DNA from: a virus | Lineage: Duplodnaviria > Heunggongvirae > Uroviricota > Caudoviricetes | Direction: 5' to 3' (one strand) | DNA length: 64,000 bases | Virus record (IMG/VR): IMGVR_UViG_3300035212_002004 | Coordinates: 40,100-104,099 of that record | In this document: positions 1 to 64,000 of the stretch, piece after piece | Position numbering within the stretch: the first letter of the stretch is position 1 | How the letters are laid out: each line of letters opens with the position of its first letter | Notes under the pieces: model-generated | Seen by the model: the letters and a program-made list of their open reading frames with translations, nothing else | Databases searched by the model: none | Told to the model about the DNA's origin: nothing | Made by a program: the position numbers and the translations under genes

Positions 1-517
1 CTTTAGTTGTATTATTTTTATAGATTACTTTTGAGTAATCATATAAACTTCCATGCACTTTTTTTGCTTCTTTTATAAAAATATCAGCTCCTAAATTAGC
101 TTTTGCAGCATTTCCTTCATATTGACATTTTCTACATCCTCCTTTTCCACTTAAATGTCTATGAAAGGTTGTATTAATTGTAGTATTGTGTATGTTGCAT
201 TTAATAGTAATTGGAAATGTAATTCCTATATAACTTACTATACCTGAGTAATCGTAATTATCTTTATATCTATCTCTGCATTTCTGTAGAAGCTCTTCTA
301 ATGTATATTTAAGCTCTTTTCTAGTTTCTACATCGCATTTTAAACATCCATGTCCACCGAAATGATCACTAGGTGTTTGCAACCAACTTCCATGTATTGG
401 GCAAATAATCTTTACTTTTGTTTGACTATTACTATATTGTACATTTGAATAGTCGTATTTACCTTTATGAATCTCAGTAAATCGTTGAATAACTTCTTGT
501 TGTGTTAATCTTTTCAT
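1..517 (-). CDS. Putative homing endonuclease with repeated zinc-ribbon units (DUF723-like), 3' end outside the window
   Basis: Not in the ORF track; translated by hand from ATG at 517: MKRLTQQEVIQRFTEIHKGKYDYSNVQY...KIICPIHG...GHGCLKC..., with repeated YDYS...C..H...GC..C units, open to the window edge. Confidence 0.75.
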   Translation of the reverse strand, partial: MKRLTQQEVIQRFTEIHKGKYDYSNVQYSNSQTKVKIICPIHGSWLQTPSDHFGGHGCLKCDVETRKELKYTLEELLQKCRDRYKDNYDYSGIVSYIGITFPITIKCNIHNTTINTTFHRHLSGKGGCRKCQYEGNAAKANLGADIFIKEAKKVHGSLYDYSKVIYKNNTTK

Positions 518-524
518 AATAAAA

Positions 525-621
525 AAAGCTTAGGCTTTCGAGGTCGGACGCTCTACTTGCCATAAGCTTTAAATTGATGTTTTCGATATAAATATAGGTC
601 CGACGCTATGCTTATAAATAT
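525..621 (-). promoter_or_regulatory. Structured 5' leader (two hairpins with complementary loops) plus ATATTTAT promoter-like motifs
   Basis: Stems AAAGCTTA/TAAGCTTT (525-532/563-570) and ATAG/CTAT; loops GTCGGAC and GTCCGAC (543-549, 598-604) are exact reverse complements. Confidence 0.6.
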
Positions 622-650
622 CAACTTTTTATGAAAAATACGATTTATTT

Positions 651-1046
651 TCATTTTATTAATTTTAATGCTTCTTGTAAACCAACTTCTAATGCTTCTT
701 CGTAAGTTTTATAATTATTATATTCATCATACCAACCGTTAACATTTTGATTTCCATCAATATCTTTTTGTTGAAGGAATCCCCAACTAGTATAATATTG
801 AATACTTTTTCCATCTGATGTTAAGTCATGATATGACTCTACATATAAGTTATGCACTTCTCTTAACCATTTTTGAAGAAATGATTGTGTGCAACAATTA
901 GCATAAACTTTACAGTATATAGATGCTCCTATACATCCTTCATCATCTCCCTCTAACATATAAGGTAAGTGATTTGTTCTAACATCATCAAAACCTTTCT
1001 CTTTAGCTAACTTAGCTGTTTCAAATGTTATTAATTGTTCTTTCAT
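651..1046 (-). CDS. Hypothetical phage protein (paralogue of 3376-3771)
   Basis: 131 aa; FETAKLAKEKGFD and FLQKWLREVHNL resemble YEQALILKELGFD and AFSWFREKYGL of the 3376-3771 protein; both contain YEEA near the C-terminus. Confidence 0.8.
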   Translation of the reverse strand: MKEQLITFETAKLAKEKGFDDVRTNHLPYMLEGDDEGCIGASIYCKVYANCCTQSFLQKWLREVHNLYVESYHDLTSDGKSIQYYTSWGFLQQKDIDGNQNVNGWYDEYNNYKTYEEALEVGLQEALKLIK

Positions 1047-1051
1047 AACTT

Positions 1052-1237
1052 TTATTTTTTAAATTTCTTTTCTTTTATTTCAACAAATCCTTCTAATGTA
1101 AGATTTTCTCCTATACATTTCCCTTCTGTGTTATAAAAATAAATTGGAATACCTGTGATGTTTGTTTCTATAAATTGTTGACTCTTTACAAGTTCTCCTG
1201 TATTTGAATTCTTATAAAATTTATTAACTACTTTCAT
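1052..1237 (-). CDS. Hypothetical protein
   Basis: 61 aa ORF directly downstream of a promoter-like element, same strand as neighbours. Confidence 0.6.
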   Translation of the reverse strand: MKVVNKFYKNSNTGELVKSQQFIETNITGIPIYFYNTEGKCIGENLTLEGFVEIKEKKFKK

Positions 1238-1318
1238 AACCTTTTTATTTGTTTCTAATACTTAAATATACAAAAAAAGACTTGAATAAACAAGCCTTTT
1301 ATCAATTATTTTTAAAAA

Positions 1319-1514
1319 AATTTAACACCTCAGTTGCACTCTGGTTTGTAATGGGGCTACTATGGGAAATCCTGAATTCGTCGTGTTCGTCACAGGCGTA
1401 CTAGTCCTTATCTTCCTTTGAACTTAATCGATTACAATTGGCGAGGTTTACCACTATCAACACGCCTATTCTGTTTCATGTGTTGGTTACAGACAACCAT
1501 CGAGGTGTTAAATT
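1319..1514 (-). ncRNA. Candidate structured ncRNA (~195 nt)
   Basis: Perfect 13-bp terminal inverted repeat AATTTAACACCTC/GAGGTGTTAAATT; internal stems AGGCGT/ACGCCT and GGTT..AACC; GC-richer intergenic stretch with no credible ORF. Confidence 0.5.
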
Positions 1515-1529
1515 TCTATATTATTTTGT

Positions 1530-1817
1530 TGCTGGGATGTAAAGCATATAGACTATGTCAAATACAAAATCAAAGTCAAAAACCTTCCACTACCACAAGG
1601 GCAAGGACAAAAACTAAGTCTCAGTTTCGCTAGCCACTTTTAATCTCATCCCCCTTTTCAGGGTTCGCACGAGTAACATGTCTAGCTGTTGAGTTCTATC
1701 TCAGTTTTGGTTTAAGTTTGTAGGGAAGCGAGTTTATGGATGGCTCGAGGCCACGGTTATCATGATTGATTAATATATATCGCATATAGTTTGTATGATA
1801 ACTCCACTATCCCAGCA
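1530..1817 (-). ncRNA. Candidate structured ncRNA (~290 nt)
   Basis: Closing stem TGCTGGGAT/ATCCCAGCA; nested stems GTTATCAT/ATGATAAC, CTTCC-CTAC/GTAG-T-GGAAG, AAAACTGAG/CTTAGTTTT, GCTAG/CTAGC and CCCT-GAAA-AGGG. Confidence 0.55.
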
Positions 1818-1862
1818 TAAAGCTTTGGAGGATCGGCTTGTGCCTACCTCCTTAGCACCAAA

Positions 1863-2135
1863 TTATTTTTCTCCTTCTTGGAATATTTTCTCCCAAGCTT
1901 GTTGTGATTCGTAAGGTCTTGCTACGTACTCATTTAACGCTTCCATTCCTTCTTTAATTGTTGTAAATGGAATTTCTTTACATCCTACTGAGATAATACA
2001 TCCAATTGATAGGAATCTAATTTTTACTTCATAATTTGTAAGACATTGTTGTCTTGATGGTTTCCACTGTTCTTCTGCTAATGGTCCATTTTCTACTAGT
2101 CTTGTTGGTGCTGCTACTGGTTCTACTTCGTTCAT
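1863..2135 (-). CDS. Hypothetical protein
   Basis: 90 aa ORF in a tightly packed minus-strand operon. Confidence 0.7.
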   Translation of the reverse strand: MNEVEPVAAPTRLVENGPLAEEQWKPSRQQCLTNYEVKIRFLSIGCIISVGCKEIPFTTIKEGMEALNEYVARPYESQQAWEKIFQEGEK

Positions 2136-2141
2136 AATAAC

Positions 2142-2450
2142 TTAATTTGATTGTTGATAACTTTGTTGATTTTCTACTTCTTCTATGAATGGTTGATTTT
2201 CCAACTCTTCTATAACTATATTAATTGCATCAGGATAATGAGTGTGTCCAGATTGAAAATATATTCCCACCAAACCTAATACCTCATTGTCAATGTAGTG
2301 ACGATTTTTACCTTTACCGTTTACTATCTCGTGATCCATTGACACATCATCCCATTCATCCAATACAATTCTATTACCACCCTTTTCTCTATAGTGGAGC
2401 CTGATCATATTATTATGACTGAAGTTTTTAATAAACTCTCCTAGCTTCAT
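2142..2450 (-). CDS. Hypothetical protein
   Basis: 102 aa ORF, operon context. Confidence 0.7.
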   Translation of the reverse strand: MKLGEFIKNFSHNNMIRLHYREKGGNRIVLDEWDDVSMDHEIVNGKGKNRHYIDNEVLGLVGIYFQSGHTHYPDAINIVIEELENQPFIEEVENQQSYQQSN

Positions 2451-2451
2451 A

Positions 2452-3363
2452 CTATTTTAATTGGTTTAAAAACTCATCTACTACTGATTGAAATCTTTCT
2501 GCTACTTCAATTTTTAAATTAACAGCATCTTGAATTCTTGCTTGACGTTTTTCTTCAAACTCATGTTGAGCGTTACGTTCTTCTCCAGCCCATTTATCGT
2601 AAGCTAGTTTATAAGTATTTGCTGCTTCTGCATTCTCAGTATTTACTCTTGCTTGAATAATTCCTCTTTCTTTCTGAATTCTGGCATTCTCAGAAGTAGT
2701 AGCATTTTTAATCTTAGATTTAAAGTAATTTACTTTTTGTTCATATCCTCTGTGCAGAGCTGCTAATTCTTCATGAATTAAAAGCAACTGTGATGGGGTA
2801 TGATGAATTGAGATTTTCATAGGGGTTTTCTTTCCTACTTCAATTTCCATAAACTCTAAAGTTTTAATGGTAGGAAGTTCTGCTCTTAATCTATCCAATT
2901 TACCTCCTTTATGAATAAATTGCCCAATATGTGAAGCATAAGCCTCTGCTTCTAAGAATTCGTTGTACTCGGCTGTAGTTAAAGTATTCCAACCAAAATC
3001 CTCATCCACTTCACTTGGAATTGTTTCCGATATAAGTTTTGGTCTCTCTGGGGATTCTACTTCGTATTTGAATCGTTCTTGTTTGATTTTATTAATCAAC
3101 TCGTCCTTAGCTTTGATGTTCTCCATCAAGAATGCTTGAGTAGCAGATAATCTTGCTTTAGCAGTTAATAATTCAACTACATTTTCTGGAATTGGGTTTC
3201 CTTTAACTTCAGTATAGGTTTCTTCTCCTATCACTAGTTCTTTAGAAACGTTATTGATATCAGCTAATTGTGCTGTAAGATCTTTTGAACGTTGGTTACA
3301 CAAGTTTGAGATTGATTGTGCTTGAGACATTGATAACCCTTTTGATGCTAACGAATTTTTCAT
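2452..3363 (-). CDS. Hypothetical coiled-coil-rich protein
   Basis: 303 aa ORF rich in helical E/K/A/Q segments. Confidence 0.8.
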   Translation of the reverse strand: MKNSLASKGLSMSQAQSISNLCNQRSKDLTAQLADINNVSKELVIGEETYTEVKGNPIPENVVELLTAKARLSATQAFLMENIKAKDELINKIKQERFKYEVESPERPKLISETIPSEVDEDFGWNTLTTAEYNEFLEAEAYASHIGQFIHKGGKLDRLRAELPTIKTLEFMEIEVGKKTPMKISIHHTPSQLLLIHEELAALHRGYEQKVNYFKSKIKNATTSENARIQKERGIIQARVNTENAEAANTYKLAYDKWAGEERNAQHEFEEKRQARIQDAVNLKIEVAERFQSVVDEFLNQLK

Positions 3364-3375
3364 AACTATGATTTT

Positions 3376-3771
3376 TTATTTATTTTTAATGATTTCTATT
3401 AATTTTTTAAGACATTCAAGTTCTGCTTCTTCGTAAGATTTAAAATCTGTTTCTAATTCAGATATTGATTGAGAATGATTTATTATTTGATAATCACAAT
3501 TAACATCATTTTCTAATGAATTGTCTAATCCTATTGAATGATATAAACCATACTTCTCTCTAAACCAACTAAATGCTTGTTGGTATAATGGTGCTGAAAC
3601 TACTATACTTGATGAATTGTGATTAAATAGAATTGGTTTAGGATTAATACAATCACTATTCATTATTGCATAATCACCTAACAATGGGTCAAAATATCCA
3701 AAACAAGGTTCATCAAATCCTAATTCTTTTAAAATTAATGCTTGTTCGTAAGGTGCAAATTCTTTTTCCAT
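3376..3771 (-). CDS. Hypothetical phage protein (paralogue of 651-1046)
   Basis: 131 aa; shared N-terminal and WFREK motifs. Confidence 0.8.
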   Translation of the reverse strand: MEKEFAPYEQALILKELGFDEPCFGYFDPLLGDYAIMNSDCINPKPILFNHNSSSIVVSAPLYQQAFSWFREKYGLYHSIGLDNSLENDVNCDYQIINHSQSISELETDFKSYEEAELECLKKLIEIIKNK

Positions 3772-3780
3772 AACTATTTT

Positions 3781-3823
3781 TTCTTATACTTTAATATACG
3801 AACTATATTTCTAATATCCAACT
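3781..3823 (-). promoter_or_regulatory. Bacteroidota-type (-33 TTG / -7 TAnnTTTG-like) early promoter, exact copy at 5898-5940
   Basis: Minus strand AGTTGGATATTAGAAATATAGTTCGTATATTAAAGTATAAGAA: TTG, 20 nt, TATATTAA; identical 43-bp copy at 5898-5940. Confidence 0.7.
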
Positions 3824-3828
3824 TTTTT

Positions 3829-4284
3829 TTAATCTATTTTTAAAGTAAGTATAATATAATCTGCCCATCCCATTTCATGTCCTTCTATATAGAAGTCGTC
3901 TTCTGGAAAGTAATGAGATAAGTCTGTATCCCATAACTGATCATATATTCCTTGCTTAAAGGTATCCATATCTGTTGGATAGATTTTAGGTACCATGCAT
4001 TCTAATTTTTCTGAGAGGTATTTTTTAGCAAGTTCATCATTTAGAGTTTTGTAAACTTCAAATGCTTCTTTACTATCGTCATTACCACCATTCCATTTGT
4101 AGGTTTTTAGCAATGCTTGTGATATCTGTTCATGTCTTTGTTTATCTTGTTCAGATATCTCTACAATGGTATGTGTTTTTAGAGCATCTGTAGATAGAGT
4201 TGGGAGAAATCTTCTAGTAATATATTCTCCTACGTAAAGTCCTAGCTGGTAGTTTAAGTCTTTTACATCAGGATCTCTTCTCAT
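3829..4284 (-). CDS. Hypothetical protein
   Basis: 151 aa ORF immediately downstream of the last tRNA. Confidence 0.75.
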   Translation of the reverse strand: MRRDPDVKDLNYQLGLYVGEYITRRFLPTLSTDALKTHTIVEISEQDKQRHEQISQALLKTYKWNGGNDDSKEAFEVYKTLNDELAKKYLSEKLECMVPKIYPTDMDTFKQGIYDQLWDTDLSHYFPEDDFYIEGHEMGWADYIILTLKID

Positions 4285-4314
4285 AACTTTTATTTTTTAT
4301 TGGATAAAATATTG

Positions 4315-4386
4315 TGGTCTCGGGGAATTACGATATCCCAGCCTCTTTCTTATGAGGAAATTGCTCTACCTTTGAGCTACGAGACC
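4315..4386 (-). tRNA. tRNA with CAT anticodon (elongator Met or Ile2), non-canonical T-loop
   Basis: Acceptor GGTCTCG/CGAGACC, D-arm GCTC/GAGC, loop CT-CAT-AA, T-loop ATCGTAA. Confidence 0.75.
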
Positions 4387-4392
4387 AATTAG

Positions 4393-4463
4393 TTGCGGAT
4401 TCAGGACTCGAACCTGGCCTCTGGGTTATGAGCCCGGAATGCTACCAATTACACCAAACCGCG
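4393..4463 (-). tRNA. tRNA-fMet (CAT)
   Basis: C1:A72 mismatch, three consecutive G-C pairs in the anticodon stem (GGG/CCC), loop CT-CAT-AA, TTCGAGT T-loop. Confidence 0.9.
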
Positions 4464-4564
4464 ATGTATGCTTTAATGAAAAGAGGTAAGCTACTTCAGT
4501 TATCTGCGTTTACTGAGTATTTAAAGCCGTCATTGGCAAAGTGGCTACTTACTTATTCATTTTG

Positions 4565-4635
4565 CGGTCTAGAACGGTAACGCTCCGTCTACTCAACAGT
4601 GACAGTGTTGGATGATACTTCTTCACTACTAGACC
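4565..4635 (-). tRNA. tRNA-Asp (GTC), non-canonical T-loop
   Basis: GGTCTAG/CTAGACC acceptor, G73, CAACA-CTGTCAC-TGTTG anticodon arm, T-loop AGCGTTA. Confidence 0.85.
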
Positions 4636-4639
4636 TTTT

Positions 4640-4714
4640 TGGTGGAGCTACCGAGATTCGAACTCGGAATAATAGAATGCAAATCTATCGTGATGCCAAT
4701 TTCACTATAGCCCC
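4640..4714 (-). tRNA. tRNA-Ala (TGC)
   Basis: G3:U70 pair, ATAGA-TTTGCAT-TCTAT arm, encoded CCA. Confidence 0.92.
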
Positions 4715-4720
4715 TTTTGT

Positions 4721-4790
4721 AGCCCTGCCGGGAGTCGAACCCGACTTTTATGGATGAAAACCATATGTCCTAACCGATAGACGACAGGGC
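4721..4790 (-). tRNA. tRNA-Glu (TTC)
   Basis: TATGG-TTTTCAT-CCATA arm, canonical T-arm. Confidence 0.9.
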
Positions 4791-4792
4791 CG

Positions 4793-4867
4793 TGGAGCAG
4801 ATGCGGAGAATCGAACTCCGATCTTCTGGTTGGAAGCCAAAAGTAATAACCATTATACGACATCTGC
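4793..4867 (-). tRNA. tRNA-Gly (TCC)
   Basis: GCAGATG/CATCTGC acceptor, loop CT-TCC-AA, encoded CCA. Confidence 0.92.
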
Positions 4868-4873
4868 ATTTTG

Positions 4874-4947
4874 AGGTTCTTGTCAGGATCGAACTGACTC
4901 TATTCAGCGTTACAAATGCTGTGCACCACCACTTATGCGTAAGAACC
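4874..4947 (-). tRNA. tRNA-Thr (TGT)
   Basis: GGTTCTT/AAGAACC acceptor, loop TT-TGT-AA, T-arm GTCAG-TTCGATC-CTGAC. Confidence 0.85.
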
Positions 4948-4953
4948 AAGTAA

Positions 4954-5020
4954 ATTACAGCCGGTTTTCGTATCCGTTCTCCTACTGCCAAGCAGGTGCT
5001 TTGCTATAAGCTAGCTGTAA
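4954..5020 (-). ncRNA. Degenerate tRNA-like RNA (6-nt anticodon loop TTGGCA)
   Basis: Perfect 7-bp acceptor TTACAGC/GCTGTAA, D-stem GCTT/AAGC, stem CCTGC/GTAGG with a 6-nt loop, degenerate T-arm CGGATACGAAAACCG. Confidence 0.55.
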
Positions 5021-5107
5021 CTTTTTTATGTAGGCGACTAGAACTCCAGTCCTTCTGTCCAATTAAGGAACTCATATCCGGTAACCCGGTCCTACTATAT
5101 TCTACTG

Positions 5108-5187
5108 TACCCAAGGGGGGAGTCGAACCCCCAAGCTTACGCCACGGCTTCTAAGACCGCTGTGTCTACCAGTTCCACCACTCGGGC
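5108..5187 (-). tRNA. tRNA-Leu (TAG)
   Basis: Loop CT-TAG-AA, Leu-type D-loop, variable arm, canonical T-arm. Confidence 0.92.
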
Positions 5188-5413
5188 ATTTACCGCATGT
5201 GCGGTCACTTATCAATCGGTAGCTCCCTCTTGATGTCCATCTGTGGGTGTAACACATTTGGTAGAGGGTCGAACCTTAAATATCGTATCATGAAGCATTT
5301 TTGATATTGTTGAATATGCTATATCCAACTTTCTTGCTTTTATGATTATAATTTCTTTATCTTTCATACTTAAATATACGAACTATATTTTTACTATCCT
5401 AGCTTTTTTTAAT

Positions 5414-5497
5414 TTACTTTTAATCTTAATTGCCATCATTTATTTTAATTCCAAAAAATATAAAGACTACAGCCACAATTATAAAACATACTATCAT
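5414..5497 (-). CDS. Possible small hydrophobic peptide (27 aa)
   Basis: MIVCFIIVAVVFIFFGIKIMMAIKIKK, a single TM-like segment between tRNAs; below the ORF-track cutoff. Confidence 0.35.
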
Positions 5498-5511
5498 AAT
5501 TTATTTTTTTG

Positions 5512-5584
5512 AGGGACTATAAAGAATCGAACTTTACAATCTATTCGTTTGCTGCGAATAAGCTTAACCATCAGCCTTAGTCCC
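5512..5584 (-). tRNA. tRNA-Cys (GCA) with A33
   Basis: GGGACTA/TAGTCCC acceptor, U73, anticodon loop CA-GCA-AA, canonical T-arm. Confidence 0.75.
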
Positions 5585-5663
5585 ATTTATCACCTAGCCT
5601 GACCTTCCAGACAGTACAAGTCAGTATTAATTTCACGTGCTGTTTTGTAGTAGGTGATTTATT

Positions 5664-5891
5664 TTATTTATTCAGATCTTGTATAATAGGTCCTAAATCT
5701 TTTACAGGTATCTTACAATCCTCTTGACCTTCTCCTTCTGAGTTTCTCCACATATAGTTGTAAACTGCTTTTGTTTTTCTTTCCATCTCAAATGTAAAGT
5801 ATAGGTTTGGAGTTTCTAATTCATATACATTCCAATCATCTCCTCTTCCGTCAGTATATTGATTTACTAATTTAAAATCTGTTATTTTCAT
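5664..5891 (-). CDS. Hypothetical protein
   Basis: 75 aa ORF directly behind the 5898-5940 promoter. Confidence 0.7.
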   Translation of the reverse strand: MKITDFKLVNQYTDGRGDDWNVYELETPNLYFTFEMERKTKAVYNYMWRNSEGEGQEDCKIPVKDLGPIIQDLNK

Positions 5892-5927
5892 ATTTCTTTC
5901 TTATACTTTAATATACGAACTATATTT

Positions 5928-6626
5928 CTAATATCCAACTATTTTGTTAGATTTTTTTAAATTATCTTTTTTCCACAATGGTTGATAATTACTATAATGA
6001 TTTAATCTTACAATATCTTCCTCTGTTTGAGCTGAAGAGATTGGTATTTTATGATCTAATTCCCATTGACCATAATTGTAAATAGTCATACCTTCTTGAA
6101 ATAAGTTCTGAATATGTTCTGTAAATTCTAATAGAGTGCATCCTAGTATTTCTTCAGTTCCTATACTTTTTCTATAAGTACCATTGCAGCTCCTTTTGAA
6201 TGAACCTCCTATTAAACTTCTTGTATTATATATTAATTTATAAATTGGATCTACTTTTTTTCGTTCCCTATGATAATTTACATAATATCCAGGATTCCTT
6301 TCATTCCAACTACTCTTTTTCTCTCTAGGTTTTTTAATAACCTCTTTTTTAGGTCTAGGATGAGTTTTATAGTACTCTCTTTGCCTTAACTTTATCTCCT
6401 CTTTATTTTGTTGGTAATTTAACCTATCTCTTTCTCTTTGCTTATCCCTATTAGCATCTCTATACTCTTCTCCATATTTTTGTAGAGATTCTTTATTATC
6501 CTCTTTCCATCTTGCAGTTTCTATTTTTCTACAAGCTCTGCAGGTATAGTCGTAGTTATTAAATACAGATTTTGATATGTTAATTCCTACTTCTAATTCT
6601 ACTTTACACTTTATACACTCTTTCAT
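5928..6626 (-). CDS. HNH-type putative homing endonuclease
   Basis: N-terminal CxxC..CxxC; C-terminal GCT..F..HI...GMT..NYG.WELDHKIP...NYQPLW..DN..KSNK; paralogue of 18754-19425 and 54541-55089. Confidence 0.85.
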   Translation of the reverse strand: MKECIKCKVELEVGINISKSVFNNYDYTCRACRKIETARWKEDNKESLQKYGEEYRDANRDKQRERDRLNYQQNKEEIKLRQREYYKTHPRPKKEVIKKPREKKSSWNERNPGYYVNYHRERKKVDPIYKLIYNTRSLIGGSFKRSCNGTYRKSIGTEEILGCTLLEFTEHIQNLFQEGMTIYNYGQWELDHKIPISSAQTEEDIVRLNHYSNYQPLWKKDNLKKSNKIVGY

Positions 6627-6637
6627 ATTAAAATAAA

Positions 6638-6733
6638 AGGAGAAATTAAAGAAAACACATGGTACGTGCTAAGCTCTAAAATCTCCTATAATGTTTTTAT
6701 TGAACAGTACCATTGTTCATTTAATATAAATAT
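6638..6733 (-). promoter_or_regulatory. Structured 5' leader (two hairpins with complementary 7-nt loops) plus ATATTTAT motif
   Basis: Minus strand TGAACA-ATGGTAC-TGTTCA and AGGAGA...AGCAC-GTACCAT-GTGTT...TCTCCT just before the ATG. Confidence 0.6.
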
Positions 6734-6763
6734 CACAAAATATAGGAAACCTTAATATATTTT

Positions 6764-7270
6764 TTAAAAGAATAGGAAAGCTTCCCATTCCTTAGGTACA
6801 TAGTTTAAGGTTTTTAAGAGCATTAGGTAATGAGGTCTTTTTGGTTCTGGAATTTCCTTTCCATATTCCTCAAGAGTTAAATCTGCTTTAGCTCCATTAC
6901 AAGATCTACATGCTGTTACTAAATTGTCCCAAGCATTTTCTCCACCTTTTGATTGTGGAATGACATGGTCAAGTGTTAATGACTTTATGTTACTTGATCC
7001 GCAATAAACACATTCATAATTATCCCTTCGATAAACATTTTCTCTCGTTAGAGGAACTTTTTGAATGTTTTGTTTTACATATTTAAAAACCCTAATGATT
7101 GAAGGTTTAAAAATTTCTAGTTTTGGATTTACTAATCCGAATGTTTCTGGATGTTCAGCTATTATTTCTGCATTACCCTTATACGAAATCACGAAAGCTC
7201 TTTCGGTAGAGATGATGCTTCTTGCCATAAAGCTTGAATCAATTACCAGTGTTCTTTGGTACTTACTCAT
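6764..7270 (-). CDS. HNH endonuclease (McrA-like), inside the tRNA array
   Basis: RENVYRRDNYECVYCG...LTLDHVIPQSKGG...NLVTACRSCNGAK; likely start MSKYQR at 7270 (ORF track starts at 7294). Confidence 0.88.
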   Translation of the reverse strand: MSKYQRTLVIDSSFMARSIISTERAFVISYKGNAEIIAEHPETFGLVNPKLEIFKPSIIRVFKYVKQNIQKVPLTRENVYRRDNYECVYCGSSNIKSLTLDHVIPQSKGGENAWDNLVTACRSCNGAKADLTLEEYGKEIPEPKRPHYLMLLKTLNYVPKEWEAFLFF

Positions 7271-7303
7271 GATTTTAATTTTTAAATGAAACAATTTATT
7301 TTG

Positions 7304-7374
7304 CGCAGGCCGTAAGAATCGAACTTACCCGTAGCAGTTTTGGAGACCGTACCGACACCTTGTCTGTGACCTGC
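7304..7374 (-). tRNA. tRNA-Trp (CCA)
   Basis: GCAGGTC/GGCCTGC acceptor, loop CT-CCA-AA, short D-arm. Confidence 0.85.
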
Positions 7375-7468
7375 ATTTGTAGAGTATCGCTTACTCTACC
7401 AAAGTTGATCAGACTTCTTTAATAGCTCTTTAAGTTGTTACCATCTGTCTATCCATGCGATTTTTTTG

Positions 7469-7541
7469 TACCCCTAGAAGAATTCGAATCTCCATTTTAC
7501 ATCTTAGAAGGATGTTGCATTTCCATTTATGCTATAAGGGC
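7469..7541 (-). tRNA. tRNA-Arg (TCT)
   Basis: ACATC-CTTCTAA-GATGT arm. Confidence 0.9.
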
Positions 7542-7547
7542 ATTTTG

Positions 7548-7619
7548 AGGTCCTACCAGAACTCGAATCTGGATTCTATCGTTCGTAGCGATAAGTTTTT
7601 CCAATTAAACTATAAGACC
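7548..7619 (-). tRNA. tRNA-Arg (ACG)
   Basis: TATCG-CTACGAA-CGATA arm. Confidence 0.92.
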
Positions 7620-7686
7620 AGACTGTAGGATATCGCTTAACCTACGAAGTTGATCACACTTCTTTTCTATACGAACGATTTTTTTG

Positions 7687-7759
7687 TATCCCTGACTGGA
7701 GTCGAACCAGCAGCTTACGAGGCTTAAACTCGTTGTGTTTACCATTTCACCACAGGGAT
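7687..7759 (-). tRNA. tRNA-Leu (TAA) lacking the long variable arm
   Basis: ATCCCTG/CAGGGAT acceptor, A73, ACGAG-TTTAAGC-CTCGT arm, variable region only AAGCT. Confidence 0.8.
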
Positions 7760-7854
7760 GTAAAGCCAATCCCGTAGATTGGCAGCTCAACTTTAGGCAT
7801 TGAGTTTGCAAGAACTAGTCTCTGGCCAAGTCAATCTCCCTTTGGGAGTTGTCG

Positions 7855-7927
7855 TGTGAAAGGTGGGACTCGAACCCACAATCTCCTGAATCACAATCAG
7901 ACGCTTTACCATTCAGCTACAATCACC
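7855..7927 (-). tRNA. tRNA-His (GTG)
   Basis: Extra 5' G(-1), loop TT-GTG-AT, canonical T-arm; position 73 reads A. Confidence 0.88.
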
Positions 7928-7934
7928 ATGTTAG

Positions 7935-8003
7935 TACCGAGTGTTGGATTCGAACCAACCTAAGGGCGGATATGAGCCATCCTTGATCCCAAGCTCCCTC
8001 GGT
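7935..8003 (-). tRNA. tRNA with CAT anticodon (elongator Met or Ile2), short D-arm
   Basis: ACCGAG/CTCGGT acceptor, loop CT-CAT-AT, T-arm GTTGG-TTCGAAT-CCAAC. Confidence 0.7.
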
Positions 8004-8008
8004 AATTA

Positions 8009-8073
8009 AAAGTAACGTAGGACTCGAACCTACTCATGCCAAGTTAATAGCAATTATCCACCATGCATTACTT
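8009..8073 (-). ncRNA. Degenerate tRNA-like RNA
   Basis: 7-bp acceptor AAGTAAT/GTTACTT and canonical T-arm GTAGG-TTCGAGT-CCTAC; anticodon stem TGCTA/TGGCA closes a 6-nt loop TTAACT; no clear D-arm. Confidence 0.55.
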
Positions 8074-8076
8074 TTG

Positions 8077-8159
8077 AGGAAAGAATGAGAATCGAACTCA
8101 ATCCAATTACGAACGTCTCGCTTAGCAGGCGGACTCAACACCATGTTGATTTACTTTCC
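8077..8159 (-). tRNA. tRNA-Ser (GCT)
   Basis: Loop CT-GCT-AA, long variable region, canonical T-arm. Confidence 0.85.
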
Positions 8160-8165
8160 ATTTTG

Positions 8166-8237
8166 TACTCCTAGGAAGAATTGAACTTCCATTTCATCCT
8201 TATCAGAGATGTGTGCTAACCATTCTACTATAGGAGC
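8166..8237 (-). tRNA. tRNA-Ile (GAT)
   Basis: CATCT-CTGATAA-GGATG arm. Confidence 0.92.
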
Positions 8238-8359
8238 AATTTGTAACGTTTAATCTGATAACCTTACGAAGAGTTGTTCCTTATTAATCCAATTGTAATG
8301 TTAGTTGTTGGAGGGAAAGTTACACATCTAAACCCGTCAGGAGATACTAACACCCCTTG

Positions 8360-8431
8360 CTCCTCCCCTAGGACTCGAACCTAGATAAGATGATTAACAG
8401 TCATCCGTAATAACCTTTATACGAGAGAGGA
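8360..8431 (-). tRNA. tRNA-Asn (GTT)
   Basis: GATGA-CTGTTAA-TCATC arm, G73. Confidence 0.92.
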
Positions 8432-8437
8432 ATTTTG

Positions 8438-8606
8438 AGCCACATAACAGGAATCGAACCTGTCTGCTGAATCTTGTCAAATACTCTCATCTTGTCGACC
8501 TTTCAGAGGCATATTCTATTTAACCCTTTATGATCTTCCACCCTACGTCTAGGACAGTCCATACATAATTGACTAAAAGATCCAGTCGTCACCGTTGACT
8601 ATGGAC
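8438..8606 (-). ncRNA. tRNA-shaped RNA with a ~100-nt insertion in the anticodon loop
   Basis: D-stem GTC/GAC, anticodon-type stem GGATCTT/AAGATTC, 5-nt variable loop, canonical T-arm ACAGG-TTCGATT-CCTGT, bulged acceptor, 3' N73-CA like neighbouring tRNAs. Confidence 0.65.
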
Positions 8607-8613
8607 TTGTTTG

Positions 8614-8686
8614 TGGACCCTGTAGGAATCGAACCTACTCCTCTAGTTCTTCAGACTAGCGTACGCACCAGCTATACCAAAGGTCC
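8614..8686 (-). tRNA. tRNA-Phe (GAA)
   Basis: CTAGT-CTGAAGA-ACTAG arm. Confidence 0.92.
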
Positions 8687-8699
8687 AAGGTTAATAAAG

Positions 8700-8770
8700 T
8701 GGGGCCAGTAGGAATCGAACCTACCCAGTGAGCTTTTACAGAGCTGCTCGGCACCTTGCCTGTTGTCCCC
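8700..8770 (-). tRNA. tRNA-Tyr (GTA) lacking the long variable arm
   Basis: Loop CT-GTA-AA, G1:C72, A73, variable region only 5 nt. Confidence 0.8.
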
Positions 8771-8816
8771 AATTACACTTTCCAATTAAATCTGTATAAG
8801 TGTGAAACCCTCTTCG

Positions 8817-8887
8817 TACCTCGTAGTGGAATCGAACCACTGCCATTTCCATGTAAAAGAAATACGCTTCCATTACGCCAACGAGGC
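8817..8887 (-). tRNA. tRNA-Val (TAC)
   Basis: TTTCT-TTTACAT-GGAAA arm, canonical T-arm. Confidence 0.9.
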
Positions 8888-8934
8888 AAATGCACTTCCT
8901 GTTCTCTACGGTATAGTATAGTGCTAACCATTTG

Positions 8935-9005
8935 TACCCCCTGAAGGTAATGCTCCTTCTTCCCGATATTAAAAGTATCGTGCTTCACTTTAAAGCCTAG
9001 AGGGC
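8935..9005 (-). tRNA. tRNA-Lys (TTT), non-canonical T-loop
   Basis: CGATA-CTTTTAA-TATCG arm; T-arm GAAGG-AGCATTA-CCTTC. Confidence 0.85.
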
Positions 9006-9068
9006 AAATTTAATTCTATGCGTCGGTGCTTATTAGGCGGTGATCTATGAATTAGTAACAGTCTCTCG

Positions 9069-9139
9069 TCTAATAGTTAGGATTCGAACCTAAGTACTGC
9101 TCAGTCCAAGTGAGCCATGAAACCGTGCTTCGCTACTAG
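9069..9139 (-). tRNA. tRNA-Pro (TGG)
   Basis: C1:G72, GCTCA-CTTGGAC-TGAGC arm, canonical T-arm. Confidence 0.88.
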
Positions 9140-9150
9140 AAATTTATTTG

Positions 9151-9221
9151 TTGCCCATGAAGGTAACGCTCCTTCTCCGCATGTGTCAAAGACATGTGTA
9201 CTACTTTTATACGAACGGGCA
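9151..9221 (-). tRNA. tRNA-Gln (TTG), non-canonical T-loop
   Basis: TGCCCGT/ATGGGCA acceptor, CATGT-CTTTGAC-ACATG arm, T-loop AGCGTTA. Confidence 0.85.
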
Positions 9222-9226
9222 CAATG

Positions 9227-9667
9227 CTATTTTAAATTATGTTTTATTTTTAATCTATGGACTCTATTGTAATTATCACCTTTTGGAGATAAACCAGCAT
9301 CTCTTAATATGTCAGCTATACTTCCTCCTTTTTTTATAGATTCAATTAATACATCTTCATGCACCCATTTAGTATGGGTTTCTTTTTTATAGTTTTTAGA
9401 TCTAAAAGTTGATGTTTGTGAATGACAATTAGGACACATATATCTTAAATTCCCTCTAGTATTATTATGTTTATCACCATCTATATGGTCTAATTCTAAT
9501 AAAAGAGGTTTTTCATTCCATTCTTCTAATATTCCACATTCTACACATTTAGGTTCTCCTAACCATTTATCTTTTTTTAACCAGTCTCTAAAAGCAGGAA
9601 CAAATGTTATTGTCATTTCCCCATTTAATATTTTTTCAATATTATTTTTAATATCAGTACGTTTCAT
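9227..9667 (-). CDS. HNH endonuclease inside the tRNA array
   Basis: CVECG...LELDHIDGDKHNN...NLRYMCPNCHSQT; likely start MKRTDIK at 9667 after an ATATTTAT motif (the ORF-track start at 9751 lies inside tRNA-Ser). Confidence 0.88.
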   Translation of the reverse strand: MKRTDIKNNIEKILNGEMTITFVPAFRDWLKKDKWLGEPKCVECGILEEWNEKPLLLELDHIDGDKHNNTRGNLRYMCPNCHSQTSTFRSKNYKKETHTKWVHEDVLIESIKKGGSIADILRDAGLSPKGDNYNRVHRLKIKHNLK

Positions 9668-9726
9668 ATAATATATTTGATAATAAATATTACATCGTCT
9701 TAAAGACTTAAACATACTTTTAATAG

Positions 9727-9810
9727 AAGAGAGTGTGGGACTCGAACCCACAACGGTTTAACCCGCTACGACTTTTCAAGAGTCGCTCTTGATCCAGCCA
9801 GATACTCTCC
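9727..9810 (-). tRNA. tRNA-Ser (TGA)
   Basis: CGACT-CTTGAAA-AGTCG arm, long variable arm GCGGGTTAAACCGT. Confidence 0.9.
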
Positions 9811-9898
9811 ATCTTATTCTATCCAATATGTCAATGAACTACTTATTTTTCTTATGCTTCAATATACGAACCCTTTTTACGGTATCCAAATCTTTTGT

Positions 9899-9931
9899 AA
9901 AAAAAACTCGAATCTTTTTATTTGATCCGAG
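9899..9931 (-). terminator. Intrinsic terminator
   Basis: CTCGGATC-AAATAAAAA-GATTCGAG hairpin followed by T8. Confidence 0.75.
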
Positions 9932-9965
9932 TTTCTTATTAGAATTTATATGTTATATCTCTATA

Positions 9966-10100
9966 TCATACCTCGGTACCACCTTGTTTCGGTTCATTAT
10001 TATATGTAAAGCCAATGACAAAATCATTCCATAACGAACTGGCTGACATTGTCAGTGATCTCGAGGCTTGATGTTGTTGTATGTTTTGAATTTGTATCAT
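9966..10100 (-). CDS. Putative Gln-rich leader peptide (44 aa)
   Basis: MIQIQNIQQHQASRSLTMSASSLWNDFVIGFTYNNEPKQGGTEV; 5 CAA codons in the first 11; ATATTTAT motif at 10117-10124 upstream, terminator downstream. Confidence 0.55.
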   Translation of the reverse strand: MIQIQNIQQHQASRSLTMSASSLWNDFVIGFTYNNEPKQGGTEV

Positions 10101-10153
10101 TTTGTTTTATGTGATTATAAATATATATAAGGAATAGAAACCTTGAATTATTT

Positions 10154-10414
10154 TTACCCTTTTAATAATTTTTTCTTATCTTTACTTTTAGCTAACCTAC
10201 TATCTAGGTACTGAATGGTGTCTACATGAAGTCTGTCAGTTCGATCTATTTCTTGATCAATTCTACGATTCACTAATTCATCATTTTTGTAAAGGGTATT
10301 AATAATCTCTGTTTCATTACCTTTTAAAGCAGTTACTTGCTTTGATACCTTGTTTAGTTTTACTCCTTGGTAAACTAAGGTGATAATTGCTGCACCTAAT
10401 AAAAATTCTGTCAT
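10154..10414 (-). CDS. Hypothetical protein, N-terminal TM plus coiled coil
   Basis: 86 aa ORF. Confidence 0.7.
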   Translation of the reverse strand: MTEFLLGAAIITLVYQGVKLNKVSKQVTALKGNETEIINTLYKNDELVNRRIDQEIDRTDRLHVDTIQYLDSRLAKSKDKKKLLKG

Positions 10415-10436
10415 AATAATTTGATTTTAGAATTAG

Positions 10437-10535
10437 AGCTAAGGCCGGACTCGAACCGGATACCGTTTCATTTAAAACGGACTAGACAACCATTTGACTG
10501 GATTCGGAAACCATTCCTCATTACGCCCACTTAGC
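10437..10535 (-). ncRNA. tRNA-like RNA (99 nt) without a canonical anticodon arm
   Basis: Acceptor GCTAAG/CTTAGC, T-arm CCGG-TTCGAGT-CCGG, three small internal hairpins. Confidence 0.6.
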
Positions 10536-10540
10536 TTTTT

Positions 10541-10627
10541 GGAATCGGTGAGGGATTCGAACCCTCATCTGGACTTACCGTCCATGTTAACCCTAGCAGG
10601 TATGCTCCTGTTGACACCAACCGATTC
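10541..10627 (-). ncRNA. tRNA-like RNA (87 nt), 8-bp acceptor, long variable arm, poorly paired anticodon arm
   Basis: GAATCGGT/ACCGATTC, T-arm GAGGG-TTCGAAT-CCCTC, variable arm TGGAC-GGTAA-GTCCA, CT-GCT-AG loop without a proper stem. Confidence 0.6.
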
Positions 10628-10632
10628 TTTTT

Positions 10633-10790
10633 TTACCAACCTTGGTCTTTCTTGTAGCCTTCCGAGTTATCAGTTACGGGGCTTGTACAAGATCAGGGTT
10701 TCTGATTAATGATTTGCTTGTACTCTAGATTACTATAAACCCTTTTTCATCCGTTTAGCATCATCATTAATTAACAGCGAGCATTGGTAA
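10633..10790 (-). ncRNA. Candidate pseudoknotted ncRNA (~160 nt)
   Basis: Closing stem TTACCAA/TTGGTAA; interleaved stems TTAATGAT/ATCATTAA and AGGGTTT/AAACCCT. Confidence 0.5.
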
Positions 10791-10794
10791 TTTG

Positions 10795-10899
10795 TAGTCA
10801 GGACAGGAATCGAACCTGTATACCTCGTTTATCTGTTGGAACGAGTACTCCCAATGGTTGCGACCCATACACTGCGTTTCCCATTTTCGCCACCTGACT
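10795..10899 (-). ncRNA. tRNA-like RNA (105 nt) with extended anticodon and variable arms
   Basis: AGTCAGG/CCTGACT acceptor, A73, D-stem GCG/CGC, ATGG-GTCGCAA-CCAT hairpin, CTCGTT/AACGAG arm, canonical T-arm. Confidence 0.65.
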
Positions 10900-11024
10900 A
10901 TTTTATAAAACATTCCAGCCACATTGGGAGAGCCGCAGTTCCCACGTTGTTTAAAGACTTTCTTGGCGGACCTATCTACTGGGGTGTGTTTTACTTATAC
11001 TTAAATATACGAACTTTAGTTTAA

Positions 11025-11312
11025 TTATCCAACTTCTTTGGACATTTTTTCTAACATTTCGTAAGTTTTTTCAAAAATATCTGGTTTACATGGATAAAAT
11101 TCTCCTTGTACTCCTTTTATGATAAAATCACCTACACTAGCTGTCATATCTCCTTCTAGAGTTTCGATTGTAATTTTTCCTGATGGATTACCTTCTTCAG
11201 GACTTGTTTTAGTCCTGATTGAGGTTTTCATAAATTCAGCTATTTCTCCTTGATTTGTTCCATCCCATCGAACTGCTTCAATTACAACTGGTTTCTTTCT
11301 GTAGAGAGCCAT
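11025..11312 (-). CDS. Conserved phage protein (YRKKPVVIEA...TLEG...GDFII.G..GEFYPCKPDIF type)
   Basis: Recognisable motif pattern of a common small phage protein; function unknown. Confidence 0.8.
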   Translation of the reverse strand: MALYRKKPVVIEAVRWDGTNQGEIAEFMKTSIRTKTSPEEGNPSGKITIETLEGDMTASVGDFIIKGVQGEFYPCKPDIFEKTYEMLEKMSKEVG

Positions 11313-11710
11313 TAAAAACTTACTGTTGAAAGTACTTTAATAATAGTAAATTCAGGATCAAAATCTTTGTCTAATTGTTTTGCAACTAATAAATCGATTG
11401 ATGTTCCGTTTTTTTGCTCAACCCATAACTCTTTTACAAATTCTGAAGATGTTACTTCATTTTTGTCGTTTCTTCCTACTGTAAATACAGCTACTTTTAC
11501 TTGTTTGCTCATGTTTTTTATTGGTGTTACGGCTGTTGATAAGCCTAAATTATTTGAATAATTAATTGTTGAATTTCCTGATAGGGTTAATCCTGAATTG
11601 GGGTGGGATACTGTAAGTATTGAGTTAGGATTAGTACATCCCATTCCTATTGTTCCTGAGTATCCAACTGTTGTTCCGGTTGTTCCTAGCCAACTTTGTG
11701 TTTCGTTCAT
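11312..11710 (-). CDS. Hypothetical protein
   Basis: 132 aa ORF overlapping its neighbours by 1-4 nt. Confidence 0.7.
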   Translation of the reverse strand: MNETQSWLGTTGTTVGYSGTIGMGCTNPNSILTVSHPNSGLTLSGNSTINYSNNLGLSTAVTPIKNMSKQVKVAVFTVGRNDKNEVTSSEFVKELWVEQKNGTSIDLLVAKQLDKDFDPEFTIIKVLSTVSF

Positions 11711-12138
11711 AATTTTAGATAATCTTTTAAATTAATATTTTGTGTTTTTTCTTGATAATGAAAATCTGTATGGCAATTTCTACAAAGCACTTTACATTTC
11801 CGTATTTCAGTTTTAATAATATTTAAAGTGTAAGTTTTAAAATATGGTAAAGCATGTTCTTTAGTATCAGGATCTATATGGTGAAAATCTAAAACCCAAA
11901 ATCTTTTTTCTCCACATTTTTGGCACCCACAATACTTTTTGTACCTATTCATAAATTCTTGACCTCTATTATAACTCTTTTTACTAGCCTTTATTTGATA
12001 CTTTTTATAAACATCACTATTAGCTTTATTATGTATAGCATTATAAGAATGTTGACATAATTTACATTTACCTCCACCTTTATAAAAATCGGTTAATGGT
12101 TTAGTTTCATTACAAGAAGGGCATTTTTTATTATTCAT
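11707..12138 (-). CDS. HNH-type putative homing endonuclease
   Basis: CPSC..CKLC zinc ribbon; CGCQKCG...LDFHHIDP...KCKVLCRNCH. Confidence 0.82.
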   Translation of the reverse strand: MNNKKCPSCNETKPLTDFYKGGGKCKLCQHSYNAIHNKANSDVYKKYQIKASKKSYNRGQEFMNRYKKYCGCQKCGEKRFWVLDFHHIDPDTKEHALPYFKTYTLNIIKTEIRKCKVLCRNCHTDFHYQEKTQNINLKDYLKL

Positions 12139-12150
12139 AATTTACATTTT

Positions 12151-12183
12151 AGGTCCGGTTATAAATATTAAGAAACCGGACCT
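12151..12183 (-). terminator. Hairpin after queC with the ATATTTAT motif in its loop
   Basis: AGGTCCGGTT/AACCGGACCT 10-bp stem; loop contains ATATTTAT (12161-12168). Confidence 0.55.
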
Positions 12184-12191
12184 TTTGTAAA

Positions 12192-13067
12192 TTATTTTAT
12201 ATGGTTTTCTAAAACTTGAGCAACATGATCCCTAGCAATTTCCCAACTTACAGGACCTTCTTCAAGGTTCGCATAAGCAACTGGATCTTTTCTTCCTAGT
12301 TTAATAAATGCTTCGATACGTTCTACTGAAGATGCTGATTTATAATCTGAGAACCATTCTCCTGTCCAAACATTAAATTCTTTACCTGGGAATTGTCCTT
12401 CTTTCCAGGGTTTATATCCCTCAATCCAAATTGGCTTATAAGAAGTATTAGTTCTCGAATAAACTTCATCAAAATCTAATCCTAATTCTCTACACAATAC
12501 CTCTCCATCTTTTAAGATATCGAATTTATCTCCTTCTAAATAAGGTGTAAAATAACCTACTCTTTCAGCTTCCCAATTTCCTAATCTAAAAGCTGTATCA
12601 TCAGCATCTCTAAACTCTTGTCTACAATCAGGATAAATTGCATGATCACCAGCATGAATACCTAAAGCAATATCACAAGTTTCTCCTGTTCTATTTGCAA
12701 CTGATAAAGCTACTGCTTGAGAAATTGAAGCAAATATTTTGTTTCTATTAGGAACAACTGTTGCTTTCATATTATCTTCTGCATAATGACCTTCAGGTAC
12801 ATCTTCACCTCCTGTTACTAAAGCTGAATCTAATAAATCAACTAATCCATCTAGTTTAATTTGACGATAACGTAATTCAGTCTGTGATGATGATTCCTCT
12901 CCAATATAGTTTACTAAGGATTGAGCTCTCTCTAGCTCTACTCTGTGTTTTTGACCGTAATCAAAGCTAATAGCAGTGACTGTGTCATACTCTTTTAGAC
13001 ATCTAAGCAATAATGTGCTTGAGTCCATTCCTCCACTTAAGGATACTACAACATGTTTTTTAGACAT
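12192..13067 (-). CDS. queC: 7-cyano-7-deazaguanine synthase QueC
   Basis: SGGMDS PP-loop, FDYGQKH, VPNRN, GIHAGDHAIYPDCR motifs. Confidence 0.93.
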   Translation of the reverse strand: MSKKHVVVSLSGGMDSSTLLLRCLKEYDTVTAISFDYGQKHRVELERAQSLVNYIGEESSSQTELRYRQIKLDGLVDLLDSALVTGGEDVPEGHYAEDNMKATVVPNRNKIFASISQAVALSVANRTGETCDIALGIHAGDHAIYPDCRQEFRDADDTAFRLGNWEAERVGYFTPYLEGDKFDILKDGEVLCRELGLDFDEVYSRTNTSYKPIWIEGYKPWKEGQFPGKEFNVWTGEWFSDYKSASSVERIEAFIKLGRKDPVAYANLEEGPVSWEIARDHVAQVLENHIK

Positions 13068-13115
13068 AATTTATAATTTAATTTGTGCCAGGTATTTGAA
13101 ACGTATAGGCAAACG

Positions 13116-13340
13116 TTATTTTTGTTCTCCGTTGTAAATTTTCTTTCCAAAATATTCATCAAGAAATTCTCTACGATAAAGTTTTACTTTACCTGTGTAT
13201 TTAGGATTTGACACTTCTTGTTCTTGAATAGTTTCTCTTAATTTAACAGCAACTTCTGCTACTTCTTTTCCTAATTCTGATCCTGCGGCTCTGCCTAGAT
13301 ACTCATAAAGAGACATCATGTACAGTTTTTGTGCTTCCAT
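13116..13340 (-). CDS. Hypothetical protein
   Basis: 74 aa ORF between queC and the TGT-like gene. Confidence 0.7.
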   Translation of the reverse strand: MEAQKLYMMSLYEYLGRAAGSELGKEVAEVAVKLRETIQEQEVSNPKYTGKVKLYRREFLDEYFGKKIYNGEQK

Positions 13341-13474
13341 AACTCTATTTTTGTTTTAGTTTTTTTAATCCCCAAGGATGATAAATTATTTCAAAGGTTT
13401 CAGTATCATATTGGGCCATTCTTTGAAATCCATACCCAAATATTCTTAATATGGGGTTTACAAACTGGGCTAAC

Positions 13475-14269
13475 TTATATTTTACCATTATTACAAAATT
13501 CTTTAAATTTATTTACATTAAATATAATATCTTCTAATTGAGAAGACAAATCTTTTTCCATAAACTCTTCAATTTTATTTGATGGTTTTTCTAATAAACC
13601 TATGTCAGTATATCTTTTACCTAAAGCCCCACAAATAATTGGATTTGAAGTATCAACTGAATTAATTAAATTAGGTTGAGCGTCTCTATAGTAAGTAAAT
13701 TCTTGAGGTGTTGATGCTCCTAATAAATGAATATAATGATGATCTTTTATTACATTTTGAGATAATAAAAATTGAATTAATAATACTCTACCAACAGATT
13801 GATTAGCTAGTACATTTTCAGAACCACCTAATTCTTGATATACAACAGAAGAATGGTTAAAAGCAAAATGAGTATAGCCTAAATCAACACATTGTTGATA
13901 TAGAGTATGAATTTCACTTACCGTTTTTCCCTGCAATACAACCATTAATTTAGTTTTAAATGGTAGTTTATATTGGGTCCAATGTTTTGCGTTTTTAGCT
14001 GTAAGATCACGTTCATTCCACTCATCAGGTACAATAAATATATTTGGTTCAATTAGATTTATTTTTTCTAATAAATCTTTAGTAGTATGTGAATATCCTT
14101 CAAATAAAGAGTTATCCATAATAATAAATCTATCTCTTTCTTTTTGATCTAAAAAATACTGTCTATATTCTGGGTACTTATCCATAAAAATAGGGAGACA
14201 ATAATCAAAATCTGACCATTCATTATTGTACTCAAATAAAGAGATTGGAACTTCATGTGAAATTTTCAT
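13475..14269 (-). CDS. TGT-fold protein, candidate DpdA-like 7-deazaguanine transglycosylase
   Basis: IIMDNS, IHLLGA and SVDTS motifs match the order of TGT-family DSG, HLxG and DS motifs; adjacent to queC. Confidence 0.6.
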   Translation of the reverse strand: MKISHEVPISLFEYNNEWSDFDYCLPIFMDKYPEYRQYFLDQKERDRFIIMDNSLFEGYSHTTKDLLEKINLIEPNIFIVPDEWNERDLTAKNAKHWTQYKLPFKTKLMVVLQGKTVSEIHTLYQQCVDLGYTHFAFNHSSVVYQELGGSENVLANQSVGRVLLIQFLLSQNVIKDHHYIHLLGASTPQEFTYYRDAQPNLINSVDTSNPIICGALGKRYTDIGLLEKPSNKIEEFMEKDLSSQLEDIIFNVNKFKEFCNNGKI

Positions 14270-14279
14270 AAATTTAATT

Positions 14280-14852
14280 TTAAATGTTTGTTTTTAATTT
14301 CCATATATAATTACCTGAGGATTTTGATATACCCATTACACAGTTATTTATACTTTGGTAGTTTATTTTTAAAGTTTTTGATGCTAATAATTGGGAATCC
14401 CATTCTTTAATAAAATTTCCAGTTAATCCATATTGAATAACAGGTTTACTATTTTTATCTCCTATAGTTCGTTTACCTAATTCAGTATGTTGGGGTTTTC
14501 CTAATTTAGCTTTAGATATATTATTATTCCATTCTATACTTCGTGTTTGTTTTACCCCACTTCCGGATGTTTTACCCCCACTACTTTTATTAATTAAAAT
14601 TCCATCAGATTCTATTCCAATTCTACCAAATTTTTTAATTAATTTTTCTTCTAATTCATAAGCGTAATCAACCTCTAAATTTTGATACCTAATAATAACA
14701 ATAGGATCACCATATTTTTTCACATAATTATAATAATGCTTACTTCTTCCCCATTTGAAAGAATATGCTCTACCTTTCATTCCTACTCCAACATAAAATA
14801 ATTTTTTAGTTAATTGGTTAAAGTGATAATATACATAGTGTTTATTTTCCAT
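14280..14852 (-). CDS. GIY-YIG-like putative homing endonuclease with NUMOD1-type C-terminus
   Basis: YVY...FYVGVG...R, E..LI..FG, INK..GG; C-terminal KPVIQY...G.FIKEW.S...I..C..G...S.G.YIW. Confidence 0.8.
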   Translation of the reverse strand: MENKHYVYYHFNQLTKKLFYVGVGMKGRAYSFKWGRSKHYYNYVKKYGDPIVIIRYQNLEVDYAYELEEKLIKKFGRIGIESDGILINKSSGGKTSGSGVKQTRSIEWNNNISKAKLGKPQHTELGKRTIGDKNSKPVIQYGLTGNFIKEWDSQLLASKTLKINYQSINNCVMGISKSSGNYIWKLKTNI

Positions 14853-14986
14853 AATACTTATTTATTATAAATATTAATAATGGATAGGGGACTACAAATA
14901 TCTTTTACAATTCGTGTGAAATTTTCATAACTTAATGTTTAAATTTTATAGACTAAATATAATAAGGCTCCCTATGGGAGCCAAAC

Positions 14987-15388
14987 TTATTTTACAAATA
15001 GAAAGAGTGAAGTTGCAATTCCTATAAATGTTCCTACTCTATAGAGGAATGTCTTTGTTCTAGATTTCCTAAGTTCTTTTTGTAGATCGTCGGTCATATG
15101 CTCATACTGTCCAATTTGTAGTTCGTTCTGACGTATGATGTATTTATTGGTTTCGTCTTTGTATGTTAGGAGTTTTATAATAGTATCTTTTTGTACTTCT
15201 CTTTGTTCTAGTTTAGATACTTTTTGTTGAGTAAGTTTTAGTTCCTGCCTACAACCATCATATCTAATAAGGTCTTGTGCAACTTGTCGAGCAATTTTAG
15301 TTGGGAGTAAGATTTTTGTTGTATCTGCTTGCGAAAAACTGCTCAAGCTCAACATTAGAAAACTTACCAGCATTACTAGCTTTTTCAT
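14987..15388 (-). CDS. Probable spanin-like or secreted coiled-coil protein
   Basis: Signal peptide ending SFS-Q, coiled coil, C-terminal hydrophobic segment; lysis-cluster position. Confidence 0.5.
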   Translation of the reverse strand: MKKLVMLVSFLMLSLSSFSQADTTKILLPTKIARQVAQDLIRYDGCRQELKLTQQKVSKLEQREVQKDTIIKLLTYKDETNKYIIRQNELQIGQYEHMTDDLQKELRKSRTKTFLYRVGTFIGIATSLFLFVK

Positions 15389-15674
15389 TTGTTTGATTTT
15401 TTATAATTGTTATTGTATTATCTATGTGGTAAATTTCTTTTGTAATAGTAATTACCTTTTCTTTTACTGAGTCAATTTTAACATCTATTTGTTTATTGAC
15501 TACCTTAGCTGAATCTATTTTAGTTTGTAGCAGTTCTATTTTAGCTTTGTATCCTTTTACATCTGTCCTAACACTATTTGTATTGAAGATGTTATATCCA
15601 ATTAAGACAATTACTATAAGTAGTAATATATTTTGTTTATTTTGTAACATCTCTTTCACCTTTATGTTTATCAA
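15297..15674 (-). CDS. Probable inner-membrane spanin
   Basis: N-terminal TM plus coiled coil, overlapping the next gene, directly after the holin. Confidence 0.5.
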   Translation of the reverse strand: MINIKVKEMLQNKQNILLLIVIVLIGYNIFNTNSVRTDVKGYKAKIELLQTKIDSAKVVNKQIDVKIDSVKEKVITITKEIYHIDNTITIIKNQTNEKASNAGKFSNVELEQFFASRYNKNLTPN

Positions 15675-16062
15675 GCTTATCTAATATCTGTATTACTAAT
15701 TCATTCTTAACTGCACCAACCATTGAGGCATTCTTTAAAATAGAAATTAATTGGAATACCAAAAATGGAGCCATAATTGTTTCACTTAACCAAGCTGTTC
15801 CAGTAAATCCTTTTTCTATTGATAAAATAGCTGACAGCATTACAATCCAAAAGCCAAACGTCTTGAGCACACTTAATGCTTTACGAGTTTGAAAGCCTTC
15901 TCTTTTAATTCCTGCCCATATACCAAAAAATCCATCAGCAAATATAACTAGCCCTACTGAGAGGTATTGTTCAATATTATCCGCTGTTAGATGCATGAAA
16001 TATGTACCTATAAATGCTAATGCTGTTGTCAATGATAATGTAATTAGTAGTGAGGTTTTCAT
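15637..16062 (-). CDS. Probable holin
   Basis: Several TM segments, D...G...G motif and SILKNA...G tail; follows the endolysin. Confidence 0.7.
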   Translation of the reverse strand: MKTSLLITLSLTTALAFIGTYFMHLTADNIEQYLSVGLVIFADGFFGIWAGIKREGFQTRKALSVLKTFGFWIVMLSAILSIEKGFTGTAWLSETIMAPFLVFQLISILKNASMVGAVKNELVIQILDKLDKHKGERDVTK

Positions 16063-16073
16063 CTTATAGCAAC

Positions 16074-16685
16074 TTATTTAACGTATTCGTAGTATTTCTT
16101 AGTTAACTCATTACGGTGAGATAACCCTATCGTTCCTCCATTTATACGTTTTGTTAAAGCTAATATAGTTTTATCACTAATTCCTTGGTCGCAAATGGAC
16201 CACAATTTATTTTTATCGAAGAAAAACATTGCTGATTCAAAAGAGTACGTAGTTGCTACTAAGTCTGGATTGGTCATGATCTCTGGTTTTTTCAAATAAT
16301 CTGAGAATGCTTTGTAATTATCTTTCCCTGTTAATTGAAGAGCTCCTCTTCCTCTGAACTTATACCCATCTCCTGATTTCTCATCTCCATTACCCATTCT
16401 AGATCCATATACTCTGTTGGCAATCTTTTCAGGGTTGCGAGCGTATAGTTCGTTTAAGTTGCCTGGAAAGTACTTTGCAAAGATACCTTTTAACCCATCT
16501 CCTGAGTAGTTAAGATTTTCTGCAAATAATTTAAACCCTCCAGTTTCGTGAGCTGTTTGTGCAAAGAAGTGTGCTGCTCTTACTGGAGTTAATTTATAGA
16601 ACTCCATTGCCTTCTTCATAGTACCTGGGCCGAAGTCACCATCTGGGGTTGTGCTTATTTTTGTCTGTAAACTTTTTAAACTCAT
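16074..16685 (-). CDS. Endolysin, glycoside hydrolase family 19
   Basis: AHFFAQTAHETGGF..ENLNYS, ANRVYG.RMGNG, YKFRGRGALQLTGKDNY, TKRINGG motifs. Confidence 0.92.
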   Translation of the reverse strand: MSLKSLQTKISTTPDGDFGPGTMKKAMEFYKLTPVRAAHFFAQTAHETGGFKLFAENLNYSGDGLKGIFAKYFPGNLNELYARNPEKIANRVYGSRMGNGDEKSGDGYKFRGRGALQLTGKDNYKAFSDYLKKPEIMTNPDLVATTYSFESAMFFFDKNKLWSICDQGISDKTILALTKRINGGTIGLSHRNELTKKYYEYVK

Positions 16686-16993
16686 TACTGTTGTTTTGTA
16701 TTATCTTTTTTCTTAGCTGCAAATTTTTCTAATCCTGCAATTCCAAAGGATCCTAATGTTATATACATAAAAGCATCAAAGATAAACTCTGTTACTTTTA
16801 TATCTCTTCCTAAGCATTTTGTTACTAGGTCAACACCTAGGGTAATTACCATTACTGTAAATGCCAAAAATCCTATAATAGTTTTTTCATTATAGTCGTT
16901 ACTGTCTTTAAAGATGTTTTTAAAAGCCATAATATAATTTTTAAAGTTGATTAACTTACAACCAATTTGGCAAAACATACTTTTCATAAACAT
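16685..16993 (-). CDS. Small two-TM membrane protein (holin-like)
   Basis: Two hydrophobic segments; likely start at MAFKNIF. Confidence 0.6.
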   Translation of the reverse strand: MFMKSMFCQIGCKLINFKNYIMAFKNIFKDSNDYNEKTIIGFLAFTVMVITLGVDLVTKCLGRDIKVTEFIFDAFMYITLGSFGIAGLEKFAAKKKDNTKQQ

Positions 16994-17060
16994 AATTTAT
17001 AATAAATATTAAAAGCCCCAGTATTAATGGGGCTTTCTTTTAAAAAAATATAAATTTTAA

Positions 17061-18788
17061 CTATCCTTCACAAGAAGTACAACTATCTGCAGTACGTTGT
17101 AAATTGTCTCCTCTTAATACTGATTCTGTACGAAGGTAATATAAAGTTTTAATACCCAATTTATGTGCTTCTTTATGCACGGCACTGATGAAACGAGGTT
17201 GGTCATTTGGATCGAATGAAAGGTTTAAAGACATTGCTTGATCTACATACTTCTGTCTAATTCCGTTTTGTCTTACTAATTCTAATTGATTAATCTCCTT
17301 AAATGTTAAAAATATTTCCTTTTCTTCAGGAGATAAGATATAATCTGCTAAACCTAATACTGAACCTTTGTCTTTTAGAATTTGATCCCAAATGCTATCA
17401 ATGTTATACCCTTTAGCATCTAATACTTTTTCTAATATTTTATTTTTCTTAATAAAAACACCTTTTGCTGTTTTTAAATTATAAACATTAGCAGGAATTG
17501 GTTCAACTGATGGTGAAACACCACCTGAAATGTGAGCATTTGATACTGTCGGTGCAATAGCTAAATGATGTGAGTGTCTTAATCCTGTTCCTTTACACCA
17601 TTCTGGTTCTCCATAAATTTCTGCTTGTTCACGAGATGCTTTTAATGCTCCTTCTTCAATAAATTGAAACATCATTCTAGTATAAGTATCTGCTGGTATT
17701 CCTGTAAATGGTAGGTTTTTAGATTGTAAAAATGTATGCCATCCTAACACACCTAAACCAATTGCTCTACCTTTTGTAGCAGATCTTACAGTATTTTCAA
17801 AGAATTTGATGTTTTTAGCACGATCAATAAATTCTTGTAATGCTCCTTCCAAAAACCAAGTAGATACTTCAGGTAAAGTCATATCATTTTCGAATTTGTA
17901 ATCTTTCCATTCATCCCACCTTGCAAGATTTAATGAAGATAAACAACAAATAAATGAGTGTAATTCGTCTGTATAAAGTGCAATTTCAGAACAAATGTTC
18001 GTCATTGTTACTTTGAGATTATTATTTTTGTATGCTTGAGGATTAGCGTTATTAACGTTATCTTCATACATAATATAAGGTTCACCTGTTTCTAAACGTG
18101 TTTTTAAAATTTCACCCCATAATTTTAAAGCTCTTGGATCTCTTTCTTCAAGTTTATCCATAAAGGCATCATCAATTGATACACATTGGTGTAAGTTTAA
18201 ACATTGTCTGTTTACATCACCTTTTGGTCTTCTAATTCCTAAGAATTCTTCAATATCTGGGTGATTGATTGATAAGTTTACTGATGCTGCTCCTCTTCTT
18301 ACTGATCCTTGATTAGTTGCTAGGATAGTTGAATCAAACATTTTAGCCCATGGAACAATTCCCTCAGAAGTACCATTATCTTTAATAGTTTTACCTCTAC
18401 CTCTAATACGAGATAAACCTATACCTACTCCACCACCTTGTGAAGTTAATCTCATTAATTCTGAATTAGAACCTGCAATTCCTTCAATAGAATCTTCTAC
18501 ATCAATTCCAAAACATGAGATAGGCATTCCTCTTTCTGTACCCATATTTGATAGTACAGGAGATGCTAGACATAACCAGTTTTTTGTCAATGCCTCGTAA
18601 AATATAGGTTGTAAATCTTTACGTTTTAGTCTACGAGCCGATGCTTTACTTACTCTTAAGAAAGCTTTAAACACATCTTCTTCAGGCAAGAGATATCCGT
18701 TTGAAACTATATCTAATCCTATTTGATCAAACCACTCTGGGTAATTCTTGCCCTTAATCCAATGGCTGGTGTCCACTTGTACGCTCAT
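17061..18788 (-). CDS. nrdA: Ribonucleotide reductase class Ia alpha subunit
   Basis: PISCF, TNICSEI (NxCxE), IAPTVS and C-terminal CTSCEG motifs. Confidence 0.95.
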   Translation of the reverse strand: MSVQVDTSHWIKGKNYPEWFDQIGLDIVSNGYLLPEEDVFKAFLRVSKASARRLKRKDLQPIFYEALTKNWLCLASPVLSNMGTERGMPISCFGIDVEDSIEGIAGSNSELMRLTSQGGGVGIGLSRIRGRGKTIKDNGTSEGIVPWAKMFDSTILATNQGSVRRGAASVNLSINHPDIEEFLGIRRPKGDVNRQCLNLHQCVSIDDAFMDKLEERDPRALKLWGEILKTRLETGEPYIMYEDNVNNANPQAYKNNNLKVTMTNICSEIALYTDELHSFICCLSSLNLARWDEWKDYKFENDMTLPEVSTWFLEGALQEFIDRAKNIKFFENTVRSATKGRAIGLGVLGWHTFLQSKNLPFTGIPADTYTRMMFQFIEEGALKASREQAEIYGEPEWCKGTGLRHSHHLAIAPTVSNAHISGGVSPSVEPIPANVYNLKTAKGVFIKKNKILEKVLDAKGYNIDSIWDQILKDKGSVLGLADYILSPEEKEIFLTFKEINQLELVRQNGIRQKYVDQAMSLNLSFDPNDQPRFISAVHKEAHKLGIKTLYYLRTESVLRGDNLQRTADSCTSCEG

Positions 18789-19425
18789 ATTTATTTGATT
18801 TTATTCTGTTTTTATTTTTTGTTAGGGGTTGAAGATTTTTATAGTTCCAACATTCTATTATTTCGTTTTCGTCTTTAAAATTAAAACTTTCTATAGGTCT
18901 TATATGGTCTACTTCCCAATAATCTCCATAATTTCCCCAATTCATTTTATGATTAAATTTAACTTCAATGTGGGTTTTAAACTCATCTAAAGTACAACCT
19001 AAATACTTAAATACAGATTTACTTTTTAAAGTAATAGTTCTATAAAAATATGTTCTTAAATTTTCTTTTAACCTAAAAATTGGATCTAGTCTTTTTAATC
19101 TTTTATATTCTTTTTGATATTCTCTATGTTTTAATTGATATTCAGGATTATTTTTTTTACTTTTCCAATGACTTCTAGCATATTCCTTATCATATTCTTT
19201 GTAGTTTCCTCTATTCTTTTTGATAAGGGCTTTAAATTTTTCTTTATTATTATTTATCCACTCTTTATTTTTAATACTAATTATATCTTTTTTTTCAATA
19301 TATCGAATCTCAGATTTAATTTTTATACAAGATTTACATATATTTTGGTAACGTTGTCTTGTATTTTCCCAATAATAATTCTCAATCCCTTTTAATTCTT
19401 TGCATTTAGTACATTCTCTTTCCAT
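18754..19425 (-). CDS. HNH-type putative homing endonuclease between nrdB and nrdA
   Basis: YLGCT..F..HI...MNWGNYG.YWEVDHIRP...YKNLQPL...N..KSNK. Confidence 0.85.
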   Translation of the reverse strand: MERECTKCKELKGIENYYWENTRQRYQNICKSCIKIKSEIRYIEKKDIISIKNKEWINNNKEKFKALIKKNRGNYKEYDKEYARSHWKSKKNNPEYQLKHREYQKEYKRLKRLDPIFRLKENLRTYFYRTITLKSKSVFKYLGCTLDEFKTHIEVKFNHKMNWGNYGDYWEVDHIRPIESFNFKDENEIIECWNYKNLQPLTKNKNRIKSNKYERTSGHQPLD

Positions 19426-19476
19426 AATTATGTTTTGATATAAATATGTAAAGGGAAAAAACTATCCATGATTCTT

Positions 19477-20430
19477 TTATAGATCTGACCAGTCTTCTAC
19501 AGATTTAGAGTAAGAAGTTACACGTGAAGCAAAGAAATCAGTATGACTAACGCCTGATGTTAAATGACCAAACCATTCCATTTGTTTTAATAGATTTGGA
19601 TCAATATCATTATAAACTGCGTTATAACCTAATTCAATCATTTTTTCGTTAGCTCTTGCTTTGATAAAGTTTTGTAATTGGGCTCTATTTAAACCTTCTA
19701 CTTCACCCATTTCAAAGGCTTTATCAATGAAGTCGAATTCTAATTGTACTGATAGATGACATGCTTCTGTTACTTTAGTTCTTAAATCTTCAGTGTTAAG
19801 TTCAGGCATTTCATCTAACATGGTTCTAAATAACCAACATCCTGCTTTTGAGTGTAGAGATTCATCTCTTACAGACCATTCTACAATTTGTCCTGTACCT
19901 TTCATTAAGTTTCTTAATTGAAAAGACATTAAAATCGCGAATGAAGAAAATAGATTAACACCCTCCGTGAATGCAGAGAATATGGCCAGTGACTGCGCTC
20001 TTTCGTTTAGAGTATCCATAGGAGTGTCTAACAGACGTTCAATTTTATTTACAGCTGCTTCGTCTTCTAAGAATGCTTTAAAATCTTCTAAATCTAAGGC
20101 TTCATTTAATCTAGCATAAGCATGAGCGTGGATTGCTTCAAATGAGCCAAAAGTAGAAGTCATAGCTACGATTTCAGGTTTTGGGAACCATTGTGATACT
20201 TTAGAAGACCAATAATCATTTACATGCACTTCAGTTTGTGCAAAAGATTTTAGGATATTTCCGATTAAGTTTTTTTCTGATTCGGTAAGTTTTTGTTTCC
20301 AATCGTTTAAATCGGATGCTAAAGGCACTTCATCTGCTAGCCAGTGCGAGCGTTGTTGGTCTAAGTAGAAATCGAATGCTTCTTGATATTCGAATGGTTT
20401 GTAGAAATCTCTTCTATCTATTAATGACAT
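19477..20430 (-). CDS. nrdB: Ribonucleotide reductase class Ia beta subunit
   Basis: FEAIHAHAY, TEGVNLFSSF, RDESLH di-metal ligand motifs. Confidence 0.95.
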   Translation of the reverse strand: MSLIDRRDFYKPFEYQEAFDFYLDQQRSHWLADEVPLASDLNDWKQKLTESEKNLIGNILKSFAQTEVHVNDYWSSKVSQWFPKPEIVAMTSTFGSFEAIHAHAYARLNEALDLEDFKAFLEDEAAVNKIERLLDTPMDTLNERAQSLAIFSAFTEGVNLFSSFAILMSFQLRNLMKGTGQIVEWSVRDESLHSKAGCWLFRTMLDEMPELNTEDLRTKVTEACHLSVQLEFDFIDKAFEMGEVEGLNRAQLQNFIKARANEKMIELGYNAVYNDIDPNLLKQMEWFGHLTSGVSHTDFFASRVTSYSKSVEDWSDL

Positions 20431-20463
20431 ATTTTTGTTTTTTTAAAGACGTGGTTATAAATA

Positions 20464-21846
20464 TTATTGGTTATTTTCTAAGCTAAAATTTTGAAATAAA
20501 TTTTTGAGGTTACCTTTTTCACTATTTGAAATACCTCCAAATGTATTAGGTTGTGATAATTGTTGATTTTTATAATCTTCAGTATCATCATATTCTCCTA
20601 ATACTTCAATATGACCACAAGAAGTATCAATATTAACATTGTAGGTCATACCATCAGGACCATATCTATTCTTTTGAATATGCCATCTTCCGGTACCTTC
20701 TGTTTTATCTTTCTTCAATCTAGATTGAGACATACCAAAATCTACAATAGCTTGTTTCTCATATGAACCAGCTGATTTATCACCTTCTACTATCTCATCT
20801 TTTGCACCTGCTCTATTTACTTGTGAAACAGACCAAATAGGTAAATTTAATTCTTTTGCTAAACCTTTAGTTCCATAATGTAAATCATCAATCTCTTCTT
20901 TTTTCTCTTTACGTCTTGAAGGTGGTTTTAATAAATCTACATAATCAATTAAAATTAGATCTGGTTTAAAACCTAAATCCATGGTTTTTTGAATATGAGA
21001 TTTAATAGTAGTTAATGATGCCCCTTTAGCTGGGTATTCTTTGATTATGATATTATCTTCAAATTCACTTAACATTTCTTTAAGTTTATCCTGGTAATTA
21101 TGAATTTCACTAACATTAATTCCTGTATAGTAAGCATCATATCTTTTACCAACATAATCTTCACCTAATTCTAAAGTGTAATGTATTACTTTATAACCTA
21201 ATTTACCAGCGAATGCTCCTAGAGCAACTAAATCCCATGATTTACCTCCACCAGGTCCACCATAAATTAACCCATAATCACCACCACCTAATCCACCTTG
21301 AAGCAAAGTATTTAATACATCCCAAGGTGTAGGTACAGTTTTTCTACTTGATTCTCTATAACGAGATTCAATATCCTTTACATACTCATGACCTAAATTC
21401 TTGTCAGCACCTGCCTTTAAAGCATTATCAATTAAAATTCGAATATCATCATAATGACCACTTTTTAGTAAATCTACTGAGTCTATTAGTGCATTTTTTA
21501 ATAATTGATTTTTACAAAAATTAGCAAATTCTTCCTCAACATATTCTTGATCATCATATTGAGTAGTGTAGATAAGTTTTAATTGTTCTTTTACTGCTGT
21601 TTGTAATACATCATTATCAATTTTTTTAACTTCAATTTTTAATGTATCAAGTGTAGGGCAACAATGATATTTATCAAAGTATTTTATTGTTTCAGTTAAT
21701 GTCCATTTTATACCAGGATGTTCGAAATGAGATTCATCTATGATATCTCTTACATTAAGTAAAAAAGCTTTATTTTTTAATAAAGAACTTATTACTTTGA
21801 TCTGGAATGTAGGACCATAATCTTTTAAACTTTGAAATGCAACCAT
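20464..21846 (-). CDS. Replicative helicase (DnaB / T4 gp41-like)
   Basis: GGPGGGKS Walker A, LILIDYVDLL Walker B, SQVNR, KNRYGP. Confidence 0.9.
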   Translation of the reverse strand: MVAFQSLKDYGPTFQIKVISSLLKNKAFLLNVRDIIDESHFEHPGIKWTLTETIKYFDKYHCCPTLDTLKIEVKKIDNDVLQTAVKEQLKLIYTTQYDDQEYVEEEFANFCKNQLLKNALIDSVDLLKSGHYDDIRILIDNALKAGADKNLGHEYVKDIESRYRESSRKTVPTPWDVLNTLLQGGLGGGDYGLIYGGPGGGKSWDLVALGAFAGKLGYKVIHYTLELGEDYVGKRYDAYYTGINVSEIHNYQDKLKEMLSEFEDNIIIKEYPAKGASLTTIKSHIQKTMDLGFKPDLILIDYVDLLKPPSRRKEKKEEIDDLHYGTKGLAKELNLPIWSVSQVNRAGAKDEIVEGDKSAGSYEKQAIVDFGMSQSRLKKDKTEGTGRWHIQKNRYGPDGMTYNVNIDTSCGHIEVLGEYDDTEDYKNQQLSQPNTFGGISNSEKGNLKNLFQNFSLENNQ

Positions 21847-21857
21847 TTATATAACTT

Positions 21858-22886
21858 TTATTTTTTATGTTTATATTGATTAAGATATGAAAAATTATTC
21901 GAGAGCCAAAACTCTACATTAGGAGAGATTTGATTCTCTAAATAATCTGATTTATGTAATTGTAAAAAACGAGCATTATTTAGAGTATGAGGTTCAATAT
22001 TAATTAATTTGTCTAGAACTACTTTATCATACTCAGGTATATTTAATTCTTCTAAAGTCATTAATTTGAAATTAATTTCTAATTGTTTTCTAAAATTATA
22101 AATATCCCCATATAAACCATGTTCTTCATGCTTATCATAACTCTTCTGAATGATTTCTTTTAATGTGATTTTTTTATCTCCTGCTATTTCAGGGTATAGT
22201 TTATTTAACTTTTTATCACCTAATCCTTTAATACCAGGAACATTATCCGATTTATCACCCATTAACACTTTGTAATTGATATAATTTTGGGGCCATAATC
22301 CCATTTCATCAAATACCTCTTTTGGACCATAGAATTTTTTCTTAATAGGAGAGTACACTTGAATTTTATCATTACATAATTGAAGGAAATCCTGGTCAGC
22401 TGATACTATAACTGTATTATCAAATTTAGGGGCTAAGTAGCCAATCATATCATCAGCTTCTAATTTATCTAAAGTAATAATAGACATTGGAAGTTGTTGT
22501 AAATAATCTACTAATCTTAACATTTGTTGAGATAAGGAAGCTGATTCGTCAGCTAAATCATCGAATGAATTCCAATTTGTAATACGTTTTAATTTACGAT
22601 TAGCTTTATATTCAGGATATAAATTTTTTCTGTTTGTAGTATTTCCTTGCCCATCAAAAACACATATGATTCTTGTAGGTTGTACTAGATTAACTGTATA
22701 AGCTAGAGACCTTAAAAACCCCACCATTCCACCAATATGAACCCCTTGAGTATTTGTACTGTTAATAACAGCAAATGATCTCAAGAACATATTCATACTA
22801 TCTACTAACAAAACCCTACTATTTAAATGTAGGGTTTCACTGTTAGTATCTTCTTTTATATTATCTAAAAGATCTTTATAACTCAT
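21858..22886 (-). CDS. 5'-3' exonuclease / T4 RNase H-like flap nuclease
   Basis: LLVDSMN, VFDG, YKANR, EADD, VSADQDFLQL, GDKSDNVPGIKGLG motifs. Confidence 0.92.
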   Translation of the reverse strand: MSYKDLLDNIKEDTNSETLHLNSRVLLVDSMNMFLRSFAVINSTNTQGVHIGGMVGFLRSLAYTVNLVQPTRIICVFDGQGNTTNRKNLYPEYKANRKLKRITNWNSFDDLADESASLSQQMLRLVDYLQQLPMSIITLDKLEADDMIGYLAPKFDNTVIVSADQDFLQLCNDKIQVYSPIKKKFYGPKEVFDEMGLWPQNYINYKVLMGDKSDNVPGIKGLGDKKLNKLYPEIAGDKKITLKEIIQKSYDKHEEHGLYGDIYNFRKQLEINFKLMTLEELNIPEYDKVVLDKLINIEPHTLNNARFLQLHKSDYLENQISPNVEFWLSNNFSYLNQYKHKK

Positions 22887-22887
22887 T

Positions 22888-23958
22888 TTATATTTCTGAT
22901 GTATCTATTCCTACGAAATCTGGGTTCTCTTCTTCAACGATATCAAAATCATCGCTTCCTAAGATAACTGACCAATCTTTAGAGTGTTCTTTTTTATACT
23001 TGTTTATCTCATTAGGTGAATTTTTAATAAACCCATGAGCTGTACTAATAATAGTTCCTTTTGCTGTTACTCCAGTCACATGATTTTTATCACAAGATAC
23101 TTTAGTTTTAAGAGCAAATTCAATTTCTTTACCATTTTTAGTTGCTTTTACTTTTTGAGTACCAGGACTAGTTACATTACCAAAAGTGATGATAAATGAG
23201 GCATCGAAAAACATACTATCACCTCCTTTATTCCGTAATTTTGGCTGAGCCATCGGCATTAACGCTGGTTCTACCCACACTTTATTTACACAAAGCATTG
23301 TGTTAGTATAGGCTTGTGATTCTTTACGAGACATAATCAATCTTTGATTGATAAAGTTGGCAAATTGTTGAGACATTGCTCCTGCATTCCACATGGGTGA
23401 ATTAGAGTTTTTCTCAATACTCATTCTACATGGAATAGATCCAATTGAATCCCATAAAAACAATAGATCATAAGGTAGATTACCTTTCTTCTGCTCATCT
23501 AATAGGTCCGCAATAAAAGCAGCTACATCTTCAATACATTGTAAAGATTCTCTATCAGCATAAATAAAGAAACCTTTATAGTCTTTATTACCATCTTCAT
23601 CAACTGTTTCACCTAAATCAAATCCCATTGCTGACCAATGCTCCCAACTATGTTTCATCTCAGTGATTATAATAACTGGTAATACTTGTGTCTTTTGAGC
23701 TTCAATAGCGGCTTCAATTAATAAAGTAGTTTTACCTGTATTACTATGTCCTCTTACTAATGTAATATGACCTTTAGGAATACCAGGCATTTCTAACATT
23801 TCAGCTACAGGTTCAGAGAACTTAATCCATGCTTGAGGTTTAAAATTAGAAGTACTTTGTCCTAGATTTTTCCCAGCCTTGAACTTATCAAGTGAAAAAG
23901 TGCCAGTAATGGCCTTTCCGACTTTACCGGAAAGGCTATCTGTTTTTGGTTTAGCCAT
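22888..23958 (-). CDS. uvsX: RecA/UvsX-like recombinase
   Basis: GHSNTGKTT Walker A, LFLWDSIG Walker B; position among replication genes. Confidence 0.85.
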   Translation of the reverse strand: MAKPKTDSLSGKVGKAITGTFSLDKFKAGKNLGQSTSNFKPQAWIKFSEPVAEMLEMPGIPKGHITLVRGHSNTGKTTLLIEAAIEAQKTQVLPVIIITEMKHSWEHWSAMGFDLGETVDEDGNKDYKGFFIYADRESLQCIEDVAAFIADLLDEQKKGNLPYDLLFLWDSIGSIPCRMSIEKNSNSPMWNAGAMSQQFANFINQRLIMSRKESQAYTNTMLCVNKVWVEPALMPMAQPKLRNKGGDSMFFDASFIITFGNVTSPGTQKVKATKNGKEIEFALKTKVSCDKNHVTGVTAKGTIISTAHGFIKNSPNEINKYKKEHSKDWSVILGSDDFDIVEEENPDFVGIDTSEI

Positions 23959-23961
23959 ATA

Positions 23962-24798
23962 TTATTTAAATAAATCTTCGAATTCGTCTTCGGCGATTGT
24001 TTCTTTAGGTTTTAAAGCGAACGCTTTATTAGCTTGAGGTGCAGTTGGAGTGAATGGACCTTTAGGGGTAGATTCAGTTTTTGGTAATGCTAAGAATTGA
24101 TCACCAGCCTCTTCAGTTTTTTCTGCTTCTTCTGGATTTAACCATTCAGTTAAGAATTGTTTAATCTCATCAAAAGTATATTTTTTACTAAAAGATGTAG
24201 GATCTGGTTGGTTTTCTAACCATTTAGTTAATTCATCATTATCATTACATAATGGTGTAGTTTTAAGAGCAGGCATAATACGAGATTTATTATAATCTGT
24301 ACCTGTAGTTTCTGGTCCTACTGTTTCTACTTTCATATCTCTACCTTCCATGATGTCAGTAAAATCTCCAATATCTTCATCAGCAGCTAATGATAGTAAT
24401 GATTGATAAACTTCTTTACCAAATTCCCAAAGACGTACTCCTTTGTCCTCTTCACCTCTAATAATAACAGGAGCAAAAACTCTCATTTTAGGCTCTAATT
24501 TCTTAGCTAATTTCCAGTTTTCAGGTTCTTTAGTTTTGCGTAATTCCTTTGCAAATTCAATAATTGGATCTTTTTCACCGAAGTTTGTAGGTGAAATAAT
24601 TGTTCTTTTTCCTATCCCATAATGGAAATACAATTCCGTAAATGGGTTTTCAGGATTGTTTTTTGATGGTACAAACCTTACTAAGGCTTTACCAACTGTA
24701 GGTTTCCAAAAGCTTAAAGCTTTATCGTTGTTTTTCTGACCTCCAGATTTAGGAGCCGAAAGTTCACTAAGCTTGTTTTGGATCAAGTCTAAATTCAT
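23962..24798 (-). CDS. Single-stranded DNA binding protein (T4 gp32-like)
   Basis: FWKP..G...VRFVP, GVRLWEFGK..YQ, DI..GRD motifs and an acidic C-terminal tail (EDEFEDLFK). Confidence 0.85.
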   Translation of the reverse strand: MNLDLIQNKLSELSAPKSGGQKNNDKALSFWKPTVGKALVRFVPSKNNPENPFTELYFHYGIGKRTIISPTNFGEKDPIIEFAKELRKTKEPENWKLAKKLEPKMRVFAPVIIRGEEDKGVRLWEFGKEVYQSLLSLAADEDIGDFTDIMEGRDMKVETVGPETTGTDYNKSRIMPALKTTPLCNDNDELTKWLENQPDPTSFSKKYTFDEIKQFLTEWLNPEEAEKTEEAGDQFLALPKTESTPKGPFTPTAPQANKAFALKPKETIAEDEFEDLFK

Positions 24799-24872
24799 AA
24801 CTTTTGATTTTAATGTTAAAACTAATTTGTAATCGTAAATATAATAAGGCTTCCTAAGGAAGCCAAATATTT

Positions 24873-25343
24873 TTATAAAGTAATTATTTTGTAGATTTTT
24901 GTATCTAATTTTTTTAAATCACCTGCGTGTGTTAATAAGATACAATTTTGATACTCTTTCCAATCAATAGGAAATTTATTGTCTAATACTCCCCCGTTTA
25001 AAGACTTAATTAAGTCATTTAAGGCGTTGATAGTATAAAGAGTATTTGATTCTTTCTTTCTATGAAGTAAAATAGTATTACTCAATAAGGTATTGGTAAT
25101 GTTTACTGCATCTACATTATAAGTAAATACATATTCTTCCGTTGATTGTATATATAAAATAAAGATCTTATTAAATAAGATTTTATATTGACCTTGTATG
25201 ATAGCTAAAGTAGCGTCTAAATCCTCTTTACTAGAGAATGTACAGAATAATTTATTTTGCATGTTATCGGAATGTTCATATGAGTTTTCATATGATGATT
25301 GCAGATAAATATGTGAAGGGACTGGTAAATGTGTGATTATCAT
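24873..25343 (-). CDS. Conserved hypothetical protein
   Basis: LFCTF..TYN..TILLHRKKESNTLYTINALN; true start may be the internal MQNKL. Confidence 0.75.
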   Translation of the reverse strand: MIITHLPVPSHIYLQSSYENSYEHSDNMQNKLFCTFSSKEDLDATLAIIQGQYKILFNKIFILYIQSTEEYVFTYNVDAVNITNTLLSNTILLHRKKESNTLYTINALNDLIKSLNGGVLDNKFPIDWKEYQNCILLTHAGDLKKLDTKIYKIITL

Positions 25344-25369
25344 AACTTATTTTAATGAATTATTTTATT

Positions 25370-26266
25370 TTATTTATTTTTATATTTCCAAATATACCCT
25401 CCGTGGGTTTTAATGGTTTCTTTACAACACATAACAATCCCTGAGGAATATAGGTTAAGGTTTGTTTCTATTTCTTTTATACTATTCCATTCTTTTATAA
25501 AATTTCCATTTTTGTTAAACTGCAATATTTTCTTATTAGGTTTTAGTTCAAAATTAAAATCCAATGGGGTATTTTTATACCTCCAAATAAAATTATTAGA
25601 AGTTTCTTGGTCCCCATTACAACAACCAAAAATACTGGATTTGTTTGTATTGGTGTGTTTAGAAGCTTTAATCATACTATCCCACTCTTTTACCAATTCT
25701 CCTTTTAAATTGTATTGAATAATTGATTGACCTTTTCTATCTCTAGAATAAATAAAATTATTATCAATTTTATTTAAATCAAATCTCCAAATAAAATTAA
25801 AAACACCTCCTGTTTGTTTTCTACAATCTCTTAATATAGCAGCAGATTTTAACCCCAATTCATTTTCAATACAAATAGCCCCATCCCATTCTTTAATAAA
25901 ATTACCATCTAAATCATATTGGATTATTTTTTTCTTCCCAACACCTTTTCTAGCTAATTTAATTTTTTCTCTTACATCCTCTGTGTGAAATTCTACTCCA
26001 TTCCCCCCCTCATTTTTGTTTTGAATATTAAATCCAAATTGCCTAAAATATTCAATCCAAAAGCATTCTAAATGCTTCCAATCTTTAGATTCTAAAGATT
26101 TCACTTGGTCTATTTCAGTATAAATTATATCTTTACCAAAGGTTTGTTTATGATTACTTTTTCTAGTATTTTTAGTTTTACCTATATAGACTTTATTGGG
26201 GTCTCCGTAACAATTGGTAACTAAGTAAATTTTTGTAATTTGAGGAGGGGTTGTAATATTTATCAT
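25370..26266 (-). CDS. GIY-YIG putative homing endonuclease with three NUMOD1-type repeats
   Basis: KIYL...VYIGKT, E.FWI..F...N.N.GG; repeats of I.QY...G.FIKEW.S. Confidence 0.88.
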   Translation of the reverse strand: MINITTPPQITKIYLVTNCYGDPNKVYIGKTKNTRKSNHKQTFGKDIIYTEIDQVKSLESKDWKHLECFWIEYFRQFGFNIQNKNEGGNGVEFHTEDVREKIKLARKGVGKKKIIQYDLDGNFIKEWDGAICIENELGLKSAAILRDCRKQTGGVFNFIWRFDLNKIDNNFIYSRDRKGQSIIQYNLKGELVKEWDSMIKASKHTNTNKSSIFGCCNGDQETSNNFIWRYKNTPLDFNFELKPNKKILQFNKNGNFIKEWNSIKEIETNLNLYSSGIVMCCKETIKTHGGYIWKYKNK

Positions 26267-26317
26267 CGTTGTGTATTTTAATTGTGTTGCAACAATAAAT
26301 ATTACTTCTCTAAGCCT

Positions 26318-27667
26318 CTATTCAGGGGCTTTTACTTTTTTAAGGCAATTATAATTATACCCAAAAGAAACACTTACTTTAAACCCGAATGGTTCTTCTA
26401 ATAACTTTTTTATCTCTCTTAATACCTCCTTTCCATCATCTTTATGATAATCTACTAATATCGAGTCGTAAGTATATAATATAATATTACTTTTTTTGGT
26501 ATCCAAATACTCCTGCACACCCTTAATAGAGTTTACGTTATAATAAGTTTCTCCTGATTGTATCAGGTAATTCAATAGTTTTTGTGGTGTAGGGTTTATA
26601 ACATCTTTTGCAAATAATTTTCTCCCTCCTACTAAATGTATGTACCCATCAGAATTAAAATCTCTATATATTTGATCCGTATATTGGCCAACTTTGGCAA
26701 AGAATGGTATGTCTTTGTATTGTTCAAATACCCCTCCGTATAGTTGCTTGAATGTTAATTCTTTGGATGCTTGATATTGCTCATCTGTTAAAATATCTGT
26801 TTTAAAATACATTTGTCCTAAATGGGTGTGAATAGATCCTTTATCAAACTCATATCCTATTAATTTACCCAAAATTCGTGGGTGGTATGCCTCGTAATCA
26901 AATTCAAATAGCATGTCGTTTTGACATATAATAGCTTCTCTCGAACCATTGGATTTATTTAAAGCCGCGAAATTAATGTTATTAAAAGCATTAGTGGGGC
27001 GCGAAGTAAAATTATATAGATTATATTGAGTGTAGATTTTGTCATCCTTTATAGAGAAATTAATATTTTGCGGATTAAAATGTTCGTTAAATAATGGTAT
27101 ATCCAACGCGATACCCTGTTTTTCAATACCGTAATACACATTAACATACTCGTCGTTATAATACGTGTTTAATGTTGGAAGCAACATTAAATGCTTCACA
27201 ACACTAAATATAGCTTCTTGAGTCTCATAGTGTTTCGGAATTGGGATAATCGAATTTAAATAAGGTTTGTCTCCATAAAGTTGTTTGAAATGAGTGTGTA
27301 TATGAGTATCAAAATCATGTATATACGGAGGGGTAGTGGATGTGGATAGTGACAAAAGTTGTAAATCTTTTACTTTATTATTTAAAAATTCTTCCCCTAA
27401 TAATTGTGCCGTTATTTTTTTATCTAATACAAAGACATTTTCATGTTTTAAGATAAAATCCTTTACATTCTCAAAATTTAAATAAAACCCTTCACTATGA
27501 TTAATTGTAAGTATTAACCCTTTACCATGTTTTGGTTTATAATAAATTAAGGACACTTCTGTTAATAAAGGATGATAATTGCTACTTAATGGTATTACAT
27601 TAATGTAACATTCTTCCGATATACAAAGTTGTGATAATTGATCTTGGGTTTCTACTATATAAAACAT
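26318..27667 (-). CDS. polA: Short family A DNA polymerase
   Basis: TSRP, motif A FDYEAYHPR, motif B SKELTFKQLYG, NYLIQS, motif C YTYDS. Confidence 0.85.
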   Translation of the reverse strand: MFYIVETQDQLSQLCISEECYINVIPLSSNYHPLLTEVSLIYYKPKHGKGLILTINHSEGFYLNFENVKDFILKHENVFVLDKKITAQLLGEEFLNNKVKDLQLLSLSTSTTPPYIHDFDTHIHTHFKQLYGDKPYLNSIIPIPKHYETQEAIFSVVKHLMLLPTLNTYYNDEYVNVYYGIEKQGIALDIPLFNEHFNPQNINFSIKDDKIYTQYNLYNFTSRPTNAFNNINFAALNKSNGSREAIICQNDMLFEFDYEAYHPRILGKLIGYEFDKGSIHTHLGQMYFKTDILTDEQYQASKELTFKQLYGGVFEQYKDIPFFAKVGQYTDQIYRDFNSDGYIHLVGGRKLFAKDVINPTPQKLLNYLIQSGETYYNVNSIKGVQEYLDTKKSNIILYTYDSILVDYHKDDGKEVLREIKKLLEEPFGFKVSVSFGYNYNCLKKVKAPE

Positions 27668-27738
27668 TTAATATAACTTTTATTTTGGTTAAATATAAAA
27701 AGGCTCCCTATGGGAGCCAAATTTAATATTTTAAGATT

Positions 27739-28989
27739 TTATTTAAATAACAATTTAGTAAAATGATCTTCAACTTCATCTCTATAGTCTTCCATAGATG
27801 GATTCATTCTAAGAAAATCTTCAACTGCTTTTTCTGCTTTTTTATGTTCCTCTGCATGATTAGATGCTCCAGTCATACCTACTCTTTTTCCTAATCTCAT
27901 TTCGTTACCAACAAGAGTGTGTAGTTGCGATCTAAGGCTTTCTTCATTTTCTTGTAATTCTTCAGTATCTTCCCCTCCAAATAAAGATTTATAATCAGGA
28001 AATTCATCTTCATCTTGGCTTGTTAATTGCCCTTGATATATAGCTTGTTGTCTAAATTGTTCAGCTTTTTCTACTGCTCCATTTAAAAAATGATCTGCTC
28101 CTCTTTTATAAGTGACATCAGCTTCAGTTTCATCTTCTTCAGCAGTAGATTCATCTTCACCATAGTTAGAGAAATAATTTTCCTCCATAGCTTTAAATTG
28201 TGCTAAAGGGAATATAAAATCTCCTTTTTCATCTTTACTTCCTTCTCCGTTCCATACTTTAAATTCTTTACCACTCATTACAACTGATTCTAATCTACCT
28301 TTTAAGCCTTGTTTAAATTGAGATAAGAAAGATGATGTTTGAGCAGGACCAAAGTCTGTACTAGCTTTTCTTGCAATATCAAAATATCCTCTAAGTTTAC
28401 CATATAATTCTTTGTAGTTAATAGCTCCACCTCTACCTCTTTCAACTGAAGTTAAAGCTATTACTGCTTCTGGGGAAATTAATAGTTGGTCTCCTAACAT
28501 TTTAAAATGATTAGGTAAAGCTGTAAATAATTTACTTGGTACTATTCCATTAGTAGGGATAAATCTTTTACCTCCGCCCCCACCTTTTTGGAAATTGAAA
28601 CGGACATCTTCATCTAAACCATCTTGAAATTTTCTTGCTTCTTCTTCAGAAGGGAATGATTTTTCTGTAGTTCCTTTAGAACCTCTATAAGTCACAATCC
28701 AATAAGGACCTTCTTGAGAAATACTAGATATTTCATTGTGACCTAAATTACCTCCTTCTTTTAATGAATTTTTAGATTTTACTAATTCAGCAGAAAAAGC
28801 TCTAGCTAATCTAGGGGCATCTTTTTTTATTTTAGCTATAGCTTCTTTTTCAGAAGTTGCTTTTACTTTTTTATCATAATCAATATCATCATCTCCTTTA
28901 GCTATATAATATGTAACAAGATATTCTTTTTCTTCAGAATTCTCAATTAAGATTTGATTTAAGATATTTTTTAATTTAATAGCGCTCAT
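27739..28989 (-). CDS. Hypothetical acidic mosaic protein, possible internal head protein
   Basis: 416 aa with several (I/L)xE sites; late-type motif upstream. Confidence 0.6.
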   Translation of the reverse strand: MSAIKLKNILNQILIENSEEKEYLVTYYIAKGDDDIDYDKKVKATSEKEAIAKIKKDAPRLARAFSAELVKSKNSLKEGGNLGHNEISSISQEGPYWIVTYRGSKGTTEKSFPSEEEARKFQDGLDEDVRFNFQKGGGGGKRFIPTNGIVPSKLFTALPNHFKMLGDQLLISPEAVIALTSVERGRGGAINYKELYGKLRGYFDIARKASTDFGPAQTSSFLSQFKQGLKGRLESVVMSGKEFKVWNGEGSKDEKGDFIFPLAQFKAMEENYFSNYGEDESTAEEDETEADVTYKRGADHFLNGAVEKAEQFRQQAIYQGQLTSQDEDEFPDYKSLFGGEDTEELQENEESLRSQLHTLVGNEMRLGKRVGMTGASNHAEEHKKAEKAVEDFLRMNPSMEDYRDEVEDHFTKLLFK

Positions 28990-29015
28990 TTTTTATTTTG
29001 ATATAAATATTATAA

Positions 29016-29612
29016 TTATTTGGAAAATTGAGTTAGATTGGTTAGATACTGTTTTATACCTATAAAGTTTTTCTCAGCGTTATCTAGTACTCTTTGGTTA
29101 GTGTCTATTATTCCTGCTCTTGTTGTTATATTGTTTATTCTTTCATTACGGAGTGGGCCTGAGATTTGCCAGAATATTGAAATTGATTTCCATAAAGCAT
29201 AATTATCTTTAGTGATGCTGTTTTGAAAAGCATCAAAAGTTGCCTTATCAATTTCCATTATTTTAAAGGTAGTACCACTTCTTTGTCTTGCTAAATATCT
29301 TGTAATTTTTCCTACTTTATAATCTTCATCTGTTGGGCGAGGAGTAAAAGGTGTAGGATTTATTAAATTGATAGTTAAACTAGGATTTAATTTTTTATAT
29401 AATTTAACTGAGTCAGGGCTAAAATCTCCTCCTAGTGAAGGTGCTGATTCTGTTAGAGGGATAGAGCTACCTGATGTGGGGCTGGTTCCAGTAAAAGATT
29501 CACCTTTAAAAGTAGTATAATACGGACCATTATAATCTTTTCCATTTATATTAAATTGGCCAGGATTAGCTTTTTGATTAGCTAATATTCGAGATTTAGG
29601 AAAATATTTCAT
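29016..29612 (-). CDS. Hypothetical virion protein
   Basis: 198 aa at the end of the baseplate operon. Confidence 0.7.
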   Translation of the reverse strand: MKYFPKSRILANQKANPGQFNINGKDYNGPYYTTFKGESFTGTSPTSGSSIPLTESAPSLGGDFSPDSVKLYKKLNPSLTINLINPTPFTPRPTDEDYKVGKITRYLARQRSGTTFKIMEIDKATFDAFQNSITKDNYALWKSISIFWQISGPLRNERINNITTRAGIIDTNQRVLDNAEKNFIGIKQYLTNLTQFSK

Positions 29613-29622
29613 TTTAATTTAT

Positions 29623-30588
29623 TTAAGAGTAAACATATTTGTCAAAAGCATACCCATCAATTACTTTTTCTCCATTTATAGTTTTTGTACTAAAAGCAGC
29701 TATAGCAGGATTTTGTTTTGCTACTTTTATAGCGTAAGCATCTGATTGTTCACTACCATATACCCAACTTTTTGATTTATTTTTAGAAATAGGATAAAAA
29801 GTAGCTCCATATAAATCCCCAGCAGAAGCAGGTTTACTGCTATTAAATCCTAAAGATTTAAAATACTTTTCAACATAATCCAATTGAGCAAGTCCTGAGT
29901 TTTGAATAGTAGAAAGGTTATAAGTAGTTCCTTTAATAGTTTTAGTAGTTCCTCCTCCTTTATCAGGGCAGAATTGAATTAATCCTACACATCCTATACC
30001 ATTTTTAATAGTAGGTCTAATTCCAGATTCTTTATACATTACAGTTACTAAATCCATTTCAGATACACCAATGGCTGCTGCTACTTGTTGGGTTTTTATT
30101 TTAAATCCAGGATAAGTTACTTCAGCTTTATCATAAGCATCTTGTTTATTTTTACTAGCTTTTGGATTACCTAAATCCTTATATTTAGTCATTGAATTTT
30201 GAGTGTCTTGAGCATCTTTGATTGCTTTTTTCTCAGCCTCAGTTAAAGGTTCAAATCTAATATTAAGAGTTTGTCCTGTTATTTTAGTTGTCCATTTATT
30301 ATTGTTAAAATTTTGATCTATAGTATGTAAAATGAAAGCTATTTTGCTTAATCCTACATCAGGTCCATCTTGAATTTTATAAGAATCTGGTAAAGAATTT
30401 TCAGGTATTGTAAATGCAGAGTGAGGTATTATCCCACTTAATCCATCCATTTCTAGATTAAAATCTAAAGGTAATATAACGTCACCTGTAAAAGCGTTAT
30501 CATCTCCTGATTTGAGAGGATCTGAGAATACTTCTCGGTATGTATTTAAACATGAATCGGATTTATCTGAGTTATATATTAAAGCCAT
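29623..30588 (-). CDS. Baseplate-associated protein with a lytic transglycosylase / lysozyme-like domain
   Basis: VMYKESG...GCVGLIQF motif in the C-terminal half. Confidence 0.7.
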   Translation of the reverse strand: MALIYNSDKSDSCLNTYREVFSDPLKSGDDNAFTGDVILPLDFNLEMDGLSGIIPHSAFTIPENSLPDSYKIQDGPDVGLSKIAFILHTIDQNFNNNKWTTKITGQTLNIRFEPLTEAEKKAIKDAQDTQNSMTKYKDLGNPKASKNKQDAYDKAEVTYPGFKIKTQQVAAAIGVSEMDLVTVMYKESGIRPTIKNGIGCVGLIQFCPDKGGGTTKTIKGTTYNLSTIQNSGLAQLDYVEKYFKSLGFNSSKPASAGDLYGATFYPISKNKSKSWVYGSEQSDAYAIKVAKQNPAIAAFSTKTINGEKVIDGYAFDKYVYS

Positions 30589-30589
30589 A

Positions 30590-33097
30590 TTATTTTAAGT
30601 CTGCATTTTGTTTGTATTCATTTAATTCTCCTAATTTGTTCTGCCAAAGTTTTTCAATTGGGCTATCATCAAATAAAGAGCTAGGAGAATCATAATTAGC
30701 ATTTAATTGAAGAGTAATATAAGCATACATTGAAGATTTTGGAGTATTTATTTCTGCCATATCTTTTTGGTCGGATTGTTCTAAAGTTTTATAATTTTCA
30801 AAATCATTAGCTATAGGTGAACTTAATATAATAGCTTTAGCTTTATCTAATGCTGCTATTTCTTTACTAGCATCTTCTTTACTATTTTGAGCAATTATTT
30901 TTAATTCATTAATAGCGGCTTCTAAAGAACCTCGAAGTTTATCTTTAAAATTATCTTTATTCACTTTGGGTATTATAGGAGGAAGATTATCTCCAAAAAC
31001 ATTTTGTTGGATTTCTGTTTGTTGAATTTCAGTTTCTGCTAATGCTCCTGTACCTACTCCATCATATAATTTTTCTATAAAATCTCTTAATTCTATATAT
31101 CTTTGATTAGAACTATCATTGGTTTTAGCAGTAGCATTATTATTAGTAGCAGCATCAACTGTAATAGTATCTAATCTATTATATAATCCTTTATTTAAAT
31201 GAGAGAAAGATAAAGCATTTTCTGCCCCTTGTACCCCATAAGGTTGTGCTTGTGCTGCTATAACCACCATTGCCGCAGTATTTGGAGAAATCTTTGAAGT
31301 ATAATTAAAATTATAAGCTAAACTTTTTAAACCTAATACTGGTATTTGAGTATAAGTAGGTACAGTTTGTGTGAGGCTAGATACTCTTCTATCATCTAAT
31401 ATTCTTATACATCTTGAATCATCATCAGGTACAATTCTAAATTCATTGTAACCACCAGTGGCTTTAGAAATGCCCTCTAGAATATCTTTAACCAAATCAA
31501 CAAAATAAACATTTCCTTTTTGATCTGCTGTTCTCCATTTTTTTAGTATACTTGCTACCCAATCTATATTTACTAAAGTGTACATAAATTTACCTCCTAA
31601 ATCTGCGTCTCCTATTCCAGGAGAATTTTTATTATCTCCATAAAAAGGGAATGTAACTTGAATTGAAGAAAAAATATCTGATGTTATCCCAAATGGTAAT
31701 TTTTCTGAACCTATTAAACATACTGATGGGTCTAATGAGCAATGTCCTGGGAAAGTATAACATCTATTTGTTTCAGGATTTACATCTATATAAATGTAAG
31801 GTTTAGGAATATCTTTTTCATTATTTTTTTGAAGAAGCATTCCTGTATATTTTATTAATAAAAGTAAATGACCTAAAGTAATGTATACTTGCTCTAAACC
31901 TGTTGAGTTAATATCATTACCTTTAGATAATCCTTCTCCATTAATTTCATACCCCATAATTAATCTACTAAAAAAAGCACTTGGGGTACCAATATAACTT
32001 TCAATAGTAGGAACATTAGTATCAATATCTACAGTATGAGGAGTATTCATACCTGGTTTATTTAATAAACGGTAATGAAATCCTTTTCGTACTAATTCAG
32101 AGTTTGAAGCCCAATTACTTACACTTATATGACCTTTAAATATATAATCTAACCAACTTATATAAGTTTGTCCAAAATCTATTAAAGCACCTGTGACATT
32201 AGAACTATTAAGTACCTCATTTTGGTAAATTTTAAATAAAGCTGAGTTTAGTAATGATTGATTTTGATCTGCTACTACAGGGTAAATTGAAGATGTAATT
32301 TCAGAACTTGAGGAAATATTAGATCTGAATTCCCCTGATAGATTTATTTTTAATGATTCTAGTATATCTCCAGCTCCAACTAATTGAACTTGACATTTAA
32401 ATGAGCCATTATCTGCTAATGAATAAGTAAAGTTTTTTATTGTACCCCAAGTAGCATCATAGTTTCCACTATGTTTTATTCTATTAGCGGTAATTTCTTC
32501 CATTAATTTTTCCTTAGTATGGATGCCATAGAACCCTATAGGTAAAGGAGTATTCTCAATTTTTCCAGTGTCATTAGCAATATAAAAAGTATGACCCCAT
32601 TCTACTAAAAGACCAAATCCTAACTTCATATAAAGAGCTTCCATTATATTAAGTTGCTCCATATTGTAGCAAACAAAATCAATAGTAGTTTCTTTTAAAG
32701 TACCTAACTTACCACCAGTTTTAATTGATATTCCAGTTATACCAGGCATTGGTTTAAAACCAAAAGTATCAGTTTTTCCAATCCCATAAGCCCCATCATC
32801 ACCTAATCCTGAACGTAAATTAAAACTAGTAGGACCTCCTGTATGATCTACAAGACCTGCTTGTAATATATATTTTTTAGATAATGCATCTCCTTCTAAT
32901 CCTCCAAATCTTTTATTACCGTATAAAACATTAGCACCAGAACTTACTCTTATCCAAACATTTTTGTTTGTAAGCCATTGTAGTTCTTGTGAACTTCTAT
33001 TTTTATTATCAATAAGTTTTTTTCGTTTTTCAATTTGAGTTGCAACATAAGGTTGAAAAGGAGAACCAGCGATATTAGTATAATCTAAATCAGCCAT
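30590..33097 (-). CDS. Probable baseplate hub protein
   Basis: 835 aa; PMPGI, G.L....I.F.C...EQL...E.LY...G...LVEWG pattern; follows the LysM gene. Confidence 0.65.
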   Translation of the reverse strand: MADLDYTNIAGSPFQPYVATQIEKRKKLIDNKNRSSQELQWLTNKNVWIRVSSGANVLYGNKRFGGLEGDALSKKYILQAGLVDHTGGPTSFNLRSGLGDDGAYGIGKTDTFGFKPMPGITGISIKTGGKLGTLKETTIDFVCYNMEQLNIMEALYMKLGFGLLVEWGHTFYIANDTGKIENTPLPIGFYGIHTKEKLMEEITANRIKHSGNYDATWGTIKNFTYSLADNGSFKCQVQLVGAGDILESLKINLSGEFRSNISSSSEITSSIYPVVADQNQSLLNSALFKIYQNEVLNSSNVTGALIDFGQTYISWLDYIFKGHISVSNWASNSELVRKGFHYRLLNKPGMNTPHTVDIDTNVPTIESYIGTPSAFFSRLIMGYEINGEGLSKGNDINSTGLEQVYITLGHLLLLIKYTGMLLQKNNEKDIPKPYIYIDVNPETNRCYTFPGHCSLDPSVCLIGSEKLPFGITSDIFSSIQVTFPFYGDNKNSPGIGDADLGGKFMYTLVNIDWVASILKKWRTADQKGNVYFVDLVKDILEGISKATGGYNEFRIVPDDDSRCIRILDDRRVSSLTQTVPTYTQIPVLGLKSLAYNFNYTSKISPNTAAMVVIAAQAQPYGVQGAENALSFSHLNKGLYNRLDTITVDAATNNNATAKTNDSSNQRYIELRDFIEKLYDGVGTGALAETEIQQTEIQQNVFGDNLPPIIPKVNKDNFKDKLRGSLEAAINELKIIAQNSKEDASKEIAALDKAKAIILSSPIANDFENYKTLEQSDQKDMAEINTPKSSMYAYITLQLNANYDSPSSLFDDSPIEKLWQNKLGELNEYKQNADLK

Positions 33098-33102
33098 AAC
33101 TT

Positions 33103-33423
33103 TTATATATTATTTGATTGGTTATATTTCATTAAGATATCTGATAAATTCTTAGGTATTCTTAAGTAGAATCCTTGTGGTGGAAATATTGAATCTCCTG
33201 GTAGATTATTAACCATTGCTACAGTCCACCATAAAGTAGCATCTCCATAAAAATCATAAGCTATATTATCTAATCTATCTGTAGTTCCTGTTAAAATATA
33301 ATTATCATCTGCTTGGGCCTCAATATTAGGATAATACGTTGGTTTATACATGGTCTTATTCGAAGTCGAAGTAACACCCGTATCGGATTTCATTGTGGAT
33401 ATGGATTGGTATCTACTTGGCAT
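33103..33423 (-). CDS. LysM-domain tail/baseplate protein
   Basis: DRLDNIAYDFYGDATLWW.VA..N...G..LRIP. Confidence 0.85.
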   Translation of the reverse strand: MPSRYQSISTMKSDTGVTSTSNKTMYKPTYYPNIEAQADDNYILTGTTDRLDNIAYDFYGDATLWWTVAMVNNLPGDSIFPPQGFYLRIPKNLSDILMKYNQSNNI

Positions 33424-33513
33424 AGTTTACATTTTTATATAAATATGTAAGATAAAAAAGGCTCCTGATGGAGCCTAATTTTTTAATTATTTGGAGTAGT
33501 AATCCCTGAAGTA

Positions 33514-33738
33514 TTAATCTTCATAATGGAAATTAGGATCATATTCTCCCATTTCCTCTTTAAATTTTTTCATAGTTTCTTCTAAGGCTTTAATTACTAA
33601 ATTTAATTCTTTTTCATCATTAGAAAGATTAGCAGTAATAAAGTCATAAATAGAATCAGACCACTGTTGGGAGGCACCTACATTTTCCTTAAGGATACCT
33701 GCTAATTTTTGCATTCTTTTATACTCATTATTTATCAT
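33514..33738 (-). CDS. Small acidic protein carrying the RMQKLAGI motif
   Basis: 74 aa; N-terminus shares RMQKLAGI with the scaffold C-terminus. Confidence 0.7.
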   Translation of the reverse strand: MINNEYKRMQKLAGILKENVGASQQWSDSIYDFITANLSNDEKELNLVIKALEETMKKFKEEMGEYDPNFHYED

Positions 33739-33793
33739 AATTATTTATATTTTAAGTTATACTAATAAATATATAAAATTTTAGTTAAATTAC

Positions 33794-35854
33794 CTAGCTA
33801 TTTGGTGTATTGATATTAAAAACTTCAGGATCAAATCTTACATTTTTAGTATCCCAAAAAGGAATTTTAGAAGCAGGATTTTGAAGTCTGTTAATAAAGT
33901 TTTCTTGAATACCATGATCACTAATCAATATGTGTTTTTTCTGAATTGCAGCTTCAGTTACTCTAGATAGTGATGGTAATTCGTTAAGTATAGGAGTAAA
34001 TGTACAAGATACGTTAACTACTTGTGGTAACTCCATCATATCAGCATCTGAGTTGGAATTGATAAAATCAGGGCTTCCAGGAGTTGTAGTGTTGGTAAAG
34101 TCTAAGGTTTCAAAAGATCTTGCAGTTTCAGGTTCTGAGTATTTTATTTCCCAAGGATAATTATCATCTACACTTATATTCATAGATTTTAAAATACCTG
34201 GAGTTCTATAGAAATATTCTCCTATAGTTAATTTATGTAAATTACCTCTCATAAATCCTTGACCACTGTAGTCAGGGTATAAAGATGATGCTAAGTAATT
34301 TAATTTTTGCCATAAAGGTAACATTTCTTGTTTAGATTGAGCTACTACTTTAAATTGAAAGCTTACATCTCTAGTAAAACCTTGGTATGTAAAAAATTCT
34401 TCACCTCTACCCATATACCTTTGACCATTCCAAGTAGCCCCATGATTATCAGCAAAATTAGTTAAAAATGCTCTAAAATGTACCTTAGTAGTGACTATAT
34501 TAGAATCAGAAGTTTTTTCACCTTTACTATTAGTAGATGTTAAAGAGGTTCCTGTTGTCCCATCATTATTTATTACTTCAAAAGCAAATTTAATTAAATC
34601 TCTAGCTTCAGGTTTACCATTAAAAGGATCAGTAGCATCAGCATATAATGGTATCATATTTACCTGATCTTGACCACTATAATTAACTTGATTTACAAAT
34701 TTTCTTTGATCTTTAAGTCTACCTCCAGGGCTACCTATACCAACTCTTGTTACTATATTAATTAAAGGATTATTGTATTTACGTGCTTGAGAACGAGCAG
34801 GATCTAGAGGATCTAATGAATTAGATCTAAAATCTTGTATTTCTTTTTGAGTAGTTACAGGACCAGAATATTCTTTAGAAGCTATTAAAGCATTATATCC
34901 CATTAAATTACCAAACTGATTAACTGAGGGTATACCTTCAGGTATTTTATCAGGTCTTATAAAATCAGGTGAGGACTGTTGATAAAAAACATCAGCAATT
35001 TTATACCCTCCTATAGTAACAGAATTAAGTTCTCCTGTAAATAAATTAGGTATTTGGAAAGTTAAACCTTTAGAAAAAGTTTTAGATATTCCTAATAAAT
35101 TATTTACATCTAATGTACGTGTTAGTGAAGGTCTAATTTGACCTGCAGGAGCAGTTCCAGTGTTTATAGAAACTCCTTTAAAATCTGTTGCTTTAAATAT
35201 AGTTGTGTTACCATCTCCATATAATGAATCCGGTCCCATTGCATAATCAAATAAAGTGTTATCATTATTAGTAGTAATTCCTAAATTAGTAGCACTACCT
35301 AAAGAATTTACTATATCATCCAAATTAGAATTTACTTTTATATTAAATAAAGTAACTAATCTATTTTGGTCTTTAGTTTTATGAGAAACTATATACTCAT
35401 ACTTATTTTGAGCCCCATCAGGTCCCAATTCGTTAGTATTTGCTCCGGCTCTTGGAATATGAATGCCAGTACCTTGTTCAAATACTTGAGCTAATAAATT
35501 AGCATTTAAGTTGTAGGTTTGGGTATTTAATCTAGAGGCTTTGCCTCCAGTTTCAATGTTTGGATTTGATTTTTGTAATCCTACTTGCTTAGCAGTAAAT
35601 ATAGATCCCTTGGGAAAATCAGTTAGAAAACGCGATATTCTTACAGAGTCTTCAGTAGACGCTACAGTGGAATATAGTCCACCTCTTAATGGCCAATCTG
35701 CGCTATTTCTCGCTATGCCAGCAAGATATTCACCAGCAGGTGAATCCTCAGGTAATCCAGGTTGTATATAGGGAAGGCCACTAGAGCCTCCTCCTTGTAT
35801 ATCATTTCCGAACCTTAAGGATTTTAAACTGGTTTTAAGAGAGATTAACGCCAT
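33794..35854 (-). CDS. Probable baseplate / tail tube initiator protein
   Basis: 686 aa; C-terminal FRAFL...D...W....Y.GR.E.F..Y..F.R...F.F tube-like domain. Confidence 0.65.
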   Translation of the reverse strand: MALISLKTSLKSLRFGNDIQGGGSSGLPYIQPGLPEDSPAGEYLAGIARNSADWPLRGGLYSTVASTEDSVRISRFLTDFPKGSIFTAKQVGLQKSNPNIETGGKASRLNTQTYNLNANLLAQVFEQGTGIHIPRAGANTNELGPDGAQNKYEYIVSHKTKDQNRLVTLFNIKVNSNLDDIVNSLGSATNLGITTNNDNTLFDYAMGPDSLYGDGNTTIFKATDFKGVSINTGTAPAGQIRPSLTRTLDVNNLLGISKTFSKGLTFQIPNLFTGELNSVTIGGYKIADVFYQQSSPDFIRPDKIPEGIPSVNQFGNLMGYNALIASKEYSGPVTTQKEIQDFRSNSLDPLDPARSQARKYNNPLINIVTRVGIGSPGGRLKDQRKFVNQVNYSGQDQVNMIPLYADATDPFNGKPEARDLIKFAFEVINNDGTTGTSLTSTNSKGEKTSDSNIVTTKVHFRAFLTNFADNHGATWNGQRYMGRGEEFFTYQGFTRDVSFQFKVVAQSKQEMLPLWQKLNYLASSLYPDYSGQGFMRGNLHKLTIGEYFYRTPGILKSMNISVDDNYPWEIKYSEPETARSFETLDFTNTTTPGSPDFINSNSDADMMELPQVVNVSCTFTPILNELPSLSRVTEAAIQKKHILISDHGIQENFINRLQNPASKIPFWDTKNVRFDPEVFNINTPNS

Positions 35855-35859
35855 TGAAT

Positions 35860-36147
35860 TTATCCAGGTAAGTTATCTAAATACCCTTGTCCTGGATTGC
35901 TTCTGTAAGCAGCAGTATTAAGTCGGTCTTTTTCTTCTAAATTTGAAGGTAGATAAGTTACTGGGGGCGCTTGTAATCCATTTACTCCACCTACTATAAT
36001 TTTAGAACTCATATTAGGAGTGCCATTAGTGGAGAATAAATTATGACGTGTGAATCCTGGAGGATTAGTATTTGTAGTTGAAGGAACAGTGTCTCCACTA
36101 TATCCGTAATCACTTGCTCCAGCATTTAATAATTTTAATAATCCCAT
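35860..36147 (-). CDS. Hypothetical virion protein
   Basis: 95 aa after the tape measure gene. Confidence 0.65.
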   Translation of the reverse strand: MGLLKLLNAGASDYGYSGDTVPSTTNTNPPGFTRHNLFSTNGTPNMSSKIIVGGVNGLQAPPVTYLPSNLEEKDRLNTAAYRSNPGQGYLDNLPG

Positions 36148-36186
36148 TGTGTTTATATTTTATTGTTTATAATAAATATTGAAAAA

Positions 36187-38511
36187 TTATATTTTACGTG
36201 TAGCTATTCCCATTGGGGTTTGTAATCCTCTTGATACACTTACTCCATCTAAATTAGTTTGAACTTGTACTTTAGATACAGCTTGAGCTAAATGAGCTCC
36301 TAATTTCTCATAATCAATCATTGGAGATGATTGTTGGGCGGGTTGAGTTCTTATATTAGGAGATACAGCTAAACCATCTCCAGTAGCTGTAATAGCGGTA
36401 GCGCCAAATTTATCAGTTATAGTAAAAGGACCATTATTTGGAGAAGCTACACCATCTTGCACAGCTTGAGGTTCCATATAGGTTTTATAAGCTGCTATTC
36501 CTCCAGCTGCTGCTGCTAATATAACAGCTGCTCCAACTCCTAGTGTTAATGATGTCCCTAACATAAAAGCTGCTAAAGCTGCTGCTGCTAAGGTAGTTGC
36601 TATCTTTCCTAACACAGGACCTAAACTATTTAATCCATCAAAAATATAACCTACTCCTTTCATTACTGCTCCTATCACACTTAATATACCAGCAAATGCA
36701 TCTAATACAGGCATTAAAGGTTCAGCTAAAGTAACAAATATTTCTTTTAATTTTTCAATAGAAGTATTAAATCTATCTTGAATTGAAGCTGATTGCATTT
36801 GATTATCTAGTTCTTTTTGACCTAATTCTGCTATAGCTTGAGTACTAAAACCTTGTTCTTTTAATAAGGCTAATTTTTTTCTATTTTCTTCAGTATCACC
36901 TCCAGTTAATTTAGATAAAGCAGCTTGTTCTATTAACATTCCTCCTAATTGATCACGAGATAATCCCATAGCTTTAGCTACAGCCTCTTGTTGAATAACA
37001 TTCATCCCGGCAAATTTAACCTGATCTATGCCTTGTTTCCCTAATTCTTGTGCTAAACCTGATATGCTGTTTGTTAAAGCGTAGTATCTTGCTCGTTCTA
37101 GATTTAATTGTTTACCTGTTATTACTTCGGCCTCAAATTCAGCAGCAATTGAAGATTCAATATTAAGTAAAGAATCTTGAACACCTTGTATAGATTCTAG
37201 TTCTAAACCTATTTTTTTAGCAGCATAAGCGGCTTCAATTAATTTTTTAGGTTGAGCAGCAAAGGTTGCTAAAAGACCTTTAGAGGTTTTAGCTATACTT
37301 TCTATTAAAGTTTTTTCATTAATAGCAGTATTATTAACTAAATTTAAAGCTTTAGCTTGACCTAAAAATGAAGTTACAATATCTTTAGCAGGCTTATCAG
37401 TTGCTAAAGATAATTTAGAAATCATTGTAGCGGCTTCTACACTATAAAATGCTTGTTTTGTAAGTTCGGTTTGAGTTAATAATAATTCATTACTTAAATT
37501 AGCATTAGTACCTAAAGCTCCATTTATTTGATTAAAGGATTCATTTATACCTTTAGTAGTAATAAAAATATTACCACTAGCGTTAGCTATTGAGTTGAAT
37601 TGTTGGCTTAATCCTGCTGCGGTACTATATGAAACTCCTAACTGTTTAGCAGTATCTCCTATAGTTTTATCCAATTCAGTAAAGGATTTGAATGCTTCTA
37701 CTGCTAAAAATAATGGACCAAAAGATTTTAAAAGTGCTGGTCCTAGAGCTTTAGCTCCAGCTATAAAAGTATTTTGGCTTTTGGCTTCAAGACCCATAGA
37801 TTTTGCTCTAGCTGCTGCGGCCGCCCCTGTTAATCCTCCTAATTCCTTTTCTAAACCTAATTGTTTAATTTTTTCTTTAGTAAGCCCTTTTCCATTAAGA
37901 TCTAAAATATCTTGGAATTCTTTTTTATTAATAGCATTTTGAGTTCCAACTTCTCTAGCGGCTTCTGCTGCTTTATTAAAAGGTTCTGAAAATCTACTTA
38001 ATCCTGGTATTGCTTTACTTATATCAGATAAGGCTCCAAACATTTTTACCCCAAAATTATTAGCTATATTCTGACTGGTCTGTTCTAATTTTCCTGTTTC
38101 TATTAATAATTCTTGGACATTTTTAATTTGGTCTCCTATAGATTGGTTTATTTCTCTATTTAATTCTTTATCATCAGTATAAATTTTATTTTTAAGAGAA
38201 GATAAAGTATAAAGAGATTTTTCTAGAGTTTGTCTTTGTTTAGCTAACTCAGCTATACTTTTTTGAGTCCCTAAATCTTTTTTATCAATAGCATAAGTTT
38301 GATCAGCAATTTTTACTATCTCTCTTCCTATAGAGCGAAGTTTATTTTTTTCAATAATTTGAAATTGAACTGATTTTGTTTGGTCTCTTAAAACATTAGC
38401 TAAATCTCTAGAATCATCTAAGATGCTCTCTCCAATTCCTTGTCGTTGTTGTAAAAGTCTAATTAAATCCTGTTCAAGAGATAAATTATCTTGATTAGTA
38501 TTGTCTGCCAT
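36187..38511 (-). CDS. Tape measure protein
   Basis: 774 aa, Ala/Gly/Leu-rich helical protein with hydrophobic segments, downstream of the tube and chaperone genes. Confidence 0.85.
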   Translation of the reverse strand: MADNTNQDNLSLEQDLIRLLQQRQGIGESILDDSRDLANVLRDQTKSVQFQIIEKNKLRSIGREIVKIADQTYAIDKKDLGTQKSIAELAKQRQTLEKSLYTLSSLKNKIYTDDKELNREINQSIGDQIKNVQELLIETGKLEQTSQNIANNFGVKMFGALSDISKAIPGLSRFSEPFNKAAEAAREVGTQNAINKKEFQDILDLNGKGLTKEKIKQLGLEKELGGLTGAAAAARAKSMGLEAKSQNTFIAGAKALGPALLKSFGPLFLAVEAFKSFTELDKTIGDTAKQLGVSYSTAAGLSQQFNSIANASGNIFITTKGINESFNQINGALGTNANLSNELLLTQTELTKQAFYSVEAATMISKLSLATDKPAKDIVTSFLGQAKALNLVNNTAINEKTLIESIAKTSKGLLATFAAQPKKLIEAAYAAKKIGLELESIQGVQDSLLNIESSIAAEFEAEVITGKQLNLERARYYALTNSISGLAQELGKQGIDQVKFAGMNVIQQEAVAKAMGLSRDQLGGMLIEQAALSKLTGGDTEENRKKLALLKEQGFSTQAIAELGQKELDNQMQSASIQDRFNTSIEKLKEIFVTLAEPLMPVLDAFAGILSVIGAVMKGVGYIFDGLNSLGPVLGKIATTLAAAALAAFMLGTSLTLGVGAAVILAAAAGGIAAYKTYMEPQAVQDGVASPNNGPFTITDKFGATAITATGDGLAVSPNIRTQPAQQSSPMIDYEKLGAHLAQAVSKVQVQTNLDGVSVSRGLQTPMGIATRKI

Positions 38512-38558
38512 AATAACTTAGTATATAATATAAATATTGAATAGATAAAAAATGCCCA

Positions 38559-38837
38559 CTATTTAGTGGGCACTTTAGCATTATATGTGTTTGCTTGAGG
38601 TATATTAGGTCTAGCTACTTCAGTGACATTTTTATTAGTTAACTGATTATTTTGAGCATCTATTTGGGCTTGTTCCTTATCATAATGTTCTTTTAACTTA
38701 TTAAAAGTAAATGTTCGAAGCCAAATAGGCATTTCATAAACAGTATTCCAATCATATCCTCCTTTACCATGAAATATTATTTCATGTATTTGAGAAAATA
38801 AATTTATTCTATAGGTTGAGGTCAGGCCAAAAAAAGT
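38559..38837 (-). CDS. Frameshift extension of the tail assembly chaperone (G-T type)
   Basis: 93-codon open frame entered at a T7 run; encodes YRINLFSQIHEIIFHGKGGYDWNTVYEMPIWLR..., whose first half has no ATG of its own. Confidence 0.75.
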   Translation of the reverse strand, partial: TFFGLTSTYRINLFSQIHEIIFHGKGGYDWNTVYEMPIWLRTFTFNKLKEHYDKEQAQIDAQNNQLTNKNVTEVARPNIPQANTYNAKVPTK

Positions 38838-39555
38838 TTAGACTAATTGGTACGGCGATGTCCTCCCCTTCATCACCCTTAATAGTTAAATTGATATCTG
38901 GAGATATTCTTTTTATTTCTTGACGTAACGCTCTTGAATCTCTTGCTAATAATTCATTATCAACAAATTCTCTTACTGTTTTTCTTTCTTTATCTCCATT
39001 AATTGAAGTAAGTATGTATTTTAAACGCGTAGAAATTTCAGGTGCACCACCGTTAGGAAATAATTTTTTTAATCCTTTTAATTCCGCTTCTATCGCTGCT
39101 TCATCACCATGTGTTAGGATTTTATATCCAACTTCTAATTTAGATGCAGGTAAAGTAAAGAAAAATTCATTACCATTAGTATAATCTACATCTTCAGGTA
39201 ATTCTTTATCTTTTAGAGTAGTTAAATCTACTTTATATGTTTTTCCTCCTGATTCGAATTCATAATCTTGACCATATCCTAAAACACGTGAAGCAATTAA
39301 GATAGCGTTTTTATCTCCAATTATCATATCTTTTAAATCTACTTTAGATACTATAAGTGAGTCTAGTAGTTTATCTAATACTGTACCTTGTTGAATGTAA
39401 TTTGAGTTAGTTAGAATATCTTCTTCTCTTGCTCCCATATACTTCATTTCAATAGTACCACTTGAAAGGGGATTGTCTTTTGAGTAAAGTAAACCTTTTG
39501 AAGGTAATTCTACAATTTCTGTAGGGAATTTTGGTTTTGTAACTTGATTTTCCAT
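38809..39555 (-). CDS. Tail/baseplate assembly chaperone (T4 gp26-like)
   Basis: PTEIVELPSKG, M.AREEDILT, ends NFFWPD at a slippery site. Confidence 0.8.
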   Translation of the reverse strand: MENQVTKPKFPTEIVELPSKGLLYSKDNPLSSGTIEMKYMGAREEDILTNSNYIQQGTVLDKLLDSLIVSKVDLKDMIIGDKNAILIASRVLGYGQDYEFESGGKTYKVDLTTLKDKELPEDVDYTNGNEFFFTLPASKLEVGYKILTHGDEAAIEAELKGLKKLFPNGGAPEISTRLKYILTSINGDKERKTVREFVDNELLARDSRALRQEIKRISPDINLTIKGDEGEDIAVPISLNFFWPDLNL

Positions 39556-39643
39556 AAATTATTTTAATGTTTATATATAAATATAGCGAGGATAAAAAAA
39601 ACCCACCATTTGGTGGGTTAATTTTGAAATATATTTGTATAGC

Positions 39644-40132
39644 TTAGAAGTTTAAGATACAATAATCCATTGCTAATGTACAGTTAATTTCTGCTGCTGC
39701 TTCACCTTGTGACCAATCATAATCACCAAATGTCGCTGATTTGATAAATGCACCTTTTATGATCCATTCACCAACTACGTCACCTACAGGTCCTAGAACA
39801 TTCAATGTGATGTCTTTTTTATAGAAATCTGAGTATCCATCTCTACCTGTTACAGATTCGTGAGATAAACGCATCCATTCCATTACTGCTTGTGAACCTG
39901 CTGGAGCAATTGGATCATATAATGATAATGTAATATCGTTCCATTTTACTTTACCTTTTATTTTACGGTAAACATTGATGTGATCAAGTGTGATTTCACC
40001 AGCATCGAATCCAGGAGCCGAAGCTTTCTTAATCATATAAGCTGGGATTCCTTCTATATACATTATAAACCTATTTGATACTTTAGGTTCGAAAGCCGTA
40101 AACATAATCTCATTAGGGTTTAATACTGCCAT
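39644..40132 (-). CDS. Tail tube protein (T4 gp19-like)
   Basis: FEPK..NRF, W..IT..LYDPI, W......TGRDGY...YKKD, W...GAF; likely start MAVLNP at 40132. Confidence 0.9.
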   Translation of the reverse strand: MAVLNPNEIMFTAFEPKVSNRFIMYIEGIPAYMIKKASAPGFDAGEITLDHINVYRKIKGKVKWNDITLSLYDPIAPAGSQAVMEWMRLSHESVTGRDGYSDFYKKDITLNVLGPVGDVVGEWIIKGAFIKSATFGDYDWSQGEAAAEINCTLAMDYCILNF

Positions 40133-40202
40133 GTTATATTTTTTATTAGTTTGTTGTTTTAATTTAATGTTTACAATAAATATTAAAAAATAGAGGAAAA
40201 TG

Positions 40203-40844
40203 TTATAAGTTTTTATATTCCCATTTATAACCATAAGCTGATTTTGAGAACCCTGTAAGACAGCAACTTATATTACTTCTTTTAAATTTTATATTACTGT
40301 TAGATGCGGCTTCTATACTTTTAAAAGAATTTATTATATCTCCATTTTTATCTAACTGATTAATAGGTTTAGAGTGCTTTTCTTTAAAGGATTTTGTTTG
40401 AAAACAAGGATGATTAGTTTTAGATTTACTTATTTTATCTTTGGTCTCTTGAGACATTACTAAATTTTGGGATAATTTTACTTTACTAATATTTTTTCCA
40501 AATCCTTGTGGTTTTGGTTTACCTTTATTTTTAATTCTTAATTTAAGTTTTGATTCTTCAGAACAAAATGAAGGACCTCCACCACCATTATTCCCATTCA
40601 TTAATTGAAATCCCCACTGTCTAAATTGTTCAATCCAAAACCTTTCTAATTTTATCCAATCTTTATATTCTAATGAGTCTACTTCATCTATATAAAAATA
40701 CTTAGCTTTATCTCCATAAGTTCTTAAATGTTTAGCTTTTCTACAATTCTTTGTTTTTCCTATATAGACTTTATTAGGATCTCCATAACAATTTTCTACT
40801 AAATAAATCTTAGTAATTTGGGAAGTTTCTTGTATATTTATCAT
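40203..40844 (-). CDS. GIY-YIG putative homing endonuclease between sheath and tube genes
   Basis: N-terminus nearly identical to 25370-26266; NUMOD3/NUMOD1-like C-terminus. Confidence 0.88.
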   Translation of the reverse strand: MINIQETSQITKIYLVENCYGDPNKVYIGKTKNCRKAKHLRTYGDKAKYFYIDEVDSLEYKDWIKLERFWIEQFRQWGFQLMNGNNGGGGPSFCSEESKLKLRIKNKGKPKPQGFGKNISKVKLSQNLVMSQETKDKISKSKTNHPCFQTKSFKEKHSKPINQLDKNGDIINSFKSIEAASNSNIKFKRSNISCCLTGFSKSAYGYKWEYKNL

Positions 40845-40966
40845 AGTAATATTATTAATGTTTCGCGACGATAAATATTACTTCTTTAAGCCTCTAAATA
40901 GAGGCTTTTATATTATTAAAAAAGGCCCTAATAAAGGGCCTTAATATACTTATCTTTATAATATTA

Positions 40967-42610
40967 TCAACTGAAAGTTGTTGAAGTTGGTGTAACATTG
41001 AAATCTAATATAACAAACTCAGCAGTTCTTGTAGGTTGGATAAAAATCTGTCCTAGCAATTGATTTCTATCGATTACATCTGCAGTATTGTTACTTTCGT
41101 CCATTACTACTTTATAAGCGTATAAACCTTGTCTTTGTTGAATTGATTCAAGATATGGATTAACTTGTCTTAAGAATCTATTTCTTGTAGCGATTGTATT
41201 TTGTTCAAATACTAAATTATTAGCGACTTGACCAATATATCCTTTTAATTCAATTAATAATCTTCTAACATTAATTCTATCTAAAGCAGATGCTTTTTTC
41301 TGTAATGTTTTCTGACCATAAGCTACAACACCTTGTCCAGGGAATGTAGCAATTGAATTAATTTTTCCAGAGTATAAAGTATCTCTATCTGTTGGAGCTA
41401 ATTTTCTTTCAGCTTGAATTACACTTAAACTACCTCTTGTAAATCCTGCAGGTGCAAACCATGGAGCAGAAATTCTATCATTATAAGCAAATACAGAAGG
41501 TATGATTGTTGAAGGTGGAACCCATGTTAATTTTCCGGTGTTAGGAGCACTAATTTGAACCCATGGGTAATAGGCCGCAGCATAACTACTATCTACTGAT
41601 GTAGCGTTAGATATTACAGTAGCGATATTATCTCCAAAAGCTGACATATCAACAATAGCAATACAATCTCCTCTATTAGAAGCTAAGTTGGTTAATGATG
41701 TAATTACAGCATTTCCTGTTGTAGCAGTAACACCTGGAGTAGTGATGATATTAAATTTAAATTCATCAACATTGTTTAATAAGGAAATTGATGAAGTGTA
41801 ATCAGAGTTTGATAAACCATTTATAGCACAATTTATTCCTAAAGCTCCCCCAAAAGATGAACTAGCAGCTAATGGAATTGATGAAGTATATGAAGGAATT
41901 GGATTTCCTATATTATCAAAATAATTTGGAGTAGTTAAAGCAACTGTTTTTACTCTTACATATTTTGATTTATTAGTATAATCTCCAGTAGCTTGGATAT
42001 ACCCATTAGTAGTAGTAATAGATTGGTTACCAATTACTGCTGAGATAAAGTTTGGGGAATTTGGATCTAATGATAGGTTACTCCAAGATTCTAATACTAC
42101 TTTAGAGTTAGCATTATCATCTCCTCTTCTAATTAATAAACTAAATGTACCACTTCCAGTGTTAGGATTAACTATTTCCCATCTTACATTGCTAGATGAA
42201 CCCGATGCTAATGCTCCACTAATTTCAGATCCAGAATTATTCATGATAATACCTGATGATAAAGTTTCTAAAGTAAAGGCTACAACTGAACCTGAAGCTG
42301 CAATAGAACTACTTGCAGGGGCAAATGTACCACTCACTGCTCTAGTTACCAACAATGTAGTTCCTCCTTGTTGGAAGTAATTATAAGTAGATATTGAAGT
42401 TAAATATTCATTTGATGTACCTCCACTAATGAAAGATCCACCAAATTTATTTAAATAGTCACTATATGAAGTAACTAATGTTGGGATCCCAACAGGACCC
42501 ATCACAGTTGGTCCAACAATAGCTGCACCTGCAGTTATAGGACCTTGTGTAATTTGTGATTGGTCATTTTCTCTGGTTATTATACCTGGAGATAAAAGAG
42601 TTTCAGCCAT
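40967..42610 (-). CDS. Tail sheath protein (T4 gp18-like)
   Basis: SPG...E.D, YYPWV, WFAPAG..RG, G.KTLQ...SALDRINVRRL, FEQN motifs. Confidence 0.95.
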   Translation of the reverse strand: MAETLLSPGIITRENDQSQITQGPITAGAAIVGPTVMGPVGIPTLVTSYSDYLNKFGGSFISGGTSNEYLTSISTYNYFQQGGTTLLVTRAVSGTFAPASSSIAASGSVVAFTLETLSSGIIMNNSGSEISGALASGSSSNVRWEIVNPNTGSGTFSLLIRRGDDNANSKVVLESWSNLSLDPNSPNFISAVIGNQSITTTNGYIQATGDYTNKSKYVRVKTVALTTPNYFDNIGNPIPSYTSSIPLAASSSFGGALGINCAINGLSNSDYTSSISLLNNVDEFKFNIITTPGVTATTGNAVITSLTNLASNRGDCIAIVDMSAFGDNIATVISNATSVDSSYAAAYYPWVQISAPNTGKLTWVPPSTIIPSVFAYNDRISAPWFAPAGFTRGSLSVIQAERKLAPTDRDTLYSGKINSIATFPGQGVVAYGQKTLQKKASALDRINVRRLLIELKGYIGQVANNLVFEQNTIATRNRFLRQVNPYLESIQQRQGLYAYKVVMDESNNTADVIDRNQLLGQIFIQPTRTAEFVILDFNVTPTSTTFS

Positions 42611-42680
42611 TTTTAATTATGTTTAAATTATTTTGTTTATGTTTAGTAATAAATATTAAAAAAGGGTTCAAAACCTACTC

Positions 42681-42932
42681 TTATGAGTAGGTTAATGTAC
42701 CATCTTTTAAATCTATTTGAACATCACCATAAGTTTCTTTTAATTTTTTACTAATTTCAATTTCAAATGAGGTTAGTTGTTGATGTTGTTGTTTTAAGAG
42801 TTGTTCTTCAGTTTCAAGTTGTAATTTTCTGAATGATAATTGACCTAATTGGATAATTAACTTTTCGGATTGTTCTTGAAACATGTTTAATTCTTGTAAT
42901 TCTATTTCTTGTAATTTTGTGGGTTTTATCAT
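42681..42932 (-). CDS. Small coiled-coil protein
   Basis: 83 aa; ends YG...IDL.DG; paralogue of the pseudogene at 45767. Confidence 0.75.
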   Translation of the reverse strand: MIKPTKLQEIELQELNMFQEQSEKLIIQLGQLSFRKLQLETEEQLLKQQHQQLTSFEIEISKKLKETYGDVQIDLKDGTLTYS

Positions 42933-42957
42933 AACGTTGTTTTAATTTTTATTAATA

Positions 42958-43281
42958 TTATTGTCTCCAAGGAAGCCCGCTTTTTACAGCTTCAGCTTCT
43001 CTTGCCTGTTTTTGAGCTGTTACACTATTTTGAAGATCTACTTCAATGGCTGTTACTGCTTCTGCTCCTAAAGAATTTTGAACCCATCCTAATATAGTTT
43101 GTTCTGTAAGATTTGAATAAGCTACAAATCCTTCTGCAGAAGGGTCTCCTGCTAATTCCAATTGTCCTATATTTCTGCCAACGTAGTTTTCTAACTGAAC
43201 TGTGCATCCGTAAACTACCTTAGTAATTAATCCGTCTGCTGTTTGATACTTTGTATCAAAAATTTGCCATTTTGTTGTCAT
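42958..43281 (-). CDS. Hypothetical tail-fibre-associated protein
   Basis: 107 aa; F..Y..LTEQ..LGWV...LG pattern, follows a fibre gene. Confidence 0.7.
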   Translation of the reverse strand: MTTKWQIFDTKYQTADGLITKVVYGCTVQLENYVGRNIGQLELAGDPSAEGFVAYSNLTEQTILGWVQNSLGAEAVTAIEVDLQNSVTAQKQAREAEAVKSGLPWRQ

Positions 43282-43302
43282 ATTGTTTTTATTTATATCT
43301 TA

Positions 43303-44595
43303 TTAATCTAATTGTTTCCATGTACTGTTTAAGTAGCAGTATAAATGCTGGTCTGCTCCTGATCCTGATACTATTACCATTCCTGGTGAAGGAGATGGTG
43401 TTGTTGATCTTGGGGCTAGTACTAGTATATCATTTAACATTAGAGAACCTGTTATTTCTACTACTGACCCATATGCTAAAATAAGGTTTGATCTAGATGC
43501 ATTTGATACTCCATTTCCGTGAATAAAAGCTGATTGTATAGATGAGGATATGTTATACTGTCCTTGAACGTGTTGATAAGGTCCTGATGCTACTGTATTT
43601 TGTCCTTCTGCATGTGATCCTTGTCCTGTTGCTATTGATCCTGAACCTTCTGCATGTGAGTAAGATCCTGATGCTAGTGTATAATATCCTTCAGCATGAG
43701 CTCCGTATCCGGATGCTATTGTAATGTATCCTTCTGCATGTGAGTTAGATCCTGATGCTATTGTATTATAGCCTTCTGCATGTGAGTAATTTCCAGATGA
43801 TACCGTACTCTCTCCTTCTGCATGTGAGTTAGTTCCTAATGCTATTGTAGAATCTCCTTCTGCATGTGAGTGGTCTCCTGATGCTGTTGTGTAGAAGCCT
43901 TCTGCATGTGAAGCGAGTCCTGATGCTATTGTAATGTATCCTTCTGCATGTGAACCTGCTCCTGATGCTATTGTACTAGCTCCTTCTGCATGTGAGGCAT
44001 ATCCTGATGCTATTGTACTCTGTCCTTCTGCATGTGAGTAGTATCCTGATGCTATTGTATTTTGTCCTTCTGCATGTGAGGAGTTTCCTATTGCCTGTGT
44101 ACCATACCCTTCTGCATGTGAGGAGTTTCCCATGGCCTGTGATGACTGCCCTTCTGCATGTGAAAAGTTTCCTGATGCTATTGTATAATATCCTTCTGCA
44201 TGTGAGTACTGTCCTGATGCTATTGTAACCGCTCCTTCTGCGTGTGAGTAAGACCCTGATGCTATATTTCCTGCTGCTCCTTGAGTAAGAGATCCTGTTA
44301 TTATCTGATTTCCTATAAACCTATTTGATCCTGTAGTGGCAAATGAACCAGTATTAGTAAGTGGTCTCCAATTTGAAGTAGTATCCCAAGAAGCTACTGT
44401 TTGACCATAAAATCCATAAAAGTTTTGAGAAGATGATACAAATATAATTGCTCCTACTTTTCTTTTATCTGCAGGAATTGAACCTGTATCAGAAAGTAAG
44501 TTGATAGGGTAACTATTTCCTCTTACTTCTGTTATATCAGTAAGTGCTTTAGTTGTGTTATTATGTTGTAGTATGTCAGGATAAAGTAGTGCCAT
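43303..44595 (-). CDS. Tail fibre / adhesin-like protein with 14-aa SHAEG repeats
   Basis: 16 tandem ASGxxSHAEGxxTI repeats, resembling trimeric autotransporter head repeats. Confidence 0.8.
   Translation of the reverse strand: MALLYPDILQHNNTTKALTDITEVRGNSYPINLLSDTGSIPADKRKVGAIIFVSSSQNFYGFYGQTVASWDTTSNWRPLTNTGSFATTGSNRFIGNQIITGSLTQGAAGNIASGSYSHAEGAVTIASGQYSHAEGYYTIASGNFSHAEGQSSQAMGNSSHAEGYGTQAIGNSSHAEGQNTIASGYYSHAEGQSTIASGYASHAEGASTIASGAGSHAEGYITIASGLASHAEGFYTTASGDHSHAEGDSTIALGTNSHAEGESTVSSGNYSHAEGYNTIASGSNSHAEGYITIASGYGAHAEGYYTLASGSYSHAEGSGSIATGQGSHAEGQNTVASGPYQHVQGQYNISSSIQSAFIHGNGVSNASRSNLILAYGSVVEITGSLMLNDILVLAPRSTTPSPSPGMVIVSGSGADQHLYCYLNSTWKQLD
43583..44262 (-). repeat. 42-bp tandem coding repeat (about 16 units)
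   Basis: Recurring CCTTCTGCATGTGA core every 42 bp on the plus strand. Confidence 0.9.
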
Positions 44596-44596
44596 A

Positions 44597-45607
44597 TTAT
44601 GAAATTGTTAAGGTAGTTCCGCTTGCAAATGCTTTGTCGGAGTTGGATTTATATACTCGATATGATAGTGGAATTGAGAATGTATTAGTGACTGTAAAGT
44701 CACCTATCTTAGTAAAAGCTCCTAGTACTGGAGTTGCTCCATTTTGAATTATACTTGCTAAGTCTCCGTAAGACGCTGGGTATATTATGTATGTGAAATT
44801 CCCCAAAGTATCATTTGCTGCTGTACAAGTCGCAGTCCATGACTTGCTTGAAGCTAAGGTTGATGCTACTGCTGCATTTACTACTGTTTGAGCTGTTGAA
44901 TCATTCATTATAGTAGTTGAGCTAGCTCCTAAATAGTTTTTCCATTGGAATGCCATAGTAGTTGTGGCTGGTGTTATTGTGGCAAGTGTATCTGATCTTT
45001 TACCATTTACTGTAAAGATAATATTACCGGATGTTGTTCTTGTATAGGTATTAGAACTTCCTATTGGAAGCACGTTTGATGATCCTAGTACATTGTTTCC
45101 AAAATAGTACTGTACTGTTCCTATGTCGGCTCCGGATGCTGTAAATGAAGCACTTAGTGGATAAATTGACGTTGGGTTATCTGCTGCTGCCGTAAATGAG
45201 GCTGTGTTTGCTGTAAAAGATGCTCCAACTTCTCTTGTTGATGTTGAGATTAGTGAACTACTATTTCTCATTACTAATGAACTTAGAGTTGGTGGTATAT
45301 AAGTTACTAACATTGTTCTAATAATTGTCTCTAAACTAGTTCCTGATATAAAAGTAATTGGGGCAGTCGCTCCACCTACTGTTACATTTGAGGTTATTCC
45401 TGCTTGTAAAGTGGCATTCCCCGCAGTTATACCAGTTAATTGAGAACCATCTCCTTTAAATGAACCTGTAACTTGGAGTGCATTTAATGAACCTGAAATT
45501 ATTATATCATTAGGTGTAGTACCATCTAAAGCATTTATTATTCTTAATAAATGTTCTGAACGGATTATTTGGGAAGGTGATATACCAGATGTACTAATTG
45601 TACTCAT
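44597..45607 (-). CDS. Ser/Thr-rich virion protein
   Basis: 336 aa, beta-rich composition, fibre cluster. Confidence 0.7.
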   Translation of the reverse strand: MSTISTSGISPSQIIRSEHLLRIINALDGTTPNDIIISGSLNALQVTGSFKGDGSQLTGITAGNATLQAGITSNVTVGGATAPITFISGTSLETIIRTMLVTYIPPTLSSLVMRNSSSLISTSTREVGASFTANTASFTAAADNPTSIYPLSASFTASGADIGTVQYYFGNNVLGSSNVLPIGSSNTYTRTTSGNIIFTVNGKRSDTLATITPATTTMAFQWKNYLGASSTTIMNDSTAQTVVNAAVASTLASSKSWTATCTAANDTLGNFTYIIYPASYGDLASIIQNGATPVLGAFTKIGDFTVTNTFSIPLSYRVYKSNSDKAFASGTTLTIS

Positions 45608-45766
45608 ATTATGGATTTTAAATGTTTATAATAAATATATTAGGAATTTTAATAAATTATCTTATAGTGTTAGGTTTTATTTTCTATAATAAATAGTAAC
45701 ATAGAGTCGAAACCCTCTTCTCTATTCACTGTAATTGTTGTTACGCTATCCTACTACCTATGCCGA

Positions 45767-46042
45767 CTACTCAGAAGTGATAAATTCTCCTGTTTCCAAA
45801 TTAATTGACCCTTTTCCGTAAACACTTTCCAATTGTTGTGCTATTTACTCTTGCTCCTGTAATATATCTTCAAGGTACTGTTGTGCGATTTACTCTCTTT
45901 TTGTTAGTTGTAGTTTTTTAACTTGAATTTGTCCCAATTCTTGTATGATAAATTGATTCTTTTTTTGAATTGTATCAATCTGTTGTAACTCCTCTTGTGA
46001 TAACTTTTTAGTTTCTATTTGTAACGTTTCTATTATTTCTAC
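45767..46042 (-). pseudogene. Pseudogene of a coiled-coil protein related to 42681-42932
   Basis: Frame ETKKLSQEELQQI...ELGQIQVKKLQL..RE*IAQ...QE*IAQQLESVYGKGSINLETGEF has two in-frame TAA and no ATG. Confidence 0.7.
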
Positions 46043-46087
46043 TTATTTTATTATTAATTGATTTTATAGAGTAGTTGGTGTACTGTA

Positions 46088-48433
46088 TTACCAGTTATTT
46101 TGTAATATATTTACCCAAGCATATGTCAATGCTCCAGTTTGCATCACCATATCTACATATGAATTATTTCCTGATGTTCTGTACCTTATTGAACCTACGT
46201 TTGTAGAAGAAGCAATTGACGTATCGTCTGCTACTTGTACTGATCCTGCGATTGATAATTTAGAGGCAGGTGTTATAGTCCCTATACCTACATTACCGCC
46301 ATTTGGCTGTAAGGATAGTCCATATACTTCAGCATTAACTGCCTCTCTTTGGCTTTGTATAGAATGTACTCCTGTTTGATATCCTCTAAATATAATACCG
46401 TAAGGTGATGGTGCATATGATAGAAACTTTGCGGTAGGAGTTCCGCTAAAAGGGTCAGCTTGGTATACTCCCCTAACTACTCCTGCTACATCCAAAGATG
46501 CTGAAGGTGTTGTTGTTCCAATACCTACGTTACCTGTCGAGGTAATCCGTAGCCTCTCTGAGCCGCTTGTTACCAGTGTAAGCGGCTGGTTGTTACTTGT
46601 TCCTAGTAAAGAACCTGTTATACCTTGGGTCACATTTAATGATCCTGTTAATACGTAAGACCCTGTTAATTGGTTTGAGTTAGTCCAAACACTGCCACTC
46701 CTTACCAGTAATTGGCCTGAAGTAAGTGAGCCTGTATTTATTCTTACATTATGTAATTCATCTAATTCATACCCATTATCTATTTTAACAAAAATTTTAC
46801 CTTGATTATTGTGAGCATATTCAACAAACCCAACAATGACCAAATGGTTTGGTGCGGTTGGTTTTATGTTTGTAAGACATCCTGGTATTGTCGAAGATAG
46901 GTACAATACATCGCCATCCACCCACGTCTCTCCTTGTAGTGCACCTGTTGTGTTTATCTTTTTTACTTGGCCTGAAAGTGTTATGAATCCTTCTTGATTT
47001 TTTGCTATGTTTTCAGTAACGACTCCTAAAGTAGTTGCTGAGTCAGCGTCGCTATCCGCTAGCGCTAGTACTACTGCCAATCGTCCACCTTGGGCTCCCC
47101 CTTCAGCAACTGATCTAATGCGAACCACACTGTAGTCAGCTTCTAGCAAATCATCTGCTGTTTTATTTACAACCCTAGTTACCTCTTCTTGTCCTATTTG
47201 TAATGTTACATTACCCCCTTTTAATCCTATATCTAAAGTACCATCTACATCATTCCAACTCAATCTTCCAGGGATTGGCTGCGTAACAACAGAACCTGTA
47301 TTAAAATCAATATAGTCTACACTATTAATTGAACCAGATATTTGCAAATTTCTAGAGTAAGATGCTGTAGCTGCATAAGAAGCACTTAGTGCCTGTGTTG
47401 CATAGGAAGCTGTTCCAAGTAGTGAACCTGTTATTCCGTTTGTAACAGTTAAAGAGCCTGTTATAATTGCATTACCGTTTACATCTAGTTTTGCATTTGG
47501 CAATCCTGTTCCTATACCTACGTTACCTCCGTCTAGTACAGTAATAAGATCATTATTCCCTGTTCTATTTTTAAATACAATTCCAGTTCCTAATGATTTA
47601 ATCACTGTATTATCGTTACTAGAGTATACTGTAGAATATGGTGAACCTAAGGAATTTTGAAATCTAAGTCCATATCCATTTTCAAAAGCTATTGAACCAT
47701 TTTCAACATTTATAACATCGGATATATTCATTGCTGTTCCACCAATTCTCATAAAACCGGCATTATTCAATCTCATTCTCTCAACCATAGTGCTACTACC
47801 GTCAGGGGTTGTAAAAAATGATAATCTTGATGGTAAATCATTCGCCCCTGTTGTAGCATCCATAGATGCTTCAATTTTTGCATTTGCTATAAAAGTTGAA
47901 GTTCCAATATCATAAGCTCCAAATTCTAATCTACCTACCGCAGTACCTGTACTAGGTGTTGTTGGAGAGAGTTGTGTACCAGATGCTCTAAATAATCTAA
48001 GTCTTGCATAAGTACCGTAGTTATTTGTCTCTATTTGTGAATTAAATAAGTCTAAATCATTATCTACGGTAACATACTGTAAACTGGTTGGATTGCCTTG
48101 TACAGTTAGTGAACCACTTACGTCTAGTTTTGCACTTGGTGTTGTTGTTCCTATACCTATACTACCTGATAGTTGGTATAATGTACTACTAGTTAAATCA
48201 GTACTTCCACTCCAAAGTGGAATATAATTATTAGTTCCTCCTGTTAATGTACTTCCAGTTGATCCTGTAGGACCTGGTGGGCCTTGTGGTCCTGCAGTAA
48301 TTATCTCAACTATTTGAGTAACAGGTTGAGTTATATCAACTATATTTGGGTTGTTAGGGTCATTAACACTAATATGATTAATGTTTTCCTGTACAGCAAT
48401 GGTATTGGTATTAATTGATATATTAACTGGCAT
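46088..48433 (-). CDS. Long tail fibre protein
   Basis: 781 aa; repeated GNVGIGT..P.AKLDV.G and TGSL motifs, short collagen-like GPQGPPGPTG. Confidence 0.8.
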   Translation of the reverse strand: MPVNISINTNTIAVQENINHISVNDPNNPNIVDITQPVTQIVEIITAGPQGPPGPTGSTGSTLTGGTNNYIPLWSGSTDLTSSTLYQLSGSIGIGTTTPSAKLDVSGSLTVQGNPTSLQYVTVDNDLDLFNSQIETNNYGTYARLRLFRASGTQLSPTTPSTGTAVGRLEFGAYDIGTSTFIANAKIEASMDATTGANDLPSRLSFFTTPDGSSTMVERMRLNNAGFMRIGGTAMNISDVINVENGSIAFENGYGLRFQNSLGSPYSTVYSSNDNTVIKSLGTGIVFKNRTGNNDLITVLDGGNVGIGTGLPNAKLDVNGNAIITGSLTVTNGITGSLLGTASYATQALSASYAATASYSRNLQISGSINSVDYIDFNTGSVVTQPIPGRLSWNDVDGTLDIGLKGGNVTLQIGQEEVTRVVNKTADDLLEADYSVVRIRSVAEGGAQGGRLAVVLALADSDADSATTLGVVTENIAKNQEGFITLSGQVKKINTTGALQGETWVDGDVLYLSSTIPGCLTNIKPTAPNHLVIVGFVEYAHNNQGKIFVKIDNGYELDELHNVRINTGSLTSGQLLVRSGSVWTNSNQLTGSYVLTGSLNVTQGITGSLLGTSNNQPLTLVTSGSERLRITSTGNVGIGTTTPSASLDVAGVVRGVYQADPFSGTPTAKFLSYAPSPYGIIFRGYQTGVHSIQSQREAVNAEVYGLSLQPNGGNVGIGTITPASKLSIAGSVQVADDTSIASSTNVGSIRYRTSGNNSYVDMVMQTGALTYAWVNILQNNW

Positions 48434-48439
48434 ATTTTA

Positions 48440-48823
48440 TTATGGTCTAGTTATTTCTTTACTTAAATTTACTTGCCCTTCTAATATTCTTGTTGTTATT
48501 GGGCAATCTCCACTTCCAGAATAGATTTCTAAATCATATCTTGCAGTTGAAAAGTTAAATGCAGATGAAGAACATGCTGCTATAAAAATTCCTATAGAAC
48601 CTGTAGCTGCTCCAACAAAATTCAAACCAGTCCCATCAGGAGCTAGTGAACTTGATAAAGTAATATAAGTAATGGGGGAATTATCAGCATAATTTGATCT
48701 AATTTGCATTCTACCTGAGTATCCTGATATGTTTATAGGGGCAAGATTCTTATCTTTATATTGTATAGAGAAATCTACAGTAGTACCTTGTTCAATAGTA
48801 AAGTTCCATTTTCCAGCTGCCAT
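48440..48823 (-). CDS. Baseplate upper / fibre attachment-like protein
   Basis: IEQGTT...Y.D...G...RMQIR...YDLEI...RILEG.V pattern; likely start MAAGK at 48823. Confidence 0.7.
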   Translation of the reverse strand: MAAGKWNFTIEQGTTVDFSIQYKDKNLAPINISGYSGRMQIRSNYADNSPITYITLSSSLAPDGTGLNFVGAATGSIGIFIAACSSSAFNFSTARYDLEIYSGSGDCPITTRILEGQVNLSKEITRP

Positions 48824-48917
48824 ATGTTTATTATAATTTATATTAGATAATATATCCTCATTGGAAGGATAATGTTTCCTCAATAAATATTAAGAAATGT
48901 AAGGTAGATCGGATTGA

Positions 48918-49793
48918 CTATTGGATTCTTTCAGTAAATACTGTTTTAGTTACATTATATGACTTAGGATTGGGACCAGCTTGAGCTACATTTATGGTTT
49001 TAGGTATGATATACCCTTGTAATGTAAGAATTAAGTCACTTTTATTAGCTCTATCCATCCCATTCTCTAAAGATACAGGAGTAGGGAATGAAGAAATAGA
49101 CGCTCTAAATAAGAATCTTTCAGGGTCACCCCAATATGAATCAGACGCAAATTCTAATGCTTCAATTAATGGATTCATTTGTTGAATATAATCAGTAAAT
49201 ATGGATAGAGTATAGGTTATAGTAATATAATCAGGTATAATACCTAATATATATTCCTTTTGTGGTTTTTGATTATTTAACACATCAAAATTATCATATA
49301 CATTTCTTTTTGAATATCCTTTTTCAAAATATTGAACATTATGAACTATATTACCATCTAACTTATTACCTAAGTTTCTATTTTTTTCAAATGAATCTCT
49401 TTTAAACATGATTAATGGAACCATAGTTTTACCATTTTTATCACGATAAAACCCATCGTATTGAATTGACTTCCATCTTTCCGGTGAACCATATATAATT
49501 GGAACAGGTATTTGCCTATTGTTTTGAATTACTGTAGGTTTAATTACGTTTTCTAAATAATATAAAACAGTATTATCATGATCTTCTAAAGTAATGTTGA
49601 TAGTTTTAGTATCATCATTCTTTAAAGATGTTTGTTCTGCTCTATTAAAAGTAGGTTGACCAGGTTGAGTATCTTGAGAAAAAGTAGAATTTGGATTTGA
49701 ATAAGGTTGTATCTCTTTTTCAGGTTCTACATAAACATCTGATAAAGTAGATAAAAATTCTCGTTTAGTTAAAGGGGTTGGTTTAAATTCCAT
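48918..49793 (-). CDS. Probable tail completion / terminator protein (gp15-like)
   Basis: VPIIYGSPERW, P.Y....Y.......Y..QMN...E pattern; follows the neck genes. Confidence 0.65.
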   Translation of the reverse strand: MEFKPTPLTKREFLSTLSDVYVEPEKEIQPYSNPNSTFSQDTQPGQPTFNRAEQTSLKNDDTKTINITLEDHDNTVLYYLENVIKPTVIQNNRQIPVPIIYGSPERWKSIQYDGFYRDKNGKTMVPLIMFKRDSFEKNRNLGNKLDGNIVHNVQYFEKGYSKRNVYDNFDVLNNQKPQKEYILGIIPDYITITYTLSIFTDYIQQMNPLIEALEFASDSYWGDPERFLFRASISSFPTPVSLENGMDRANKSDLILTLQGYIIPKTINVAQAGPNPKSYNVTKTVFTERIQ

Positions 49794-49794
49794 T

Positions 49795-50292
49795 TTATAA
49801 TCTGTTTTCTCTTATTCCTACTTTTTCGGGGCGAGTATAGAAGCATTCTAATATTATTGATAAACTAGTACCAGTATCTGGCACTCCATTAGTGTTTGTA
49901 TAAGCATAATCTGGATCTTTACCTACTACTAATTGGTTCTCATTTACATTATTAACTTCATAATAATCTTCATTCCAAAGAATAATGTCACCTACTGAAG
50001 GTTCAACATTTGCCGTTATTAGATGATATTTTAAAAATCTTACTATTAGTTTTCTTTCAAAATCCATACCAAAATTATCTGTTATTGGTGTGGTATCTCC
50101 TCTTTCTAATAAACAATTGACTAAGACAGGACCGTTATATTTTTTATTTAAACTTTCACCATAAATGTTTGGTGGAGTTTCATCTAATATTACTTGATAA
50201 TATCCTACTTTTTGTTCAATAACTTGCCCTAACAATTCTTTATTAATATTATGAAACATATCAATATCACGAGAGCGTCCAAAATAAGCCAT
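49795..50292 (-). CDS. Probable neck / head closure protein (gp14-like)
   Basis: N.ELL..VI.Q...YY, NIYGE, P.VGDII.WN..YYEV pattern; position. Confidence 0.65.
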   Translation of the reverse strand: MAYFGRSRDIDMFHNINKELLGQVIEQKVGYYQVILDETPPNIYGESLNKKYNGPVLVNCLLERGDTTPITDNFGMDFERKLIVRFLKYHLITANVEPSVGDIILWNEDYYEVNNVNENQLVVGKDPDYAYTNTNGVPDTGTSLSIILECFYTRPEKVGIRENRL

Positions 50293-50304
50293 ATAATAAT
50301 AATT

Positions 50305-51471
50305 TTAACCTATAAAGATATTCATAGGGACATTTTGTAATGTAGTAGTCATAGCAGCATTTTCAGCTGCTTTTCTTTCTAATTGCATTTTACGAGAAGA
50401 TTCATCTAAATCTGTTCTTAACTTTTCAATTAATGCTAATTGTAAATCTCTTGCTTTACCTAATAAATCAGCTTGATTTAAAGCTACTTCAGCTCCTGGG
50501 ATAGGTACTTGAGTATATTTACCTCTAATGAATGCTAGAGTTTCAGCAGCTAATGCTAATGTATACTCAAATATCCAGTACCTTCCAGGCGCATTTACAC
50601 TAGAATAAGTAGGATTATCATATGGCACATTAGATATATCAGTAATTAAGTTATCACTTGATCCTGGCCCGTTTGTTGCTATAACACTATTACGTTCTGA
50701 TATTTTTATATATTCAAAAAATAATCTTTTATCTTGTGTTGGGATAGGGAATATTTTTAATTTATTATTTACAATTTGAAAGGAAAATGCTGATCTTCTA
50801 ATTTGGTCATTTAATTCAATTGCTTGAATTGTACCAATGTCATAATTTAATGGCATTAACATAAAGTTAATAGCGGGAGATTTATTACCAAACCCAAAGG
50901 CATCTAATAATTGCTGTGAACCATATCCTGTACCAGCATAAGGGTCAAAATAACGAACAATAGCAGGAGCATTCTCATAAAAGATAGTCTTTATTTCAAT
51001 TGAGTCATCAGGTGATATTATTCCTGAAGATGAGGCCCAAGTTTTTAAATCATAGTCTTGTACTCCCGCTGTCATATCAATAGAACCAGTGTAGTAAGTA
51101 GTATTACCTCCTACACCAGCTTCACTACCATAATCTTGAGCCATTCTAATTATATTACCTAATGAAGGTGTTATAACTTTATTATTAAGAGTTATATTAT
51201 TTGGATTAGCTTCTAATGATATAAAATTATTTCTTATTTGATATAAATAAAGTTCATTTCCATAAGTAGTGACAGCATCTTCAAAACAAGCAAAGAATTG
51301 ATCTCCACCCATTTCAACATCCATTGAAGGATATCCTAAACGGATAGCGCAAAATTTTGCTACTTTTATAGCATCTAATTGGAATTGGTAATCGTTATCA
51401 TAAAATCCAAATGGAGTGGAAGTACCTTGAGTAAAGGTTGCTGTCCCATTCCATAATTGTGAATTAGCCAT
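50305..51471 (-). CDS. Probable neck adaptor protein (gp13-like)
   Basis: RLGYP..DVE, WI..Y.LA...E.L...RGKY..VPIPG.EV.LN...L pattern. Confidence 0.75.
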   Translation of the reverse strand: MANSQLWNGTATFTQGTSTPFGFYDNDYQFQLDAIKVAKFCAIRLGYPSMDVEMGGDQFFACFEDAVTTYGNELYLYQIRNNFISLEANPNNITLNNKVITPSLGNIIRMAQDYGSEAGVGGNTTYYTGSIDMTAGVQDYDLKTWASSSGIISPDDSIEIKTIFYENAPAIVRYFDPYAGTGYGSQQLLDAFGFGNKSPAINFMLMPLNYDIGTIQAIELNDQIRRSAFSFQIVNNKLKIFPIPTQDKRLFFEYIKISERNSVIATNGPGSSDNLITDISNVPYDNPTYSSVNAPGRYWIFEYTLALAAETLAFIRGKYTQVPIPGAEVALNQADLLGKARDLQLALIEKLRTDLDESSRKMQLERKAAENAAMTTTLQNVPMNIFIG

Positions 51472-51474
51472 ATT

Positions 51475-51708
51475 TTATTTTATAAATGATTTAATAAAAA
51501 GAAGAACAGCAGGGATTATACTAATTAAAAAATCCTTATAATCGAACCCCTTATAAACAATTTGATCCTTAATTTCTTTTCCTAAAGCAAATAGTATAAC
51601 TACTCCTAAAGACCAATAATTAGATAAAATTAAATTTATAATAAAATATATCCCAAACCCATAAATAAAATGGTTGGCTTTGTCTAAAGGTATTAAAGGT
51701 AAATTCAT
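51475..51708 (-). CDS. Small membrane protein
   Basis: DKANHF...KE..D.....GFD..DF with hydrophobic segments. Confidence 0.7.
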   Translation of the reverse strand: MNLPLIPLDKANHFIYGFGIYFIINLILSNYWSLGVVILFALGKEIKDQIVYKGFDYKDFLISIIPAVLLFIKSFIK

Positions 51709-51787
51709 AATGTTATGTTATTTAATATAAATATTGAAGAAGCATAATTATTTATGCTTCCCCTTTATTTAATTATAGAAATAAGTT

Positions 51788-52078
51788 TTAATATCCAAAG
51801 CTATGTCTAGGATTTATTGGAATTATCTCATTTTCAAAAACTATATCTTGTTCGCTCATAACATCAAAAGCATATCCATCGTAATAAATAGGCTCTGTAA
51901 GTACATTACCATTTTCATCGTAAGTACCTTGTATATTTACTACTTTACCAATTTCTACTATTGCGTGAATACCTTGACCGTAAGTCAAACCCTCATCTGT
52001 TTGTACATAAACTGCTTTTGCTAATAAATCAGCTATTGCAGTTTCTTTGTCTGTGTAATTTAGTTTTGATATTTTCAT
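51788..52078 (-). CDS. Hypothetical protein (follows a lectin-like virion gene)
   Basis: 96 aa ORF. Confidence 0.7.
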   Translation of the reverse strand: MKISKLNYTDKETAIADLLAKAVYVQTDEGLTYGQGIHAIVEIGKVVNIQGTYDENGNVLTEPIYYDGYAFDVMSEQDIVFENEIIPINPRHSFGY

Positions 52079-52079
52079 T

Positions 52080-53303
52080 TTATAAAGTTGTTAAAGCTAT
52101 ACATTCTGAATCAGTTAAAGCAGTTTTTGAAATTAAAAAAGTATTTATACCAACATTAGCATTTTCTCCTCCAGCTGTGGTAGAGCATCCTAAAAATAAT
52201 CTATCTATAATAGGAATTTCAGACAAACCTACATTCCCAACTAATACACCATTTATAAACATTTTAGTTGCTCCTATTCTATAAGATACTGCTATTTTAA
52301 ACCTACCAGTTGGTGTATCTACATTGATATTAGATACTGTTACATTATTTGAACGTATTGTTATATCCGTATAATTTCTTGTAGCTGTTTTAACTATTGA
52401 GTGTGAAAATCTGTTATTGGCAGTACCATCAGTTATACTATATAACATTCTAACAACTACTCCAGTTGTTATTTCATTAACTTTATTTTGAAAATCTATA
52501 AAGAAAGTTCCTTCTGTTTGTCCTATTAAATCAGAAATTCCTGTTTTACTAATAGCATCAGCGTTTCTTGTTACACTTGCGGTAGTTGTAGGTATAAAAG
52601 ATGTGCTATACGAACTTACTTCTAATTGTGGCATTGATAATACAAAATTTCCAGTCACATTAGAATTTACTCCAGAACCTACTCTAAATTGAAAATCTCC
52701 AGCAGTTGTACAAGTCAAAACAATTGAATAGGTAAATCCAGCTTCTATATTTAATGCACTTGATACTACAACATTATTTTTTAAAAATACGGTTGTTCCA
52801 ACACCAGTGTTTGTTGTATTTATTCTTAACATTTGTGAAATAGGAATTGCAGTTGTAATAGATTCTACATAAACACTAAAAGAATTTATACTATTTAAAG
52901 CAATAGCGAAAGTTTGTGAAATATCTTGTCTTGTAGTAGATGTTGTAAATCTATAAGCAGTAACATTTGTATTTTTAATACTTGTAACTGGCGTAGATGT
53001 TCCAGTACTTGTGTTAACAGTCCAACTTGTAGGCAAACTGCTACCACCAGCCCAAACGCTATTTAACAATAAATTAGTTTCTTGTGGCTCCACCAATATA
53101 CTTGGACAACCTCCATCATAATTCAATCTTGGAACGTTTGTCGCTACACTTTCTATTAAACCTAAACTATTTATTCTTGTTGCAGTTGTTGCTCTTACAA
53201 CTGTCATATCTCCATTACCATTTGATGGAATAATAGAATATAGTTTTGAAGCTTTTACTGCGTTAGGAGTTGTGATTAAAGACGCTTGTGTTAATATACT
53301 CAT
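52080..53303 (-). CDS. Virion appendage protein with a LamG/concanavalin-like C-terminal domain
   Basis: RATTATR.N..G.IE......PRL.Y, QLE..SY.TSFIPT.....TRNAD, GQTEGT motifs. Confidence 0.7.
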   Translation of the reverse strand: MSILTQASLITTPNAVKASKLYSIIPSNGNGDMTVVRATTATRINSLGLIESVATNVPRLNYDGGCPSILVEPQETNLLLNSVWAGGSSLPTSWTVNTSTGTSTPVTSIKNTNVTAYRFTTSTTRQDISQTFAIALNSINSFSVYVESITTAIPISQMLRINTTNTGVGTTVFLKNNVVVSSALNIEAGFTYSIVLTCTTAGDFQFRVGSGVNSNVTGNFVLSMPQLEVSSYSTSFIPTTTASVTRNADAISKTGISDLIGQTEGTFFIDFQNKVNEITTGVVVRMLYSITDGTANNRFSHSIVKTATRNYTDITIRSNNVTVSNINVDTPTGRFKIAVSYRIGATKMFINGVLVGNVGLSEIPIIDRLFLGCSTTAGGENANVGINTFLISKTALTDSECIALTTL

Positions 53304-53476
53304 TATATTTTATTTAAGTTTGTCAATATTATATTTAAGCAAGATTCTGCTTCAAATAAACCAGAATCAGCAGCTATTCTTGTTTTAAAATCATTGATTA
53401 ATACTTCAACATTAACTACTGATGAAGCTATTGCAGGGTTAAAATTTAAAAAACCCATCCCTAAACTCAATCCCAT
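53303..53476 (-). CDS. Small hypothetical protein (57 aa), missed by the ORF track
   Basis: MGLSLGMG...FKTRIAADSGLFEAESCL...; stop overlaps the next start (TAATG). Confidence 0.7.
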   Translation of the reverse strand: MGLSLGMGFLNFNPAIASSVVNVEVLINDFKTRIAADSGLFEAESCLNIILTNLNKI

Positions 53477-53478
53477 GA

Positions 53479-53751
53479 TTAATATCTAGGTATTGGAGAT
53501 GACCCTGAGTATAGTATAGCTATACCTGAAGATTGGGTAACTTCTGTTATGTAACCATATATAGGAATACCTGCTGTAAAGGATGCAGAAAAATTATTAC
53601 CGTTGGTTAAATTAGGGATAACTAATTTAGCAGAAGTGGTTTGAAGAGGATAATATACAAATCCTTTTACTTGTACTTGTACTGATCCGCTTAGTATTAT
53701 TCCTCCTCCTAATCCGAAGGGGTGTTTTGCTATATCTACTTGATCGTTCAT
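53479..53751 (-). CDS. Hypothetical protein
   Basis: 90 aa ORF after an ATATTTAT motif. Confidence 0.7.
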   Translation of the reverse strand: MNDQVDIAKHPFGLGGGIILSGSVQVQVKGFVYYPLQTTSAKLVIPNLTNGNNFSASFTAGIPIYGYITEVTQSSGIAILYSGSSPIPRY

Positions 53752-53793
53752 TGTATGTTTTAATTTTAGTTTATTATAAATATTGAAGAAACC

Positions 53794-54480
53794 TTAGTCT
53801 CTAAAATCTTGGTATATCTTTAGTATAGGTGTTACAATCTCATGTCTATGATTTTGTAATAAAGCTACTATTCTAAATCCCTTTACATGTTCTTCAACTC
53901 TTGTTAGAAAAGAAAAACCAGTATCTTTTTTTATTTTTAAATCAATTTGAGCTAAATCTCCACATATTACCATTTTAGAGTTTTTACCTAATCTTCCGAT
54001 TACAGTTTCCATCTGATCATGTGTGACATTTTGTGCTTCATCTACAATGACAAATGAGTTTAAAAAAGTTCTACCTCTCATAAATGCAAATGGTACAATT
54101 TCAATATTTCCATTCTCCAATTCCTTATCCACTTTATCTTTGCTATATAAAGCGTATAAATTATGATAAATCGGGGCTAACCACGGATCCATCTTTTCTT
54201 TTAGGTCGCCGGGTAAAAAACCAATGTCTTCTTTGGCTACCGTTGGTCTTGTAATAATAATCTTTTCTATTTCTTTATTAAATAGTAAATCTAAGGCTGC
54301 TTGTACTGCTACAAGTGTTTTCCCACTTCCTGCCATTCCTTTTAAAACGGTTACAGGATTCTCTAAAATAATTGCTTTTGCTTGTTTTTGCTCTTCATTA
54401 AGAACTAAGTTAAACTTGATAGGTTGTTTTGGTTTTCTCTTTTGAGTAAAAACCTCATCTGTGTGGTGGTTTGAAGCCAT
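53794..54480 (-). CDS. phoH: PhoH-like ATPase
   Basis: GMAGSGKT, GFLPGDL.EK, RGRTF, IVDEAQN, GDLAQID motifs. Confidence 0.95.
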   Translation of the reverse strand: MASNHHTDEVFTQKRKPKQPIKFNLVLNEEQKQAKAIILENPVTVLKGMAGSGKTLVAVQAALDLLFNKEIEKIIITRPTVAKEDIGFLPGDLKEKMDPWLAPIYHNLYALYSKDKVDKELENGNIEIVPFAFMRGRTFLNSFVIVDEAQNVTHDQMETVIGRLGKNSKMVICGDLAQIDLKIKKDTGFSFLTRVEEHVKGFRIVALLQNHRHEIVTPILKIYQDFRD

Positions 54481-54540
54481 ATTAATAACGTTTAGTTTTC
54501 GATAAATATGATAGATTAATATTAATATAAAAAAAAATGC

Positions 54541-55089
54541 CTAGCTTTCGCTAGGCACTTTATTGGATTTTTTTCGGTTTTCGGGAATAGTGAGGGGTTG
54601 AGTGTTGGAGAAGTGGAAGGCTTTATTGGCTTCTTCTGGTATACTTAAGTTAAAAGATGAAATTGGCATTATGTGATCAATTTCCCAATATGTTCCATAA
54701 TTATCCCAATTCATTTCAGGTTTAAATTGAGCTGATATATGATCGTTATATTCTTGTAATGTACATCCGATATATTTAATTACTCGTTGAGTTTTATTTT
54801 TAATGTGATAACGAAGTAAAGTTTGAATGTTATCTCTTAAACGATAATTAAGGTTTTTAGCTCTGTGTTTCTTCATAGCTAATCTCATACCAACTTTGAT
54901 TTTTTCTTTATTGTTAGCTCGGTATGAAGTATGGATTTCTTTTACTAATTCTTTATTATTAATATAATATTCTTTTTTTTCAGTCTTACAACATATATTA
55001 CAATATCTATTTAAACTATCAGGGGTATCTTTACGTTTATAGAATTCGGTTTTAGGTTTAATTTCCTTACATTTTTTACATTCTTTCAT
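54541..55089 (-). CDS. HNH-type putative homing endonuclease between major capsid gene and phoH
   Basis: CKKC..C zinc ribbon; YIGCT..HI...MNWDNYG.YWEIDHIMP...NTQPL...N..KSNK. Confidence 0.85.
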   Translation of the reverse strand: MKECKKCKEIKPKTEFYKRKDTPDSLNRYCNICCKTEKKEYYINNKELVKEIHTSYRANNKEKIKVGMRLAMKKHRAKNLNYRLRDNIQTLLRYHIKNKTQRVIKYIGCTLQEYNDHISAQFKPEMNWDNYGTYWEIDHIMPISSFNLSIPEEANKAFHFSNTQPLTIPENRKKSNKVPSES

Positions 55090-55154
55090 GACTTGCGATT
55101 TGATATAAATATATGAAAAGTCCAGAGATTAACGGAGGTTTATGAACAAAACAT

Positions 55155-55181
55155 AAAAAAATGCCTAGCTTTCGCTAGACA
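55155..55181 (-). terminator. Major capsid gene terminator, duplicated at 54531-54557
   Basis: TG(T/C)CTAGC-GAAA-GCTAGGCA-T7+ on the minus strand in both copies. Confidence 0.8.
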
Positions 55182-55208
55182 TCTTTTAAAAATATTCTAA
55201 GATATTGA

Positions 55209-56858
55209 CTAAACTACGTTCAAGTCAGCAACTAATACTTTTCCGTAAAATTCCGGACGTACCATTTTCTTAGCGTAACGAGTCATAATACCTTTTCTTG
55301 GAGTGAAAGTATTTGGATCGTAAACTAATGGAGTCATGATTAATGGAACGTATGGAGCATAAACTGCACCTGATTCAAGGAATTGGTTACCTCTGAAACC
55401 CATCAAGATAGTGTTCTCTGTCATATATGGATTTTTGTAAACTTTATATCTAGAGTTTAATTGACCAATTTTCTGAACACCAAATGCGTAAGTCATTTTA
55501 GCTGAATCACCATCTGTATCAGCAGCAAATCCAGGAATAGATTCCAAGATAGTAGCTACAGCTGGAGAGATAACAATGAAGTTAGCACCACCTCTTAAAG
55601 TTCTTTGGTGGATGATGTTAGAGATTTTTTGCAATTTAATTCCAAGAGTTTGGAACCAAGACATTTGAGTGTAATATACACCAGCGGTGTTAGAAGAAAC
55701 AACGTTGTTTGTAATAGAGTTACCTACTTTAGCAGACCATACTTCAACTTGGTTAGTTGGAACATTTTGGATCAACATATCTAAGATTTCAAGATCAATC
55801 TCTAATGAGATATATTCTGATAAAATAGAAGTTAATTCAGCTTCAGCGTCAAGTGAATGGAATGCATTAAGATCTTGAGAAAATTCTGGAGTCCATTGTG
55901 CTTTCAATTTTCTTGTTTTAGCAACAATAGCTTCTGATCTCATTTGAACATTAATTTCTGGGATAGAAATTGCAGTTTGAGATTGTGCGTTAGGGAAACC
56001 TGCTCCTGAAGCATCTTCAAAATCACCTCTTGAATTATCTTTAGGTCCTTTACTGTAAAAAGTAATGAATGTACTGTTAGATGCTCCAATAGTAGCAGCA
56101 GATGCAGTAAAGAAGAAATCAACATTTGTTCCATTTACTTTTGTAAATGCTGGTAATAAGTTAGCAGCAGTATAAGAAGATCCTGAAGTAGGTACAAATG
56201 ATCTAATAGCATTAACATCAAACCCAGGAAGAGCAGAAGATGTTATAGATACTCTAATAATTTGAGACGCTGCCATAGAAGCTGACAATTCTGCTGTATA
56301 GTTAATATCAGAAAAAGTAGTTGTTGGACCAAAATCATTAGCTGAACCTGAAAGTACAGTAGCATCTGAACCAGTGAACTCATTGATTGAGTAACCGAAT
56401 CTACCTGCACCATATAAACCATCTTTAGCTTCGTTACCAAAGTTAGCAGATTGAGAACCATAAAGGGATGTACCAGAATTAAATGGTTGTTGATTTGTTC
56501 CATATTGGAAATCTAAGAAGAATACTAAACCAGCTGGTAAGCTCATTGGTTGTACACTTACAAATTCTTTAGCAGCGATTTGACCAAATACTTTACGTAC
56601 TAATGGTAATGCTACAGCAGCATACTGCTCACCTGTACCTGCAGTAAAAGTACCACCAGTTCCAGTTTGAGAAGATTCTACTACTAATTGTTTTGCTTGG
56701 TTTTCTAAGATAATAGCCATGTTAGACTTATCTGTTTCATTAGAAATACCTTCTAATAGACCTGACTTACCCCATTTAGATGCTAATCTGTTAGCGTCTT
56801 TTTGTACCGATTGGTAAGGGTTAGCTGTCTCTAATAATGAATTAATCATGTTTGACAT
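55209..56858 (-). CDS. Major capsid protein (T4 gp23-like)
   Basis: VSVQPM..PAGLVFFLDF, TRKLKA.WTPE..QDL.A.H..DAE.EL..ILS..I..EID, FTPRKGIMTRY. Confidence 0.96.
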   Translation of the reverse strand: MSNMINSLLETANPYQSVQKDANRLASKWGKSGLLEGISNETDKSNMAIILENQAKQLVVESSQTGTGGTFTAGTGEQYAAVALPLVRKVFGQIAAKEFVSVQPMSLPAGLVFFLDFQYGTNQQPFNSGTSLYGSQSANFGNEAKDGLYGAGRFGYSINEFTGSDATVLSGSANDFGPTTTFSDINYTAELSASMAASQIIRVSITSSALPGFDVNAIRSFVPTSGSSYTAANLLPAFTKVNGTNVDFFFTASAATIGASNSTFITFYSKGPKDNSRGDFEDASGAGFPNAQSQTAISIPEINVQMRSEAIVAKTRKLKAQWTPEFSQDLNAFHSLDAEAELTSILSEYISLEIDLEILDMLIQNVPTNQVEVWSAKVGNSITNNVVSSNTAGVYYTQMSWFQTLGIKLQKISNIIHQRTLRGGANFIVISPAVATILESIPGFAADTDGDSAKMTYAFGVQKIGQLNSRYKVYKNPYMTENTILMGFRGNQFLESGAVYAPYVPLIMTPLVYDPNTFTPRKGIMTRYAKKMVRPEFYGKVLVADLNVV

Positions 56859-56887
56859 AATAATGTGTTTTTTTTGTTTTTAATTTT

Positions 56888-57988
56888 TTAAATAATTCCT
56901 GCAAGTTTTTGCATTCTTGCTACAAAATCGTTATTTTCAACGATTGGTTGTCTGTTTGGAGCAACACCAGCTGCTTTAGAAGCGTATGAAAGAGATTCTT
57001 TTATAGAGTTCTTAGCTGGGGTTACATTTAGAGATTCTTGTAATGTTTCAAAAATGTTCTTAGTTTCTTTAACTGTTTCAGCTCTATCGAAAGCGTTGAT
57101 AACTTTTACTTTTTGAGCTTCTGTTAAATTTTTAGATTTAAATAACTTGTTAACGTAAAGTAATTTAGCGTTTAGAAGATTAACTTCGTTTAATTCAGAA
57201 CGTAAAGTAGAAATAGTAGACATTGCTTCTTCTAATTCTTCATTTTCTTGAGCGACTTCACGAACTCCTAAACTTTTTCCTCCATGAATGATGTTTCCGA
57301 TTTTATCATAAGCAGCATCAAAAGATGTTCCCATTTTAGCAGCTAATGCTTTTATCATTCTTTCTAATTCTGCAGCGCCAGCAGCGGCTGAGTCAGATGG
57401 TTCTTGCATTGCTTCTTCAACTTCTTCATTTTCATTTAATGAATCTAATTCAGCTAAGATTTCTTCAAGGTTAAATTCATCTTCACCTGCTTCTTCTTCA
57501 CCAGTCATTTCTTCTTCTTCACCTGCTTCTTCTTCTTCAGATTCTCCACCCATTAGATCTGCGACTACATCTCTGATGATATCTTTAAGATCATCAACTG
57601 TAATTTCTCCTACTGTGTCATCGTCTTCAGCTTCTTCATTAATAGTTAATTCAGATGCAGGGTTAGGTAATTGATTTTCATCGTCACTACCCATTGTGTA
57701 GTCTACATTGTCGTCTTCTTCAAGAGCTTCAAGTTCAGCTAAAAGTTCTTCTAATGAAATTTCTTCCATTGATTCATCTCCAGGCATTTCACCGTTTGAT
57801 TTCTTAAAAGCTTCTTCTACTTCTTCGTTTTCTTCAGATAATGCTTCTAATCTAGAAGACATCATTTCTTGCATACGAGGAGCGAAAGCTTCTTCAAGTG
57901 CTAGTTTAGCGTTTACCATAGCGGTCTCTCTAATAGACTTAGCCTCAGCGATTGCTTCACTAAAAATTTTAGTGTTTGTGTTTGACAT
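56888..57988 (-). CDS. Prohead scaffold protein (gp22-like)
   Basis: Very acidic; NLLNAKLLY.NKLF motif; between protease and capsid genes. Confidence 0.85.
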   Translation of the reverse strand: MSNTNTKIFSEAIAEAKSIRETAMVNAKLALEEAFAPRMQEMMSSRLEALSEENEEVEEAFKKSNGEMPGDESMEEISLEELLAELEALEEDDNVDYTMGSDDENQLPNPASELTINEEAEDDDTVGEITVDDLKDIIRDVVADLMGGESEEEEAGEEEEMTGEEEAGEDEFNLEEILAELDSLNENEEVEEAMQEPSDSAAAGAAELERMIKALAAKMGTSFDAAYDKIGNIIHGGKSLGVREVAQENEELEEAMSTISTLRSELNEVNLLNAKLLYVNKLFKSKNLTEAQKVKVINAFDRAETVKETKNIFETLQESLNVTPAKNSIKESLSYASKAAGVAPNRQPIVENNDFVARMQKLAGII

Positions 57989-58166
57989 AAAATTGTTTTT
58001 TTGATTGTGATTACTTATTGGGAAGTAATATAGAATTTTTTATTCGAGGGAGATTATATTGGGATAATCTATCTTTAAGATACCCATAAATATATAAAAA
58101 AGGACAAAAAATGCACTCTTCTTAGGGAGTGCATTACTCTACATAAATGTAGAAGGAGGTGGTTAT

Positions 58167-58781
58167 TTATCTTATACAACAGATACCAGCTTGTGAGCAA
58201 ATAATATCTGATATTAGTGTATTTATTTTTGAGTATTTGTTATCGTATTGAGGTTTGTATCCTTCACTTAATCCTGTTGGTGTCATAAAAGCACCTTGAG
58301 TTGATGGAGTTGAAACAAAATCCCAACAAAGTAATTCAAAATCGTCTTGTACTTCTACTGTACCTTCTCCTAATGATTGAACAGAGCCCATACCACGAGA
58401 TGAAATACCTACAGTAATTTTATTTATAAATAATTCTTTTAATATGTTACCACTTGGAGTAGGTAATACTTCTATTTTACCCATTAAATCATCTCCATTC
58501 CACCATAATTTTTTGATATTATGAGATACATTTTTTAGGTTAATTACCATTGATTCAGGGTGATCTAATTCACCTAATGCTCTATTTTCAGAAATAGGCC
58601 CTTGAACATATTTTTCAACTTCTCTTTCAAGAATATCTTTGGGGTAAACTCTACCATTTTGGTTTTTAGAGTCAGCTCTTTGAATAACACCTTCAACCAT
58701 TAAGTTTCTATCACCTCTTCCTTCAGATAATACTGATTTAGGAGTGAATAAAGCATATTCTATTAGTAGTGACTTACTCAT
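58167..58781 (-). CDS. Prohead protease (T4 gp21-like)
   Basis: N.NGRVYP, ALGELDHP, VSH, GISSRG.GS, DFV..PST motifs. Confidence 0.95.
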   Translation of the reverse strand: MSKSLLIEYALFTPKSVLSEGRGDRNLMVEGVIQRADSKNQNGRVYPKDILEREVEKYVQGPISENRALGELDHPESMVINLKNVSHNIKKLWWNGDDLMGKIEVLPTPSGNILKELFINKITVGISSRGMGSVQSLGEGTVEVQDDFELLCWDFVSTPSTQGAFMTPTGLSEGYKPQYDNKYSKINTLISDIICSQAGICCIR

Positions 58782-60034
58782 TATAGGTCTACAGTTTTAC
58801 CAGCATTAAAAGCTTTAGTTAATTCAGCTTTAGCAGTAGGATTAGGTATTTTATTTATTTGTTTAAGAGCATCAGCATTATGAATTGGATCTGTAGTTTT
58901 AGCAGTTATAGCTTCTTCCATTTCTCCTTCTTCATTACCTACTGCTAAAGCACTATCTAAGTAATCTTTAGCTCCAGTTAAATAATTTTTGGCTAGAACA
59001 ATTTTTGCTTGCCACCAGTGTGGAAAATCAATTTCTCCCATATTATCTACAGAATCCATTATTTTATATAATTCAGTGGCTTGTTTAGCTATTTGATATA
59101 ATTCACCTTTAATCATACGAGGTTCATTATCTTGATGACCTAAATCTATATCTTCACTTATAGGAGTAGAATCAGCATTAACATCAGCTACTCTATCAGC
59201 ATATTGCCCATGCTCTTCTATTTGTTTTTCCTTAGCATCTCTAACCATTGATTTTAAATTCTCAATTGGGATACCTGTAGCTTGGGCATATTTTTCAAAG
59301 ATAGCGTTTTGTTGATCTTCTTTCACTAGACCATCATTTTCATATCCTTCTTTTTGTAATCCACCTTGTGATTTAATATGATTTATCATATCAGTAACAC
59401 CTCCTATTTTAGATAATTGTGTTGAATCGTGAGATCCTAGTGTTTGTAGTGCACTTCCTACTCTATAATCTCTACCATTAGGTAAAAATTTAACATTTCT
59501 AGCAATAATTTTTCCTCCTCTTAACACATCAAATTCACTTTCAGTATCTACTCCTTCTCTCATTAAACCTTTAGCATCTTTTCCTTTACCAATAGCATCG
59601 ATATTTTTCTTAGTAGTTTCAATCCATTTATCACTTACTTCACCTTTACCATTAAGTTTTTCAAAGTAATATTGAGGATTTTTAGTTAAGTTAGTTAATA
59701 CTTTTTTCTGCGCTTTAAGTACTTCATCTTCAGTTAAATCAGTTTTAGCAGGAATGTCTATCATTTCCAGTTCATATTTCATACCTCTAGAATATTCATA
59801 TGGGTTAACCATATCAATAGTTTTAGCTATAATTTCTATATCTTGTTTTCCAGTTGATTCTTTTGAAGCTTTTTCTGAAATTATGTTCTTATTTTTAAGG
59901 ATTTTGATTGTATCGTCAAAATTGTTATGATGTGAAATCATATCAAGGTTTTGATCTCTACGTACCTCGTAAAGAAATTTAGCTTTGGTAACTTTACCAT
60001 CTAAATATTGAGTATATAAGTTTTGAACTGTCAT
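58781..60034 (-). CDS. Hypothetical head-associated protein
   Basis: 417 aa with multiple (I/L/M)xE sites; between portal and protease. Confidence 0.65.
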   Translation of the reverse strand: MTVQNLYTQYLDGKVTKAKFLYEVRRDQNLDMISHHNNFDDTIKILKNKNIISEKASKESTGKQDIEIIAKTIDMVNPYEYSRGMKYELEMIDIPAKTDLTEDEVLKAQKKVLTNLTKNPQYYFEKLNGKGEVSDKWIETTKKNIDAIGKGKDAKGLMREGVDTESEFDVLRGGKIIARNVKFLPNGRDYRVGSALQTLGSHDSTQLSKIGGVTDMINHIKSQGGLQKEGYENDGLVKEDQQNAIFEKYAQATGIPIENLKSMVRDAKEKQIEEHGQYADRVADVNADSTPISEDIDLGHQDNEPRMIKGELYQIAKQATELYKIMDSVDNMGEIDFPHWWQAKIVLAKNYLTGAKDYLDSALAVGNEEGEMEEAITAKTTDPIHNADALKQINKIPNPTAKAELTKAFNAGKTVDL

Positions 60035-60046
60035 GTGTATAAATAT

Positions 60047-60193
60047 TTATTTACCTTGTCCCCTATTTAATTTTTTATAATTTTTAGAACTTTTTAATTT
60101 TGATGTTTTACATTTAGCATGAACACCTGGTCTAGAAATTTTTGGTTTTTCTACTTTTGTTACTGTAGAATTGGATTTTACTTTTGCTGCCAT
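60047..60193 (-). CDS. Small Lys-rich protein (48 aa) ending RGQGK, missed by the ORF track
   Basis: MAAKVKSNSTVTKVEKPKISRPGVHAKCKTSKLKSSKNYKKLNRGQGK; ATG overlaps the upstream stop. Confidence 0.7.
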   Translation of the reverse strand: MAAKVKSNSTVTKVEKPKISRPGVHAKCKTSKLKSSKNYKKLNRGQGK

Positions 60194-60897
60194 TACTCAG
60201 TTAAACTTTTTATTTTTTCGTTAATTGACTGTATTTTTTCGTTTATTTTAAATAGTGAATTATGAGTACGTTTTAAAAAATTCATTTCTTCAGCATCACC
60301 TTTTAATTCAGTTTTCATACGGGATGTAAATTCAACTAATTTATTAATTTCGTCTAATTTACGGTATATTTCTTTAACTCCCATATGTAATTGTTCTTGA
60401 GGAGCACGAGTTTTAGATTGTGTTTTAAATTGTGAATAACGAACTTCATTAAGTGGTTCTTCTTTAGGTTCTATTATTTTAAATTTCACTAGTTCAAAGT
60501 GTTTATCGGGGTTAGGTAAATCTTCATGTCCTGATTTAGAGACTTCATGTTGTTTTTTAGTTTTTCTAAAAGCTTTAGGAATAACTACAGCCATAGTTTC
60601 TTCAAGATGACTTCCTTTCCATAAATCTTTAGAATTAATTCTTTCTTCAGGCTTAATAACTTTAAATCCTCCTTTAATATAAACTTTAGCAGAATCCGGC
60701 ATAGATTCAAATCCAGAAGGTGAATTAGTATCTTGTACAGTTTTAGTGCGAGCAGGATTACAATTAAAGACTTTAGTAGTATTTTCTTTTTGAGATTTTT
60801 TAACCATCATTCGGCCTAAAAATCCTCCAGCACCCGCTGTAGCAGACATCTCATCAATACAATTTTTTACTAATTCTCTTAATTTATTTTTTTCCAT
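60193..60897 (-). CDS. Hypothetical head-associated protein
   Basis: 234 aa ORF in the head operon. Confidence 0.7.
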   Translation of the reverse strand: MEKNKLRELVKNCIDEMSATAGAGGFLGRMMVKKSQKENTTKVFNCNPARTKTVQDTNSPSGFESMPDSAKVYIKGGFKVIKPEERINSKDLWKGSHLEETMAVVIPKAFRKTKKQHEVSKSGHEDLPNPDKHFELVKFKIIEPKEEPLNEVRYSQFKTQSKTRAPQEQLHMGVKEIYRKLDEINKLVEFTSRMKTELKGDAEEMNFLKRTHNSLFKINEKIQSINEKIKSLTE

Positions 60898-61744
60898 TAT
60901 GAATCTTTTTTAATTCATTATGCAATTCTTGATACTGTAATAAGGCAATAATATTATCATCTTTTACAGTTTTAGATTCTAAAATAGGATTAATAAGATT
61001 TATGGTCTCATTTACTTTAATTTTAATTGTAGTATCTTCTATTTTAGGTAATAATTTTAAAAGAGATTCTTTTAAATATGTAAATTTAGTATCCACATAT
61101 TTTTTAAGATTTGTAGTGTTGGTAATATTATTAATATATTCTTTTAATACATCTTTTTGTTCATTAGATAAAGTTTCAAATCTAGTATTAAATTTTTCTA
61201 ACATTATTTTATAAACTAAAGCACGAGTACCTTTATCTAAAGTTTCAAATTCACTAACAGTAGGTTGTATTTCTTTTATAAGTTGAGATTGAGCTATATG
61301 CTCTAAAATATTCATTTTAGAGGTAATAATAGTATCAATATGATGTGAAGGGAATAAATTAGCTTCTAATAAAGTATATGTTGAAGATAATAATTTATAA
61401 TTATTAATTTTAGCTTTAAAAAAATCATCAATATCAAAATTAGATTTAATTTCTTTAATTAAATTATATTTCTCTTTTGATAATTTAACTTGATTTAAAG
61501 ATTTATTTATCTCTAATATAGTAGAAACAATAGATTCAGCTTTAGCCTCACTAATATTTTGAACTCTTGATATAGACTGATATAATTTATTTTCTTTTGA
61601 TAATTCAGTGTTAACAAAATATTTTTTAATTAAAGATATAGCTTTAGAGTCTTGGTTAGACATTGTATCAGCTGTAATTTTTCTTACAAGAAGTTCAAAT
61701 AATATCCCAGTATTACGATATTTGTTATGCTTAATATTAGCCAT
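60884..61744 (-). CDS. Conserved hypothetical protein following the portal
   Basis: IKHNKYRNTGILFELLVR motif, 286 aa. Confidence 0.8.
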   Translation of the reverse strand: MANIKHNKYRNTGILFELLVRKITADTMSNQDSKAISLIKKYFVNTELSKENKLYQSISRVQNISEAKAESIVSTILEINKSLNQVKLSKEKYNLIKEIKSNFDIDDFFKAKINNYKLLSSTYTLLEANLFPSHHIDTIITSKMNILEHIAQSQLIKEIQPTVSEFETLDKGTRALVYKIMLEKFNTRFETLSNEQKDVLKEYINNITNTTNLKKYVDTKFTYLKESLLKLLPKIEDTTIKIKVNETINLINPILESKTVKDDNIIALLQYQELHNELKKIHNGKK

Positions 61745-61785
61745 TTATGTTTTATATAGTTAACTACTAATTATAAATATTACCT

Positions 61786-63714
61786 TTATTTATCTTCCTT
61801 TAAAAGGTTATCTTCGTTTAATAAATTACTTTCTTCAAATAATTTAACTTTTTGTTGAGGAAACATATTTTTTAAAGAATTTGACATTTGATGGTAAACA
61901 ACTTGAGTGTTAAGATTTTCAAGTGTTAAAGGAGATCCACCTTTATAAGCGGTTCTGAATCCTTTAGATTCAGAATCATCTTTTTTCATTCCATCTCTAC
62001 CTAATCTATCTTTACCTAACGCACTATCTTGAGTATTATAACTAGATGCTTTTTCTTTAGGTCTACCCAACACTTGATCAGGATAGGTATCACTTTTCTC
62101 ATTATATCCTTTAGGAGTACCTTCAGTACCTGGGTATCGACTTGAACCATAAAGTGATGCTAGTGAATGTGGGGTACCATATGCTTCTCCTGTTTTATAT
62201 GGATCATTACCTTCAGTTTCTATTTGATCAATTCTGAATTTACGTTTAGCGTCTTCAATTATTAAATCTCTATATTCATCATATTGGTCCTCACTAAAAT
62301 GGAAAATATTATCATAAACCCAATCAGTTGGGACAATTTTATTTGTAATCAATTCCATAGCTAATGCTGATTTTTCTTTCAATAATGCTACTTTTTCTTG
62401 TTCATATATAATTGAAGGAACAGTTAATGATAAATCAAAATTAGTTAATGATTCTCCATCATATCCTTGTGCATATAAGTGTACTAAAGCAATTTTTGTT
62501 AATTCTGATATTATAATACGTTGAAGTCTTTCTACAGTACGAGCAAATCTAATATCTTCTGCTGCTAATGTAGCCTTACCTGTTAAATCTTTTTCATATC
62601 CAAAATAAGCTTTAGGTACTTTAAGTGCTGCGAATAATTTATCTTTTAGGTAATTAACATCTTCAATAGCAGTATAATCTAACCCCTTTGTAGTTTCAAT
62701 TCTAGTTGTTGCATCACCACCTCTTACCGGAATATAAAAATCCTCAAGAATATTTTGCATGTTATATTTTAAGTTGTACTCACCAGTATTTGGATCAACA
62801 TAAGGTGTTTTTTTCATCTTATTAATAGTACGTTGCATAAAATTTTCTACCTCATTAGGTGGAATATTACCAACATTAATAAAGAATGTACGCTTTTCAG
62901 GTGCTCTAACAATACGATGTATTAACATCGCATCTTCCATTAAAGTTAATTGTTTAAAGATTTTACGAGCAGGTTCAATAAAACTTCTACCATAAGGTAG
63001 ATAATTAAAATCAGATAATAATCTAAAGTGAGCCATTTCAAAATTATCAAATTGAATGTCACTATCATTGTTACGACTATATTGAGAAATATTTTGAGGC
63101 CCCATTGGAGACTGTTGAGATGAGAAAGTAGGATCATATTTGAATTTTACTTCTTGTGGACGTTCTGGATTTCTACCCTCTAATCTAATAATAGAATAAG
63201 ATGAAAATGGTATCACACCATATACTCCAAATTTTTCTGATATTTCTAGTTTAAGATAAAAATCACCATATTTACACATATTACGAGTCCAAGACCAAAG
63301 ATTAAATTCAATATTTAATACATCGTAAAATAAGTTATAAAGTATTTTTTGTATAGTTTCATCAGAAGAACGTATTTGTAATACCTCTCCCATATCATTT
63401 CTTAAACAAGTCTCATCAGCTAAAATATCTAATGTAGAAGCAATAATGGAATCACTATCCATTAACTCATAATCAGTATAAAGTTGGATACGAGTAGTTG
63501 GGTATGAAGTATCATTATTAAAGTTGAAATTTAATCCTCCTGTAGTAGTATATACTTTATTATATCTGTCAAATAAAGAATTTGTTTGGATAGTACCAAG
63601 CTGTTGAATACGATCTGTATCCATTACTTTTAATTGATTACCCCCGACATTTCTTATTATAACATCGGTTGAAAATAATCGTTGTAATCTACCAAAAAAT
63701 GATGTATCTACCAT
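61786..63714 (-). CDS. Portal protein (T4 gp20-like)
   Basis: R..CKYGD, MEDAMLIHRI.RAPEKR.F.I.VGN.P, EDFYIP.RG, IETT.G, L.AALKVP, EDIRF motifs. Confidence 0.96.
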   Translation of the reverse strand: MVDTSFFGRLQRLFSTDVIIRNVGGNQLKVMDTDRIQQLGTIQTNSLFDRYNKVYTTTGGLNFNFNNDTSYPTTRIQLYTDYELMDSDSIIASTLDILADETCLRNDMGEVLQIRSSDETIQKILYNLFYDVLNIEFNLWSWTRNMCKYGDFYLKLEISEKFGVYGVIPFSSYSIIRLEGRNPERPQEVKFKYDPTFSSQQSPMGPQNISQYSRNNDSDIQFDNFEMAHFRLLSDFNYLPYGRSFIEPARKIFKQLTLMEDAMLIHRIVRAPEKRTFFINVGNIPPNEVENFMQRTINKMKKTPYVDPNTGEYNLKYNMQNILEDFYIPVRGGDATTRIETTKGLDYTAIEDVNYLKDKLFAALKVPKAYFGYEKDLTGKATLAAEDIRFARTVERLQRIIISELTKIALVHLYAQGYDGESLTNFDLSLTVPSIIYEQEKVALLKEKSALAMELITNKIVPTDWVYDNIFHFSEDQYDEYRDLIIEDAKRKFRIDQIETEGNDPYKTGEAYGTPHSLASLYGSSRYPGTEGTPKGYNEKSDTYPDQVLGRPKEKASSYNTQDSALGKDRLGRDGMKKDDSESKGFRTAYKGGSPLTLENLNTQVVYHQMSNSLKNMFPQQKVKLFEESNLLNEDNLLKEDK

Positions 63715-63747
63715 AAATCTAATTATATATTAATAAATATTGAAATT

Positions 63748-64000
63748 TTAACCAAGAAGCCAATCTATGTCTTCCATTCCTCCCATACCATTATCCATTT
63801 TATATGGATTTTGAGCTTGAGGACTATATGAGTACACACCAGGAGATTGTTGAGTTGTAACATGAAAACTACCTAAAGTAGCTCGTGTTAAATCCATACC
63901 TTGTTGTCTGAATCTTAATGCGGTATCACGTAGAAATAAACCAATACTAAATGCCATTACTAGATCATCATTATAACCATTTTGTGATTGGGCTTTACCA
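63748..64000 (-). CDS. Terminase large subunit, C-terminal fragment (5' end outside the window)
   Basis: Frame reads GKAQSQNGYNDDLVMAFSIG, matching the conserved nuclease DDxVMA motif; directly upstream of the portal. Confidence 0.85.
   Translation of the reverse strand, partial: GKAQSQNGYNDDLVMAFSIGLFLRDTALRFRQQGMDLTRATLGSFHVTTQQSPGVYSYSPQAQNPYKMDNGMGGMEDIDWLLG

What the first reader, a model, noticed from the sequence alone, without database searches (positions are those of the whole stretch)
8438..8606. tRNA scaffold whose anticodon loop is replaced by a ~100-nt structured domain
Seen: D-stem, a 7-bp anticodon-type stem (GGATCTT/AAGATTC), 5-nt variable loop, canonical T-arm and an N73-CA end like its neighbours, but 169 nt long. 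The insert has hairpins (AGTC..GACT, CCTA-GACG-TAGG) and two extra AAGAT copies that could pair with the same 5' strand, suggesting a switch. Removing 8575-8478 (98 nt, cut after U34, ending in G) would restore a TT-TAC-AA Val loop. That is the splice geometry of the cyanobacterial tRNA-Leu(UAA) group I intron, but 98 nt is far shorter than known group I introns, and an intact Val(TAC) already exists at 8817. Inference: a mini-intron, a miniature tmRNA-like RNA or a tRNA-mimic ncRNA.
Basis: partly seen in the sequence, partly recalled or inferred. Interest (0 to 1): 0.78.

Follow-up and report, generated by a model that had tools for sequence, protein, structure and literature searches.

The report
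Phage tRNA frame carrying conserved cargo
A freshwater phage keeps, among its ordinary tRNA genes, a 170-base RNA with the outer shape of a tRNA whose decoding loop is replaced by a conserved folded domain; it is shared with other large phages, is most likely not spliced, and matches no family in Rfam 15 or the papers searched, although tRNA-shaped phage RNAs of unknown role are a known kind.

Summary
Real, on the minus strand (8606-8437), inside the tRNA array of a complete 168-kb phage related to Flavobacterium phage immuto. Full-length homologues lie in 19 other loci (13 distinct sequences with the window), always in tRNA arrays. All eight helices vary in ways that keep pairing (13 of 50 pairs with double changes, 7 of them from one divergent copy). 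The 101-nt cargo is a three-way junction and is better conserved than the frame (87% against 33-64% in the most divergent copy). The mini-intron idea fails: no U-G at the 5' site, terminal G not kept, no group I match, poor product with U73, ordinary tRNA-Val present, and RNA-library contigs are unspliced. The AGTC/GACT hairpin and the switch are not conserved. Best reading: an accessory, non-decoding tRNA-framed RNA whose cargo binds a partner; function untested. Closest precedent: T4 RNA C/D. The scan has noted this class in other phage genomes, but not this family.

The parts
8437..8606 (-). Whole tRNA-framed RNA gene (G1 to U73-C74; CCA would have to be completed after transcription)
8600..8606 (-). 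Acceptor 5' strand (7 nt)
   Evidence: pairs with 8446-8439; A-U to G-C change in 5 homologues, further double changes in L092
8588..8599 (-). D-like hairpin (3-4 bp) placed directly after the acceptor strand; loop with invariant GGU
   Evidence: 100% paired, one double change
8577..8585 (-). P2 5' strand: extended 9-bp 'anticodon' helix
   Evidence: 97% paired, 4 pairs with double changes
8571..8576 (-).
   Evidence: pairs with 8525-8520; C-G to U-A in 5 homologues
8559..8567 (-). P4 5' side (repeated UAUG; two registers possible with 8533-8529)
   Evidence: register A 98%, register B 100% paired
8538..8557 (-). P5 hairpin, 7-8 bp, invariant GACG loop at 8549-8546
   Evidence: inner 7 bp 100% paired, three pair types at several positions
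8520..8533 (-). 3' strands of P4 (8533-8529) and P3 (8525-8520)
8479..8516 (-). P6 side arm: 6-bp stem (8516-8511 with 8484-8479) closing a 26-nt region (8510-8485) with 20 of 26 columns invariant, including GUCGAC and GAUGAGA
   Evidence: stem 100% paired with one double change; invariance count
8467..8478 (-). 3-nt junction (8478-8476) and P2 3' strand (8475-8467)
8447..8466 (-). 3-nt connector (8466-8464) and T arm (8463-8447) with loop UUCGAUH
   Evidence: T stem 100% paired, 2 pairs with double changes
8437..8446 (-). Acceptor 3' strand with one bulged base, discriminator U73 (8438) and C74 (8437)
   Evidence: U73-C74 in 13 of 13; bulge absent in L092 and L099
8613..8686 (-). Upstream neighbour tRNA-Phe(GAA) (context)
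   Evidence: same neighbour in most homologous arrays
8359..8431 (-). Downstream neighbour tRNA-Asn(GUU) (context)
8816..8887 (-). Ordinary tRNA-Val(UAC) with A73 (context: makes a spliced Val redundant)
9861..9870 (-). Promoter-like motif TTCGTATATT upstream of the array (inferred source of the polycistronic transcript)
   Evidence: 43 copies in the genome, all on one strand; position

Best explanation
An accessory, unspliced, non-decoding RNA. SHOWN: a conserved tRNA-like frame (7+5-bp acceptor/T branch, D-loop GG, T-loop UUCGA, U73-C74) carries in place of the anticodon loop a 101-nt three-way-junction domain; the frame is conserved in shape and the cargo in sequence. INFERRED from established tRNA processing: it is co-transcribed with the array, cut out at its 5' end by host RNase P, trimmed and CCA-completed by host enzymes (the phage encodes none that I found), and the frame gives it clean ends and stability. 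INFERRED, weakest step: the invariant unpaired bases of the cargo (GACG loop, AUA and GAC junctions, P6 loop) form a binding surface, so the RNA works as a two-ended adaptor or decoy, one end read as tRNA by host factors and the other gripping one specific protein. I put about 80% on 'unspliced and non-decoding', about 60% on the whole statement, and only about 25% on the narrower guess that the partner belongs to host defence or RNA turnover (suggested by its patchy, accessory-gene distribution).
For: 19 other full-length loci, 13 distinct sequences, all in tRNA arrays. 97.4% of cells paired, 13 of 50 pairs with double changes, against 38-44% paired when partners are slid; RNAalifold recovers nearly the same structure unaided. 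Window against L092: cargo 87% identical, frame segments 33-64%; 62 of 101 cargo columns invariant against 31 of 68 frame columns. All 20 amino acids already have ordinary tRNAs. Contigs of close homologues in 3 of 4 RNA libraries cover the element unspliced and no joint skips the cargo; one 160-nt contig covers 8438-8597. Absent from 8 syntenic arrays that span the Phe-Asn interval, present in differently ordered arrays of larger phages. Precedent: T4 RNA C and D.
Against: No direct data on ends, processing, charging or partner. RNA evidence is from assembled contigs, may include DNA, and would miss a ~75-nt spliced product. Sequences are close (91% mean column identity) and 7 of the 13 double-change pairs come from L092 alone; the shuffle control ignores relatedness. 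The model is not the minimum-energy fold of the single sequence (-24.8 against -39.3 kcal/mol; z 0.20). The invariant loops give no covariation, so their structure and role are untested. No partner gene was identified.
Confidence: 0.6

Rival explanations
1. A tmRNA-like RNA or mimic of tmRNA's tRNA-like domain: it binds SmpB or the ribosome and either rescues stalled ribosomes with a very short tag or titrates host trans-translation.
For: Same geometry as E. coli tmRNA's tRNA-like domain: 14-nt against 13-nt D region, long helix in the anticodon position, 3-nt connector. A 5-codon ATG..TAG frame is present in all 13 copies. The phage has no tmRNA of its own.
Against: No G3-U70 and no A73; connector is CAG/UAG/UGG, not GAC; RF00023 does not hit the element; the short frame lies in helices and changes mostly non-synonymously, and the longer frame loses its stop or shifts in two homologues; no phage SmpB.
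Confidence: 0.12
2. A Y-RNA-like partner of Ro60 in non-permuted form: the cargo presents a Ro60 site and the tRNA end engages a nuclease.
For: Invariant GUCGA resembles the first five bases of the YrlA motif GNCGAAN(0-1)G and vertebrate GGUCCGA (PMC4201824) and could pair with UUGAC in 11 of 13 copies; the phage carrying L092 encodes a TROVE protein about 10 kb away.
Against: The sixth base is C in all copies, so the motif is not met; topology is not the YrlA permutation; RF02553 finds nothing; no TROVE gene in the complete window genome or in G044, G045, G046 (incomplete records), while G016 has TROVE but lacks the RNA; the alternative pairing competes with P6, which is intact in 13 of 13.
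Confidence: 0.1
3. A tRNA-Val(UAC) gene with a 98-nt intron removed by self-splicing or by an unknown enzyme.
For: The cut gives a 7-nt loop with UAC in 12 of 13 copies; terminal G in 12 of 13; product scores as tRNA-Val at lowered ARAGORN thresholds in 6-9 of 13.
Against: 5'-site U pairs with invariant A, not G; terminal base is A in L082; UAU in L092; no call at default threshold; U73, no U8/A9, 3-nt connector; no RF00028 match; no RtcB; ordinary Val(UAC) in the same arrays; RNA contigs unspliced.
Confidence: 0.06
4. A conformational switch in which the 5' strand of P2 or of the acceptor changes partner.
For: Second AAGAT copy can pair in 11 of 13; the window has a perfect internal partner for the acceptor strand.
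Against: First copy fully paired in 4 of 13, internal acceptor partner in 4 of 13; when the 5' strand changes in L092 only the true partner follows.
Confidence: 0.05
5. A decaying tRNA pseudogene or neutral processing spacer.
For: Patchy distribution; weak predicted stability.
Against: Length constant within 1-2 nt, pairing kept in all helices and cargo far better conserved than the frame.
Confidence: 0.04

Closest known systems
Bacteriophage T4 species 1 and 2 RNAs (rnaC 139 nt, rnaD 119 nt; NC_000866.4 70908-71171)
   Same: Small non-decoding RNAs encoded in a phage tRNA cluster; RNA C ends in a T arm with UUCGAAU loop followed by a 7-nt strand, U and A-C-A; roles unknown (PMC3014915, PMC9697503).
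   Different: No sequence or model match beyond the T arm (16 bits against 171-209); different internal fold; this RNA has a covarying D-like hairpin, a 9-bp anticodon-position helix and a three-way-junction cargo.
tmRNA (RF00023), tRNA-like domain
   Same: Acceptor plus T arm, 13-14-nt D region, long helix instead of an anticodon arm, 3-nt connector, cargo inserted in the anticodon position.
   Different: 170 against 363 nt; no G3-U70/A73; connector not GAC; has a short D stem; no pseudoknot ring or credible tag frame; no RF00023 hit.
YrlA-type bacterial and phage Y RNAs (RF02553; PMC4201824)
   Same: tRNA-like elbow joined to a long arm; a GNCGA pentamer; proposed adaptor logic.
   Different: Not circularly permuted, motif incomplete and internal, no adjacent or co-distributed Ro60, no RF02553 hit.
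Group I introns in tRNA anticodon loops (RF00028; cyanobacterial tRNA-Leu(UAA) type)
   Same: Insertion in the anticodon position; an AAGAUGAGAGU stretch loosely recalls J8/7-P7 (from memory).
   Different: 98 nt, no catalytic core, no U-G pair, terminal G not invariant, no valid tRNA product.
Engineered tRNA-scaffold expression constructs (from memory)
   Same: Foreign structured RNA in place of the anticodon loop, processed and protected by the tRNA frame.
   Different: Natural, with a non-canonical frame under its own structural selection.

Membership tests
Group I intron in tRNA | U-G wobble at the 5' splice site in P1 | tested here: not met
   U8576 pairs with an invariant A in P3 in 13 of 13
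Group I intron in tRNA | Invariant terminal G | tested here: not met
   G in 12, A in L082
Group I intron in tRNA | P3-P7 catalytic core | tested here: not met
   No RF00028 match in region or genome; P7-like pairing intact in 4 of 13
Group I intron in tRNA | Ligated exons form a valid tRNA | tested here: not met
   0 of 13 at default ARAGORN; U73, no U8/A9; anticodon UAU in L092
Group I intron in tRNA | Spliced product exists in vivo | tested here: inconclusive
   No joint in 4 RNA libraries, but contigs only and short RNAs are lost
tmRNA | tRNA-like domain with extended helix and 3-nt connector | tested here: met
tmRNA | Alanine identity (G3-U70, A73) | tested here: not met
   C3-G or U3-A, U73 in 13 of 13
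tmRNA | Conserved tag reading frame in single-stranded context | tested here: not met
   Short frames lie in helices or are broken in homologues; no RF00023 or default ARAGORN hit
tmRNA | SmpB binding and trans-translation | not testable with these tools
   No phage SmpB; host SmpB binding needs an experiment
YrlA / Y RNA | GNCGAAN(0-1)G motif near the 5' end | tested here: not met
   GUCGAC, internal, in 13 of 13
YrlA / Y RNA | Permuted tRNA module with closed acceptor stem | tested here: not met
   Ends lie in the acceptor stem; no RF02553 hit
YrlA / Y RNA | Encoded within about 4 kb of Ro60 | tested here: not met
   No TROVE in G000; 10 kb away in G048; none found in three incomplete carriers
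Decoding tRNA (RF00005) | 7-nt anticodon loop on a 5-bp stem, U8/A9 linker | tested here: not met
   No RF00005 or ARAGORN call; anatomy
T4 RNA C/D kind (non-decoding stable RNA of a phage tRNA cluster) | Encoded in the tRNA cluster with tRNA-like 3' end | tested here: met
T4 RNA C/D kind (non-decoding stable RNA of a phage tRNA cluster) | Accumulates as a discrete stable RNA | tested here: inconclusive
   Homologues in RNA libraries; one 160-nt contig confined to the element; contigs cannot show ends
T4 RNA C/D kind (non-decoding stable RNA of a phage tRNA cluster) | Homology to rnaC or rnaD | tested here: not met
   T-arm-level score only

The most novel reading that the evidence does not exclude
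The RNA is a minimal tmRNA-shaped effector with non-alanine identity (G1-C72, U73): it is charged or left uncharged by the host, docks on SmpB or the ribosome, and its conserved three-way-junction cargo changes host ribosome rescue or disarms a tRNA-targeting defence; it would be the first assigned function for the widespread tRNA-framed RNAs of phage arrays.
Probability: 0.12. Interest if true: 0.85.

Novelty: new variant of a known kind. Interest (0 to 1): 0.5.

Why it matters
Phage tRNA clusters have been known for decades to hold stable RNAs of unknown role (T4 RNA C and D). This is a compact (170 nt), well-delimited family with a comparative structure model and a sharp split between a shape-conserved frame and a sequence-conserved cargo, so it is small enough to synthesise, probe, solve and use as bait. 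It is invisible to ARAGORN and Rfam. The limits: no cultured phage was found to carry it, the host is only inferred, the function is untested, and the scan has already noted several other tRNA-framed phage RNAs, so the general idea is not unique to this locus.

Tried and rejected
Rfam at gathering and at E<=10: only a T-arm fragment hit to beta-tmRNA, E 5.7. ARAGORN intron and tmRNA modes: nothing at default; lowered thresholds give genome-wide noise. Plus-strand fold: meaningless, wrong strand. Cultured phages: blastn finds only the neighbouring Asn tRNA or chance 24-mers; the 41-kb region of phage immuto with its four annotated tRNAs has no copy (rest of that genome covered by blastn only). 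Bacterial and archaeal genomes: 4 pattern hits, none confirmed by the model; pattern search is not exhaustive. Further viral patterns gave no new members, only chance hits in coding DNA; one search found nothing. GTTAAATA/TATTTGAC, the helix suggested by single-sequence folding, is broken in 4 of 13 and was replaced by P3 and P6. Resemblances to pistol, hammerhead, group II domain V, T-box double T-loop and HIV-type palindromic kissing loop were considered from memory; none fits all copies, and the kissing options (GAC/GUC, GUCGAC palindrome) involve invariant bases only and cannot be tested by covariation. No antisense target in the phage genome (best 12-nt matches). No RtcB, TROVE, SmpB or CCA-adding enzyme in the genome; the T4 RNA ligase 1 search was uninformative because the control never rang. 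RNA run X16 does not cover the element: no conclusion. Literature searches found no description; the 10,006 candidate viral RNAs of PMC10690425 could not be checked because no supplement is held, so prior listing there is not excluded.

Full report
Setting. The window is part of a complete 168,099-bp phage genome with terminal repeats, 31.6% G+C in the window. The nearest cultured relative by the DpdA-like protein is Flavobacterium phage immuto at 34% identity, so a Bacteroidota host is inferred, not shown. DNA holders are lake, freshwater and estuary metagenomes. The element lies on the minus strand in a tRNA array, between tRNA-Phe(GAA) and tRNA-Asn(GUU). ARAGORN tRNAs at default, adds Thr, Ser(GCU), Lys and Gln at a lower threshold, and Tyr, Trp and a third CAU tRNA can be read from the sequence; all 20 amino acids are covered, including an ordinary Val(UAC) with A73. 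Neither ARAGORN nor Rfam 15 recognises the element.

Observation. The tRNA-like ends, T arm, GGATCTT/AAGATTC pairing, CCTA-GACG-TAGG hairpin and the 98-nt arithmetic are all in the sequence. Single-sequence folding is uninformative (z 0.20), so I looked for homologues. Exact-pattern scans on different parts of the element converged on one small set: 19 other full-length loci, 13 distinct sequences with the window, found by nhmmer from the window copy at E 1e-22 to 1e-45. All lie in tRNA arrays, most directly after tRNA-Phe, two after tRNA-Asn; carriers include 164-234-kb contigs with different tRNA orders. It is absent from eight syntenic arrays of relatives that span the Phe-Asn interval (L003, L009, L010, L014/15, L020, L024, L030, L049) and from the four near-complete related genomes searched. 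The cargo was never found outside the tRNA frame.

Structure. The alignment supports eight helices: a 7-bp acceptor (one bulge in 11 of 13 copies), a 3-4-bp D-like hairpin starting directly after it, a 2-purine linker, a 9-bp helix P2 in the anticodon position, then a three-way junction of P2, P3 (6 bp, leading through P4 to the P5 hairpin with an invariant GACG loop) and P6 (6 bp, closing a 26-nt region), then a 3-nt connector, a T arm, and U73-C74. 97.4% of cells pair; 13 of 50 pairs show double changes, spread over every helix; sliding the partners drops pairing to 38-44%. RNAalifold finds almost the same structure on its own. Caveats: the sequences are close, 7 of the 13 double changes come from L092 alone, P4 has two possible registers, and the model is not the minimum-energy fold.

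Frame against cargo. Between the window and L092 the cargo is 87% identical while the frame segments are 33-64% identical yet still pair; 62 of 101 cargo columns and 20 of 26 columns closed by P6 are invariant. The frame is therefore selected for shape and the cargo for sequence. D-loop GG and T-loop UUCGA are invariant, so the tRNA elbow can probably form (inference from tRNA structure).

Intron test. The proposed 5' site falls inside P3, its U pairs with an invariant A; the last base is A in L082; the restored anticodon would be UAU in L092; ARAGORN calls none of the 13 ligated products at default; they would have U73, no U8/A9 and a 3-nt connector. No group I model matches; 98 nt is about half the length of the smallest self-splicing group I introns I know (from memory). 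No RtcB is encoded. Arrays that carry the element generally carry an ordinary Val(UAC). In three of four RNA libraries, contigs of close homologues cover the cargo and its junctions without a joint; one is a 160-nt contig spanning 8438-8597. That is weak evidence (contigs, possible DNA, short RNAs lost), but it points the same way. The UU-UAC-AA loop is a by-product of the two U-A pairs that close P2.

tmRNA and Y RNA tests. E. coli tmRNA has a 13-nt D region, an extended helix and a GAC connector; this RNA has 14 nt, 9 bp and CAG/UAG/UGG. The geometry is alike, but alanine identity and a credible tag frame are missing, and RF00023 does not hit it. The invariant GUCGAC is one base off the YrlA Ro60 motif (PMC4201824), the topology is not permuted, RF02553 is negative, and Ro60 is not co-distributed.

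How it most likely works. Transcription with the array from the TTCGTATATT-type motif at 9870-9861 (43 copies, one strand; inferred promoter); release by host RNase P and 3' trimming with CCA completion, as for neighbours that also encode only N73-C (inferred; no phage CCA enzyme); a stable, anticodon-less RNA whose long arm presents invariant loops to one partner. I favour an adaptor or decoy role toward a host protein, because the distribution is that of an accessory gene and the conservation pattern is that of a binding surface; this last step has no direct evidence.

Comparison and novelty. T4 RNA C and D are small RNAs of a phage tRNA cluster with unknown roles (PMC3014915, PMC9697503); RNA C has a tRNA-like T arm and 3' end but no homology to this family. 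I found no description of this family in Rfam 15 or the papers searched, but could not check the 10,006 candidates of PMC10690425. Related arrays hold at least two further classes of tRNA-framed RNAs, and earlier notes of this scan describe such RNAs in other phage genomes, with no look-alike of this sequence. Verdict: real, conserved, undescribed family of a known but unexplained kind; new variant; interest 0.5.

Noticed in passing
window 10795-10899 (-); L003 11669, L004 13901 and 14155, L012 7803, L023 12652, L024 13077, L035 3731, L048 8559, L058 1426, L102: A second class of tRNA-framed RNA with constant AGUCAGG/CCUGACU acceptor, normal D arm and T arm, but a hypervariable middle (total 95-235 nt) at the head of the array.
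   Followed up: partly
L014/L015 16337-16480, L030 15835-15985, L094 about 1228-1383 (-), L099 about 3895-4037 (-): A third class (141-152 nt; GCUCGUA acceptor, enlarged D region, GUUAAU/AUUAAC helix, 3-nt connector) with two alternative cargo sequences; occurs in the same arrays as the element in L094 and L099.
   Followed up: partly
window 10437-10627 (-): Two more tRNA-like RNAs with T arms and rebuilt middles; order and content differ in L002 and L003.
   Followed up: no
window 8008-8074 (-); L020 14230-14320: A 67-nt mini tRNA-like RNA (acceptor, one internal helix, T arm, no D arm) with a close homologue in L020.
   Followed up: no
window 8238-8358 (-): Structured-looking spacer between Asn and Ile tRNAs, also covered by contigs in all four RNA libraries and present in L100.
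   Followed up: no
L010 14659-14730, L015 15821-15890, L030 15460-15532, L049 15065-15136: A tRNA at one fixed position between Val and Tyr whose called anticodon differs between relatives (Ser, Pro, Leu, Phe) and whose acceptor is imperfect, preceded by a conserved structured leader.
   Followed up: no
L009 14973-15045, L010 14989-15061, L024 14277-14349: The first of two tandem 'Asn' tRNAs has an atypical anticodon loop (UUGUUAG) and T loop (UUCGAAA preceded by GAGA/GGGA-U) in several relatives.
   Followed up: no
G000 whole genome; window 9861-9870: Motif TTCGTATATT occurs 43 times, all on the minus strand: likely phage promoter.
   Followed up: partly
G016:94975-95724, G048:41592-41825: Ro60/TROVE genes in two related phages, about a kilobase to 10 kb from their tRNA arrays; not in the window's genome.
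   Followed up: partly
window 5928-6626, 6764-7294, 9227-9751, 11707-12138 (-): Four HNH or endonuclease VII-type genes in and beside the tRNA array.
   Followed up: no

Follow-up and report, generated by a model that had tools for sequence, protein, structure and literature searches.

Organization of the locus

The window, by which we mean the whole 64-kb stretch of DNA analysed here, is derived from a 168-kb virus record with direct terminal repeats, the closest isolates of which are Flavobacterium phages with protein identities of about 30–35 %. A long tRNA array, detected with ARAGORN and Rfam, lies on the minus strand, and a small ORF followed by a terminator is present on the same strand; the 168-kb genome has one copy each of this ORF and of the terminator. 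The features of this region, in their order along the minus strand, are as follows.

10124..10117, minus strand: ATATTTAT, a promoter-like motif that precedes the ORF start by 16 nt and is nearly invariant in homologue alignment A2
10100..9966, minus strand: small ORF of 44 codons plus stop (stop codon at 9968..9966), a member of a family of 44–51 codons
10068..10094, minus strand: codons 3–11 of the ORF, a G-free, A/C-rich stretch with five CAA (Gln) codons
10062..10066, minus strand: segment 1, which pairs with segment 2 in the window
9971..9980, minus strand: segment 2, made up of the final ORF codons and proposed as the 5' strand of an antiterminator (P1); its duplex with the terminator 5' arm has a predicted energy of −9.2 kcal/mol in the window
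9935..9970, minus strand: spacer including the stop codon and two small hairpins, P2 (the stop-codon hairpin) and P3, which are predicted in most homologues
9899..9934, minus strand: intrinsic terminator, with its 5' arm at 9934..9924, a 9-nt loop, its 3' arm at 9914..9904 and eight T residues at 9906..9899
9890..9861, minus strand: second promoter-like motif (TTTG, about 20 nt, then a TAnnTT box), between the terminator and tRNA-Ser and conserved there in homologues
9726..9810, minus strand: tRNA-Ser(UGA), the first gene of the main array and the nearest gene 3' of the ORF in nearly all homologous loci
9667..9227, minus strand: HNH endonuclease ORF, assigned by Pfam and PHROG searches, between tRNA-Ser and tRNA-Gln in the window
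9151..9221, minus strand: tRNA-Gln(UUG), the second tRNA of the array, missed by ARAGORN and found as an Rfam tRNA match of 42 bits, the TTG anticodon being read from the sequence

The structural elements reported in the initial annotation were readily located. The ATATTTAT motif is present at 10117–10124 on the minus strand; the ORF has 44 codons, with CAA at five of the first 11 (codons 3, 5, 8, 9 and 11) and ATA twice (codons 2 and 7); and the strong intrinsic terminator described after the ORF stop is there as an 11-bp stem followed by eight T residues. The four short segments that had been proposed to form alternative pairings, CCTCG (10066..10062), CCGAGG (9976..9971), CTCGG (9931..9927) and TCGAG (9911..9907), lie at exactly these positions.

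Downstream of the ORF the order in the window is terminator, promoter-like motif, tRNA-Ser(UGA), the HNH ORF, tRNA-Gln(UUG), tRNA-Pro and the remaining array. In nearly all relatives tRNA-Gln follows tRNA-Ser after only about 5 nt, and the HNH gene thus looks like a recent insertion into the array. In most loci tRNA-Ser(UGA) and then tRNA-Gln(UUG) come within about 50–250 nt of the ORF; a few loci have them further away, at distances of about 660 nt at most. Just 5' of tRNA-Ser, a 20-nt block (9820–9839, minus strand) is invariant in all six sequences of alignment A1; it includes TTGACA, without a matching −10 box, and may be a 5'-leader processing or recognition element.

The earlier placement of the ORF upstream of the tRNA array stands in so far as the ORF precedes the main array in homologous loci, but tRNA-like genes are also found upstream of it (10795–10899), and the ORF is thus better described as the head of the main array than as preceding all tRNA-like genes. 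The upstream genes are non-canonical tRNA-like RNAs at 10431–10899 (minus strand), among them a 105-nt Rfam tRNA match at 10795–10899 (minus strand), with T-arm-like ends near 10440 and 10560; odd tRNA calls of 86–94 nt are located at the equivalent place in relatives (L087, 7736–7822; L044, 4628–4714). An 86-aa ORF, also upstream of the leader ORF, matches Flavobacterium phage vB_FspM_immuto weakly.

Two classes of promoter-like motif

The sequence ATATTTAT occurs 38 times in the window against 20.7 occurrences expected, and 33 of these copies are on the gene strand. Twenty-seven of the 33 are intergenic, in a window of which intergenic DNA makes up 13 %, and they are mostly situated 13–30 nt before ORF starts. 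Judged by this distribution, ATATTTAT is a genuine recurrent promoter-like signal of the phage.

A promoter belonging to the array itself had also been suggested at about 9860–9890, and the motif there indeed proves to be recurrent. The 11-nt core GTTCGTATATT of this TTTG-N20-TAnnTT motif has five gene-strand copies against 1.6 expected (at 3793, 5373, 5910, 9861 and 11004, minus strand), all of them within the tRNA region. The GTTCGTATATT-type motif represents a second class of promoter, separate from the ATATTTAT type that precedes most protein genes. Since such a motif stands between the terminator and tRNA-Ser, expression of the tRNAs need not depend on read-through from the ORF.

The leader ORF and its family

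The first homologous loci were reached through a neighbouring 95-aa ORF; a search for related loci with the 86-aa upstream ORF gave no match. In all, 79 distinct intact DNA versions of the ORF were gathered by an ORF-derived DNA pattern, a peptide-profile scan and a metagenome scan, and a profile search of a protein database (E≤1e-3) returned 241 protein clusters, all unannotated. All members are from uncultured phages. The DNA-pattern scans demand an exact match to the core and so bias conservation in the core, though not in the tail or in the terminator arm. Neither the 44-aa peptide (tblastn) nor the region (blastn) has a homologue in the isolate phage collection, no Pfam or PHROGs family matches the peptide, and AlphaFold2 with the family alignment gave no confident fold for it (pLDDT 55).

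None of the 79 versions is interrupted and every indel observed is a multiple of three. The pN/pS ratio is 0.41 in the core, which runs from a conserved W to an EPK motif, 0.98 in the N-terminal third and 1.09 in the last five to six codons. On these comparative measures the ORF is coding and its peptide core is under purifying selection; the tail, with its pN/pS of 1.09, is not constrained as protein. The peptide may act in trans as a small protein, or through a nascent-peptide effect. Enrichment of the ORF in NAN-box codons, those of nuclease-targeted tRNAs, was considered and discarded, their rough share of about 37 % being ordinary for an AT-rich phage.

The homologues have the same layout, namely a ATATTTAT-type promoter, the ORF, the terminator, the second promoter-like motif, tRNA-Ser(UGA), tRNA-Gln(UUG), tRNA-Pro and the remaining array, and across the loci compared the position of the element before the tRNA array is fixed. 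Two family members, P0096 and L176:1-100, have altered ORF ends: one is without the stop codon and is extended by 11 codons into the spacer, and the other, a divergent member, has a longer tail, whose complement to the arm is a different 6-nt stretch situated 12–20 nt ahead of the stop codon.

The terminator and an alternative pairing with the end of the ORF

Folded alone, the 11-bp terminator stem has a predicted energy of −11.8 kcal/mol. A simple terminator scan missed the hairpin because its 9-nt loop exceeds the 8-nt limit of that scan. RNAalifold recovers the terminator, with compensatory changes at three pairs, it is present in the full-length minimum free energy (MFE) structure of 76 of 78 versions, and the spacing between the stop codon and its 5' arm is 31–37 nt across the family. 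By these criteria the terminator is real and covaries among homologues. The 236-nt region as a whole folds better than its shuffles (z=−4.8), and a cmscan of positions 3500–13500 against Rfam (E≤1) gave no match within 9895–10130. RNAalifold also drew an invariant long-range helix inside the ORF; this helix does not covary, is disrupted in the window and was dropped as evidence.

The 5' arm of the terminator has a second potential partner in the last codons of the ORF. The ORF tail is complementary to the arm in all 78 of the versions that possess a terminator, and tails and arms change together, such that distinct peptide tails accompany distinct arms. The main combinations are as follows.

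Tail CCGAG with arm CTCGG: 14 versions; 5 bp, Watson–Crick
Tail CCGGG with arm CCCGG: 28 versions; 5 bp, Watson–Crick
Tail CCGGG with arm CTCGG: 9 versions; 5 bp, with G–U
DTDLG-type 8-nt tail with its own arm variant: 12 versions; 8 bp (−11 to −14 kcal/mol) in 11 of the 12
Tail CCGAG with arm CCCGG or CCCGA and a palindromic GGTACC flank: 11 versions; the flank restores 6 bp
Tail CCGAG with arm CCCGG and no GGTACC flank: 0 versions; an A–C mismatch would result

The CCCAA arm is seen in five versions, in each case together with the sole tail that it can bind, and the rarer tails of L061, L083 and L176 attain complementarity through yet other sequences. One tail and arm version has a G-to-A change in the arm that gives eight Watson–Crick pairs with the tail (−13.9 kcal/mol), but an A–C mismatch in the terminator stem.

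Several controls bear on the specificity of this match. When arms were permuted among tails, the native mean duplex energy was reached in none of 5000 permutations; native tails bind the arm better than shuffled tails do (mean z about −3); and the best arm-binding site in the whole mRNA is the tail in 31 of 36 versions. When transcripts were truncated ahead of the 3' arm, their MFE structures had the 5' arm bound to the tail in 33 of 36 versions, and then in 70 of 78. In a fixed register, 80.5 % of cells are paired against 26–47 % with the partner slid, and there is covariation at the central P1 pair. The predicted folds have P1 closing a three-way junction with the stop-codon hairpin (P2) and the small second hairpin (P3).

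RNAalifold gave no consensus for the region cut before the 3' arm on a MAFFT sequence alignment, because the pairing register differs between tail types. The evidence for P1 is combinatorial, made up of per-sequence folding and duplex statistics in place of a clean column-wise covariation test, and the versions are related and recombining, so that the counts given here overstate the number of independent events. P1 has just 5 bp in the commonest type, leaving the loop-proximal part of the arm free, and in the window it is absent from the unconstrained MFE structure.

The mutually exclusive 2:3 and 3:4 pairings that had been proposed from the window sequence are thus conserved and covary among the 79 distinct homologues, and where compensatory changes were sought, the 2:3 matching of tail and arm was found to be kept through several different sequence solutions. 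Taken as a comparative result, a conserved antiterminator/terminator alternative exists, and it is probable that this alternative pairing is under selection.

A possible ribosome-dependent switch

We tentatively propose that the element heading the phage tRNA array is a ribosome-dependent transcription attenuator, our confidence in the full translation-sensing model stopping a little short of even. Transcription would start from the ATATTTAT-type promoter and the short ORF would be translated, and segment 2, the last 8–10 nt of the ORF, would pair with the terminator 5' arm about 35 nt downstream to give the antiterminator P1. A leading ribosome that keeps pace with RNA polymerase and stands on the last codons or the stop codon would cover segment 2, such that the terminator forms and the transcript ends. 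With a ribosome that is late, or stalled upstream, segment 2 would capture the 5' arm first and the polymerase would pass through the second promoter and on into tRNA-Ser, tRNA-Gln, tRNA-Pro and the rest of the array. Slow translation would in this way lead to more tRNA synthesis, a feedback on translational capacity, and the signal sensed would probably be general decoding speed. The stop-codon hairpin might, by analogy with the trp and his leaders, provide a pause that synchronizes ribosome and polymerase.

The geometry of the element is in keeping with such a role. Segment 2 ends 1–5 nt before the stop codon and the arm lies 31–37 nt further on, outside the ribosome footprint; because segment 2 directly precedes the stop codon, ribosome position should decide which pairing forms. 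In folding calculations with a ribosome footprint masked at the stop, the arm–tail pairing was lost in six of six versions, and masks placed upstream left the pairing in place. The terminator hairpin is 8–13 kcal/mol more favourable than the antiterminator state, and a conserved P1 thus makes sense only as a co-transcriptional competitor. We infer that ribosome position would decide between termination and read-through, and that read-through would matter for tRNA levels.

A natural variant is found on one contig (L087:8119-8240 and L136). Its terminator has no 3' arm and no T-run, the second promoter motif is likewise missing, and the ORF and 5' arm lead straight into tRNA-like sequence. With the 3' arm and the second promoter missing, the ORF transcript must run into the tRNAs, and to judge from this arrangement co-transcription of ORF and tRNAs is tolerated.

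Another reading is that the ORF is a small phage gene of the ordinary kind, with a promoter and a terminator of its own. The terminator would serve to insulate the tRNA promoter from upstream transcription, and tail–arm complementarity would be without regulatory significance, reflecting linked GC-rich neighbours or a minor effect on mRNA folding or stability. The purifying selection on the peptide core and the 241 clusters of fixed length are what would be expected of such a gene, as are a promoter at the canonical distance before the ORF and an efficient-looking terminator that is followed by a separate promoter-like motif; moreover, only some 45 nt separate the tail from the arm, and as a rule the two are inherited as a unit. 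We nevertheless consider this explanation unlikely, because several sequence solutions each keep at least 5 bp and incompatible combinations of tail and arm are absent, the permutation and shuffle controls favour the native pairings, and the tail, free as protein, yet stays complementary to the arm. Furthermore, P1 loses to the terminator in the finished RNA, so that its conservation is sensible only during transcription.

An antiterminator controlled by a ligand or a protein, independently of translation, would have the P1–P2–P3 junction as something like an aptamer and the overlap with the ORF end as incidental; a factor that stabilizes the junction would sequester the terminator arm, in the manner of ON riboswitches. 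The arrangement does resemble that of expression platforms whose terminator and P1 have the 3' strand of P1 in common, and P2 and P3 are maintained despite differing spacer sequences. We regard this as improbable, since the junction has no conserved unpaired nucleotides and its spacers, which are AU-rich, fall into three unrelated types, Rfam has no family that matches the region, and the stop codon always comes right behind segment 2.

Glutamine codons and the upstream pairing

The initial annotation had envisaged a glutamine-specific attenuator of four segments, in which a ribosome stalled at CAA codons, when tRNA-Gln is depleted or cleaved, would mask segment 1, free segment 2 and block the terminator, and so induce the array that includes tRNA-Gln(UUG). 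For the window sequence this logic works in silico: without a ribosome, segment 1 holds segment 2 and the arm is left unpaired by the tail; when a ribosome has its A site at codon 11, all 8 of the 8 arm nucleotides pair with the tail; and a ribosome at the stop frees the arm again. The 1:2 element on which the scheme depends is not family-wide, however. Segment 2 has a probability of upstream pairing of 0.76 in the window and 0.83 in L104, and of about 0–0.5 in the other 34 of 35 homologues, and even the closest ORF variants show no conservation of segment 1. A trp-like 1:2 anti-antiterminator, absent or inconsistent in those 34 of 35 homologues, was accordingly rejected as a feature of the family, and the match in the window, a single 5–6-nt complement within 100 nt, could easily be due to chance.

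The CAA run fares similarly. Glutamine is enriched in the first 11 codons family-wide, with one to five residues among the 79 versions, usually two or three and with a mode of three; only Gln5 and Gln9 are near-invariant. Five such residues are seen in just four of the 79 versions, and the window, being one of these, is at the extreme of the family. No conserved regulatory codon cluster was found among the family, the Gln positions being variable and no other codon run being present, and because the CAA run is not conserved, glutamine-specific sensing is left without comparative support. In hosts that do not use Shine–Dalgarno sequences an unstructured initiation region would look G-free and A/C-rich, and selection for such a region may just as well lie behind the similar composition at the start of the ORF.

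Glutamine-specific control is thus highly improbable. In its favour are the switch of the window fold when the A site is at codon 11, the near-invariance of Gln5 and Gln9, and the presence of tRNA-Gln(UUG) as the second gene downstream. Against it, the glutamine count varies with the window at one extreme, segment 1 is not conserved, the N-terminal codons may have another explanation, and in the absence of segment 1 any upstream codon would serve equally well as the site of a stall.

Comparison with known systems

The E. coli trpL, hisL, pheL and leuL attenuators share with the phage element a short ORF followed by a terminator whose 5' arm can pair beside the leader stop, and they share the proposed logic, in which a ribosome at the stop leads to termination and a lagging ribosome to read-through. 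The phage element differs in having neither a conserved regulatory codon run nor a conserved 1:2 pairing; its ORF of 44–51 codons has a core conserved at the protein level, which classical leader peptides do not; and it is phage-encoded, with tRNAs rather than biosynthetic enzymes downstream and a promoter-like motif intervening. It is almost, if not quite, an even question whether the element works like a ribosome-mediated attenuator, and as one it would fail two classical features, the regulatory codon run and the 1:2 anti-antiterminator.

In the pheM leader of pheST, ribosome-mediated attenuation feeds back on the supply of a decoding component. Its signal is a single charged tRNA, read by way of Phe codons, and its target is a synthetase, whereas in the phage element no one class of codons stands out and the targets would be tRNA genes. 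The tnaC and speFL leaders resemble the phage ORF in that a short ORF has a conserved peptide near its C terminus and occupancy of the stop could decide downstream transcription, but they block Rho-dependent termination, and the phage element has an intrinsic terminator with an RNA alternative. Peptide-mediated stalling in the phage ORF is pure speculation. ON riboswitches such as the pbuE adenine riboswitch have in common with the phage element a three-way junction where one and the same strand forms the 3' side of P1 and the 5' arm of the terminator; the phage element differs from these in having no conserved ligand-binding core or Rfam match, and the 5' strand of its P1 is coding.

Implications for phage tRNA arrays

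In searches of the literature we found no case of phage tRNA genes under leader-peptide control. The arrays themselves have been explained either as codon compensation or as a means of replacing host tRNAs that are destroyed by defence nucleases (PMC10264068, PMC11464382). Following the translation-sensing reading further, a lineage of large, uncultured, mostly freshwater phages might use a dedicated sensor ORF for decoding speed, the slowing of which, for example through depletion of host tRNAs or their cleavage by tRNA-targeting defence systems, would bring about read-through into the near-complete tRNA set of the phage itself; we hold this joint reading to be possible, if doubtful. The many natural sequence variants of the family ease the design of compensatory-mutation experiments.

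If true, this would be the first known case of an attenuator acting on tRNA genes, and of any regulatory input to a phage tRNA array. It would also bring a new class of targets, and phages of Bacteroidota-like hosts, within the reach of ribosome-mediated attenuation. An attenuator at the head of the array would link decoding capacity directly to tRNA supply.

Follow-up and report, generated by a model that had tools for sequence, protein, structure and literature searches.

Three tRNA-framed, apparently non-decoding small RNAs from conserved phage families adjoin the tRNA array of an immuto-like phage

Introduction

What are genes that keep the ends of a tRNA but not its middle doing next to the tRNA array of a phage? 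The question is raised by a stretch of viral DNA of 64,000 nucleotides (hereafter the window; positions 40,100 to 104,099 of the IMG/VR record IMGVR_UViG_3300035212_002004). A first-pass annotation of the window had pointed out three non-canonical tRNA-like RNAs on its minus strand and proposed that they mimic tRNAs, either as decoys for host anticodon nucleases or tRNA-sensing defence or as ligands of tRNA-binding proteins, in the manner of YrlA-type RNAs. Direct reading and the covariation seen in relatives bore out that the three RNAs lie where they had been placed. That phage tRNA clusters can hold tRNA-like stable RNAs, such as species 1 and 2 of T4 and RNA1, RNA2 and RNA3 of T5, has been known for fifty years; to our knowledge, nobody has found what job those RNAs do. 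Here we describe the unit in which the three RNAs lie, their structures and their relatives, and weigh what they may do.

Results

The phage and its tRNA array

The record that holds the window is 168,099 bp long and has direct terminal repeats. Its QueC protein shares 76% identity with that of Flavobacterium phage immuto, and the gene order near the three RNAs (QueC, small ORFs, tRNA-like gene, tRNAs) is that of immuto. Therefore, we regard the phage as immuto-like; its host is probably a Flavobacterium-type Bacteroidota. With default settings, ARAGORN called 18 tRNAs in the window, on the minus strand between 4314 and 9810, and none of the three RNAs. A relaxed run added Thr, Ser(GCU), Lys and Gln tRNAs to the array, and a probable tRNA-Tyr lies near 8700-8770. 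The downstream set, which had been taken for a full decoding set, is nearly so, with 22 tRNAs for 18 amino acids plus the probable Tyr (about 22-23 for 18-19), although it is not demonstrably full. It includes genuine tRNA-Ala, -Leu and -His genes, and homing-endonuclease genes are located in the same tRNA-rich region.

The three RNAs form a unit of their own

Read along the minus strand, the unit consists of a promoter-like motif, a leader, RNA 1, a spacer RNA, RNA 2, RNA 3, an 86-aa ORF and a terminator-like hairpin. The promoter-like motif at its head (TTGGATA, a spacer and GTTCGTATATTTAAG; 11000..11031) was found with a consensus scan and is conserved in the relatives; its 15-nt core occurs 5 times on the minus strand of the tRNA region, when 0.02 occurrences would be expected. 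The leader that follows (~97 nt; 10900..10996) contains a hairpin and is 96-100% identical in the related loci L005, L010, L011, L013, L015, L021 and L022 (relatives are numbered with an L throughout). Comparison with the relatives marks its 3' end, TTTTATAAAA, as a slot for cassette insertion. RNA 1 (105 nt; 10795..10899) has a tRNA-like top and a family in other contigs. Between it and RNA 2 lies a structured spacer RNA of ~165 nt (10628..10794), recognised by blocks that are conserved in the relatives, where it is kept with internal replacements; its ends, TTACCAA and TTGGTAA, are able to pair, and a closing hairpin is followed by an A run.

RNA 2 (87 nt; 10541..10627) was delimited with its immuto homolog and IMG/VR loci, and RNA 3 (101 nt; 10436..10536) with six relatives and their covariation. 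The latter had been located correctly at 10437-10535, but it is really one base longer at each end. The 86-aa ORF (10154..10414, minus strand) starts 22 nt past RNA 3 and belongs to the same unit; part of it is conserved at 83-91% in the relatives, and a Pfam search matched it to no family. The terminator-like hairpin (9899..9931, minus strand), read directly from the sequence, has an 8-bp stem, a 9-nt loop and a run of 8 Ts, and Rfam aligned the same stretch as the terminator portion of a leader model. A second copy of the promoter-like motif, which the consensus scan and the recurrence count picked up at 9857..9888 on the minus strand, stands before tRNA-Ser and the main array. Since this copy and the terminator-like hairpin lie between the three RNAs and the array, the two are separate units. 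Thus, the promoter-like motif proposed ahead of the RNAs was confirmed, but the transcript of the tRNA array does not begin with these RNAs.

The RNAs share a tRNA frame and lack a conserved anticodon arm

By direct reading, all three RNAs have a perfect acceptor of 7 or 8 bp, U8, a D region bearing GG and a T arm with a TTCGA loop, in agreement with the acceptor stem and textbook T arm reported by the first-pass annotation. Each of them therefore has the tRNA frame as we define it, that is, an acceptor, U8, the GG of the D region and a T arm with a TTCRA loop. In the families of RNA 1 and RNA 3 the acceptor and T stems covary. None of the three has the 5-bp anticodon stem, the conserved 7-nt loop and the single nucleotide after the D stem that characterise a canonical tRNA, and a conserved anticodon arm is absent from RNA 1, RNA 2 and RNA 3 alike; the hairpin loops of RNA 2 and RNA 3 measure 3-9 nt and vary among relatives. 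RNA 1 and RNA 2 are flanked like the true tRNAs of the phage, with an A-rich 5' flank and an N73-C-AAA trailer, while RNA 3 has only the 5' flank in common with them.

A search of the whole window with Rfam at the gathering score did not detect RNAs 1-3, and extending it from the gathering score to E values up to 10 gave weak matches to the tRNA clan only, with no group I intron or other family. When folded as single sequences, RNA 1 and RNA 3 were no better than shuffles (z of -0.5 and -1.1, respectively), so the case rests on their relatives. Judged by these, RNA 1, RNA 2 and RNA 3 belong to three separate families, each found in other uncultured phage contigs, and our search of the literature found no description of any of them. 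Each family alignment comprises few sequences (6-9 distinct ones), and the patterns used for retrieval fix parts of the conserved cores. Because each RNA belongs to a conserved family of its own elsewhere, we consider them working RNAs and not broken tRNAs.

RNA 1 carries a small insert family in a widespread shell

RNA 1 has a 7-bp acceptor (AGTCAGG/CCTGACT) with discriminator A, and a shell of the leucine-tRNA type with U8, a 3-bp D stem with a GG loop and a T arm. Its insert of 54 nt comprises a 4-bp stem with a 7-nt loop, a conserved linker of 8-9 nt and a 6-bp hairpin. The anticodon-like arm has 4 bp plus a U-U and lies 4 nt past the D stem, instead of one, with ~33 nt following it. RNA 1 had been described as having an elongated anticodon arm plus a 6-bp extra arm; the 6-bp hairpin withstood comparison, but the AGU/ACU pairing that elongates the arm is absent in the relatives. 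In a local scan with RF00005, RNA 1 scored 37.3 bits (cut-off 29), with a 41-nt middle being skipped.

The shell belongs to a very large family, defined by the acceptor and D arm AGTCAGG-UG-GCG...CGC at the 5' end and by an ACAGG T arm and CCUGACU-A at the 3' end. RNA 1 is a member by its acceptor, D stem, T arm and discriminator A, and its D loop is off the consensus. RNA 2 and RNA 3 fall outside it, though one relative of RNA 3 (L154) has the acceptor. The loci that we fetched contained 208 copies of the shell (154 unique, 69-200 nt), most of which open with one and the same acceptor, followed by a D arm like that of bacterial leucine tRNAs, and between the constant ends of these copies lie ~125 unrelated insert clusters. 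Shell members differ in the sequence adjoining the D arm and the T arm, and a few of 69-90 nt are ordinary tRNAs (Lys, Pro, Ile). Moreover, a 90-nt member (L080) was called as tRNA-Leu by ARAGORN and has a UAA anticodon loop by our own reading, which suggests that the shell derived from a phage tRNA-Leu. When ARAGORN was run with introns allowed, isotypes and intron positions varied from shell to shell; hence the shell RNAs are not intron-bearing tRNAs.

The 24-nt 3' end of the shell was found in at least 119 viral contigs and in only 16 of 185,579 species genomes, in all 16 cases on MAG contigs; the shell is phage-borne. Among cultured phages, BLAST searches with the shell 3' end returned generic T-arm matches only. 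The shell family is not in Rfam.

The insert of RNA 1 is a small family in its own right, present in eight further contigs (L145-L152), one of which (L149) has it within a wholly different shell. Five variants keep the stretch from the 4-bp stem and 7-nt loop through the linker unchanged, an invariance that is partly by construction, as 20 nt of the core had been set in the pattern we searched with; this does not apply to the conserved bases on either side or to the stems that covary. Compensatory pair changes were observed in the 6-bp hairpin, the T stem and the acceptor, L149 and L152 being among the loci that show them. The family alignment was 98.6% paired and showed changes on both sides in 7 pairs; none of 500 shuffles reached its score. 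A wider search for the insert with another loop yielded no new members. Six of the relative loci, all but L147 and L151, were scanned, and five of them contain no ordinary tRNA, so RNA 1 also exists as a lone gene.

RNA 2 keeps an invariant acceptor and elbow

The acceptor of RNA 2 has 8 bp or, in an alternative reading, 7 bp plus a G-1:C73 pair, as in tRNA-His; the G opposite C73 is conserved. U8, a short D stem, a hairpin in the D loop (P3) and a conserved single strand with GGG follow, and the 3' part is made of a 5-bp stub hairpin at the position of the anticodon arm (P4), a 3-nt variable loop and the T arm. The first-pass annotation had given RNA 2 an 8-bp acceptor and an unpaired GCT loop. 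The 8 bp are there, but the GCT, which lies within the conserved single-stranded stretch that holds the GG of the D loop, is not conserved and becomes GCA or ACA in relatives.

BLAST revealed a homolog in phage immuto with 81% identity over 112 nt, although the immuto genome is elsewhere too divergent to match at the DNA level. It is annotated in GenBank as tRNA-Cys and receives no ARAGORN call. In our phage the relaxed ARAGORN run labelled RNA 2 as Stop(tta), in conflict with the Cys of immuto, and the two triplets are non-homologous; the tRNA-Cys label in immuto is a mis-annotation. The 25-nt 3' end of RNA 2 occurs in 22 IMG/VR viral contigs with 9 distinct sequences. A structural alignment of these 9 variants outlined an invariant 8-bp acceptor, T arm and elbow strand. 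The hairpins covary, with six sequences for P3 and seven for P4, all of them paired, and their loops of 3-9 nt are not conserved, so RNA 2 has no anticodon. A search in which the acceptor was freed found no further members. On the tRNA-Sec model RF01852, RNA 2 scored 22.2 bits (cut-off 47), and it did not match RF00005; it has the 8/5 acceptor/T stack, but neither the UCA loop nor the 6-bp D stem of tRNA-Sec. Since the acceptor never varies and the conserved part is the tRNA-like part, calling that part a frame only would describe RNA 2 poorly.

RNA 3 has a closed multiloop in its middle

RNA 3 has a 7-bp acceptor, U8 and discriminator C. Its middle had been read as three small hairpins, of which the central one (CCA/TGG) is unsupported; what the relatives support instead is a GGCG/TGTC stem that closes a multiloop. 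An inner hairpin covaries and bears in its loop an invariant GG, plausibly a stand-in for G18-G19. The last hairpin before the T arm has 4-6 bp and a non-anticodon loop that comes in two versions, of 5 and 6 nt, so this hairpin is not an anticodon arm. The six relatives (L143, L144 and L154-L157) conserve both middle and T arm, while their acceptor stems are of four kinds, one being the AGTCAGG of the shell family (L154); in L155 the acceptor is eroded. The family alignment was 95.6% paired, 7 pairs were changed on both sides and, as with RNA 1, 0 of 500 shuffles reached its score. RNA 3 scored 17 bits on RF01852 (cut-off 47) and did not match RF00005. A tandem G-A, kink-turn-like flank of the hairpin was considered and dropped, as it is broken in L156.

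The RNAs behave as cassettes

The junction between the leader and the spacer is empty in L005, L022 and L010, and is occupied by RNA 1 in the window, by an unrelated 85-nt hairpin RNA in L004 and by a ~190-nt RNA in L143. Variation extends beyond this junction: RNA 2 comes directly after the leader in L006, a different shell RNA of 142 nt lies past RNA 2 in L022, and RNA 3 takes the place of RNA 2 in L143. We therefore regard RNA 2 and the spacer as the usual core of the unit, and RNA 1 and RNA 3 as accessory modules. In close relatives, RNA 1 and RNA 3 are missing at these sites or other RNA cassettes are found instead, and this presence or absence of whole cassettes argues that no ordinary tRNA is decaying at the locus. 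Among the observations that the first-pass annotation had named as speaking against mimicry were a progressive decay of ordinary tRNAs in relatives and a match to a known family such as an intron-bearing tRNA; there is no decay series at these loci, and no intron family was matched. The RNA modules are thus gained, lost and swapped as cassettes between related phages.

Comparison with known tRNA-like RNAs

In kind, the closest known RNAs are RNA1, RNA2 and RNA3 of T5 and species 1 and 2 of T4. The T5 record AY543070 gives the label "tRNA-like stable RNA with unknown functions" to RNA1 and RNA2, and calls RNA3 a "putative tRNA-like RNA". Like the RNAs described here, they are found in the tRNA gene region of a lytic phage, adjoin HNH endonuclease genes and have an acceptor-like closing stem and a T arm around a long non-tRNA middle; T5 RNA1 even combines the leucine-tRNA-type D arm of the RNA 1 shell with a T arm and an insert of ~70 nt. 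They differ in that the inserts have no sequence similarity, in their length of 125-144 nt and in their host, E. coli as opposed to Bacteroidota. Furthermore, the T5 RNAs are annotated as stable in GenBank, whereas the three RNAs here are predictions. Species 1 and 2 of T4 (rnaC and rnaD; NC_000866, 70908-71171) are small stable RNAs at the tail of the tRNA cluster, while ours are at the head of the array. In rnaC, two large hairpins are enclosed by a closing stem and accompanied by a textbook T arm; unlike in our RNAs, the acceptor of rnaC is imperfect, rnaD shows no clear T arm in our fold of it, and there is no sequence similarity. The traits common to the T4 and T5 RNAs, namely a location in a phage tRNA cluster, a tRNA-like acceptor and T arm and a non-tRNA middle, are all found at our locus. 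As for homology to them, a distant BLAST search of the 541-nt region against 50,697 phage records retrieved only the RNA 2 homolog of immuto.

The YrlA and Y RNAs, ligands of Rsr/Ro60, also join a tRNA-like acceptor/T/D module to a non-tRNA part, and some Y RNAs are phage-encoded. In contrast to them, the RNAs here are without the long Ro-binding stem and have Rfam matches of the tRNA type only. The suggestion that they are YrlA-type RNAs found no backing, as there was no such match in Rfam and no TROVE/Ro protein (PF05731) in the 168-kb phage genome.

A likeness of principle exists with mascRNA-type RNAs and with the tRNA scaffold, in which the anticodon arm of a tRNA is made to carry the RNA of choice, so that cells process and stabilise it through RNase P, RNase Z and CCA addition. 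As in our RNAs, a tRNA top half is combined with a stub or a foreign fold for the anticodon arm. However, mascRNA is eukaryotic and the scaffold is man-made, and neither has homology to the RNAs here; the mascRNA model matched RNA 2 only weakly, with 19 bits where the cut-off is 42.5.

Other identities were considered and set aside. The near absence of the shell 24-mer from the 185,579 species genomes (16 matches) speaks against a host tRNA fragment or an integrase attachment site. Complementarity of the middles, the leader and the spacer to the genome of the phage itself does not go beyond 11-13 nt, too little for an antisense or guide role. ARAGORN found no tmRNA, and the RNAs, of only 87-105 nt, have no G3:U70. 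The scores of RNA 2 and RNA 3 on RF01852 dispose of tRNA-Sec.

Discussion

The three RNAs are, as first proposed, tRNA look-alikes that are unneeded for codon reading, and they are under selection. We favour, with a probability of roughly 0.55, the reading that the gene products are small RNAs with a tRNA frame and no decoding role, one from each of three separate conserved phage families, in which the core does the work and the frame serves maturation. In such a scheme, the RNAs would be transcribed from a promoter of the phage as one precursor, in the order leader, RNA 1, structured spacer RNA, RNA 2, RNA 3 and small ORF. Host RNase P, 3' trimming and CCA-adding enzymes would then cut out and cap each module to leave a stable RNA. 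The frame kept for this purpose would be the stack of acceptor and T arm, U8 and a D region whose GG could lock onto the T loop. The working part would be the core peculiar to each family, which stands in for the anticodon and variable arms and would most likely bind a protein of the host or the phage. What all members retain is what RNase P, 3' trimmers, the CCA-adding enzyme and T-loop modifiers recognise in tRNA maturation, which is why we read the frame as a handle for maturation and stability. The phage encodes no CCA-adding enzyme, so maturation would depend on the host.

The pattern of a covarying frame around a fixed core seems to fit RNA 1 and RNA 3. In RNA 2 the fixed part is the acceptor and the elbow, and these may themselves be the working part; for this RNA, it is therefore equally likely that it is a mimic of the tRNA top half, whose partner would be a synthetase, an enzyme of RNA processing or a toxin acting on the acceptor end.

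A bolder proposal, which we put forward tentatively and as well short of an even prospect, is that the three RNAs belong to a swappable, phage-borne library of tRNA-scaffolded, aptamer-like RNAs, each core binding a different host factor and some of them being aminoacylated without decoding. The tRNA frame would be a universal handle for maturation and stability, RNA 1 might be charged by LeuRS (A73 and a Leu-type D arm) and RNA 2 by HisRS (G-1:C73). If this were true, the phage could sequester or divert synthetases, elongation factors or toxins of the acceptor end.

Another reading rests on the top half of the molecules. All three RNAs keep the acceptor, the T arm, U8 and the GG elbow, and are preceded by a promoter-like motif of their own, and in RNA 2 it is the acceptor, T arm and elbow strand that stay invariant in 9 variants while the lower hairpins change in sequence and loop. 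These observations would suit decoys or sponges, occupying host factors which hold a tRNA by its acceptor end or its elbow and not by the anticodon, with the lower half as a strut; toxins of the toxSAS or MenT type that modify the 3' CCA end, tRNA-sensing defence proteins and synthetases would be candidate targets. However, the acceptors of RNA 1 and RNA 3 change freely and it is their lower core that is conserved in sequence, the opposite of what such decoys predict, and no defence or toxin partner was found, so we think this account rather unlikely. Its anticodon-nuclease version, one of those offered by the first-pass annotation, is specifically unsupported. No anticodon loop is conserved as such in RNA 1, RNA 2 or RNA 3, and the 15-mer of the RNA 1 arm is present in 1 of 301 Bacteroidota genomes, as is its reversed control. 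At that level we also discarded the arm as a copy of a host anticodon arm. A further idea is that the folds are processing punctuation and only direct the RNase P and RNase Z cuts that release the leader, the spacer RNA and the mRNA of the small ORF. The RNAs do follow in tandem with other conserved RNA modules, an ORF begins shortly after them, and their flanks are like those of true tRNAs. For punctuation the frame would suffice, yet the non-tRNA cores are conserved in sequence across distant contigs; besides, relatives of RNA 1 occur alone, without adjoining RNA modules or tRNAs, and RNA 1 and RNA 3 are missing from the same junctions in close relatives. We consider punctuation a poor prospect.

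The tRNA features of the RNAs invite two further accounts. At least one of them could be a real decoding or aminoacylated tRNA of odd build: RNA 1, with its CGC loop and leucine identity, would read GCG, and RNA 2 would be charged by HisRS. The 7-nt loop of RNA 1 has U in second and A in sixth position in all 5 variants, but the pattern used for the search had fixed this loop; A73 and the Leu-type D arm point towards a tRNA, as does the conserved G opposite C73 in RNA 2. Against this, the arm of RNA 1 has 4 pairs plus a U-U, a 4-nt link to the D stem and ~33 nt after it, ARAGORN with introns proposes isotypes and intron sites that differ from shell to shell, RNA 2 is Stop(tta) here and Cys in immuto from non-homologous triplets, and true tRNA-Ala, -Leu and -His genes lie downstream, which together make an unusual tRNA improbable. 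Still harder to sustain are decaying pseudogenes or intron-bearing tRNAs. The RNAs do lie in a tRNA-rich region with homing-endonuclease genes, and RNA 1 does exceed the Rfam tRNA cut-off. Nevertheless, compensatory changes preserve the helices, the cores are conserved across unrelated contigs, relatives differ by whole cassettes without graded decay, and Rfam matched no group I intron or other family; we give this explanation hardly any credence.

What is new here are further forms of a known but unexplained kind of phage RNA. Such tRNA-like RNAs are not oddities of two coliphages, since three families adjoin each other in one Bacteroidota phage. Moreover, RNA 2 has its homolog in a cultured pair, phage immuto and Flavobacterium sp. 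LMO8, which makes the old question of the stable RNAs directly testable. If the frame does carry a working core, phages would long predate the tRNA scaffold of RNA engineering and would hold a large uncatalogued store of functional small RNA folds.

Finally, we looked at the neighbours of the RNA relatives for the gene of a partner protein and found none that was consistent across independent contexts. The only neighbour protein that recurred was a DUF5906/BT4734-like one, which we read as a replication protein.

Leader and spacer RNAs around RNA 1

The minus strand holds two further conserved segments on either side of RNA 1, the first of the three tRNA-shaped RNAs without a conserved anticodon arm. 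Downstream of the promoter-like motif lies a leader of ~97 nt (10900-10996, minus strand) that is 96-100% identical among relatives, whereas their flanks diverge far more. The leader contains a hairpin, TGGGA...TCCCA, and it may be a separate functional RNA. The interval between RNA 1 and RNA 2 is occupied by a spacer RNA (10628-10794, minus strand) composed of conserved blocks and exchangeable internal segments, in which the 5' TTACCAA is able to pair with the 3' TTGGTAA in an alternative fold that would replace the terminal hairpin.

Relatives of RNA 2 and RNA 3

The homolog of RNA 2 in Flavobacterium phage immuto is a gene labelled tRNA-Cys (L001:6004-6089; GenBank MW353175 20246-20331). 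Because this gene has no anticodon arm, the label looks wrong, and would be a misannotation. A relative of RNA 3 on another viral contig (L155:8571-8671) directly follows the same spacer-RNA end as found in the window; its core is intact and its acceptor stem is eroded, with 4 of the 7 pairs left.

Other tRNA-like and unusual tRNA genes

Two more tRNA-like modules (~8072-8008 and ~8003-7932, minus strand, within 7927-8075) are flanked by tRNA-His and tRNA-Ser(GCU). Both combine a 7-bp acceptor with a T arm, and no recognisable anticodon arm was found in either; relaxed ARAGORN reports the former as 'tRNA-??? (aa)'. Also on the minus strand, an RNA of ~170 nt (8432-8612) ends in a T arm, ACAGG...CCTGT, identical to that of the shell family, the phage RNAs including RNA 1 in which a constant acceptor and T arm enclose varied inserts; its acceptor is weak. 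Outside the window and far from the array, the phage's own genome carries another minus-strand tRNA-like gene (G000:C1:155070-155155), which scores 40.4 bits on Rfam tRNA, is called 'tRNA-??? (ag)' by ARAGORN and has a second T-arm motif ~100 nt away.

Within the array, 8700-8770 (minus strand) is probably a tRNA-Tyr with a GUA loop; it was not called by ARAGORN and reached 27.1 bits in Rfam, slightly below the cut-off. The tRNA-Leu(UAA) at 7686-7759 (minus strand) is just 74 nt long and so is missing the long variable arm that a tRNA-Leu of bacterial type should have.

Organization of the tRNA region

The tRNA region contains five copies of the 15-nt promoter-like core (3789-3803, 5369-5383, 5906-5920, 9857-9871 and 11000-11014), every one of them on the minus strand, against 0.02 expected, a recurrence that suggests several transcription starts within the array. 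Minus-strand HNH endonuclease ORFs (9227-9751, 6764-7294 and 11707-12138) lie within and next to the tRNA and tRNA-like genes, an arrangement also seen in phage T5, and these endonucleases possibly drive cassette exchange.

Phage tRNA islands gather structured RNAs of many kinds. For example, a contig with several shell RNAs (L060) also encodes a GOLLD RNA that scores 317 bits, together with a tmRNA and a freshwater-1 RNA (L060:11836-12243, 13561-13958 and 3348-3409).
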